39,913 bases of DNA from a bacterium (GTDB lineage: Bacteria > SZUA-182 > DTGQ01): assembly GCA_049472445.1 (NCBI GenBank), contig JBLIRT010000004.1:1-39913 (forward strand), read 5' to 3'. Shown one piece after another: positions 1 to 39,913 of the stretch. Position numbers and translations under genes: made by a program. The first letter of the stretch is position 1; every line of letters begins with the position of its first letter. A model generated the notes under the pieces. It did no database searches. It was given only the letters and a program-made list of their open reading frames with translations, and had not been told where the DNA came from.

Positions 1-84
1 AAATCCTTCCCTCCGGAGTTTCCGACTAGCTCCCTTCCCGTCCGGTTCACGGAGCTTCACCTGCATATTAACCTGAACAGCCAT
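1..84 (-). CDS. rplY: 50S ribosomal protein L25/Ctc, N-terminal 28 codons only (gene runs off the left edge)
   Basis: The minus-strand ATG at 84 reads MAVQVNMQVKLREPDGKGASRKLRREGF, which is the typical L25/Ctc N-terminus (GKG..R.LR..G). Its position directly downstream of prs matches the common prs-ctc-pth arrangement. Confidence 0.6.
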   Translation of the reverse strand, partial: MAVQVNMQVKLREPDGKGASRKLRREGF

Positions 85-155
85 TTATACCTCCATATAT
101 GCTCATACCAAAGCTGTTTTTATATATACCATGGTTAGTCACTTTAGACAGGACT

Positions 156-1097
156 CTATATAAAAAGAGAACTGACGGATTTATCAACATTAATTCTATA
201 AATTGTCTCACCAATCAAATCAGCTACAGAGAGAACTTTCACCTTCGAGGAACTGCGGGTTTTTTCTGAAGCCGGTATGGTATCCGTCACTGCAAGTTTC
301 AGCAGGCGTGAGGAATTGACCCGATCTATAGCCGGATCAGACAAAACCGCATGAGTACAGCAGGCATATACACTTTCTGCTCCCGCCTCAGCCAGAGCGG
401 TGGCTGCCTTGGTTAAGGTCCCGCCGGTATCAATGATGTCATCAATGAGAAAGGCATTTTTCCCCTTAATATCCCCAATGATGTTCATGACTTCTGATTC
501 ATTGGCCTTTTCCCTTCTTTTATCAATAATAGCCAGCGAAGCGCCCAGACGTTTGGCAAAGGCACGGCTTCTCTCCACTCCTCCTGCATCAGGGGAGACA
601 AGCACAATGTTGGCTAAATTCAATTCCTTGACAAATTTTATCAGGACTGGTGTAGCAAACAGATTGTCCACTGGTATGTTGAAAAAACCCTGAATCTGGC
701 CTGCATGCAAATCCAGAGTTAGAACCCGGTTAGCACCGGCAATAGTAAGCAAATCGGCCACCAGCTTAGCACTGATCGGCGCCCTTGGCTGGACCTTCCG
801 ATCCTGGCGGGCATACCCATAGTAAGGAATCACGGCGGTAATTCTTCTGGCCGAAGCTCTTCGTAAGGCATCAATGATGATAAGCAACTCCATTAAATTA
901 TCGTTAACGGGAGGACACGTTGACTGAATTACAAACACGTCCGCTCCACGAACGTTTTCATTGATCTGAACACAAATCTCTCCATCGGCAAACCTCTCAA
1001 TCTCTGCTTTCACCAGAGGAATTTTTAGATATCTGCCGATTCCTTCCGCCAAGGGTAAATTAGAATTTCCGGCTATAAGCGTCAGTTCAAAGCCCAT
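156..1097 (-). CDS. prs: Ribose-phosphate pyrophosphokinase (PRPP synthetase)
   Basis: The 313-aa ORF has the PRPP synthetase hallmarks: [21 protein letters not shown], and the PRPP-binding loop [10 protein letters not shown]. Confidence 0.95.
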
Positions 1098-1124
1098 CTC
1101 TTTTCTCTCACAAAAAAATATTAA

Positions 1125-1196
1125 CTGGGGCGGGAGGATTCGAACCTCCGAATGCAGGAACCAAAATCCTGTGACTTACCGCTTGTCGACGCCCCA
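1125..1196 (-). tRNA. tRNA-Gln (anticodon UUG); no encoded CCA
   Basis: The reverse complement is TGGGGCGTCGACAAGCGGTAAGTCACAGGATTTTGGTTCCTGCATTCGGAGGTTCGAATCCTCCCGCCCCAG. It folds as a cloverleaf with a 7-bp acceptor stem (TGGGGCG/CGCCCCA), an AGCGGTAA D-loop, an anticodon stem CAGGA/TCCTG with loop TT-TTG-GT, a GGAGG-TTCGAAT-CCTCC T-arm and discriminator G. It is close to E. coli tRNA-Gln. Confidence 0.9.
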
Positions 1197-1282
1197 CCAT
1201 GGTTAAGATTTCAGAAAGGTTCGATCTTCTCCTGCTCTTTCAGTGGATTATGCATTCACCCACTGATGAGTACTCTCTTTAT

Positions 1283-1570
1283 CTATCTTATCCCTTCCAT
1301 TTCAACCTGTGTTTTGTTTTCAGTCTGTATCTTATATTCGTTCAGTACACTCGTTTCAATTAAATTGCGCATTTCTTTATTCAATGGATGAGCCACATCC
1401 CGGAATGTGCCGTCTTTTGATCTCTTATTCGGCATGGCTACAAATAATCCGTTATTACCACTGATGATTTTCATATCCCGGACAATAAAGGCATCATCGA
1501 AAACGACAGTCGCATAAGCTTTTAATTTGTCACCATTGACAATATATATATTTACGTCTGTTATTTCCAC
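1283..1570 (-). CDS. spoVG: SpoVG family septation/regulatory protein (GTG start)
   Basis: The 95-aa ORF reads MEITDVNIYIVNGDKLKAYATVVFDDAFIVRDMKIISGNNGLFVAMPNKRSKDGTFRDVAHPLNKEMR, the canonical SpoVG fold sequence. A G-rich RBS lies upstream. Confidence 0.9.
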   Translation of the reverse strand: MEITDVNIYIVNGDKLKAYATVVFDDAFIVRDMKIISGNNGLFVAMPNKRSKDGTFRDVAHPLNKEMRNLIETSVLNEYKIQTENKTQVEMEGIR

Positions 1571-1607
1571 TGTTTTACCGCCCCCCCGTTGTAAAAAGTT
1601 AATTAAT

Positions 1608-2474
1608 TCAGGCCATTACATATGGTCTGGTTAAGAAAACCTTCCACATGTCGTTCTGCGTTTTCAAACAGCTATAGGCTTTTTTTGCTCGTAAGTAATC
1701 TGAAAATATTCCAAAAACACTCGCTCCACTACCACTCATAATAGCACCCACAGCTCCAGCGGATAACAGACGGTTTTTGAGCTCATCGATTATTGGATAT
1801 TTCTTACGTACTACAGATTCAAGATCGTTGTGAAGATAAAGCCCTATCTGCGGCAGATCGCGCTTTTTTAAAAAAAGCCTTAGCATTTTAATATGATCTG
1901 GCTCTTTTGTCAACAATAAATCAGTATCAATATGATTATATACCCATTTTGTTGAAATAGGAAAGCCAGGATTCACAATAACAACCCATACCTCCGAGAG
2001 GGGAGCGGTGCGGGTAAGCCTTGTCCCAATTCCCTGCCCCAGTGCTGAGCTTCCAAAAAGGAAAAACGGTACGTCAGCTCCCAGTTGTGCACCCATTTCC
2101 AATAAATCATCTTCAGATATGGGGAAAAAATGCAATTGATTCAGCCCCTTTAAAACAGCTGCCGCATCACTGCTGCCTCCCCCTAATCCGGCAGCTACCG
2201 GAATATGCTTCCTTAACCTCATGTGAACTCCCGGTCTTGAGCCCAGATGGGAAAAAAACAACTCGGCAGCTTGCCAGGCTATATTTTCCCGCCCTTCTGG
2301 AGCCGGCTCTCCCTCACAATCCAAATCAATTCCCTGATCCGTTACTCTCATCTCCAGTTCATCACACACGTCTACTGCCTGAAAGAGAGTCCCAATTTCG
2401 TGATATCCATCCTCTCTCCTTCTGTATACAGCGAGCCCTAAATTGATCTTGGCAGGAGCCAAAATTTTTATCAT
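1608..2474 (-). CDS. ispE: 4-diphosphocytidyl-2-C-methyl-D-erythritol kinase
   Basis: This is a GHMP kinase with N-terminus MIKILAPAKINLGL and the motif PVAAGLGGGSSDAAA. The ORF is open to a GTG at 2501, but the ATG at 2474 matches the conserved IspE N-terminus. Confidence 0.9.
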   Translation of the reverse strand: MIKILAPAKINLGLAVYRRREDGYHEIGTLFQAVDVCDELEMRVTDQGIDLDCEGEPAPEGRENIAWQAAELFFSHLGSRPGVHMRLRKHIPVAAGLGGGSSDAAAVLKGLNQLHFFPISEDDLLEMGAQLGADVPFFLFGSSALGQGIGTRLTRTAPLSEVWVVIVNPGFPISTKWVYNHIDTDLLLTKEPDHIKMLRLFLKKRDLPQIGLYLHNDLESVVRKKYPIIDELKNRLLSAGAVGAIMSGSGASVFGIFSDYLRAKKAYSCLKTQNDMWKVFLTRPYVMA

Positions 2475-2533
2475 GGATTCACCCACGGAAATCCCTCTCA
2501 CTTAAATGGCCTTTATTCTGAAGATGTGAGCTA

Positions 2534-3340
2534 TTAGTAAGGCATGTCGTCCAGATCATCGGGAGAAATGGTCGGGGGATAATCCAGGAGATAAGCGCCT
2601 CTCGCAATTCCTGAGTTTAAGAATATTTTTTTATATTTTATCACCACTTGAGTCTCGGATGCCACATAGCTACATTCAATCCATCTCGGCCATTGGTAGT
2701 CATCAATGGCCTCATAATTATCAAACCTGGCCTTTACCTGAAGTTCTCCATCTGGCCCGTAAATCTCCATTTTAGCTATGAGTCCATGGATAATCCATAA
2801 GTGATACACTTCTTTTTGTTCAGATCTCAGTTCAATAAGTCCTTGATGAAGATCCACCGGCTTAACCTTCAGCTTTGATGATGAGGAAAGATCTGGTGGA
2901 AGATTGCCGGAGAAAAGAGCAATCAGGTCTTCCACCCCGGTCTGAATGCCGGTCATTCGATAAAGGTTCTCCTCCGAGGGTTCACCCTGGAGAACTTTCT
3001 GCTCTTCGGGAAAGTAGAACCACATCCGTTTCCCATCGGCAACCAGAAAAAAGGAAGGAATATTGAACAGACCCAGGCCTTCCAGCCGAAGCCGATAAGA
3101 GGAGTCAAAGATAACATTGGCTGGAAAGCTTTGTTTTTTCCCACGACGACTTATAGAAATGGCAGCCCTGCCTCGCATATCCCGGAAGGCGACCCTTCGT
3201 TCGAACAGCCCGGATAGCTCCTGTTGAAAGGAAGAGGGTCCAGGCTTTATCCGCTCTCGATAGGTTAAACTGCACCCCGAAAAAAGGGCTAAAACACACA
3301 CCAGGGTAATTACCTGCCCTGGCTTGAGAAAACAAATCAT
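2534..3340 (-). CDS. Outer-membrane lipoprotein, LolB-like/DUF4292-like
   Basis: The 268-aa ORF has a signal peptide ending in the lipobox-like LFSGC. Its position immediately upstream of ispE mirrors the lolB-ispE-prs order of enterobacteria. Family assignment rests on context and overall shape only. Confidence 0.55.
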   Translation of the reverse strand: MICFLKPGQVITLVCVLALFSGCSLTYRERIKPGPSSFQQELSGLFERRVAFRDMRGRAAISISRRGKKQSFPANVIFDSSYRLRLEGLGLFNIPSFFLVADGKRMWFYFPEEQKVLQGEPSEENLYRMTGIQTGVEDLIALFSGNLPPDLSSSSKLKVKPVDLHQGLIELRSEQKEVYHLWIIHGLIAKMEIYGPDGELQVKARFDNYEAIDDYQWPRWIECSYVASETQVVIKYKKIFLNSGIARGAYLLDYPPTISPDDLDDMPY

Positions 3341-5055
3341 TTTGATTTCTCGAGCAACATCCGGAGGTCTTCCAGCTTTTGCTCGACCTTTTGATTGTTT
3401 GGATCAAGCTCCAAAGACTTCTGCAAGTAATGCTGAGCCTGGCTAAAGTCTCCTTTACGATAGTAGACATGACCTAAATGCTCAAAGATTACCGGATCAT
3501 CTGTAACATACTGTATCGCCCTGTTCAATTCTATAATTGACTTATCCAGTAATCCCTTCTTATAATAAGCCCACCCGAGACTGTCCAGATATGCTCCATT
3601 TTCCGGATCCATGGCCAAAGCCTTTTTAATGTGATCTATGGCCTCCTCCAGATTGATGCCTTTTTCCGCATACATATAACCAATGTAATTATAAGCTTCC
3701 GCCCTTTTCGGATTCAATCCAATGGCTCTCGTGAATTCCTGGATAGACTCTGTAAACCGGTCCACCTTTTCATAGAATACCCCAAGGTAAAAGTGCAGGT
3801 CTTCATCCTCCTGTGCTATCTCAAGGCCCCTGGTAAGGATATTGACGGCTTCCTGATATTGCCTGGTTTGATTGTAGGTTAAGGCTAAGGCTAAATAGAG
3901 GTCCACATCCTCCGGCTGACGTTCAATTGCTTCCTGCAAGACGTGTATGGCCTCAGGCCATTGATCCATCTTCTGGTAGGCATAGCTCAGATGAAGTCTG
4001 GCCTTTATTGAATCCGGATGAGAAGAAAGGATCCTTTTAAATTCCTGAACACCAGCCTCAAGTTCCTGATTTTCTCCATAGGAAAGTCCTAAATAGAGGC
4101 GAATCTCTGCATCTTCAGGATTGCTTTCCAGGTATTTCTCAAACGCCTCAATGGCTGATGGATAACTCTTCTGCTCAAAATAAATCAGTCCCAATTTGAC
4201 ATAAACATCCACGTTGTCGGGTTCTCTTTCCTGAATGGCGAGAAACTCCTGAAGTGCCTCATCCAGCTTGTTCTGACGTACAAAAAGTTTGCCCAACTGA
4301 TCCCGGAACTCCAACGAATAAGGATCCTGTTTAATGAGCTGAGAATAGATTTCTATCGCCTGATCATACAGTTTTTGATGTTCATAAACGGCCGCTAACC
4401 TGATCAGAGCCGGTTTATATTGAGGATCGATCTGGATAGCTCTCTTCAGGTAATCAACAGCCTTGTCTATCATATTTAATTCAATATATACCTTGGCTGA
4501 ATAATAATAGGCCACATAAGAGTCAGGGACTCTATCAATGAGCTGCTGATAAATTTTGAGGCTGCTCTCATAATCTTCCCTGGCTGAATACAATCGGCCT
4601 AAGAGCAGGTAGGGCATGGGATTGTCTCCATCTATGCCGATAGCCTTCTCATAGAGAGAGACAGCCTTTCCCTCATCTTCCTGCTGGGAGCTGATCCTGG
4701 CCATTCGAAGCAAGACCGAGACATTATCCGGATCAATAACAAGGATCTGTTCACATTGCTTGAGAGCCTCTTCCAATAAATTTTGCTGATGAAAGAGACT
4801 GGCTAAAATATCGTGTAAATAAATCGAGGCCGGATCCCTTTCAGATGCCTGGGTAAATTCCTCGATGGCCAGATCAACGTACCCTTCCTTGGCATACAAT
4901 TCAGCCCTCAGGAAATGGTAATAGGCCGCACTTATATCTCGATCCGGAGGATTCGGTTCTCCATAAGCCAAAAAGGAGCGCAGCAGCAGAAATATAACCA
5001 CGGAAGCCAAAAAATAATGACCTTTTCCTTGCCTTCGGCTCTTCCTGAACATCAT
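3337..5055 (-). CDS. Tetratricopeptide (TPR) repeat protein with an N-terminal signal/anchor
   Basis: The 572-aa ORF contains many 34-residue TPR units (the A..Y...G....A...F..AL..DP pattern recurs throughout). Its stop overlaps the next gene's start by 4 bp (ATGA). Confidence 0.85.
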   Translation of the reverse strand: MMFRKSRRQGKGHYFLASVVIFLLLRSFLAYGEPNPPDRDISAAYYHFLRAELYAKEGYVDLAIEEFTQASERDPASIYLHDILASLFHQQNLLEEALKQCEQILVIDPDNVSVLLRMARISSQQEDEGKAVSLYEKAIGIDGDNPMPYLLLGRLYSAREDYESSLKIYQQLIDRVPDSYVAYYYSAKVYIELNMIDKAVDYLKRAIQIDPQYKPALIRLAAVYEHQKLYDQAIEIYSQLIKQDPYSLEFRDQLGKLFVRQNKLDEALQEFLAIQEREPDNVDVYVKLGLIYFEQKSYPSAIEAFEKYLESNPEDAEIRLYLGLSYGENQELEAGVQEFKRILSSHPDSIKARLHLSYAYQKMDQWPEAIHVLQEAIERQPEDVDLYLALALTYNQTRQYQEAVNILTRGLEIAQEDEDLHFYLGVFYEKVDRFTESIQEFTRAIGLNPKRAEAYNYIGYMYAEKGINLEEAIDHIKKALAMDPENGAYLDSLGWAYYKKGLLDKSIIELNRAIQYVTDDPVIFEHLGHVYYRKGDFSQAQHYLQKSLELDPNNQKVEQKLEDLRMLLEKSK

Positions 5056-5395
5056 GCCATGTTCCCCACAGTATTCTCATAGTTTTATCAATATGTTATA
5101 TTTAGTATAACACAGTCTTGGCCAAAGTCAACGAGAATCCTTGTAAGGATCTCACTTTCCTTGTTTCATTCCTCTTCTTTTTCTTTACCCTCTTTGGTCA
5201 CCAGATATCTTTGCACAATTTTAGAGCTGTATTTCGCAGGCCGACAACCTTTATTCTTGACACTATTTAAATAAATTATACGTCCTCATATATATATATC
5301 GATCATAAAAATTAGGCAGTCTGTATAAAATCCGGCACCTATTTTTGCTTCAATAATTCCCGGTCCACCCCGGTTTATCCGGTTCTCATAAAATA

Positions 5396-5409
5396 GGCAT
5401 GATTCTTGC
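5396..5409 (+). promoter_or_regulatory. Sigma-54 (-24/-12) promoter candidate for the HEAT-HDOD-CheR operon
   Basis: The sequence GGCATGATTCTTGC fits GGCAC-N5-TTGC with the canonical 12-nt distance between the first G of the -24 GG and the G of the -12 GC. It lies about 210 nt upstream of the ATG at 5617. Confidence 0.55.
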
Positions 5410-5616
5410 TAAAGGCTAAACCGACACGCTCCAGACCTGGTATGAAATTCTGCACTTATTTGTAGTACGACCACGAGACTTCGCTTCAACCAACTTTGAG
5501 TCAGGGGATGTTCCAATTTTCACAAAAGAGGTGTCAGGTGTCTATTCGGTATGACTTTTAACCCTGCCGAAATGAGGCATCATAAAACTATTCACCAAAT
5601 CAGAAAGGAAAGGTAT

Positions 5617-6414
5617 ATGTTAGGAGATATCAAAGAAATCAGCTTCCAAAATTTAAACCATGCAGCCAAGAGACATATAATCAAAAGCCTTAAAGAGCAG
5701 GGGGATACATATTATGCCTGTTATTCAATAGCGGAATTCCTCTATGATGAAGATGGGTTAATTCGGGAACTGGCCAGGGATTCCCTTGTCCAGATCGGGA
5801 ATCAAGAGGTCATTGAAAATGTATTACCCCTACTCCAGGGAGATGAAGCCACGGCCAGAAGCTTAGCCATGGAGGTTTTGAAAGAGATAGCGTATGATAA
5901 TATCTCCTTATTGGTTCCACTGCTCCATGATCCCAGCGAATCGCTTCGGATGTATATTGCAGATCTTCTGGGTCTCATCGGCAACTGTAAGGCTGTAGAT
6001 CCATTACTCTTGGCCCTTCAGGATTCCTCAGCCAGGGTAAGGAGCTCAGCCGTTGCCAGTCTTGGAAAGCTGGCTGATGAGAAGGCGATTGAAACGATTG
6101 AAAAGCTGTTACAGACCGAAAAAGATTTATGGGTAATTTTTTCTTCTATCAAAGCATTAGAGAGTATTGGTGGCCCAAAAGCCACGCAACTGCTGGTGGA
6201 TCTCCTCAGCAGAGAGGATGAATTCATACAGGCGGCCGCTTTAGACTCCCTTGGGGAAATCGGAACGTTGGAGACCATAAATCTGATTTTCCACAATCTA
6301 TCCAGTTCTTCTGAAAGTGTTCTTAAGCGAGCCAGCACTACCTTGATAGCTATACTTGAGAGGGAAAAGAGATACTCTCTGAACAAGGGAGAGATTGCTT
6401 CATCTCCCTCTTAA
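5617..6414 (+). CDS. HEAT-repeat (PBS-lyase-type) protein
   Basis: HEAT-like units recur (VR..A..aLg.ig patterns such as ARVRSSAVASLGKLADEKAIE and IQAAALDSLGEIGTLE). The ORF is open from 5551, but the ATG at 5617 has the GAAAGGAAAGG RBS. The C-terminus may continue in the -1 frame to 6509 (see findings). Confidence 0.75.
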   Translation: MLGDIKEISFQNLNHAAKRHIIKSLKEQGDTYYACYSIAEFLYDEDGLIRELARDSLVQIGNQEVIENVLPLLQGDEATARSLAMEVLKEIAYDNISLLVPLLHDPSESLRMYIADLLGLIGNCKAVDPLLLALQDSSARVRSSAVASLGKLADEKAIETIEKLLQTEKDLWVIFSSIKALESIGGPKATQLLVDLLSREDEFIQAAALDSLGEIGTLETINLIFHNLSSSSESVLKRASTTLIAILEREKRYSLNKGEIASSPS

Positions 6415-6535
6415 CAGGCTGTGTTCAGTGCGATATGAACCCATGGACTCGGCTTCGAGCTACCGAAGCCCTTAGGAAATCAGGGATTGAAGAACATCAG
6501 CCATCTTAGTCCGGATTGTAGGATGGCGTGGCCAG

Positions 6536-7459
6536 TTGTTGAGGATCCAGCCGATGACGAAAGGTGAAATCCAGTCGATTGAGAACATTATCGGTCAGGT
6601 CCAATCCCTGCCAACCCTCCCCTCACTGGCCCTGGAGGTCATGATGATGGCTGAAAATCCAGAATCATCACTGGCTGATATTGCTCTCATTCTCCAAAAA
6701 GATCCGGCCATAGCCAGTAAAATCTTAAAAATCGCCAATTCCGCCTTTTATGGGTACAGTCGACAGGTTACCAATCTGCAAAACGCTCTCCTGCTCCTGG
6801 GATTACGTGAAGTAAAAACCATCGTCCTCGGCGTCTCCATCGTGAATTTATTTAAGAGTTCCAACTCTGAAGTGGGATACAACCATCAGCTTCTCTGGTT
6901 GCATTCGGCAGCGGTTGCTCAAATTGCCAGATCTCTCGCCTTTAAGGCGAGCCTTTTTGATCTCGAACAGGAAGCCTTTACTGTTGGCCTTATCCATGAT
7001 ATTGGCAAGATCGTTCTTGATCAGTTTCGACACCATGATTTCCTGAAGATAATACACCTTGTTCAAAAAGAGGGAAATCTTACCTTTCTCGAAGCTGAAA
7101 ACCGGATTCTTGGGGTAAACCATGCTCAAATTGGAGGCTGGTTAGCCCAAAAGTGGCTGTTCCCCTCGGATCTGGCAGAAGCGATTGAATATCACCATAA
7201 CCCGCAAGAAAGTAAACATGGCCACCTTTTGGCTTCCCTGGCCCATATCGCAGATATCTTTTGTAAGGCCAAAGATCTTTCCTTTGTTGAAGTATTGAAA
7301 GGTGAATCCATAACTGATAACGGCGGATGGAAGATCATTCAAGAAAATTCCCCCGGGGGCGGTCTTCATTTCGATATTGAACGTTTTACCTTCGGTTTGG
7401 ATGAGGAAATTTCAAAAGCCCAGGAATTTATCACCATTTCCCGAGGCATGGCTATATGA
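6536..7459 (+). CDS. HDOD-domain signalling protein
   Basis: The HDOD signature is present: LPTLPSLALEVMMMAENPESSLADIALILQKDPAIASKILKIANSAFYG, then GLIHDIGKIVL and HAQIGGWLAQKW. The ORF starts at TTG 6536; the ATG at 6554 (MTKGE) with a GAGGAT RBS is the likelier start. Confidence 0.85.
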   Translation: MLRIQPMTKGEIQSIENIIGQVQSLPTLPSLALEVMMMAENPESSLADIALILQKDPAIASKILKIANSAFYGYSRQVTNLQNALLLLGLREVKTIVLGVSIVNLFKSSNSEVGYNHQLLWLHSAAVAQIARSLAFKASLFDLEQEAFTVGLIHDIGKIVLDQFRHHDFLKIIHLVQKEGNLTFLEAENRILGVNHAQIGGWLAQKWLFPSDLAEAIEYHHNPQESKHGHLLASLAHIADIFCKAKDLSFVEVLKGESITDNGGWKIIQENSPGGGLHFDIERFTFGLDEEISKAQEFITISRGMAI

Positions 7460-8346
7460 TGCCGGAAGCGCCCAGGAGAAGGCAGGCTACCTTGGAAGAT
7501 AGCCCTGATAACAGCATACTGATAAAAATTCGAGATTTTATTTACCAGCAAAGCGGTCTCTATTTCTCTGAAAAAAACCTTGATTCCCTCCAAAAAAAAC
7601 TTATCTGCCGGCTTGAATCATTGAACCTGAATTCAATCAACGAATATTACCATTATCTCCTCGACGACTCATCAAGGACATCGGAGTTAAAGCCCCTTTT
7701 TGATTCCTTGATCAATAGCCAAACGAGTTTCTTTCGCTATGCCTCACAACTGAAGGCCTTGCAGGAACAGATTCTGCCAGCCTTGATGAGAAGTAAGATC
7801 CAAAATGAAGAGCAGGTCTTGAAAATTCTCAGCTGCGGATGCTCTACCGGCGAAGAACCTTATACCTTAGCTATTTTAATGCTCGAGACGCTTGGCCAAA
7901 TCATCGACCGGTGGAAGGTTGAGATCACTGGAATAGATATAAGCCACGCTGCTCTCGATGCGGCCGGGCAGGGTATCTACAATCACTATTCCCTGCGGAA
8001 TACCCCTGAGACTATCATGAACCGTTACTTTGATCCTCTGGGACCTGATAGCTATCGCCTTCGGGATCGTGTCCGGGAGATGGTGCATTTTGCCTATTTA
8101 AATCTCAATGATGAAGTCCATATGCGGACTCTTTCGCCTGTAGATGTCATATTCTGCCGCAATGTATTGATCTATTTCAGTGAGGATTCCAAGAGGGCTG
8201 TCATTAATCAGTTCTATAACATTATCAATCCTGGCGGTTACCTTTTTGTCGGGCCGTCAGAATCACTTTTCGGGTTATCCCGATCATTTAAACTGCTCCT
8301 CTTTCCTGGAGCATTGGTCTATAAGAAAGAGAGAGACCCCCCCTGA
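7456..8346 (+). CDS. cheR: CheR-type protein-glutamate O-methyltransferase (orphan)
   Basis: It has a CheR N-terminal helical domain (FSEKNLDSLQKKLICRLESLNL, TSFFR) and a SAM-binding domain (ILSCGCSTGEEPYTLAILM, DVIFCRNVLIYF). Its start overlaps the HDOD stop (ATGA). Confidence 0.85.
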   Translation: MMPEAPRRRQATLEDSPDNSILIKIRDFIYQQSGLYFSEKNLDSLQKKLICRLESLNLNSINEYYHYLLDDSSRTSELKPLFDSLINSQTSFFRYASQLKALQEQILPALMRSKIQNEEQVLKILSCGCSTGEEPYTLAILMLETLGQIIDRWKVEITGIDISHAALDAAGQGIYNHYSLRNTPETIMNRYFDPLGPDSYRLRDRVREMVHFAYLNLNDEVHMRTLSPVDVIFCRNVLIYFSEDSKRAVINQFYNIINPGGYLFVGPSESLFGLSRSFKLLLFPGALVYKKERDPP

Positions 8347-8525
8347 ATTCAAATGGTTCCATGAAAATATATGTATCATTCGATATTATGCAGCTTCCTT
8401 TACAATTGTGTAACTCTTTTGGGCAGAATTCTTCTCACATGCGACTGACTATCGAGCGCTTATAAGGAAAGGAGGTAGGTATCGGAAGGGGCATTTCGAG
8501 ATGAAACCATATTTTTATCCTAATA

Positions 8526-8539
8526 GGCACGCACCTTGC
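8526..8539 (+). promoter_or_regulatory. Sigma-54 (-24/-12) promoter of the formate dehydrogenase operon
   Basis: GGCACGCACCTTGC (followed by A) matches the consensus TGGCACG-N4-TTGCA at every conserved position with exact spacing. It lies 97 nt upstream of the fdnG ATG. Confidence 0.7.
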
Positions 8540-8543
8540 ATTA

Positions 8544-8565
8544 ATATGAGGTCAGATCCTCATAT
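8544..8565 (+). promoter_or_regulatory. Perfect inverted repeat ATATGAGG-N6-CCTCATAT over the predicted transcription start (operator or 5' hairpin)
   Basis: This is an 8-bp perfect palindrome with a 6-nt spacer, starting 5 nt after the -12 element. Confidence 0.4.
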
Positions 8566-8635
8566 ACTTATCCGGCATCTGTGGAACCAACTCGGCCTTT
8601 AAGCTCACGTATAACAAGAAAAGGAGGACATATTT

Positions 8636-11620
8636 ATGGATCTGAGCCGAAGATCTTTTCTCAAAGTATCAGGCGCAGCCACAGCCGGCGCAGCCCTGGG
8701 CTCCCTGGGGTTTGACCTCTCTACCCTGCCGGCGCGGGCAACTCCCCTCAGGATTAATTATGCCAAGGAAACCACCACGGTGTGCCCATATTGTTCCTGC
8801 GGGTGCAGCATTATTGTGCATACGGTGGATGGAAAGGTCGTCAATACCGAGGGAGATCCTGACTCACCAATTAATGAAGGCGCTCTCTGTTCTAAAGGAT
8901 CGGCTCTGTATCAGGAGTCGCATAATGTGCATCGATTGAGTAAGGTACGTTACCGGGCCCCGGGAAGCACCGATTGGGAAGAAAAAGATTGGGATTGGGC
9001 TATAGATAGAATTGCCCACCTGGTCAAGGAAGCCAGGGACACAGGCTTCGCTACCCGAACCCCTGACGGTCTGACGGTCAACAGAACCGAGACTATCGCC
9101 AACCTGGGCGGAGCAGGTCTCAATAATGAGGAATGCTACGCTCTGGCTAAATTCGCCAGAAGCCTGGGGATCGTTAACCTCGATCACCAGGCCCGTATCT
9201 GACACTCCGCTACGGTAGCGGCTCTGGCAGAGTCGTTCGGTAGGGGAGCAATGACCAATCACTGGATCGATCTTAAAAACAGTGATTGTATTATCGTTAT
9301 GGGCAGCAATGCCGCTGAAAACCATCCCATGTCGTTCAGATGGGCACTTCGGGCCAGGGATGGAAGGGGAGCCAAAATCATCAGCGTTGATCCGCGATTT
9401 ACCAGAACCTCAGCCGTAGCTGATATATATGCTCCTTTACGTTCCGGAACAGATGTTGCTTTCACCGGCGGATTAATAAATTACTGTCTTCAAAACAATC
9501 TCTACAATCATGAATACGTCGCTGAATACACCAATGCCGCTCATCTCATTTCTCAAGACTTTTCTTTCCATGATGGCCTCTTTTCAGGCTACGATGAAAA
9601 GAACAGAAAATATAATACCAAAAGCTGGAGCTATCAGCTTGATGATAACGGAGTGCCATTGGAAGACAAGACCTTGCAGGATCCCAACTGTGTTTTCCAG
9701 GTGCTGAAAAAGCATTACAGCCGTTATGATGTCGATACGGTCTGCAAAATTACCGGCACGCCTCGGGAAAAATTCCTGGAAGTAGCCCGCACCTATTGTG
9801 CTACCGGCGCTCCTGATAAGGTCGGAACGATTATGTATGCCATGGGCTGGACCCAGCATACAGTCGGCACGCAAAACATCCGGGCCTTTGCCATACTTCA
9901 GCTTCTCCTCGGTAACATTGGTCTGGCCGGTGGTGGAGTAAACGCGCTCCGCGGCGAGCCCAACGTCCAGGGATCTACTGATCATTGTCTTTTGTTTCAT
10001 ATCATACCCGGATATCTTCAGACTCCGATTGCCAAGGATCAATCGCTGCAGGCTTATCTGGACAGATGCACCCCTGTCTCAAAGGATTCGAAGAGTGTGA
10101 ACTACTGGAAAAATTACCCCAAATTTATAACCAGCCTTCTCAAGGCCTGGTACGGCAGCAATGCCACAGCAGAAAATGATTTCTGCTTCAACCTGCTGCC
10201 GAAAAACTCCGGGAATTATTCCCATATGTCCATTTTCCAAAGCATGTACGAAGGAAAGATCAAGGGACTCTTCTGCTGGGGGCAAAATCCGGCCGTAGGC
10301 GGCCCCAACTCTCTCATGGAGAGAAAGGCCCTGGAGAAGTTAAACTGGCTGGTCTGCACCGACATCTTCGAGACCGAGACTTCCATCTTCTGGAAGCGAC
10401 CTGGGGTAGATCCGTCCGGCATCAAAACCGAGGTCTTTCTCCTTCCGGCTGCAGCCTCCGCTGAAAAGGAAGGCAGCATCAGTAACAGTGGACGGTGGGC
10501 CCAATGGAGATACAAAGGAGAGGAACCGCCGGGAGAGGCTAAATCCGACCTCTGGATGATGAATGCTTTCATGCTCCGGCTGAAAGATCTTTACGCCCAT
10601 GATCCCGGTCCCTTCCCCGATCCTGTGATTAAGCTCTACTGGGATTTCGGCCCGAAAGACAATCCCAGTGCCATTACGGTAGCCAAAGAGATTAATGGAT
10701 ATGATCTGACCACCGGAAAGCTTCTGGATAACTTTACCAAGTGCAACGCAGACGGTACCACAGCCTGTGGTAACTGGCTCTATTCCGGGAGTTTCACCGA
10801 GGCCGGCAATATGATGGCCAGGCGGGGGAAAGAAGACCCCTCCGGAATCGGCCTCTATCCTACCTGGGCCTGGTGCTGGCCGGTGAACCGCAGGATTATC
10901 TACAACCGTGCTTCGTGCGATACCAAGGGCCGGCCCTGGGATCCCAGCCGTGCTGTCATCAAGTGGAACGAAGCGCTCCAGCAATGGGAAGGAGATGTAC
11001 CTGACTATGGCAAAAATGTTCCTCCCGAAAAAAATGTCGGCGCCTTTATCATGAAACCTGAAGGACACGCCCGGCTGTTTGGTATGGGCAACGTGGATGG
11101 CCCGCTTCCTGAACATTATGAGCCGTATGAAAGCCCGGTCAATAATATCCTCTCCTCACAGCAGATCAATCCGTGTGTTTATCTTGGTTACAACACTGAT
11201 ATGGATAAGAAGGGAGATCGAAAGAACTTTCCGGTAGTAGCCACGACCTATCGGATTACCGAGCATTGGCAGACTGGTGTTGAAACCCGGTGGCAGCCCT
11301 GGCTGTGCGAGCTCATGCCTGATATGTTTGTTGAGCTTTCCAGGGAATTGGCCGGCGAGAGGGGGATCCATAACGGCGACCTCTGCACCATCTCATCAGC
11401 TCGAGGATCGATCAAAGCCGTGGCCGTGGTAACCGGCCGTTTCAAACCCTTCCAGATCAACGGACAGACAGTCCATCAAATAGGACTCCCCTGGTGTTAT
11501 GGATATGCAGGACTGGCTACCGGAGATTCGGCTAATGTACTTACCGCCAATATTGGGGATCCCAACACAAGGATACCTGAATATAAGGTATTCCAGTGTG
11601 ATATCAGGAAGGGGGTGTAA
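8636..11620 (+). CDS. fdnG: Formate dehydrogenase (FdnG/FdoG-type) catalytic subunit: molybdopterin-binding, Tat-exported, selenocysteine at TGA 9200-9202
   Basis: A GGAGGA RBS precedes the start and the Tat signal MDLSRRSFLKVSGAATAGAALG. An N-terminal FeS motif CPYCSCGCS follows. ORFs 8636..9202 and 9251..11620 are in the same frame. Read-through of the TGA gives DHQARI-U-HSATVAALAESFGRGAMTNHW, which aligns with the E. coli FdnG Sec site (QARVUHGPTVASLAPTFGRGAMTNHW). Confidence 0.9.
9200..9240 (+). other. Selenocysteine UGA codon plus candidate SECIS hairpin region
   Basis: The in-frame TGA at 9200-9202 is followed by the local stems CCGCTA-CGG-TAGCGG (9207-9221) and CTC-TGGCA-GAG (9222-9232). 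The exact SECIS fold was not verified. Confidence 0.6.
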
Positions 11621-11626
11621 GAGAAT

Positions 11627-12430
11627 ATGAGCAAGGCACGAATCGGCATCTTAATAGATACTTCCCGATGCATAGCCTGCCGCGCTTGCCAGGTAGCCTG
11701 CAAGCAGTGGAACAAATTGCCGGCTGAACCCAGAGAGACCTGGAAAAACCGTGGAAGTTATGAAAACCCTGCCAGTCTGTCTCCTCAAACATGGACACGG
11801 GTGCGCTTTACCGAGGTAGATACGGCCGAAGGCAGCACTGAGTGGCTCTTTCGTAAAACCCAATGTATGCAGTGCGGGGATGCAACCTGTCTCATGGTCT
11901 GCCCGGAAAAAAAGGCGCTCTACCGGAACGAGGATGGAATTGTCATTCTGAACAGCGACTATTGCACGGGATGTGGATATTGCACCCAGAACTGCCCCTT
12001 TGAAATTCCTCAATACCATGCGCAGGATAAGAGGACTTTTAAATGCAGTATGTGTTACGACCGGGTGGGTAACGGCTTGATCCCTGCATGTGCCAAGGCC
12101 TGCCCGACGCAGGCCATAAAGTTCGGCGGCCGTGATGAGCTCATTGAAGAGGCACATCGGCGAGTGGATGAACTGAGGCTGAAAGGGTACAAGGAGGCAT
12201 CTCTTTACGGAGAGAGCGAATGCGGCGGCCTTGGAGTAATGTATGTTCTGAAGTATGACAAGAGCAAATATGAAGGGCTGCCTGCCAATCCGCAGGTCCC
12301 CCTTTCGGTCAAACTCTGGCGCGATTGGCTCAAACCGGTGGGACTGTTATCAGTCCTGGCCGGCCTGGGCTTTGTAATCTTCCATTATGTCTTGCACGGG
12401 CCCAAGATGACGGAAAAGGGAGGTGATTAA
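11627..12430 (+). CDS. fdnH: Formate dehydrogenase iron-sulfur (beta) subunit with a C-terminal membrane anchor
   Basis: It contains several 4Fe-4S ferredoxin motifs (CIACRACQVAC, CMQCGDATCLMVCP, CTGCGYCTQNCP, CSMCYDR...CAKACP) and a hydrophobic C-terminal helix. It starts 6 nt after the fdnG stop. Confidence 0.9.
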   Translation: MSKARIGILIDTSRCIACRACQVACKQWNKLPAEPRETWKNRGSYENPASLSPQTWTRVRFTEVDTAEGSTEWLFRKTQCMQCGDATCLMVCPEKKALYRNEDGIVILNSDYCTGCGYCTQNCPFEIPQYHAQDKRTFKCSMCYDRVGNGLIPACAKACPTQAIKFGGRDELIEEAHRRVDELRLKGYKEASLYGESECGGLGVMYVLKYDKSKYEGLPANPQVPLSVKLWRDWLKPVGLLSVLAGLGFVIFHYVLHGPKMTEKGGD

Positions 12431-12432
12431 TC

Positions 12433-13074
12433 ATGATGGATTACGGCAAGCTTAACCTGGTAAAGGTTACCAGTTGGATTGAACGGCTGGCCCATACTTT
12501 CCTGACCATAAGCTGGATGCTTCTGGTATTTACCGGCCTGGCCTTTTACTCCAAGAAATTTGCCGTTTTTGCCGAGTTTTTCGGCGGGCTTCGTCCCACC
12601 GTTACGGTACATAACTATACCGGCCTCGTCTTTCTCTTTTCAGTAGCGCTGATATTCCTGGCTATGTTTAAGGAGTCCTTCAAGTTTAACAAGGACGACA
12701 TCAAGTGGGTCCTCGGCGCCGGCGGGTATTTATGGAAGGCCGATGTACCGGAATCAGGCCGATTTAACCCCGGACAAAAGGGAATGTATTTTTTCACGGT
12801 CATCATGGGCATCGTTATGGGTGTTACCGGATGGACCATGTGGCACGCCCCAACGGCCAGTTACAACCAGCTCTGGGTAAACATCTGCTATCCGGTGCAC
12901 TCTCTGGGGGCCATTATCTTTGTGGCTGCCTGGATGGTCCACGCTTATTTTGGCAGCATCTGTAACCCGGGCAGTGTAGCCTCCATGACTTACGGTTGGG
13001 TAACCAGGCCATGGCTGCGCAAGCAGCATATGAAATGGTATCAGGAGCACGTTGAAAAAAAGCTGAACCCGTAG
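12433..13074 (+). CDS. fdnI: Formate dehydrogenase cytochrome b (gamma) subunit
   Basis: The 213-aa ORF has four hydrophobic helices with conserved His residues (TVHNYTG, PVHSLGAIIFVAAWMVHAYFG). It is in the FdnI position. Confidence 0.85.
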   Translation: MMDYGKLNLVKVTSWIERLAHTFLTISWMLLVFTGLAFYSKKFAVFAEFFGGLRPTVTVHNYTGLVFLFSVALIFLAMFKESFKFNKDDIKWVLGAGGYLWKADVPESGRFNPGQKGMYFFTVIMGIVMGVTGWTMWHAPTASYNQLWVNICYPVHSLGAIIFVAAWMVHAYFGSICNPGSVASMTYGWVTRPWLRKQHMKWYQEHVEKKLNP

Positions 13075-13142
13075 CCAAACAGGAATTCGCTGTCAGATAT
13101 CGGGCGTAAGGACCGCCAGGGCCTGTCATTATCAGATGAATC

Positions 13143-13171
13143 TTGCGGTCCTTGCGCCTTTAGCTTATAAT
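13143..13171 (+). promoter_or_regulatory. Sigma-70-type promoter candidate (TTGCGG-N17-TATAAT) ahead of tatA
   Basis: The -10 hexamer TATAAT at 13166-13171 is perfect. A weak -35 (TTGCGG, 13143-13148) sits at 17-bp spacing. Confidence 0.35.
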
Positions 13172-13235
13172 GAGTGTTCAACTTGGTCGTGGAATATATA
13201 TCTTTCTTGAAAAATATGTGATGGAGGATGTGATT

Positions 13236-13463
13236 ATGTTTGATCAACGGCTTCTGGCAATGTTTGGTATAGGAATGTCTGAATTACTTATCATCATGGT
13301 CATCGTTCTGATCATCTTTGGGGCCGGTAAGTTACCTGAAATTGGCAGCGCCCTGGGAAAGGGGATCAGGAATTTTAAAACCGGCGTCACGGGAAACGAA
13401 TCCGAAGATAAGGCACCTCAATCAAAAATCGAAACTCACCAGGAACAAAAAAAACTGGAATAA
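13236..13463 (+). CDS. tatA: Twin-arginine translocase subunit TatA/E
   Basis: The sequence [48 protein letters not shown] shows the TatA transmembrane helix, the FG hinge and the amphipathic helix. A GGAGGA RBS precedes ATG 13236, although the ORF is open from 13170. Confidence 0.85.
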
Positions 13464-13478
13464 CCAGGGCTGATACCT

Positions 13479-14474
13479 ATGCTCGATGCCCACCAGCGAA
13501 TCATTAACTATATCCGCGTCTCTGTTACTGATCGATGCAATCTGCGATGCATCTATTGCCAGCCGGCCAGGGAATTTCATCAATTAGCCAGGTCAGAAAT
13601 CCTCTCTTATGAGGAAATCCTCCATCTTGTCCAAATAGCCATTTCCTGCGGGATAACCAAGGTCCGCCTCACCGGAGGTGATCCTCTGGTGCGAAGGGAC
13701 ATTGTTGATCTGGTGAGGTCAATCGCCCGGCTGAAAGGTATCACCGATGTATCTCTGACCACCAATGGAATACTCCTCGATCGACTGGCCGGGGACCTCT
13801 ACCGGGCCGGCCTCCGCAGAATAAATATCAGTCTTGACTCACTGAAAAGAGACCGATTTCAAATGATTACCGGTCAGGATGGACTCGATCAGGTTCGTAA
13901 GGGCATAGATAAGGCTCACAGCCTTGGCTTTTCACCCATTAAGATCAATACGGTGGTTATAAGGGGAGTAAATGATGATGAGGTTCTGGATCTGGCCAGA
14001 TTGAGCCTCAATAAGCCGTATCATATCAGGTTTATTGAATTCATGCCGATAGGAAACGATCAGCTCTGGCAGGAAAAAAAGTATGTCTCCTGCCTTGAAA
14101 TACAAAAAATTCTCACCTCCTTTCAGCCTCTCATCCCCTCAGCCGCAGCCGGCCCTCACCACAGCCATCATCATGGGCCTGCTCAAATGTTCGAATTTGA
14201 GGGAGCGTTGGGCAAAATCGGGCTCATCAGCCCCTTAAGTAATCATTTTTGTTCCAACTGCAACCGGATCAGGCTGACTGCTGACGGCAGGGTGAGGAAC
14301 TGCCTCTTTTCGGATCAGGAAATCGATATACGAGAGGCTTTACGATCAGGAAAAAATGATGAAGAATTGAAGGCCTTATTGATTCAGGGTATCAAAAATA
14401 AACCGGCCGGGCATAACCTCGATCATGCCCAATTCACCATCTTAAACCGGCCAATGTCTAAAATCGGTGGTTAG
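13479..14474 (+). CDS. moaA: GTP 3',8-cyclase (molybdenum cofactor biosynthesis protein A)
   Basis: It carries the radical-SAM motif CNLRCIYC near the N-terminus, the C-terminal cluster CSNCNRIRLTADG and the terminal GG typical of MoaA. Confidence 0.9.
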   Translation: MLDAHQRIINYIRVSVTDRCNLRCIYCQPAREFHQLARSEILSYEEILHLVQIAISCGITKVRLTGGDPLVRRDIVDLVRSIARLKGITDVSLTTNGILLDRLAGDLYRAGLRRINISLDSLKRDRFQMITGQDGLDQVRKGIDKAHSLGFSPIKINTVVIRGVNDDEVLDLARLSLNKPYHIRFIEFMPIGNDQLWQEKKYVSCLEIQKILTSFQPLIPSAAAGPHHSHHHGPAQMFEFEGALGKIGLISPLSNHFCSNCNRIRLTADGRVRNCLFSDQEIDIREALRSGKNDEELKALLIQGIKNKPAGHNLDHAQFTILNRPMSKIGG

Positions 14475-14512
14475 GAATTGGAAAAGAATAATTATAGTAA
14501 AATCTACCCCAT

Positions 14513-17074
14513 ATGACTCAGGAACAAAGCGTACCCCAACCAGGACAACATATACCGAAACCGGAGCTATTTCAGTCGGTCTCTGAAGCAGTATGGGCCC
14601 AGTTGCGAGATCTGTTTGTTTTGAAAAAATTTCAGGCCGGTGAAAAAATTCTGGCCCAGGGGTCCAGAGAGACTCAATTTTTCTATATTGTTGCCTCCGG
14701 CCAAGTCGAAATACTCATTGATGACGAAGAAGGATGCCAACTGCATCTGTCATATGTTTTCCCCGGTGACTATTTTGGTGAAAGGGCTCTATTAGATGAA
14801 GAAAAAAGCTCTTCCACGGTTATAGCCCGGGAAGATACTGAAGCCTATATTCTTTCCAGGGGGCATTTCTACCAGTTCCTGACCGACCACCCTGATCTGA
14901 GCCGTCACTTTATCTGGACCCTTTCCCAGCGGATGCACAAAACCAATCTTCTCCTGGAAGAATATGAATATAAAAAGGCTATGATCGACCTCATTTCGGA
15001 AGAATCCGAGGCCTATCAAAATGTACCTATTGTCACCAAAACCAGGAGCATGAAGCGGGTACTCGAGATTATCAACTCTTCGGCTGAAAATCTGCTGCCT
15101 GTTCTCATTGAGGGCGAGTATGGCAGCGGGAAGCAGTTAATCGCTTATCAGATCCACCTGAAATCGGCCAGGCGTAAGAAAGCCTTTATCACCCTTGATT
15201 GCCGTACCCTGACCGAGCCCAATTGGCAGGATATCCTTTTCGGACAGGCGACTCCTCGCCCCCTGCACCTCAAGGAACATACCTTCGGCTCTATCGAACT
15301 GGCTGAGGGAGGAACCCTCTATCTGAAACATTGTGACCTGCTCCCCCTTGAAATCCAACAGAAAATCAAAGAGATTATCCAGGAAAGGACCTATAGCCGG
15401 CTCGGCTCTACCAAAAAAAGAAAGGCTGACCTTCGCCTTATTGCCTCAACTCGAGAGGATCTCAGGAAACACCGTGATCAGGGGACCTTTGATGCCGGAC
15501 TCCATGAATTACTGACCGCCAACCCGGTCATACAGTTACCGACGCTGCGGGAGCGAAGGAGCGATATCCTCCAGTTGGTTGAGTACTTTATAGCCAAATA
15601 CGCCAAACTGGCTAATAAGGATATCACCGGTATCACTCCGGAGGCCAGGAATAAACTGATAAGGCACGATTATAAGCTGGCCAATGTCAAGGAACTGGAG
15701 CAGATCATTGAGCGAGCCGTATCTCTGTCCAGCGATAACCAGATCTGGACGCGGCATCTGTTCCTTGGGGAGCCGGCCGTCAAGCCCGATAATTGGTATT
15801 ATAACCTGTTAAAAATCGAACCATTCGGCCGATGGGTGAAAGAAAAGATCTATCCGGATAAGCTTCAATACCTGACGGCCACTTTTTTTCTGCTCATTAT
15901 CCTCCTGTGCTTCCTCGGACCGGCCTCGGCCGGCAAGAATCCCGCCATTCCTCTCGTCTGGGGGATCTGGTGGCCCCTTATGTTCCTTTCCTTTTTCTGG
16001 GTAGGGCGCAGCTGGTGCTCGATATGTGCTTATGCAGCTTACGGGCGGATTGTTCAAAAAAGAAAACATTTTAATATTCCCGTTCCTTCCTTTATTCAAA
16101 GGCACGATGCCATTCTGGTAACGGCGGCCTTTCTCATCACCCTCTGGGCTGAGGAAATAACCCACATGCGCTCCTCTCCCCGGGCCACAGGCTGGCTCAT
16201 GGCCACCATGCTCTCCATCGCTCTTGTTTGTGCGGTTATCTTCCGCAGGGAGAGCTGGTGTCGATATCTTTGCCCCATGGGAGGATTAATCGGAGTCTGT
16301 TCCATGAGCTCAGTCATTGAGTTACGCTCAGACACAACCGTCTGTTCCACTCAGTGCAAGAAAACGGAATGCTATAACGGGACCCCGGAAAGTCCCGGCT
16401 GTCCTCTCTTTCAGCATCTTTTATTCGTTGACAACAACCAGACCTGCAAGCTTTGTCTGCAATGCATCCGCAATTGCCCGAATCAGTCAGTTTCCTTAAA
16501 CCTTCGCCTCCCCGGGCGGGAAATATGGCTGTCGAATCAGGTCCGGGATAAAATGTCCTATTTTGTCTTGGCCTTATTAGGATCCGTTCTGCCGGTCATC
16601 TACCTTTCAGCCAACCACCTGAGCCTCCATTCAGGGAAGGCCAGGATATATTATTCCCTGGTCCATTTCCTTCTGCCGGTTGTTCTCTACCTTCTCCTCC
16701 TGATTCCCGGCTGCTTTTATTCGCCCAGAACATGGAAGAGTCATATCTGGCCCCGTTTCTGGCGTACTTCCTACGCCTATATTCCCTTAGCCCTGACTGC
16801 GCATCTTGCTTACCAGATGCAATATCTCCCCTGGGGGAAAGATCTCGGCTATTCTTTTCATGTATTCCATAAGGAAATATGGCAGGGACTGGCCATTCAA
16901 CCCTTCCAGGTTCTTTCTCTGCTGGCGGGACTGCTCTTTTCATACTTTTGTCTGTGGGAAATTTATAAGCATCGGGGAAAAAGCTTTGAGGCAGGATGGG
17001 CCTTCTGGCTTGGACATGCCTCCCTTATGATGAGCTACGCAGCCCTGGCTCTTCGCTGGCTGGTCTTTCCGTAG
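14513..17074 (+). CDS. Fusion protein: cNMP-binding domain + degenerate sigma-54-interaction AAA+ domain + multi-pass membrane polyferredoxin (NapH/NosR-like) domain
   Basis: Roughly aa 20-140 form a Crp-like cNMP-binding fold (FPGDYFGERALL). Roughly aa 175-405 align with NtrC-type AAA+ domains (Walker A GEYGSGKQ, LPTLRERRSDI), but GAFTGA is absent (the equivalent reads QATPRPLHLKEHT) and Walker B DE is replaced by KH (GGTLYLKHC). Roughly aa 450-853 contain about 9 hydrophobic helices with CSIC, WCRYLCPMGG, CSTQCKKTEC and CKLCLQCIRNCP motifs. There is no C-terminal HTH. Confidence 0.75.
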   Translation: MTQEQSVPQPGQHIPKPELFQSVSEAVWAQLRDLFVLKKFQAGEKILAQGSRETQFFYIVASGQVEILIDDEEGCQLHLSYVFPGDYFGERALLDEEKSSSTVIAREDTEAYILSRGHFYQFLTDHPDLSRHFIWTLSQRMHKTNLLLEEYEYKKAMIDLISEESEAYQNVPIVTKTRSMKRVLEIINSSAENLLPVLIEGEYGSGKQLIAYQIHLKSARRKKAFITLDCRTLTEPNWQDILFGQATPRPLHLKEHTFGSIELAEGGTLYLKHCDLLPLEIQQKIKEIIQERTYSRLGSTKKRKADLRLIASTREDLRKHRDQGTFDAGLHELLTANPVIQLPTLRERRSDILQLVEYFIAKYAKLANKDITGITPEARNKLIRHDYKLANVKELEQIIERAVSLSSDNQIWTRHLFLGEPAVKPDNWYYNLLKIEPFGRWVKEKIYPDKLQYLTATFFLLIILLCFLGPASAGKNPAIPLVWGIWWPLMFLSFFWVGRSWCSICAYAAYGRIVQKRKHFNIPVPSFIQRHDAILVTAAFLITLWAEEITHMRSSPRATGWLMATMLSIALVCAVIFRRESWCRYLCPMGGLIGVCSMSSVIELRSDTTVCSTQCKKTECYNGTPESPGCPLFQHLLFVDNNQTCKLCLQCIRNCPNQSVSLNLRLPGREIWLSNQVRDKMSYFVLALLGSVLPVIYLSANHLSLHSGKARIYYSLVHFLLPVVLYLLLLIPGCFYSPRTWKSHIWPRFWRTSYAYIPLALTAHLAYQMQYLPWGKDLGYSFHVFHKEIWQGLAIQPFQVLSLLAGLLFSYFCLWEIYKHRGKSFEAGWAFWLGHASLMMSYAALALRWLVFP

Positions 17075-17561
17075 CCTGTCCCACCACCCATCTGGCCGGA
17101 CATCCATCCAGTTCCCGGCAGGCCCTGCAGCCCAACGTGGCGTGCTCCGTTAAAAGACCTCCGAGAATACCTATCAGCCCCGCTCCCAGCCAGATGCTCT
17201 GGCTGTCCCCCCAGAAAGCCATCCGCCATAAGGCTCCTCCAAGGGGGAGAAGGCCAAGGGGAAGGAGAAAGACGTTGTGCCATATCCCGTCGGTGAAGGC
17301 ATGGCGGGGATCCTTCCGGTAGAGCAGGCCGGCCACGAGCCCAAAACCGGTGCTGCATCGCCGTCCGTGATAAAAGCAGCGGGTACAGCGCAACCTGGGC
17401 ATAATGAAAAGAGCCGCCGCCAGGCAATAGAGGGCATAAAATACGGCCAGACCCGCATGCAGCCCGCCGAGAATCCATATCCCGAGGCCGAACAGGCTGA
17501 GATTAAACATATTACGCAGAAAAGGCACATGGAAGGGATAATTTTCAAGGTCTCTCATCAT
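17025..17561 (-). CDS. Hypothetical small integral membrane protein with two Cys clusters
   Basis: The 178-aa ORF has about 4 hydrophobic helices and the motifs CTRCFYHGRRC and CRACRELDGC. It is markedly GC-rich, with several overlapping shadow ORFs in the track. Its 3' end overlaps the convergent 853-aa gene by 50 bp. No recognisable family. Confidence 0.5.
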   Translation of the reverse strand: MMRDLENYPFHVPFLRNMFNLSLFGLGIWILGGLHAGLAVFYALYCLAAALFIMPRLRCTRCFYHGRRCSTGFGLVAGLLYRKDPRHAFTDGIWHNVFLLPLGLLPLGGALWRMAFWGDSQSIWLGAGLIGILGGLLTEHATLGCRACRELDGCPARWVVGQATERPASEEPGLRSSS

Positions 17562-17623
17562 AGCCTGTAATTTACTCTATCATGAAAAGCATTGTCAAGC
17601 GATGGCCTGGAAGATATGGGGCT

Positions 17624-17666
17624 ATAAAAAGAAAAACCGGTGAAGGGGATACTCCCCTCCACCGGT
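17624..17666 (-). terminator. Rho-independent terminator of the cytochrome c gene
   Basis: The minus-strand RNA reads ACCGGUGGAGGGGA-GUA-UCCCCUUCACCGGU, a 14-bp stem including one G-U pair, followed by UUUUUCUUUUUAU. Confidence 0.75.
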
Positions 17667-17755
17667 TGATCATTCCAAAAAACAGGAACATTATGCGGCA
17701 GTCAAACACTTTGGCCCACAGGCGGCAGATAACGAGCCATATATGAGCCAAGACG

Positions 17756-18115
17756 TCACAAGGTCAAAAGATATTGCAGGATGGCTTCAATATCCTCGTC
17801 CGTCGGCTTTTCCTCAAACATATCAATCCGAGGCTCCTCAAAAAGGTGCGTTTTCACCCATTCCCTGAGATTGGCCTCATCACGGCGGGTTGATACCTTG
17901 GCCAGGTCAGGAGCGCCCTCAAGTCCTCCTCCCTCGCCATTCAGAAGATGGCACATCAGGCAATTTACCTCTTCGAAAAGGGCCTGGCCATCAGCAACCT
18001 GCTGCTCTTTGGCCGGCTGATCCTGGGCGGCTAACATCCCTCCCCAGATCATTCCTACCGATACGAACAAGATGAAAACAGGCTTCATATTTCTCATCCC
18101 GCCGGTCAATCTCAT
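17756..18115 (-). CDS. Periplasmic mono-haem c-type cytochrome
   Basis: The 119-aa ORF has a signal peptide and a single CLMCH haem-binding motif. An AAAGGAGA RBS precedes the ATG at 18115. Confidence 0.8.
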   Translation of the reverse strand: MRLTGGMRNMKPVFILFVSVGMIWGGMLAAQDQPAKEQQVADGQALFEEVNCLMCHLLNGEGGGLEGAPDLAKVSTRRDEANLREWVKTHLFEEPRIDMFEEKPTDEDIEAILQYLLTL

Positions 18116-18259
18116 GGGAAATCTCCTTTCTTTCAGCGGCTTATGAGTTCACAGCGAACGATTCCGGGTGAAAAAAATCAATAATGCTCTTTTATAGTGA
18201 GGAATACCAGCTTATAGTGAATTTGTCAACACTTCCAGCCATCCAGAAATTAATTTTCC

Positions 18260-20026
18260 TTATCTTATCATCATTTCGTATAGTTTCTTATAAACAGTAT
18301 CCTGTTGAAGCAATGAGGTGTGAGTGCCCTGCTCGGCTACTCTCCCCTTATGTAAAACCAGGATCTTATCTGCATCAGTAATGGTCGAAAGTCGGTGAGC
18401 AATAACGATAGCTGTCCGGTTTCGAGTTAATTTCCGCAAGGCATCCTGAATGAGGCCCTCGGTTTCAGAATCCACGCTGGAGGTTGCCTCATCCAGAATC
18501 AGGACGGCCGGATTGACCGCCAGGGCTCTGGTGAAGGCCAGAAGCTGCTTTTGTCCCACCGACAGCTCATTTCCCCTTTCAGCCAGGATATGGTCATATT
18601 TCCCGGCCAGCCCTTCAATAAAGGTATCGGCATGAATAAATCCGGCCATCTGTTTGATCACATCCAGGGGAACGGCTTGATCTCCCATGGTAATATTATG
18701 CAGAATACTGGCTGAAAACAAAAACACATCCTGCTGGACTACCGGCATGGCTGAACGAAGCTCCTTAAGATCATAGTCTCTGATATCCGCACCATCAATG
18801 AGGATGCGGCCCCGCTGAAACTCATAGTACCGGCCCAGCAGGTTGATAATCGAGGTTTTCCCTGCTCCTGTGGCCCCTACAATGGCCATAGTCTCACCCT
18901 TGCGAAGCCGGAAGGAAACATCCTTTAAGACATAATGCTCCCCCTCATAGGCAAACCAGACTCCATCGAAGACAATCTCCTCCCTGAGGCCGGGAAAGGG
19001 CTTCGGGTTGGCCGATACACTCATGTGCTGCCGGGTATCCAGGAGCGTGAAGATCTTCTCGGCCGCAGCCATGGTAGCCTGCAGCACGTTGTACTTTTCA
19101 CTTAATTCCCGGATAGGGCGAAAGAAACTTCCCATATACTCAATGAAGGCGACCAGGACACCGATGGTTAAGGTACCCTCGAAAACTTTGAGTCCCCCAT
19201 ACCAGATGATCAGGGCCATCGAGATTGAGGACATAATCTCAATAAAGGGAAAAAAGAGAGCGTAATAAAAGATGGTCCTCAGGTAAGCATCCCGGTGTTC
19301 AAGGTTCAGGAGATCGAACCGGTGAAAGTTTTTCCCTTCCCGCCCAAAGAGCTGGACATCCCTCATACCGGCAATATTTTCCTGCAGAAAGGAGTTGAGC
19401 CGGGCAATCTTCTCACGAATCTGGCGGAAGGACTCCCGCACCCTGTCTCTGAACTTCAGGCTGCCCCAGATCACCAGGGGAAGAACGGAAAAGCTTACCA
19501 GTGCCAGGCGAGCGTTCATCAGGAGCATGATGATGACTATGCCCCACAGGGTTACCAGGTTTCCAACCACCTCAATGAGGCCATAGGAGAGCATCTCATT
19601 GAGAACCTCTATATCATTACCGATCCTGGTCATGATTCGTCCCACCGGATATCGATCAAAAAAGGAAAGCGATAAGGATTGAACATGGGTGAAAAGATCC
19701 ATTCTGATATCCCGGATGATCTTTTGTCCCATGAGCTGCGTGCAGTAATTCAGCCAGAAATGACCGGAGAATTTTATGAGGAGAATCAGGAGGAAAAAAA
19801 GGCAGATCCTGGAAAGGCCCGTAAAATCTCTTCCCTTGATATAGGTATCAATGCCTATTTTCACCAGATATGGGCCCACGAGTTCCAGACCGGAAATGAT
19901 GAGCAGAATCAGCAAAGATCCGAAGAAAAGAAAAAGGTATGGCCTCAGATAGCCAAGAAGCCTCCGGATAAGCCGCCAGTCGTAAATTTTGCCTTGTATT
20001 TCATCACCATGTGACTGGCCGTGCAT
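18260..20026 (-). CDS. ABC exporter fused permease/ATPase subunit (consensus Walker B, deviant signature)
   Basis: The 588-aa ORF has a 6-TM exporter domain followed by an NBD with GATGAGKTS, LSVGQKQ, VLILDEATSSVD and IAHRLST. Confidence 0.9.
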   Translation of the reverse strand: MHGQSHGDEIQGKIYDWRLIRRLLGYLRPYLFLFFGSLLILLIISGLELVGPYLVKIGIDTYIKGRDFTGLSRICLFFLLILLIKFSGHFWLNYCTQLMGQKIIRDIRMDLFTHVQSLSLSFFDRYPVGRIMTRIGNDIEVLNEMLSYGLIEVVGNLVTLWGIVIIMLLMNARLALVSFSVLPLVIWGSLKFRDRVRESFRQIREKIARLNSFLQENIAGMRDVQLFGREGKNFHRFDLLNLEHRDAYLRTIFYYALFFPFIEIMSSISMALIIWYGGLKVFEGTLTIGVLVAFIEYMGSFFRPIRELSEKYNVLQATMAAAEKIFTLLDTRQHMSVSANPKPFPGLREEIVFDGVWFAYEGEHYVLKDVSFRLRKGETMAIVGATGAGKTSIINLLGRYYEFQRGRILIDGADIRDYDLKELRSAMPVVQQDVFLFSASILHNITMGDQAVPLDVIKQMAGFIHADTFIEGLAGKYDHILAERGNELSVGQKQLLAFTRALAVNPAVLILDEATSSVDSETEGLIQDALRKLTRNRTAIVIAHRLSTITDADKILVLHKGRVAEQGTHTSLLQQDTVYKKLYEMMIR

Positions 20027-20032
20027 TGGTGT

Positions 20033-21793
20033 TCAGCCCTCCTCCTCCAGTTCCTGGATGAGTAATTGCCTCTGGTACATCCGGGCGTAGATTCCGTTTT
20101 GAGCCATAAGCCCTTCATGATGACCGGATTCGACAATTCTTCCCTGTTCCAGGACATAAATCCGGTCACAATCTCTGACCGTGGAAAGGCGATGAGCGAC
20201 AATGATGCAGGTACATCCTGCCATAAGCGGGCGAACCTTCTGAAGGATCCGGCTTTCAGTCTGAAGATCCACACTGGAAAATACATCATCAAAGATCAAA
20301 ATGGGGGGCTTACGAACCAGCGCCCGGGAGATGGCCAGACGCTGCTTCTGGCCTCCCGATAAGGTGACGCCCCGCTCACCGACAACCGTCTCGAACTTTT
20401 GAGGAAGTTCCTCAATCTCGCCAAACAGATGTGAGAAGATAGCAGCCTCCATAACCTGCTCGTGGGACTCGGTGGCCATACCCAGCCCGATATTATGCCT
20501 GATTGAGTCAGAAAAAATAAAGGCTTCCTGGGGCACATAGCCGATTTTTGAACGGAGCAGCCTGACGGGGATTTGATCGATGGCCTGGCCGTCGAGGCGG
20601 ATCTGGCCGGATTTCACGTCGTAAAGTCTCGGAATCAGACTGACGAGGGTGCTTTTGCCCGCCCCGGTCCGTCCGACTATGCCTATTGACTGGCCGGGCT
20701 GAATACCCAGGTTTATATCCTGAAGAATCTCCGGCCCTTCCGGGCCATAAGCAAAGGTGACATGATCAAATTCAATGTTCCCCCGGGGAGAAAAAGAGAG
20801 GGTGGCAGCCGGTGAATCCTCAATCTCCGGCCTGATCTGTAATATCTCATGTATACGCCCCATGGAGGCAGCGCCTCGTTGAAAAAGATTGATGACCCAG
20901 CCGAGGGATATAGCCGGCCAGATCAGGAGTCCCACATAGCTGATAAAGGCAACGAGGCCGCCAAGGCTCATCTGGCCGGAGATTACCTGTCTTCCTCCCA
21001 GCCAGAGAATGAACAGAAGGAAGAATCCGCCCAGAAAGGAGATCAGGGGATGAAAAAATCCCCAGACCTTAACCAGTTCCATGTTTTTCTGAAGGTAAAC
21101 ATCATTGGCCTGCTGAAACCGCGCTGACATCCGGTCCTCTCTCACGTAAGCCTTGATCACCCTGATACCCGAAAAATTCTCCTGAACCTGGCTATTCAAG
21201 ACAGAAAACTGTTCCTGAACGGCTCTGGAGCGGATATGGAGTTTTCGGGCGAAAATAAAGACCAGAAGGGAAATCAGGGGGACAGGGATCAGGATGGAAA
21301 GGGTCAGCTTCCAGTTGATCAAAACCATGAAACCAAGATCCAAGATGATGAGGGCGAGAGCATTGGCGAAGTACATGATTCCAGGCCCCAGGAAACTGCG
21401 CACCGCATTCAGGTCATTGGTAGCCCTGGACATCAGATCCCCGGTTCTCATAGCCTGAAAAAAGGACAGAGAGAGGGTTTGAAGATGGGCAAAGAAATCA
21501 TTCCGCAGGAGATACTCGATCTTCCGTGACAGGCCGATGAGAATAGTCCGCATCCAGAACTTAAAAAATCCCTGAGCCAGGGCCAGAAGCACGATCAAGG
21601 CAGCGTAAGAGACGAGAGTCCGTGGCGGCACACCATGCTTCAGGCCATCGATGGCTTCCTTGAGAATCCTGGGGATGAACAGGGTAAAGAGTACGGACAG
21701 GAAAAGGAACAAAAATCCCTTCAGATAGTCCAGCCGGAACCGCCACAGATACTCCTTCAACCCGGCCATTTCCCTCAGCGATTCAAATCTCAT
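20033..21793 (-). CDS. ABC exporter fused permease/ATPase subunit (degenerate Walker B, consensus signature)
   Basis: It has a 6-TM domain followed by an NBD with GRTGAGKST, LSGGQKQR, ILIFDDVFSSVD and VAHRLST. The ORF is open to a GTG at 21853, but the ATG at 21793 (MRFESLRE) is the likelier start. Confidence 0.88.
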   Translation of the reverse strand: MRFESLREMAGLKEYLWRFRLDYLKGFLFLFLSVLFTLFIPRILKEAIDGLKHGVPPRTLVSYAALIVLLALAQGFFKFWMRTILIGLSRKIEYLLRNDFFAHLQTLSLSFFQAMRTGDLMSRATNDLNAVRSFLGPGIMYFANALALIILDLGFMVLINWKLTLSILIPVPLISLLVFIFARKLHIRSRAVQEQFSVLNSQVQENFSGIRVIKAYVREDRMSARFQQANDVYLQKNMELVKVWGFFHPLISFLGGFFLLFILWLGGRQVISGQMSLGGLVAFISYVGLLIWPAISLGWVINLFQRGAASMGRIHEILQIRPEIEDSPAATLSFSPRGNIEFDHVTFAYGPEGPEILQDINLGIQPGQSIGIVGRTGAGKSTLVSLIPRLYDVKSGQIRLDGQAIDQIPVRLLRSKIGYVPQEAFIFSDSIRHNIGLGMATESHEQVMEAAIFSHLFGEIEELPQKFETVVGERGVTLSGGQKQRLAISRALVRKPPILIFDDVFSSVDLQTESRILQKVRPLMAGCTCIIVAHRLSTVRDCDRIYVLEQGRIVESGHHEGLMAQNGIYARMYQRQLLIQELEEEG

Positions 21794-21891
21794 GGTCAGC
21801 CCGTCCCGCCTGCTTCTGCACCCGGAATTCCCCGAAAAATCCCTCTGATCCACCTTTCAAGAGAAAAAAGGGAATTGGGAAAAAGAGCAAT

Positions 21892-23010
21892 TCAGAAGAC
21901 CTCCTGATAGTAACGCTCATATTCGGCCACCTTTTCCCTTTCTGAAAACCGGTTCAGGGCAATATATCTCCCCCGTTTACCAAGGCGGTAACCCAACTGA
22001 GCATCTTTTAAAATCATGGCGGCAAAATGGGCCATAGCCTGAACGTCTCCTTTGTCGACCAGAAAGCCGGTCCGGCCATCCTCTACCACTTCCGGCAGGC
22101 CGCCAACCCGATAGGCTACGACCGGCACCTGACAACTCATAGCCTCTAAAGCCGCCAGACCAAAGGATTCTATTTCAGAGGGAAGCAAAAGTAAATCGGT
22201 GATATTTAAGATATTCTCAACAGAATGAACAAAATGTAAAAAATGTACTCTTGAGGCCAGCCCCATCTCCTGAGTCAGCCTCATGGCTGTGGAGACCTCC
22301 GGTCCATCCCCTACCATCAATAAAACAGAGGGAATCTCCTGCTGAACCATCTGAAAGACCTCCAATACATTCGGGATATTCTTTATGATTCGAAAATTGG
22401 AGATATGGGTGATAATCTTTTCACCCGCTGCTGTATACCGGTCCCGTCCGACAGGAGGCCGGAATTTTCTGAATTTTCGGACATCAACAAAATTATGAAT
22501 CACTTTGATCGGCCTGGTAAATTCGAACCTGGTGCGAGTAACTTCCGCTAAAAAATGAGAAACGGCAGTAATTCCATGGCTGACCTCCAGCCCGAAGCGG
22601 GTAATATTCTTGTATGAGGGATCCATCCCGATCAGGTTAATGTCCGTTCCATGAAGGGTGGTGATAATTTTGGCCTGATAACCTCCCAATACCTTTAAAG
22701 CCAGATAGGCAGCCACAGTGTGGGGGATGGTATAATGGACGTGAATAACTTCCAGACCATGTTTCTGAATTACCTCAATTATTTTGGAGGCGAGAGCCAG
22801 GGTATAGGGGGGAAATTGAAAAAGAGGGTAAGGGACAACGTCGACCGGATGGAAGATAATTCCTGAAGATTCAGACGGCTCCAGGCGCACGGGGACGTGA
22901 TAGGAGATAACGTGGACCTGATGCCCCCGACCGGCCAGAAACTTACCCAGTTCCGTAGCTACTACTCCGCTTCCTCCATAGGTTGGATAGCAGACCATAC
23001 CAATCTTCAT
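21892..23010 (-). CDS. bshA: GT4 glycosyltransferase, BshA-like (N-acetyl-alpha-D-glucosaminyl L-malate synthase family)
   Basis: It is collinear with Bacillus BshA as I recall it: MKIGMVCYPTYGGSGVVATELGKFLAGRGHQVHVIS, TTLHGTDI, HISNFR..K, MVGDGPE, SEIESFGLAALEAMSCQVPV, GGLPEVVEDGRTGFLVDKGDV. Confidence 0.7.
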   Translation of the reverse strand: MKIGMVCYPTYGGSGVVATELGKFLAGRGHQVHVISYHVPVRLEPSESSGIIFHPVDVVPYPLFQFPPYTLALASKIIEVIQKHGLEVIHVHYTIPHTVAAYLALKVLGGYQAKIITTLHGTDINLIGMDPSYKNITRFGLEVSHGITAVSHFLAEVTRTRFEFTRPIKVIHNFVDVRKFRKFRPPVGRDRYTAAGEKIITHISNFRIIKNIPNVLEVFQMVQQEIPSVLLMVGDGPEVSTAMRLTQEMGLASRVHFLHFVHSVENILNITDLLLLPSEIESFGLAALEAMSCQVPVVAYRVGGLPEVVEDGRTGFLVDKGDVQAMAHFAAMILKDAQLGYRLGKRGRYIALNRFSEREKVAEYERYYQEVF

Positions 23011-23046
23011 TCGATATCCCCCATGAGATCACTCTGCCTGATGGGC

Positions 23047-23424
23047 TTAAAAAGGGCCCTTCTTCAGGCTTTCTTCAATTTTCGATCGAAGATACTTCTC
23101 TATGCCCCTCCGAGTGATGGGAATCAGCAAACTGAAGCCAAGGGCATCGGTAAGGAAACCCGGCGTCAATAACAGCAGTCCTCCGACCAGGATACAGAAC
23201 CCATCAAATAACTCCTGGGGAGGAATCTGCCCGCGGCCCAGTTCTTCTCTGATCCTGGAGATTACGCCTAATCCCTCATGTTTGGCCAGGGCAGCCCCTA
23301 ATATTCCCGTGATGAAAATCAGCAGGATGGTATTTACGGTACCGAGCAGCCCCCCTATTTCGATCAGTAAGGCCAGCTCTATAATAGGAACAATGACAAA
23401 AAGAATGAAAAGCCTTAAAAACAT
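23047..23424 (-). CDS. fxsA: FxsA family inner-membrane protein
   Basis: The start MFLRLFILFVIVPIIELALLIEIGGLLGTVNTILLIFITGILGAALAKHEG and the later LTPGFLTDALGFSLLIP are typical of FxsA. Confidence 0.85.
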   Translation of the reverse strand: MFLRLFILFVIVPIIELALLIEIGGLLGTVNTILLIFITGILGAALAKHEGLGVISRIREELGRGQIPPQELFDGFCILVGGLLLLTPGFLTDALGFSLLIPITRRGIEKYLRSKIEESLKKGPF

Positions 23425-23551
23425 AAAAATACTCCTCCTCTCCTTGGCATCGTTCTATTATACAGGGGATAGCTCCATTTTTCAAAGGCCCTCAAACAGA
23501 AAATTATGGATATATCTTGATCTGAGGTATGATTTCTCATACCTTCATCCG

Positions 23552-23565
23552 GGCACGCACCTTTC
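23552..23565 (+). promoter_or_regulatory. Sigma-54-like promoter motif with a defective -12 element (GGCACGCACCTTTC)
   Basis: It is identical to the fdh sigma-54 promoter (GGCACGCACCTTGC) at 13 of 14 positions. The single difference removes the conserved -12 G. Confidence 0.3.
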
Positions 23566-23581
23566 ATAAGATTACGTAGAC

Positions 23582-23821
23582 GTTCCCTATCTTCTATCCA
23601 ACCAGGATGGGAAGGGTGGGGATGGTCGCTGGAGCGGCATAGGGAGTCTTTTGATGAAGCTTCGAAGCTGTGCTGAGCGTTAAAAATGGCCGCTGTCTGA
23701 GCGACAGCGAGTTCGGCCATTTAGCGAAGCACGCTTCAGAAGCTTCCAAAAGACGACCGTTGAGCGAAAGCGATCACCCCCACCCTGAAAGCGATCACGC
23801 CCACCCTTGAAGATGGGGAAC
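23582..23821. repeat. Long imperfect inverted repeat (about 85-nt arms around 23698-23702) with a 21-bp tandem duplication on the right arm; candidate structured ncRNA or MITE-like element
   Basis: The left arm (23613-23697) pairs with the right arm (23703-23786). Matching blocks are AGGGTGGGG/CCCCACCCT, GTCTTTT/AAAAGAC, GAAGCTTC, AAATGGCCG/CGGCCATTT and CGCTGTC/GACAGCG. GAAAGCGATCACCCCCACCCT (23766-23786) is repeated at 23787-23807 with one mismatch. The outer GTTCCCTATCTTC (23582-23594) pairs with GAAGATGGGGAAC (23809-23821). Confidence 0.6.
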
Positions 23822-23843
23822 ATCTAAAGATTACGGATATATA

Positions 23844-23872
23844 TTGACAAAAGGAGCATTACCTGCAATCAT
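23844..23872 (+). promoter_or_regulatory. Sigma-70-type promoter candidate (TTGACA-N17-AATCAT) for the PPIase gene
   Basis: The -35 hexamer TTGACA (23844-23849) is perfect. A 4/6 match to the -10 consensus (23867-23872) sits at 17-bp spacing. Confidence 0.35.
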
Positions 23873-23926
23873 TAGGCGAACTGTGAACATCACCACGAAA
23901 AACCCCTTTCTGATAAAAGGAGAATC

Positions 23927-25018
23927 ATGATGAGAGGTCTGAAGACATGTTTTATTTTGATTTTCATCTTTTTTATCCTTTCTGTGTCTCTGTTCAGCTG
24001 CCATTCACCATCAAACCAAAGCCAGAATGACCATGAAACAACCACTTCCGAGCCGGCCAGGCAGAAGGAAGAGGCGGGTACGGTCAATGGAGATGCAGTA
24101 GCTACGGTCAATGGTACGGCCATCCTCAGGAGTGAATTAGAAAGGGCTTTTCATTTTCATTCCCAGCAGAATCAAGAAATGATGGCCCAATTGCCTGAGG
24201 AGCAAAAGCTCAGGCTCCGCGGGATGATACTGAATCAGCTCATTGAGACGGAGATTCTCTATCAGAAGGGCCGGGAATCCAATATCACCATCTCCGATGA
24301 CGAAATCAAGGCCCGATTGGAGCACATCAAAAAGCAATACCCCTCTGAAGCTGAATTTGCCGATTATTTGTCGAAAAATAAAATCAGCATGGAGGATGTT
24401 ATCAGAGATCTGAATAGAAATTATGTGATTTCCAAGGTCGTCCAGGCTCATATCAGCTCTGTCTCAGCAGATGCGAAGGAAGTAAGTGACGAGGAATTAA
24501 AGCGTTACTACGAAGAAAATAAAGCCCAGTTCCAGGAGGGCGAAAAGGTCAGAGCCAGCCATATTCTCATGAAAGTAGATAAGAGCGCCGATGCTGAAGC
24601 TCATGCATCGGCCAAAGGGAAGTTGGCCGAAATTCTGCAAAGGGCCAAACTGGGTGAGGACTTTGGAATGCTGGCCCAACAGAACTCTGAATGCCCCAGT
24701 TCCAGCAGGGGTGGAGACCTTGGATTCTTCAGCCGGGAGCAGATGGTTCCGGAATTCTCACAGACCGCCTTCAGCTTGAAACCCGGTGAGATAAGCGATA
24801 TTGTCCAGACCCAATTCGGCTACCATATCATCAAGGTGACCGATGCCAAGCCTGCCTCTTTCAAGTCCTTTGAGGAGAGCAAGACCCAGATTAAGCAGCA
24901 CCTGAGCGGTGGAAACAAGGGAACTCTCATTAAAGATTATATCAAAAGCCTCCGCGAGCAGGCCGATATCAAAATCCTGGTGCCTGAACTGGCTTCAATT
25001 CTGGAGGAGAAGCACTGA
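23927..25018 (+). CDS. Parvulin-type peptidyl-prolyl isomerase lipoprotein (SurA/PrsA/PpiD-like)
   Basis: It has a signal peptide with the lipobox LFSC, a SurA-N-like chaperone region and a PpiC rotamase domain (ASHILMKV, CPSSSRGGDLGFF, FGYHIIKV). Confidence 0.85.
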   Translation: MMRGLKTCFILIFIFFILSVSLFSCHSPSNQSQNDHETTTSEPARQKEEAGTVNGDAVATVNGTAILRSELERAFHFHSQQNQEMMAQLPEEQKLRLRGMILNQLIETEILYQKGRESNITISDDEIKARLEHIKKQYPSEAEFADYLSKNKISMEDVIRDLNRNYVISKVVQAHISSVSADAKEVSDEELKRYYEENKAQFQEGEKVRASHILMKVDKSADAEAHASAKGKLAEILQRAKLGEDFGMLAQQNSECPSSSRGGDLGFFSREQMVPEFSQTAFSLKPGEISDIVQTQFGYHIIKVTDAKPASFKSFEESKTQIKQHLSGGNKGTLIKDYIKSLREQADIKILVPELASILEEKH

Positions 25019-25792
25019 TTGCCCTATGGCTCGATCGATGGCGGCTGGAGAGGCATTCTCACCCGGATGGATAAGATAGAGGAGAAATTCGCGATTTCCC
25101 CTGCTGCCGGCGATTGGTGAGAGGGTTAATCCGGCCAGGGCAAGGCTGTGTTCCTGAGCAAAGTCTATAATCTCTTTGAGAACGCGGATATGTTTTTCGG
25201 GATCACGAACTATACCTCCCTTTCCAACCTGGCCCTTCCCGACCTCAAATTGGGGTTTAACCAGGGCGATGATCCCGCCCGGTTCAGCCAGGAGCTTTTT
25301 CACTACAGGCAGGACAAGACGCAGGGAAATGAAGGAGACATCAATGGTGATCAAGTCAAAGAGCACGGGAAAGTCAGATGGCGATACATACCGGATATTC
25401 ACTCGATCCCTGAGAACTACCCTGGGGTGGTGCGCTATTCTGGGGTCCATCTGGCCATAACCGACATCAACCGCATAAACCTGCCCGGCGCCGTGCTGCA
25501 GCAGACAATCAGTGAATCCACCGGTCGAAGCCCCCACATCCAGGACTGACTTTCCGGAGATGGAAAGGCCGAACTCCCTGATCGCCTTCTCCAGCTTGAT
25601 TCCTCCCCGGCTGACATATGGGATGGGCTCTTTAATCGTCAGCGGCGCACCAAGGGCTATCAACTGGCCGGGCTTATCGATCCTGCTATCCCCCGTAAAT
25701 ACCTTACCGGCCATAACCAGGGCCCGCGCCCTCTCACGACTGGGAGCAAGACCCCTCTCATGGAGGAGTTTATCTACACGCTCTTTCTTCAT
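24995..25792 (-). CDS. tlyA: TlyA family rRNA (cytidine-2'-O)-methyltransferase
   Basis: It has an N-terminal S4 domain (RVDKLLHERGLAPSRERARALVMAGKV) and an FtsJ-type SAM fold (VLDVGASTGGFTDCLLQHGA). It overlaps the convergent PPIase gene by 24 bp. Confidence 0.88.
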   Translation of the reverse strand: MKKERVDKLLHERGLAPSRERARALVMAGKVFTGDSRIDKPGQLIALGAPLTIKEPIPYVSRGGIKLEKAIREFGLSISGKSVLDVGASTGGFTDCLLQHGAGQVYAVDVGYGQMDPRIAHHPRVVLRDRVNIRYVSPSDFPVLFDLITIDVSFISLRLVLPVVKKLLAEPGGIIALVKPQFEVGKGQVGKGGIVRDPEKHIRVLKEIIDFAQEHSLALAGLTLSPIAGSRGNREFLLYLIHPGENASPAAIDRAIGQSVLLLQN

Positions 25793-26748
25793 GCCTCCAA
25801 CGCTTCAACAACCGCTGCAGCCAGGAGGGGAATCATGATTTCATGGTGGCCGGTAAGAGAAAATCCCTCTCCCCCTCCGATTACCGGTCTTCGCACCACA
25901 TTGGTCTCAGGTCGATAGTGCTGCCTGAAATCCAGGTTCACCGTGGTAAAATCCTGCAGCGGATATCCCAGGTTTCGGACCAGGGTTACCGCCTTTAAAA
26001 ACACCTCGGGCAGTATCACAGCAGAGCCTATGTTCAGATAAACTCCACCCTGATGGAGAGTGGTGATAAGCGAACAGAAGAGGCGAAAATCCTGCATACT
26101 CCCCAATCCTATCAAATCTCCTCTTGCCTCAGGATGCATATGAATAATATCGGTGCCAATGGCTACATGAACGGTAGTCGGGATTTGAAGCCGGTAAGCA
26201 GCAGCCAGTAGGCTGAAGGACTGAAAGGGGGAATCGATCTCGGCCAGCCGCCTGCCGACCGCCTCACCCAAGCCCAGGCCGGCCTCTACTCCTTCGTTTA
26301 TGGCCTGGTTGAGCATCCGCCCTGTCTCCTCAGCCATACCAAATTCACCCCTGACAATCGCCTGGTCCACATCTTCCGAGGTCTGCCCATGAACAGCCAC
26401 CTCAAAGTCATGAATGACACCTGCCCCATTCAGGGCCAGTCCAGCCAGAATGCCTCGCTGCATCAGGTCGATGATGACCGGACTGAGGCCGCACTTTATA
26501 ACATGTGCGCCCATGGCCATGATGACTCCCTTTTCACCCTTCACCGCCCCGGCTATTCGATCCACGACAACGCGAAGAGACTCACCCGCCAGAATCTTCG
26601 GCAACCCTTCCATAAAGGCTGCCAGAGTCTGGCCCTTTAGTCCTGGTTTGGCAAAGTGGTCAATTCTCACTTTACTTTTCCGCTCAACGAGCGGCCTGGT
26701 CTTTAATTTTTCAATCTTTATCGGGGAGAATAATTTCCTGAGGCTCAT
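25789..26748 (-). CDS. Conserved hypothetical protein, possibly deoxyhypusine-synthase-like fold
   Basis: The 319-aa ORF loosely resembles the DHS architecture (LQIPTTVHVAIGTDIIHMHP, GGVYLNIGSAVILPE, a C-terminal MIPLLAAAVVE-type helix). The call is from by-eye similarity only. It is translationally coupled on both sides (ATGA overlaps). Confidence 0.35.
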   Translation of the reverse strand: MSLRKLFSPIKIEKLKTRPLVERKSKVRIDHFAKPGLKGQTLAAFMEGLPKILAGESLRVVVDRIAGAVKGEKGVIMAMGAHVIKCGLSPVIIDLMQRGILAGLALNGAGVIHDFEVAVHGQTSEDVDQAIVRGEFGMAEETGRMLNQAINEGVEAGLGLGEAVGRRLAEIDSPFQSFSLLAAAYRLQIPTTVHVAIGTDIIHMHPEARGDLIGLGSMQDFRLFCSLITTLHQGGVYLNIGSAVILPEVFLKAVTLVRNLGYPLQDFTTVNLDFRQHYRPETNVVRRPVIGGGEGFSLTGHHEIMIPLLAAAVVEALEA

Positions 26749-27335
26749 TTCATCTCTTCCCTGGGGAATAGAACACCTTCCACAAGTTCACAAAGAGCAT
26801 GGCCCATAGTAATATGAGTCTCCTGTATCCGGGGTGTCTCCCGGCAGGGCACAACCAGACAGACTTCAGCCACATCTCTTACTTTCCCGCCGTCATGGCC
26901 GGTGAAGGCTACCGTAAAGAGCCCCATCTCCCTCCCCTTTTTCAAGCCCAGGAGGACATTGGGGGAATTACCGCTGGTGCTCAGGCCTATGGCCACATCA
27001 CCCTTCTGGCCGAGGGCTTCGATCTGGCGTGAGAATATCCGATTATACTCATAATCATTACTGATACTGGTTAATACTGAACTATCTGTGGTCAGGGCAA
27101 TGGCCGGCAGGGCCGGACGGTCATACAAAAAGCGGTTGACAAATTCGGCCGCCAGATGTTGCGCATCAGCCGCACTCCCGCCATTTCCAAAGAGCAGTAC
27201 CTTTTTCCCTCCCTTCAAGGCCTGGACCACGTTTAAGGCTACCTCCTCCAATTGCCTTCCCTGTGATTGTAAAAAAGCCTTCTTGACCTCAATACTCCTC
27301 TGAAAAATCCGGGCAATCTGATCCTGCATTTCCAT
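26745..27335 (-). CDS. SIS-domain protein, phosphoheptose isomerase (GmhA/DiaA) family
   Basis: LLFGNGGSAADAQHLAAEFVNRF, LTTDSSVLTSISNDYEY, GDVAIGLSTSGNSPNV and QETHITMGHALCELVE are typical GmhA-family motifs. Confidence 0.8.
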   Translation of the reverse strand: MEMQDQIARIFQRSIEVKKAFLQSQGRQLEEVALNVVQALKGGKKVLLFGNGGSAADAQHLAAEFVNRFLYDRPALPAIALTTDSSVLTSISNDYEYNRIFSRQIEALGQKGDVAIGLSTSGNSPNVLLGLKKGREMGLFTVAFTGHDGGKVRDVAEVCLVVPCRETPRIQETHITMGHALCELVEGVLFPREEMK

Positions 27336-27404
27336 GGCTGTCGTTTCGACCTCCTCGTTTTTAAAAGATGAAAAATATCTCCACTGAAGATCCTTCAGCT
27401 CAGG

Positions 27405-28058
27405 TTATGGTATCGAAGGGAAAGAATGGAAGCAGGCCATAACAGTCTCACCTGCTCTCACCCGGTCTCCTATTTGAGCCACGACGCGGGTATTCTTTTG
27501 AGGCAGGTACAGATCAAGCCGGGACCCGAACTTGATGAGGCCAAAACGCTCCCCCCGAGGCACGATATCGCCCTCCTGTACCTTACAGACGATGCGGCGG
27601 GCAATCAGGCCGGCTATCTGAGTTACGCGTAACGGCCCTCCCTCGGTATCCATGCAGATGGATGTCTGCTCATTGAGCAAAGAGGCCTTCTCCCGAAAGG
27701 CAGGAAGATACTTTCCAGGATTGTATGTCTTCTTTAAGATTTTCCCGTCATATGGCATTCGATTCACATGGACATTAAAAACGGACATGAATATGCTCAG
27801 GCAAATGCTCGGGCATTCCAGGGCCTCGCCGGCCGGTAACTCGCGGATCTGAATCAATTTTCCATCTGCGGGAGACAGGATGGCTCCCTTATCTACGGGG
27901 ATGTGCCGCTCCGGATCCCGGAAAAAATAAAGGGTGAAGAGGGTCAGGGCCAGGAGTATCCCCGCCGGCCAGGAGAATCCTGCCAACAGGGATATAACGG
28001 CCAGAGCAAAGGGAATAGCAATAACGGGGAAACCTTCTTTGGCTATGGGTATTCTCAT
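27405..28058 (-). CDS. psd: Phosphatidylserine decarboxylase proenzyme (short form)
   Basis: The 217-aa ORF has an N-terminal TM segment, VHVNRMP, and the self-cleavage site region GLIKFGSRLDLYLP. Confidence 0.85.
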   Translation of the reverse strand: MRIPIAKEGFPVIAIPFALAVISLLAGFSWPAGILLALTLFTLYFFRDPERHIPVDKGAILSPADGKLIQIRELPAGEALECPSICLSIFMSVFNVHVNRMPYDGKILKKTYNPGKYLPAFREKASLLNEQTSICMDTEGGPLRVTQIAGLIARRIVCKVQEGDIVPRGERFGLIKFGSRLDLYLPQKNTRVVAQIGDRVRAGETVMACFHSFPSIP

Positions 28059-28065
28059 CTCATCA

Positions 28066-29058
28066 TTACTTCTTCAGCCAGCTCATCATACCTCGAATGG
28101 TTGCCCCGATCCTTTCAATCATGTGCTCTTTCTGCTCTCTTCGGAGGGCATTAAAGACCGGACGATGAGCTTGATTCTCCAGGATCCATTCCCGGGCAAA
28201 CTCTCCGGACTGGATCTCGGCCAGAATATCCTTCATCTCACTGCGTACATACTCGTTGATCACGCGGCCTCCCCGAGTCAAGTCCCCATATTCGGCAGTA
28301 TCACTGATGGCCTGTCTCATCCCGGTAATTCCCTTGGCATAAATGAGATCGGTGATCAGCTTGACCTCATGACAGCATTCAAAGTAAGCAATCTCGGGCT
28401 GATACCCTGCCTCGACCAGGGTTTCAAATCCTGCTTTAATGAGTTCTGATAGGCCGCCACACAGTACGGCCTGCTCACCAAATAAATCTGTCTCCGTCTC
28501 TTCGGCGAAGGTTGTTTCCAGAACCCCTGCCCGGGTTGCACCAATGCCCTTGGCGTGCGCCAGGGCCATGTTCCTGGCGTTTCCTGTGGCATCCTGCTGG
28601 ACAGCGATGAGCGCCGGGACCCCCTTATTCTGCTCATAGGTCTCCCTGACCAGGTAGCCGGGCCCCTTTGGAGCCACCATGTAAACATCAATATCATCCG
28701 GCGGCACAATCTGGCCGAAGTGGATGTTAAACCCATGAGAAAAAACCAGGGCCTTTCCCTCGGTCATATGCTCTCTTATATCCCGCTCATATACTTCAGC
28801 CTGGAATTGATCGGGGATAAGAATCTGGATTACATCTGCTTTGGCGGCAGCTTCAGGCGTGGTCATAACGGGCATCCCATCCTTTTCAGCCTGCTTCCAC
28901 TGCGAGCTTCCCTTGACCTCGCTGGCGATAACCTTCAAGCCGCTGTCTTTTAAATTTCTGGCCTGAGCCGCCCCCTGGTTTCCATAGCCGATTATGGCAA
29001 TGGTCTTTCCATTCAAATACTTTAAATCAGCATCATTTTCATAATACATTTTTGCCAT
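28066..29058 (-). CDS. ilvC: Ketol-acid reductoisomerase (class I)
   Basis: [40 protein letters not shown] is followed by the conserved core. A GGGAGG RBS precedes the ATG at 29058. The 32-codon upstream extension in the ORF track overlaps the ilvN 3' end and is rejected. Confidence 0.93.
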
Positions 29059-29077
29059 TCTCTGACCTCCCTGATAG

Positions 29078-29590
29078 TTAGACCTCTGTTGATCGTATCC
29101 CCTCATTCCTTTCTTGTTTCCCCCGGGCCATAGAAACCCTCCCCGTCCGGGCAATCTCCTTGATTCCTATGGGCTTCAGTAAATCAATCAAGGCAGTTAT
29201 CTTATCTTCGCTTCCGGTAACCTCCATGGTCATAGTCCGGGGATTCACGTCAATAATCTTGCCGCGGAAAATCTCAGCAATCCGTAAGATTTCCGCTCGA
29301 TGGGCTTGATGGGCTTCCACCTTGACCAGGACCATCTCTCGTTCCATAAAATCGCTCTGGGTGAGATCGATGACCTTGATTACATCAATCAGACGACGCA
29401 ACTGTTTGATTACCTGCTCAATGATCTGATCATCACCACGCGTGACAATGGTCATGCGGGAAATGGTCGGATCTGTCGTCTCTCCCACTGACAAGCTGTC
29501 AATGTTGAATCCGCGAGCGCTAAACAGGTTAGCAATCCTGGCCAGAACACCAAACTTATTTTCAACAAAAACGGATATGGTGTGTCGCAA
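29078..29590 (-). CDS. ilvN: Acetolactate synthase small (regulatory) subunit, copy 2 (TTG start)
   Basis: It has an ACT domain ([34 protein letters not shown]) and the C-terminal AHAS small-subunit domain ([13 protein letters not shown]). A GGGGGA RBS precedes TTG 29590. Confidence 0.88.
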
Positions 29591-29704
29591 TTCTTTCCCC
29601 CTCTAAGCTCTTCCCCTCAATTTTTTTTCCGTTCTCTGTTCGTGGAAATAAGACAAGGCTCTTTTTCCTGCGGTATATATGGTCTGAAAATCTCATGATT
29701 ATCT

Positions 29705-30193
29705 CTATGGTCCGCTGCTTTTCATGGAAAGGGCGATCATGCCTGTCCTGGCCATCTCATCAATGCCGAAGGGGCTGAGCAGACGGACCATGTTCTGAAG
29801 GACCCGTTCGGTTCCGGATAATTCCAGAGTCAGGGTATCTTCCGACATATCGACAATTTTGGCCCCGAAAACATTTGCAATTTCAATCACTTCGCTACGG
29901 GATCGAGTAGTCGTGGTCCTCACCGTAATAATGGTCAATTCCCGGGTAATAGCCTGATTATATTTCAAGTCAGTTACCTGCAGGACATCCACCAGTTTAT
30001 TGGCCTGCTTCATCACCTGATCCAAGACCTTCTCATCTCCCGCGACGACAATCGTTATCCGTGTAACTTCCGGATTTTCAGTCACTCCGGCGGCCAGACT
30101 TTCTATATTATAAGAGCGACGGGTAAACAGTCCTACGACATGTGACAACACGCCGGGATGGTTCCGTACTAAAACAGAGATAATGTGTTTCAT
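29705..30193 (-). CDS. ilvN: Acetolactate synthase small (regulatory) subunit, copy 1
   Basis: It has an ACT domain (HIISVLVRNHPGVLSHVVGLFTRRSYNIESLAAG) and a C-terminal domain (EMARTGMIALS). Its start overlaps the stop of the upstream large subunit (ATGA). Confidence 0.88.
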   Translation of the reverse strand: MKHIISVLVRNHPGVLSHVVGLFTRRSYNIESLAAGVTENPEVTRITIVVAGDEKVLDQVMKQANKLVDVLQVTDLKYNQAITRELTIITVRTTTTRSRSEVIEIANVFGAKIVDMSEDTLTLELSGTERVLQNMVRLLSPFGIDEMARTGMIALSMKSSGP

Positions 30194-31875
30194 GTATCTT
30201 CCCTATCCATCATTTCATTAATTGCTCCCCCTGGAGGTACCATGGGGTAGACATTTTCTTCCTGGTCAACGTGAAAGTCGATAATTACCGGCCTATCCAG
30301 CTCAATGGCCTTCTGAACGGCTGAAGGAACCTCGGAAGGCTTCTCAACCCGGATGCCTGCCGCCCCGTAACCCTCGGCAATCTTGACGAAATCAGGATTC
30401 CCATTCAGGGGGGTCTGCGAATATCTCTTCCCGTAAAAGAGTTCCTGCCACTGCCGCACCATACCCAGATATCCATTATTTAAAATAGCCACCTTCACGT
30501 TCACCTTATTGTGAACCGCAGTGGCCAGCTCTTGAATATTCATCTGGAAGCTGCCATCCCCGGCAATATCGAAAACGATACGTTCCGGGCAGCCGATCTT
30601 GGCCCCTATGGCGGCAGGGAATCCATAACCCATGGTTCCGAGTCCTCCGGAGCTGATGAAGGTGCGGGGCTCAGTGCATTTATAGTATTGAGCCGCCCAC
30701 ATCTGGTTCTGCCCCACCTCTGTGGTAATAATAGCCTTGCCGCCGGTCAGCTCATAGATTTGCTCCACTACATATTGAGGGCAAATGATCCCCTCCCTTT
30801 TCCTGTAAGATAAGGGGTAGTCCCTTTTCCATCGATTCACCTGCTCCAGCCACCCGGATGGAGACTGCTCTTTCACTCTATCATGCAACTCGGTGAGAAC
30901 TTCTCTGGCATCTCCCAGGAGAGAGGCATCAACGTTGACAATTTTCCCGACCTCAGCCGGATCTATATCAATATGGATGATTTTTGCTTTCGAAGCAAAG
31001 GCTGAAATCTTACCGGTCACCCGATCATCAAACCTTGCTCCTACAGCCAGGAGTAAATCAGATTCGGATACCGCGTAGTTGGCATACCGGGTTCCGTGCA
31101 TGCCAAGCATACCCAGACTCAACGGGTGTGCATCAGGAAAGCCTCCCTTGCCCATGAGAGTCGTGGTTACCGGTATAGATGCCTTCTCGGCCAGCATCCG
31201 CAGTGCCTCGTGGGCACCGGCTGTAATGATACCCCCTCCGGCGTAAATAACCGGTCGTTGGGCTTTCTGGATCAAGGTGATGATCCTTTCCATCTGCTTT
31301 TCACGATCTCTGAAGGGATACGGATACAGAGTTTTTTCAGGTAAGGTCAGCTCGGGAATAGGCGGATTGGCAATCTCATTCGTTTGTATATCCTTGGGAA
31401 GGTCAATGAGAACCGGTCCCGGCCGGCCGGTTTTCGCCAGGTGAAAAGCCTCATACATCACCTGTTTCAACCGTGACGTCTCCTTGACCAGGTAATTATA
31501 TTTGGTGACAGGTATGGAAATCCCATAGATATCTGCTTCCTGGAAGCTGTCATTTCCCAGCATATGCGTTGGAACCTGGCCGGTAAAGGCAACCAGGGGT
31601 ATAGAATCCATGGCGGCAGTGGCTAATCCGGTCACCAGATTGGTGGCCCCCGGCCCCGATGTGGCTATCACTACCCCTGTTTTCCCTGTGGCCCGGGCAT
31701 ACCCGTCCGCTGCATGGATCGCTCCCTGCTCGTGTCGCGAAAGGATATGGCGGATCTTGGCACTATACAGCTCATCATAAATAGGCAATAATACCCCGCC
31801 GGGATAGCCGAAGATGGTATCCACGCCTTGTTCGAGCAGGGTTTCCACGAATATCCTGGCTCCTGTCTTTTTCAA
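30190..31875 (-). CDS. ilvB: Acetolactate synthase large (catalytic) subunit, copy 2
   Basis: Thiamine-diphosphate enzyme motifs are present: [49 protein letters not shown] and [12 protein letters not shown]. Confidence 0.93.
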   Translation of the reverse strand: MKKTGARIFVETLLEQGVDTIFGYPGGVLLPIYDELYSAKIRHILSRHEQGAIHAADGYARATGKTGVVIATSGPGATNLVTGLATAAMDSIPLVAFTGQVPTHMLGNDSFQEADIYGISIPVTKYNYLVKETSRLKQVMYEAFHLAKTGRPGPVLIDLPKDIQTNEIANPPIPELTLPEKTLYPYPFRDREKQMERIITLIQKAQRPVIYAGGGIITAGAHEALRMLAEKASIPVTTTLMGKGGFPDAHPLSLGMLGMHGTRYANYAVSESDLLLAVGARFDDRVTGKISAFASKAKIIHIDIDPAEVGKIVNVDASLLGDAREVLTELHDRVKEQSPSGWLEQVNRWKRDYPLSYRKREGIICPQYVVEQIYELTGGKAIITTEVGQNQMWAAQYYKCTEPRTFISSGGLGTMGYGFPAAIGAKIGCPERIVFDIAGDGSFQMNIQELATAVHNKVNVKVAILNNGYLGMVRQWQELFYGKRYSQTPLNGNPDFVKIAEGYGAAGIRVEKPSEVPSAVQKAIELDRPVIIDFHVDQEENVYPMVPPGGAINEMMDREDT

Positions 31876-31891
31876 TTGAGAAACTCTCCTT

Positions 31892-33562
31892 TCAGGATAA
31901 AATCATCTCAGCCAGTCCTGCACCCGCAGGAACCATAGGAAAGACATTCTCCTCACGCGCTACTCGAAAGTCGATTACTACCGGCTTCTTGACCGAAACA
32001 GCCTCGGCAATGACCGAGCTGATTTCGCTGGGTCTCGTGGCCCGCAGCCCTACAGCTCCATAAGCTTCAGCCAATTTCACAAAATCGGGCGCAACTTCCA
32101 TTGGTGTAGCCGAATACCGCTTGTTCATAAACAATTCCTGCCACTGCCGAACCATTCCCAGGTACTGATTATTGAGAATAGCTATCTTAACCGGCACCTG
32201 GTATTGGACCGCGGTGGCCAACTCCTGGGAAACCATCTGGAAACTCCCGTCTCCTGCAATATCGAAAACGATCCGGTCAGGACAGGCTATCTGAGCTCCG
32301 ATGGCCGCCGGAAAGCCAAAGCCCATGGTTCCCAGCCCCCCGGAAGTTATCAATGTCCGGTCGGCATTGAATTTATAATAATGAGCAACCCACATTTGAT
32401 GCTGTCCTACCTCCGTGGCGATAATAGCCTTATCGTTAACCAGTCTGTAAATCTCCTCTATCACGTATTGAGGCTTGATAACTTCCTCACTCTTCTGATA
32501 AGAGAGGGGAAACTCCTTTTTCCATGCTTCAATCTGCTGGAGCCAGGCTGAATAATCACCCGGAATGACAGCTTCATTGATCTTTTGCAGGGTCAGTCTG
32601 GCGTCTCCGACAATGGGTAAATGGACCTTAACGCTTTTACTGATAGCCGCCGGATCAATATCTATGTGAATATATTTGGCCTTTGATGCAAATTTGGCCA
32701 GATTTCCGGTAACCCGGTCATCAAACCGGGCGCCAACCGCAATAAGTAAATCACACTGGGTCACCGCCAAATTGGCATACTTGGTTCCATGCATACCCAG
32801 CATGCCCAGAAACAGTGGATGATCCCCCGGTATGCCGCCCAGCCCCAAAAGGGTGTTGGTAACCGGAATTCCGGCCTTTTGAACAAAGGCCAGTAATTCT
32901 TCCATAGCTCCGGAGCGAATAACTCCTCCGCCGGCATAAATGATAGGGCGCTTAGCCTTGTTAATCAGCTTCAGGGCCGCCTCAATTTGCCTGGGATGTC
33001 CTGTGTAATTCGGCTTATACCCTCGGATCGACACCTGTGATGGATACTGAAAGTCTGTCTCGTCCATGAGGACATCCCTGGGAAGATCAACCAGGATCGG
33101 TCCGGGTCGTCCGGTTTGGGCGAGATAAAAGGCCTCTTTTATAATCCCGGCCAGATCCTTCACCCGGCTGACCAGGTAATTATGTTTCGTAATGGAGCGG
33201 GTGATTCCTACGATATCTGCCTCTTGAAAGGCATCATTACCGATCATGCTGGTCGGAACCTGACCGGTAAAGGCAACCAGTGGAATTGAATCCATATAAG
33301 CGGTAGCCAGTCCGGTCACGATATTGGTCGCTCCGGGGCCGGAGGTTACCAGACAAACGCCCGGTTTTCCGGATGCCCTGGCATATCCGTCGGCTGCATG
33401 AATCGCTCCCTGCTCATGGCGGACCGTAATATGCTGGATATCCGGCTCATCATACAGACAGTTATAAATTCCCAAAATGGCAGCACCGGGAAAGCCAAAG
33501 ATATGCTTTACTTTCTCCTCTTTCAGACTCCGCACAAATATTTCCGAGCCGCTGATTTTCAA
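31892..33562 (-). CDS. ilvB: Acetolactate synthase large (catalytic) subunit, copy 1
   Basis: It has the same full AHAS motif set as copy 2 ([53 protein letters not shown]). By eye it is roughly two-thirds identical to copy 2. Confidence 0.93.
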
Positions 33563-33628
33563 GGCTTACTCCTTATATAAAAGATTGGTCAAAGGAACCA
33601 AAGGGAGGGTCATATTGAATTGAAACTT

Positions 33629-35284
33629 CTATTTTCGGAAGACAGCCCCGGTATTCGCTGAAGTTACTAATTGGGCATACCGCTTCAGATATCCTTTTTT
33701 CACACGCCCTTCGGGAGGAGTCCACTTCTTTCTCCGCTCAGCCGCTGTGCTCTCGTCGATCTCCCAGTTCAGCTTACGCCCGGGTATATCAATACTGATC
33801 ATATCTCCATCCTGAACCAGGGCTATGGGACCTCCCTCCATGGCCTCGGGAGATGTATGGCCGATACAGGGCCCCCGGGTGCCTCCCGAAAACCGGCCAT
33901 CGGTAATTAAAGCCACCTTTTCAGATAATCCCATACCAACCAGGGCGGAAGTAGGTGATAACATCTCCCGCATGCCGGGGCCTCCCTTGGGACCCTCATA
34001 CCGGATGATAACGACACTTCCCTCGCTCATATCCTTTTTCATAATAGCCTGCATGGCCTGCTCTTCAGAATCGAAGACGCGGGCCCGACCGGTAAAACGC
34101 ATAGCCTTCTCACTCACTGCTGACTGTTTGACAATGGCTCCGTCCGGAGCCAGATTTCCCCGCAAAACGGCAATCCCACCTTCCTTATGATAAGGGTTTT
34201 CCATGGGGCGAATAATGTCCTCATCAAAAATCTCGGCCTCAGCAGCAATCCTGGTAATGGAGCAGCCCGCTACGGTCGGATTGTCCTTCAGTTTTCCGGC
34301 CAATCTTTTTAAAACGGCGGGAATCCCTCCGGCATATTCCAGATCTTCCATGAAATAGTCTCCACCCGGCCGTAAACTGGATATATGGGGCGTATCTTTA
34401 CTCAAGCGATCAAAAAGATCCAGGGAGACATTCACCTCGGCATCAGCGGCTATAGCCGGAATATGCAGAACGGTATTGGTCGATCCTCCCAGGGCCATAT
34501 CAATTCTTATGGCATTTTCAAAAGCAGCCTGCGTCATGATCTGACGGGGAGTTATCCCCTCCCTGATCAGGGAGATGATCTGACGTCCACTCTCGTAAGC
34601 CAGCCTCCTCTTCTTGGCTGATACAGCCAGGGCCGTAGCCGACCCCGGCAGTGACATGCCGAGTGCCTCGGTCACGCAAGCCATGGTATTAGCCGTGTAT
34701 AAACCCTGGCACGAACCAACACCCGGGCAGGCCTCGAGCTCCAGAGCAGCCACCTCGTCTTCCGGGATAAGCCCCTGCTGGCATCGTCCTACCGCCTCAA
34801 AGGTATCTCGTACCAGTGATAGTTTTCGCATTTTATATCGACCTGAAAGCATGGGGCCGGCCGTTACGACTATGGCCGGAATATCCAGTCGGCCAGCAGC
34901 CATAAGCATTCCGGGAGTGATTTTATCACAATTGGTGAGCAGGATCACCCCATCAAGGGAATGAGCGGAAACAATCGTTTCCACCATGTCGGCGATCAAC
35001 TCGCGAGAAGGCAGAGAGTATTTCATACCGGCATGTCCCATGGCGATACCATCACAAATACCTGGAATTCCAAAAAGAAAGGCGTATCCTCCGCCGGAAT
35101 GAATACCTTTCTCAATGGCCCTTTCAAGATCTCTCATGCCGACATGCCCTGGAATCAAATCAGTAAAGGATGAGGCGACTCCTACCTTCGGCAGATCCAG
35201 AGCGCTTTTTGGAAACCCGGTTCCGTACAATAAGGCCCGATGCGGTGCTCTTTCTAATCCTTTGGTGATATTATTACTTCTCAT
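33629..35284 (-). CDS. ilvD: Dihydroxy-acid dehydratase
   Basis: [37 protein letters not shown] and TDGRFSGGT are present. The ORF is open to the ATG at 35296, but the ATG at 35284 matches the conserved N-terminus and has a GGGGAG RBS. Confidence 0.93.
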
Positions 35285-35298
35285 CTCGCTCCCCATGT

Positions 35299-37299
35299 TC
35301 AGTTCCTGTCCATTGAATCGGAAACAATCTTATAACCGTCACGCAAGATGGTAAGGACCTCATGCAATCTATCTCTGGATTCTTTGGATTTGATGGATTT
35401 ATACAGGTCCCATTTCTCACGTTCCAGCGCTATTCTCTCCTCCTCCGTCAAGATAATGGCGTACGGGAGGTTCACTAAATCCTTCCCTTCCAACTGGAAA
35501 TATGAAACCTTTTCGCCGGAAGGCAGAATGTTGCTATAAATCTTCCGGGAGAATAGATCAGCCAGTTGACGAGGCGATTTCGCCTTGTATTGAACCAAAA
35601 GGTCCACCATTTCCTGCCTCATACGCTCCATGCTCATGGCTTCCGATGGTGTATCGATCAAATCTTTCGGGATTACGGTCTCAATGACAACCTGTCGATC
35701 CTTGACCGCCGGACTGCCTGAGGGCGGCGTATCAGTTTTTGAAGGTACCGCAGCAACGGCAACTTTTTGTGCTCCAGGGAGGGGAGGCGGTGGCGGTGGC
35801 GGCGTAAGAGCTGTCCGCGATGAAGCCGGCTGATCGGCTGAAGGGGGAATCTGCGGTTTCTTTTCCTGAACTGACGGCTCAAGAGGCTGCCGTGAGGCGA
35901 CCTTCTGAGATTCTGCCAAATTCCTGTCTTCCGGCAGGCCGGGGAGCAGTCCTTTGGTGATAAATCCTGCCAGCCTCTCCCCACCGGCACCTGGTTTTCT
36001 TTTCGCAACCGACTCTCGCGGCCTTCCTGAAGGAGGACTTTTGGACTCCACCGGCTTCGGAGTAACTGATACCTGTTTCCCTCCGGGAGACCCTGTCGGA
36101 ATAACAGCTATCTGTGTTCCCGAAGATGGTCCTACGGCAATGTTTTCTGCCCTTTTCACTGCTTCCTGAGCAGCCTTCTGCATTTTCTCCAATTCCGCCC
36201 GGGCTATTCTTTCCCGCTCACGTTTTTCCCTCTCTTCCAATTCAGCTTTTTCAATCTGCTCCTGATGAGCCTTCTCTACCCTGGCCAGCCAGTCTTTCAC
36301 CTCAAAAAAATCCGGAGAGGTTGGGGGCTCATTTCGCAGAAATTGCTCATAATAGTATTTTGCCTTTCCATAATCCTTGAGGTCAAAATCATAGGTTTTG
36401 CCTATATTGTAAAGCGCATCCGTGTATTCAGGATATATCTCCAAGGCCCTTTCATACCATTTCACCGCCTCTTCAGGCTTCCCGAGGCGATTGTATTCAT
36501 TTCCCTTTTCCTTATGCCTTTGAGCCTCTTCCCTCAGAGAGGCTGCGGTACTCTCTTCCTTTGATGGTGAAGGAGCCTCGGCCACCTCCGGTAAGGCTGG
36601 TTGAACAACGGGACTGATCTCTTCCTTGACTGCGGGGGGGGGCTGGATGGCCTGAGGCGGAGGTGTAGCCGCTTTGACCGCCGATTCAGCAGAGGTGGAA
36701 GTATCTTTTCCCCTCTCCGGTGAAGGAGCCTCGGCCACCTCCGGTAAGGCCGGCTGCATGGGAGGTCTGACCGTTTTCTCAGCCACTGCCTGAGACACAG
36801 AAGGGGCATCCGTTTCCGTGACCGATTCAGCGACCCTGGCCGCTTCCTTCGGGACTTTCGCCTGCTCCGGGGCTTTTTCCCTTCCCATCATGACAGCAAC
36901 CGAGGCACTTTCTTTACCCTCCGACTCCCTCATAGCTGCATATTTCTGCTCAGCATCGCTCAGCCATTCCCTTAACTGCCGGGCATCATCACTTTTGCTT
37001 TCCAACTGCAAAAACTGCTTCATATATGGAATAGCTTTCTCATAATTCTTCAGGTCCAAATAATAGGTCATGCTCACGTTATAGAGAGCATCAACGTAAT
37101 TCGGAAATAGCTTGATAGCCTTTTCGTATTCTTCTGCTCCCTTTTCAAATTCACCTTTTTCGCAATACTCATTTCCCAATCTGTTGTGATTTTGGGCATC
37201 TTGTGGGATAGTTGCCGCTCCTGCCATCCCTATCCAACCCAACATGGTAAAAAAGAGCAGGAATGAAAGAGAAAGTCTCCCCCTTTTGGCCATGACCAA
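35299..37299 (-). CDS. Secreted TPR-repeat / proline-rich protein with an internal duplication and a coiled coil
   Basis: The 666-aa ORF has a signal peptide ([10 protein letters not shown]) and two paralogous TPR modules ([13 protein letters not shown]...[19 protein letters not shown] and [13 protein letters not shown]...[19 protein letters not shown]). [13 protein letters not shown] occurs twice. It also has an [23 protein letters not shown] coiled coil, a PPPPPPPLP run and a C-terminal domain of unknown family. Confidence 0.8.
36566..36750. repeat. Direct repeat inside the TPR/Pro-rich gene: two 32-bp identical copies 153 bp apart
   Basis: GGTGAAGGAGCCTCGGCCACCTCCGGTAAGGC occurs at 36566-36597 and again at 36719-36750. 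The 153-bp offset is in frame (51 codons). Confidence 0.9.
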
Positions 37300-37478
37300 C
37301 TCCTTTCTTAAAGGATGAATATGTACGAATTGTTTGATAAAATATTGGGTAATGTATCACAGGGAAAGCGGGAATGTCAAGAGAATCCCCGACTTGAGTT
37401 TCCCTTCTGCCCATGCTCATTATTTTTTATAAGCCCTTGTAAAGCTGAAAGAAATATAGCTACCAGGAGGAGGCTGTC

Positions 37479-38306
37479 ATGCCGGAATTGCCGGAGGTGG
37501 AAACCATCGTCCAAAGCCTGCGGCCACATATCCTTGGCCGGGAAATTTCCGGGATCACTGTTCTTCTGCCCAAGATCATCCATGCCGCATGCGGAGCCCC
37601 TGATTACTTGATCGGCAGGACTGTGACCGATATTTTCCGTCAAGGGAAAACAATTATTATAGATCTGTCGGATGGCTGGCATCTGCGAATCCATTTAAAA
37701 ATGACCGGTCAATTGTTGATAAACCTGCCTGGCGATCCCTTTCTCAAGCATACTCATGTCGTTATGTCCCTGGATGGGAATGAGTTGGAGCTTCGGTATC
37801 GGGACATTCGCCAATTCGGGTTCCTTCAGATTCTCACACCCGAAGAGTGGGGCGACTGGCTTGGCCGTAATCCCACAGGGCCGGATCCATTGGAAATATC
37901 CCTCGCCTCATTTTCCTCCAGACTTGGCCGCAAGAAGGGGAGGATTAAATCGGTATTACTCGATCAAACCTTTCTCGGGGGGTTAGGTAATATCTACATT
38001 GATGAAATTCTTCACCAGGCTCGAATTCATCCTGAGACATCACCGGTCGCACTGTCAGCGGAGGAGATTCATTTCTTATATCATAGGATGCAGGCTATTC
38101 TCAAGGCTGCCATTCAAAAAAAGGGATCTTCTGTCCGGAATTACACCGAAGCATCCGGCCAGCGAGGACAGTATCAGACTTTGCACCAGGTTTATGGAAG
38201 ATACGCCCTGCCCTGCCGGCATTGCGGGACCCTCATTGCCAAGACCAAAGTGGCGGGGAGGGGAACCTGTTTCTGCCCGCAATGTCAAAAGAAACCATCC
38301 GGATGA
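37479..38306 (+). CDS. mutM: Formamidopyrimidine-DNA glycosylase
   Basis: It starts MPELPEVETI, contains the H2TH region (LLDQTFLGGLGNIYIDEILHQARIHP) and ends with the zinc finger CRHCGTLI...GRGTCFCPQCQ. Confidence 0.93.
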   Translation: MPELPEVETIVQSLRPHILGREISGITVLLPKIIHAACGAPDYLIGRTVTDIFRQGKTIIIDLSDGWHLRIHLKMTGQLLINLPGDPFLKHTHVVMSLDGNELELRYRDIRQFGFLQILTPEEWGDWLGRNPTGPDPLEISLASFSSRLGRKKGRIKSVLLDQTFLGGLGNIYIDEILHQARIHPETSPVALSAEEIHFLYHRMQAILKAAIQKKGSSVRNYTEASGQRGQYQTLHQVYGRYALPCRHCGTLIAKTKVAGRGTCFCPQCQKKPSG

Positions 38307-38413
38307 ATGAACATGGGAAGATGGCAGGTCAGAGGGGATGGCCGGGATCAATGATAAGCGATCCGGAATGATGGAAAAGGGTAAGGCGCAGGTCGGCATG
38401 TTCATGGGAAAAC

Positions 38414-38450
38414 GGGGACTTCCGAATGATTCCGGCCCTCGAAAGTCCCC
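38414..38450 (-). terminator. Possible terminator hairpin between the convergent mutM and beta-barrel genes
   Basis: GGGGACTT...AAGTCCCC forms an 8-bp outer stem with an inner CCG(G)AAT/ATTCGG stem. On the minus strand it is followed by GTTTTCCC, a weak U-tract. Confidence 0.3.
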
Positions 38451-38461
38451 TTGGGGAAATC

Positions 38462-39406
38462 TTAGAACTCAACACTCAACTGAACGCCCCATTCATTGGT
38501 ATCATCAGTGAGCTCATATGAGGACATTCTGAATTCAGCACCCAGGTTCGTGTGCTCATATAATTCATAATTGATACCGGCACTCAGGCGTGACTCAAGG
38601 CCCTCTAAGGTTTCCTCATTGAATTTCTCATCGACGCCTGTATCATCATCATACCCCTCGTACCGCAGGGCCACCTCAAAGGTCGGCAGAAGCTGATAGG
38701 CTCCCGCAAGGGAGAAAGCGGTTTCCTTGGCATCTGCATCTCTCTCCAGGGCGGTGATATATTCGAAATCAACGGTCAAATTCTCGACCACGACACCCAG
38801 GCTCACTCCGGCCGTATTATTTCTGTCCACACCTTGGGCGGAATCGAAATAAACGCTGAAGTTGACCAGGTCCGTTGGGGCCATGGTAACGTTTAAGATG
38901 AAGTCGCCGAGGTCATCATCTCCATTGGGATCAGAATAAACCGAAAGGGAGAATTCCAGGCCCTGCAGGGCCTCCTGGGAAAAGGCCAGGGTGAGACCGG
39001 GCGCATTGATTTCATATTTATCCTGGGTCAGGGGATCAGTTATCAGGTGACTATTGAAAACACCAAAGGGAAGGACCCTCTTTCCGGCAAGAAGCTTCAT
39101 CGGCTGGTTGACGAACTGGGTCAGGGTGAGATACCCTTCATCCAAAAACAGCTCCTCTTCCTCATATTTGATCACGGCTGTGGCGTTGACATTTTCAACC
39201 ACATCAGCCTCGAGGTTCAAGACTACCTCATCCAGCATAATGCCACTGGATGAACCACCATCATCTCCCCTGTCAGTAACGCCGAGGTTGACTTTAACCT
39301 CTCCCGACCATTCCAGGGTAGCGGCCTTTCCTGAGTTGGCATGACACATGAAGATAACCGAAATTACCAGGGCTATCAAGATAAACCATCTCTTTCTTTC
39401 TATCAT
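38462..39406 (-). CDS. Putative outer-membrane beta-barrel (porin-like) protein, acidic
   Basis: It has a signal peptide (ALVISVIFMCHANSGKA), alternating beta-strand patterns throughout, and a C-terminal beta-signal ending in Phe (WGVQLSVEF). No specific family recognised. Confidence 0.6.
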   Translation of the reverse strand: MIERKRWFILIALVISVIFMCHANSGKAATLEWSGEVKVNLGVTDRGDDGGSSSGIMLDEVVLNLEADVVENVNATAVIKYEEEELFLDEGYLTLTQFVNQPMKLLAGKRVLPFGVFNSHLITDPLTQDKYEINAPGLTLAFSQEALQGLEFSLSVYSDPNGDDDLGDFILNVTMAPTDLVNFSVYFDSAQGVDRNNTAGVSLGVVVENLTVDFEYITALERDADAKETAFSLAGAYQLLPTFEVALRYEGYDDDTGVDEKFNEETLEGLESRLSAGINYELYEHTNLGAEFRMSSYELTDDTNEWGVQLSVEF

Positions 39407-39650
39407 CTTTTTCTCTCTCCTCTTTCTGTAATCACTCTTTCAATTCTGGTTACTTCTGTTGGCAGCGGAAGGCAGGATGTTGATCCATAATGCTGAAATG
39501 GGTGAGTAAAATCAAGATGTGAGAAAGAAATCTTCCTCTCTCCGGGCCCCGCACATTCCCCCCGAACCTTTTCGACTCTTTGCAGAAAATTCTTTTATCG
39601 TTTTTACTCTTCAGCCTCACCTCCTTTACCGATTTGATAAAACCTGAATC

Positions 39651-39686
39651 TCGATCAATCTCTTCTCGATCAATCTCTTCTCGATC
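39651..39686. repeat. 15-bp tandem repeat TCGATCAATCTCTTC x2 plus a partial third unit
   Basis: The repeat is read directly at 39651-39665 and 39666-39680, followed by TCGATC at 39681-39686. It lies in the long non-coding region upstream of the beta-barrel gene. Confidence 0.85.
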
Positions 39687-39913
39687 TCCATGAGGCAGTC
39701 GACCTGAATAAGATATAAGTAATACAAAATTGTAGCCATAAAGTCAACCCTGTTTTCGGAATACTATATTGTTCAAATCGGAATTAAGATAAACTAAAAT
39801 CGGATAATTTATCCTTTATGATGGCCCTATCTTCTTCTCTGAGGCACTTCAGGAAATTTTTCGAGGGATGAGACGTCCCAACAAAAGAGGCCAGTAATGA
39901 CCAAGAACGTATC

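Follow-up and report, generated by a model that had tools for sequence, protein, structure and literature searches.

Enhancer-binding proteins (NtrC, PspF, ZraR) are built on an AAA+ alpha/beta subdomain and its lid, with a P-loop, a Walker B DE pair, arginine fingers and the GAFTGA loop that contacts sigma-54, preceded by an N-terminal sensor on a linker helix; a C-terminal Fis-type HTH (HTH_8) is common among them, if not universal. According to a passage in PMC3791423, ring assembly in most of these activators is regulated via the N-terminal domain. Atypical members of the group have lost GAFTGA and, in some cases, Walker B, and they do not remodel sigma-54 (PMC6158489). Membrane polyferredoxins of the NapH/MauN/NosR/CcoG type (Fer4_5, COG0348) present a different arrangement, in which four transmembrane (TM) helices are followed by cytoplasmic cysteine motifs of the CxxxCP and ferredoxin types. 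In addition, the cyanobacterial protein FesM, which Xu, Liu and Zhao are said to have described in 2005, is reportedly a multi-pass membrane Fe-S protein with a cyclic-nucleotide-binding domain, needed for cyclic electron flow; it is not known to have an AAA+ module.

The protein compared here with these systems is encoded on the forward strand of the window (the whole analysed stretch of 39,913 nucleotides) by an ORF that begins with ATG and spans positions 14513–17074. Its 853 aa comprise a cyclic-nucleotide-binding (CNB) fold, a degenerate sigma-54-type AAA+ domain with its lid, and a polyferredoxin membrane domain with nine TM helices. The presence of three modules in a single ORF, proposed in a previous sequence-only reading, was corroborated by Pfam (cNMP_binding, Sigma54_activat, AAA_lid_14, and a weak Fer4_5), and all the motifs cited there were found in the ORF, with exact coordinates for Walker A and with LPTLRERRSDI starting at aa 342. 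The missing Fis-type HTH was borne out too, as the Pfam search of the 853-aa protein gave no HTH_8, and no HTH appeared in nine diverse relatives searched in the same way. In contrast, the view that these modules do not normally occur together did not hold, as the combination defines a large and phylogenetically broad family: among the top 150 cluster representatives, about 106 have this architecture. The architecture is thus widespread, but the family is uncharacterised, and no publication on it was found in a literature search.

The Crp/PKA-type CNB fold occupies aa 20–145 (14570–14947), with PF00027 recognised at aa 38–125 (E 3.8e-20, 72.1 bits against a cut-off of 27.5) and PDB sequence matches to PKG, PKA, and Crp. 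In the equivalent of the phosphate-binding cassette, GDYFGERALLDEEKSSSTVIA (aa 85–105, 14765–14827), the Arg for the cyclic phosphate (R82 in CRP, R209 in PKA RI-alpha) is replaced by Ser. None of the six close orthologues represented in the CNB alignment has this Arg either. Of 82 family members scorable both at this position and for Walker A, 24 retain it, and across the 82 an intact Arg and an intact P-loop tend to exclude each other (18 and 45 vs 6 and 13). Hence, of the cNMP sensor proposed earlier, the Crp-type fold stands, but cNMP sensing by this protein and its clade appears doubtful because the phosphate-binding Arg is missing throughout. Between the CNB fold and the AAA+ domain, the AlphaFold secondary structure shows a long linker helix (aa 127–169, 14891–15019), and the best Foldseek match was the receiver-linker-AAA+ portion of NtrC1 in its inactive state (1ny5).

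The Sigma-54-activator-type AAA+ alpha/beta subdomain extends along aa 173–340 (15029–15532; PF00158 at aa 173–334, E 4.7e-33) and is followed by the lid at aa 346–416 (15548–15760; PF25601, AAA_lid_14, E 5.5e-16). Both share the fold of NtrC, PspF, and ZraR and are collinear with them at 30–34% identity, and the AlphaFold model of the AAA+ part gave target-normalised TM-scores of 0.85–0.91 against NtrC1, FlrC, and PspF in Foldseek. Walker A (GEYGSGKQ, aa 201–208, 15113–15136) is an intact GxxGxGK, and the P-loop is likewise intact in the clade of this protein; across the family, it is canonical in 72 of 107 sequences and non-canonical in the other 35. The remaining motifs were aligned by HMMER to ZraR (1ojl), NtrC4 (3dzd), and PspF (2bjv). 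In the L1-loop region, LFGQATPRPLHL (aa 242–253, 15236–15271), TPRPLH stands under GAFTGA; the loss claimed from sequence alone is therefore right, while the nucleotide range given for it was about 6–9 nt off. The Walker B equivalent, GGTLYLKHCD (15308–15337), has KH for DE in all these alignments, in agreement with the previous reading (GGTLYLKHC, aa 266–274, 15308–15334). Besides GAFTGA and the DE pair, both arginine fingers are lost, with D and L at the equivalents of PspF R162 and R168 in the region FDAGLHELLT (15488–15517), and Lys is found where Arg is expected in the sensor II region ANVKELEQ (15680–15703).

These losses are not particular to this genome. Neither a GAFTGA-like motif nor the Walker B DE was found in any of the 107 family sequences; Arg was never among the common residues at the R162 equivalent, and it occupied the R168 equivalent in 7/107, whereas six canonical reference activators had DE, R, and R in every case. 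The loss of the activator motifs thus appears universal and old in the family and, as GAFTGA and the Walker B DE are gone, it is very unlikely that the domain hydrolyses ATP or contacts sigma-54 in the canonical way. The earlier claim that the protein could not hydrolyse ATP, remodel sigma-54, or bind DNA consequently survives as regards the lost motifs and HTH, in the graded form of very unlikely. Few parts of the protein are less conserved than the alpha/beta subdomain (54–57% identity among orthologues that are 63–67% identical overall). Nevertheless, the retained identity and the modelled fold, that of a bona fide activator AAA+, suggest that the domain is still maintained.

Unlike enhancer-binding proteins, this one ends in an iron-sulfur membrane domain. 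A juxtamembrane segment with an NLL motif (aa 417–445, 15761–15847), 69–79% identical among orthologues, joins the soluble part to the membrane domain (15848–17071), for which AlphaFold predicted the nine TM helices (pLDDT 84.8, pTM 0.85). In the predicted topology, supported by the positive-inside count (26 K+R inside vs 4 outside), all the Cys-bearing loops are cytoplasmic, on the same side as the AAA+ domain. The loop after TM2 carries a CxxC (C502 and C505, 16016–16027), and a NapH-type CxxxCP (C583, C587, and P588, 16259–16276) follows TM4; the four Cys are 100% conserved in the 66 sequences compared. The weak Fer4_5 match (aa 559–592, 19.8 bits against a cut-off of 22) lies just upstream of the latter motif, although relatives such as P0010 (49.2 bits) and P0168 (48.1 bits) surpass the threshold. 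A ferredoxin-like insert (16343–16480), also predicted to be cytoplasmic, contains eight Cys, all 100% conserved, in one non-canonical and one canonical four-Cys motif (C611-x3-C615-x4-C620-x9-C630-P and C645xxC648xxC651xxxC655P), a number that would suffice for two [4Fe-4S] clusters. No other part of the protein is as well conserved as the Fe-S segment (87–91% identity among orthologues). A bis-His haem site in the C-terminal TM helices was considered and discarded, given that H764 is only 44% conserved and H835, 32%.

The resemblance of this domain to described polyferredoxins is partial. HMM matches were weak (NapH 4.9e-6, NapH/MauN 9.4e-5, NosR 5e-3) and far below the equivalog cut-offs (NapH, 25.8 vs 234 bits; TIGR02163, 22 vs 213; NosR, 15 vs 1000), there was no match to the CcoG profile, and Foldseek found nothing in the PDB that matches the membrane fold (best E 0.27). 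With respect to NapH-type proteins, the first Cys motif is CxxC instead of CxxxCP, the C-terminus has five additional TM helices, the N-terminus is extended by a regulatory part of about 430 aa, and nap, nos, or cco genes are missing nearby: no napAB, nosZ, or ccoNOQP was detected in the window or among the conserved neighbour groups of 80 genome loci of the family. Chloroflexi proteins named FesM matched 38% of the membrane domain (E 1e-15), a distant relationship; the FesM-named proteins retrieved are of about 500 aa and have no Pfam match on record, a protein search with one such sequence returned only Chloroflexi proteins and no cyanobacterial one, and no description of the domain make-up of FesM was found in the literature search.

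The closest full-length relatives of the membrane domain are stand-alone "4Fe-4S binding proteins" of 450–480 aa from actinobacteria (for instance Cellulomonas soli and Nocardioides pacificus), which share all 12 Cys but lack the N-terminal regulatory modules. Stand-alone proteins of this kind, 430–480 aa long, occur in Actinobacteria and other groups and are 28–34% identical over 81–100% of the membrane domain; the 12 Cys were invariant in fused and stand-alone forms among the 66 sequences. The existence of these homologues shows that the membrane domain is autonomous, with a function of its own. In three out of four stand-alone loci, the gene adjoins copper genes (multicopper oxidase, CsoR, CopZ, CopA-type ATPase), and in all four, it is preceded by a gene for a small anchored protein, Met/His-rich in at least two of them. 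In contrast to this proximity to copper-homeostasis genes, no such linkage was seen for the fused family, with a P1B-ATPase in one of the 80 loci.

Regarding genomic context, the 38 nt gap to moaA (13479–14474, forward strand) was confirmed, and a tblastn search with a canonical activator matched only the ORF 14513–17074, in agreement with the earlier remark that the window contains no canonical activator. The putative sigma-54 promoter AGGCACGCACCTTGCA at 8525–8540 is a good and well-placed match, but one such match per window is expected by chance, which leaves "textbook" too strong a word. The proposed tie to formate dehydrogenase is not borne out by the locus L004, syntenic on both sides of the gene and yet devoid of the entire 6536–14474 block (HDOD, cheR, fdnGHI, tatA, and moaA). 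A functional link to fdh or moaA was rejected on this basis; the adjacency to moaA is specific to this genome, and fdh genes were absent from the conserved neighbour groups across the 80 loci.

Clustering of the neighbour ORFs of these 80 loci revealed no universally conserved partner gene that would hint at a donor, an acceptor, or a pathway. What conservation there was amounted to housekeeping genes (hisD, gidB, icd, prs) syntenic within lineages and to a two-component pair in Desulfomonile, and haem-synthesis genes lie upstream of the relative in the locus L005. A cluster of neighbours labelled "MoaA" in Desulfobulbales turned out to consist of an unrelated radical-SAM/SPASM protein, on the other strand. 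A canonical GAFTGA-bearing activator was found within 6 kb in 6 of the 80 loci, a frequency of about one in 130 kb of flanking sequence, which by our own estimate is about the genomic background; no enrichment of canonical activators nearby was seen.

The reading that we tentatively favour, with a little less than even confidence, is that of an input-regulated membrane polyferredoxin in which the dead AAA+ domain acts as an assembly or allosteric transducer. The sigma-54-activator-derived AAA+ domain and its lid are permanently fused to a membrane polyferredoxin of the NapH/CcoG superfamily, which is placed where the HTH output stands in a genuine activator and would probably act as the effector, by electron transfer or as a reductase linking the cytoplasm with the membrane or the quinone pool. 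The N-terminal sensor would govern how the AAA+ module oligomerises or which conformation it adopts, as in real activators, and this module, possibly binding nucleotide through its intact P-loop, would switch the membrane redox domain with no mechanical work. For the redox role, CcoG offers a precedent: this Fer4_5-type protein is a cupric reductase that carries two [4Fe-4S] clusters (PMC7558416). The predicted topology, with the Cys loops on the AAA+ side, would fit this scheme. In addition, the N-terminal inputs vary along the family (cNMP, GAF, FHA+GAF, HisKA+receiver, cNMP+GAF, FHA+cNMP), while the core of dead AAA+ and membrane iron-sulfur domain stays constant, an organization that follows the input-to-output logic of one-component regulators. 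We infer the regulated oligomerisation, the Fe-S occupancy, the redox substrate, and also the direction of signalling, which is taken from domain order only; a role as a second sensor is just as conceivable for the membrane Fe-S domain. If the regulated-polyferredoxin reading is true, the AAA+ ring of activators would have been reused as a non-catalytic transducer for a membrane redox enzyme, in a one-component system with electron transfer, and not transcription, as its output. The fused family also offers a regulatory entry point to NapH/CcoG-type polyferredoxins, which are poorly understood.

A second explanation, which we consider unlikely, is a membrane-anchored, DNA-independent regulator of the atypical VpsR/TyrR/NtrX kind, whose AAA+ domain would bind a second messenger or ATP and signal to a cytoplasmic partner, with the Fe-S domain as a redox sensor. 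That such regulators can dispense with GAFTGA and a consensus Walker B is established for VpsR, TyrR, HupR, HsfA, PhhR, and NtrX (PMC6158489), and the P-loop is intact in the clade of this protein; the tendency of an intact cNMP-binding Arg and an intact P-loop to exclude each other also favours this possibility, as it suggests that one nucleotide site is used per protein. However, the characterised atypical activators have all retained an HTH with which they act on DNA (PMC6158489), and these proteins are soluble, whereas in the fused family a membrane polyferredoxin takes the place of the HTH and the two arginine fingers are gone as well. Moreover, no conserved partner gene was found nearby across the 80 loci, and the invariant 12 Cys are common to stand-alone, non-regulatory homologues, which argues for a catalytic or electron-transfer role over a purely sensory one.

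Less probable still, to the point that we give it little credence, is the membrane-tethered decoy or anti-activator put forward in the sequence-only reading, which would poison activator rings or sequester sigma-54 and so couple redox or Fe-S status and a ligand to transcription. The AAA+ domain is clearly activator-derived and keeps its fold, and the AAA+ mechanism leads one to expect that a subunit devoid of arginine fingers would poison a mixed ring; nevertheless, the sigma-54 contact GAFTGA is missing in 107/107 sequences, and the non-canonical P-loop in 35 of them is hard to square with nucleotide-dependent co-assembly. Three Desulfomonile loci (L023, L026, and L030) encode a histidine kinase and a canonical activator of the receiver-AAA+-HTH type directly upstream on the same strand, and the NapH-type membrane protein NosR is still labelled "transcriptional regulator NosR" in NCBIfam. 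Against the proposal, which is unsupported, a canonical activator within 6 kb is limited to the six loci mentioned above, only this genome has the gene next to fdh, the stand-alone homologues point to the membrane domain's own function, and it is the Fe-S segment that is most conserved, with the AAA+ alpha/beta subdomain among the least. If the decoy were true, membrane redox or Fe-S status and a cytoplasmic ligand would directly throttle sigma-54-dependent transcription, and hundreds of anaerobe genomes would then hold a novel level of sigma-54 control.

Finally, the possibility that a soluble regulator and a NapH-like gene were joined by an assembly or frameshift error, raised as a check in the previous reading, is negligible, as no supporting evidence was found and the fusion is unbroken at each of 80 independent loci and again in about 106 cluster representatives, which rules out an assembly chimera, with the 69–79% orthologue identity of the junction (aa 417–445) also against it.

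Some members of the family carry database names such as "sigma 54-interacting transcriptional regulator" or "transcriptional regulator with AAA-type ATPase domain", which are misleading, as the sequence speaks against sigma-54 contact and DNA binding. Relatives are encoded in at least 397 stretches of species genomes, with hosts among sulfate reducers, anammox Planctomycetota, Nitrospirota, Acidobacteriota, and Bacillota, and the cultured ones include Desulfosediminicola flagellatus IMCC35005 and Desulfotruncus alcoholivorax DSM 16058.

The target ORF (positions 14513–17074, forward strand, 853 aa) started 38 nt downstream of moaA, and no intrinsic terminator-like site was found on the coding strand in this gap. 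A Pfam scan of its translation detected a cNMP_binding domain (aa 38–125, E 3.8e-20), a Sigma54_activat domain (aa 173–334, E 4.7e-33), an AAA_lid_14 domain (aa 346–416, E 5.5e-16), and a sub-threshold Fer4_5 match (aa 559–592, 19.8 bits versus a cut-off of 22), the Fer4_5 threshold being passed by relatives of the target; no HTH_8 match was obtained. The full-length AlphaFold model had a mean pLDDT of 73, with values of about 85–90 in the AAA+ part, which superposed on the AAA+ domains of NtrC1, FlrC, and PspF with target-normalised TM-scores of 0.85–0.91. When the linker helix was taken in, the best Foldseek match was 1ny5, the inactive dimer of NtrC1. The three-module architecture proposed in the sequence-only reading was thus confirmed by Pfam domains, HMMER alignments, and AlphaFold superposition.

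HMMER alignments to the solved structures of ZraR, NtrC4, and PspF also reproduced the earlier by-eye alignment to NtrC, with LFGQATPRPLHL of the target under LFGHEKGAFTGA and GGTLYLKHC under GGTLFLDEI; the motifs themselves stood, but the nucleotide ranges assigned to two of them were 6–9 nt off. In these alignments, the trans-acting arginines R162 and R168 of PspF were replaced by Asp and Leu, respectively. The sensor II Arg was changed to Lys, and the Walker A sequence GEYGSGKQ was intact. Analysis of 107 family sequences aligned with 6 canonical activators revealed a Walker B DE pair in none of the former (commonest replacements KN, EN, RH, and KH) and in all of the latter, and a GAFTGA-like motif in 0 of the 107 versus GAFTGA in five and GSFTGA in one of the canonical proteins, with GAFSFA or GAFAIS retained at this position by one subclade. 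Both arginines were present in all the canonical activators, whereas in the family the R162 equivalent was mostly D, S, N, or H and the R168 equivalent was R in 7 sequences; Walker A (GxxGxGK) was found in 72 of the 107 and in every canonical activator. The alpha/beta part of the AAA+ domain showed 54–57% identity among orthologues versus 63–67% overall, a conservation similar to that of TM helices 5–9, and by this comparison the domain is not decaying. Because the catalytic motifs are missing family-wide while conservation of the domain holds, their losses are ancient, shared, and stable. The AAA+ domain would have been retained for a role other than ATP-driven remodelling of the sigma-54 holoenzyme.

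In a word-indexed search, the full architecture was recovered in only 12 clusters. When the membrane domain alone served as query, an exhaustive HMMER scan gave 1588 matches at E < 1e-3 and 321 at E < 1e-30. About 106 of the 150 best cluster representatives (clusters at 50% identity) carried a sigma-54-type AAA+ region at the N-terminal side, with or without the cNMP fold, so that the idea that these modules do not normally occur together had to be abandoned. When one genome per species was scanned, at least 397 related stretches were identified, and the best 80 were used for the locus analyses. These 80 came from Desulfobacterota (Desulfomonile, Desulfocapsaceae, Desulfobulbales, and the cultured Desulfosediminicola flagellatus), Bacillota (Desulfotruncus alcoholivorax DSM 16058, Thermincola, Peptococcaceae, and Thermaerobacter), anammox Planctomycetota (Scalindua and Brocadiaceae), Nitrospirota, Acidobacteriota, Armatimonadota, and Dehalococcoidia. 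Two genes joined by error were excluded, as the fusion recurs in relatives and its junction segment (aa 417–445) is conserved, with 69–79% identity among orthologues. In addition, three loci (L020, 6020–8809; L034, 3564–6398; L050, 10305–12890) contained a second ORF of 861–944 aa located 1.3–2.3 kb from the first family member, with a sigma-54-type AAA+ match lacking GAFTGA and DE; judged from this match, these ORFs look like tandem family paralogues.

A model of the membrane domain built from a deeper alignment (pLDDT 84.8, pTM 0.85) comprised nine TM helices, with a small ferredoxin-like insert following TM4. All the Cys-bearing loops are predicted to lie on the AAA+ side of the membrane, since the positive-inside count was 26 K+R in the predicted cytoplasmic loops versus 4 in the others. 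Twelve Cys were 100% conserved among 66 aligned sequences, stand-alone homologues included, arranged as C502xxC505, C583xxxC587-P, a group formed by C611, C615, C620, and C630-P, and C645xxC648xxC651xxxC655-P. The Fe-S insert was the best-conserved segment (87–91% identity among orthologues). A haem site within the TM helices is unlikely, as their histidines vary across the alignment. NCBIfam matches were weak (NapH, 4.9e-6; NapH/MauN, 9.4e-5; NosR, 5e-3) and far under the curated cut-offs, and no solved structure of this fold was identified by Foldseek, whose best match had an E of 0.27. The domain would belong to the NapH/CcoG-type (Fer4_5) superfamily, outside every named family.

The membrane domain was also found alone, in proteins of 430–480 aa. 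Upstream of each stand-alone actinobacterial homologue (4 of 4 loci), there was a gene for a small protein carrying a hydrophobic segment at its N-terminal side and an anchor at the C-terminal one (L007, 6488–6931; L089, 4444–4971; L090, 4290–4991; L091, 4633–5001). At least two of the four were rich in Met, His, and Asp, that of L089 including seven MAGMDHDE repeats. Copper genes were present at three of the four stand-alone loci examined, namely a multicopper oxidase and a P-type ATPase (L089), CsoR, CopZ, and a CopA-type ATPase (L090), and a DUF305 protein (L007). CcoG, from the same superfamily, functions as a cupric reductase and carries two [4Fe-4S] clusters (PMC7558416). The gene neighbourhoods suggest a CcoG-like copper-related role for the actinobacterial clade. 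No such linkage was seen for the fused family, with a P1B-ATPase in only 1 of 80 loci.

Regarding the sensor, the CNB fold of the target was clear, although the cyclic-phosphate-binding Arg (R82 in CRP) was replaced by Ser, so the proposed cNMP sensor was upheld in its fold and not in this residue. This Arg was also missing from the six close orthologues that reached the CNB alignment, and this shared loss makes cNMP a doubtful ligand for the target's sensor. Among 82 family sequences scorable for both features, the Arg was present in 24, typically in a GEPRSASV-like cassette, and tended to occur together with a P-loop degenerated to a GTEK- or GTEV-type sequence (18 degenerate, 6 canonical); its absence was associated with a canonical Walker A (45 canonical, 13 degenerate), all being raw counts that ignore kinship. 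The pattern is as if each protein kept only one nucleotide-binding site. The N-termini of diverse members also differed in Pfam domains (cNMP alone, GAF, FHA+GAF, HisKA+receiver, cNMP+GAF, Zn-ribbon+FHA+cNMP), and two relatives (P0121 and P0137) had lid and membrane domain only. The core, made up of the dead AAA+ domain, the lid, and the Fer4_5 membrane domain, was constant across the scanned members.

We tentatively favour a reading in which the polyferredoxin is the regulated output and the dead AAA+ module a transducer, acting, as we infer, through sensor-controlled oligomerisation. This is because the inputs vary while the core is constant, the membrane domain occurs and can function alone, the Fe-S insert tops the conservation, and the family lacks GAFTGA, HTH, and catalytic residues. 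The N-terminal sensor would set the oligomeric state of the AAA+ module, which would pass the signal on to the membrane polyferredoxin. Such control would parallel that of genuine activators, most of which are controlled at the level of ring assembly by their N-terminal domain (PMC3791423). It is unlikely that the protein is instead a DNA-independent atypical regulator with the membrane Fe-S domain as sensor. Such a regulator would resemble VpsR, TyrR, and NtrX, in which GAFTGA is likewise missing; each of these retains an HTH (PMC6158489), and the target has none.

Upstream of the target, the window encoded a probable selenocysteine-containing FdnG, followed by FdnH, FdnI, TatA, and MoaA. The catalytic subunit of the FdnG-type formate dehydrogenase (8636–11620) was listed as two ORFs split by an in-frame TGA (9200–9202) within the motif QARI-U-HSATV, the usual selenocysteine position, and most likely corresponds to a single selenoprotein gene with a Tat signal. 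The start of fdnG is preceded, at a distance of about 95 nt, by a sigma-54-type -24/-12 match (AGGCACGCACCTTGCA, 8525–8540). The match, earlier taken for a textbook promoter, is well placed, but one match with one mismatch is expected per window by chance, and at least one appeared in 61 of 100 shuffles. The proposed link to formate dehydrogenase failed, as the adjacency is not conserved. Locus L004 (GCA_040752695.1), whose orthologue was 66% identical to the target, showed synteny on both sides (DUF4292, TPR, and HEAT genes upstream; a 178-aa ORF, a cytochrome c, two ABC exporters, and a GT4 glycosyltransferase downstream), but the HDOD-cheR-fdnGHI-tatA-moaA block (window 6536–14474) was wholly absent, and the HEAT-repeat gene lay directly 5' of the orthologue. 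An 8-kb insertion or deletion separates these related genomes. Locus L005 carried haem-biosynthesis genes upstream instead, with downstream genes as in the window, and the contexts of L001, L003, and L006 were unrelated. Clustering of neighbour ORFs over the 80 loci revealed no universal partner gene, only lineage synteny with housekeeping genes and three Desulfomonile loci.

These three loci (L023, L026, and L030) are suggestive of the role first proposed, a decoy or anti-activator that poisons the rings of genuine activators or sequesters sigma-54. In them, a canonical activator of receiver-AAA+-HTH layout, bearing both GAFTGA and DE, was encoded directly 5' of the family member, in the same orientation and with gaps of 94–168 nt, preceded by an sCache-HAMP-PAS histidine kinase. 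However, neither gene context, GAFTGA loss, nor conservation pattern supports a decoy, which we regard as quite improbable. A GAFTGA-bearing canonical activator within 6 kb was detected in 6 of 80 loci (781 kb of flank), by our own estimate roughly the background for these activator-rich phyla, and a search of the window found the target alone as activator-like sequence, as already noticed by eye. The remaining probability falls to some unrelated function.

Every part of the architecture has known counterparts, degenerate activators among them; FesM, a membrane Fe-S protein with a cNMP domain, may be the nearest precedent. Literature searches found no published account of a catalytically dead activator module that is anchored in the membrane, lacks an HTH, and is fused to a NapH-type polyferredoxin. 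The fused family, for which we infer the function, is large and widespread, some of its members are annotated as transcriptional regulators, and its cultured hosts, such as Desulfosediminicola flagellatus IMCC35005, Desulfotruncus alcoholivorax DSM 16058, and Thermincola, make it experimentally tractable.

Other features of the window were also recorded. The 178-aa Cys-rich membrane ORF (17025–17561, reverse strand) is convergent with the target and overlaps its 3' end by 50 nt. It contains the Cys motifs CTRCFYHGRRC and GCRACRELDGCP, had no Pfam match, and is accompanied by a promoter-like site of its own at 17598–17569. It was 69–77% identical in L004 and L005, being more conserved than the target, and was not found in the portion of L001 retrieved. 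Finally, the large subunit of acetolactate synthase, a TPP enzyme, was encoded by two tandem paralogues on the reverse strand (30190–31875 and 31892–33562) within an ilv cluster that also held genes for the small subunit, ketol-acid reductoisomerase, and dihydroxy-acid dehydratase.
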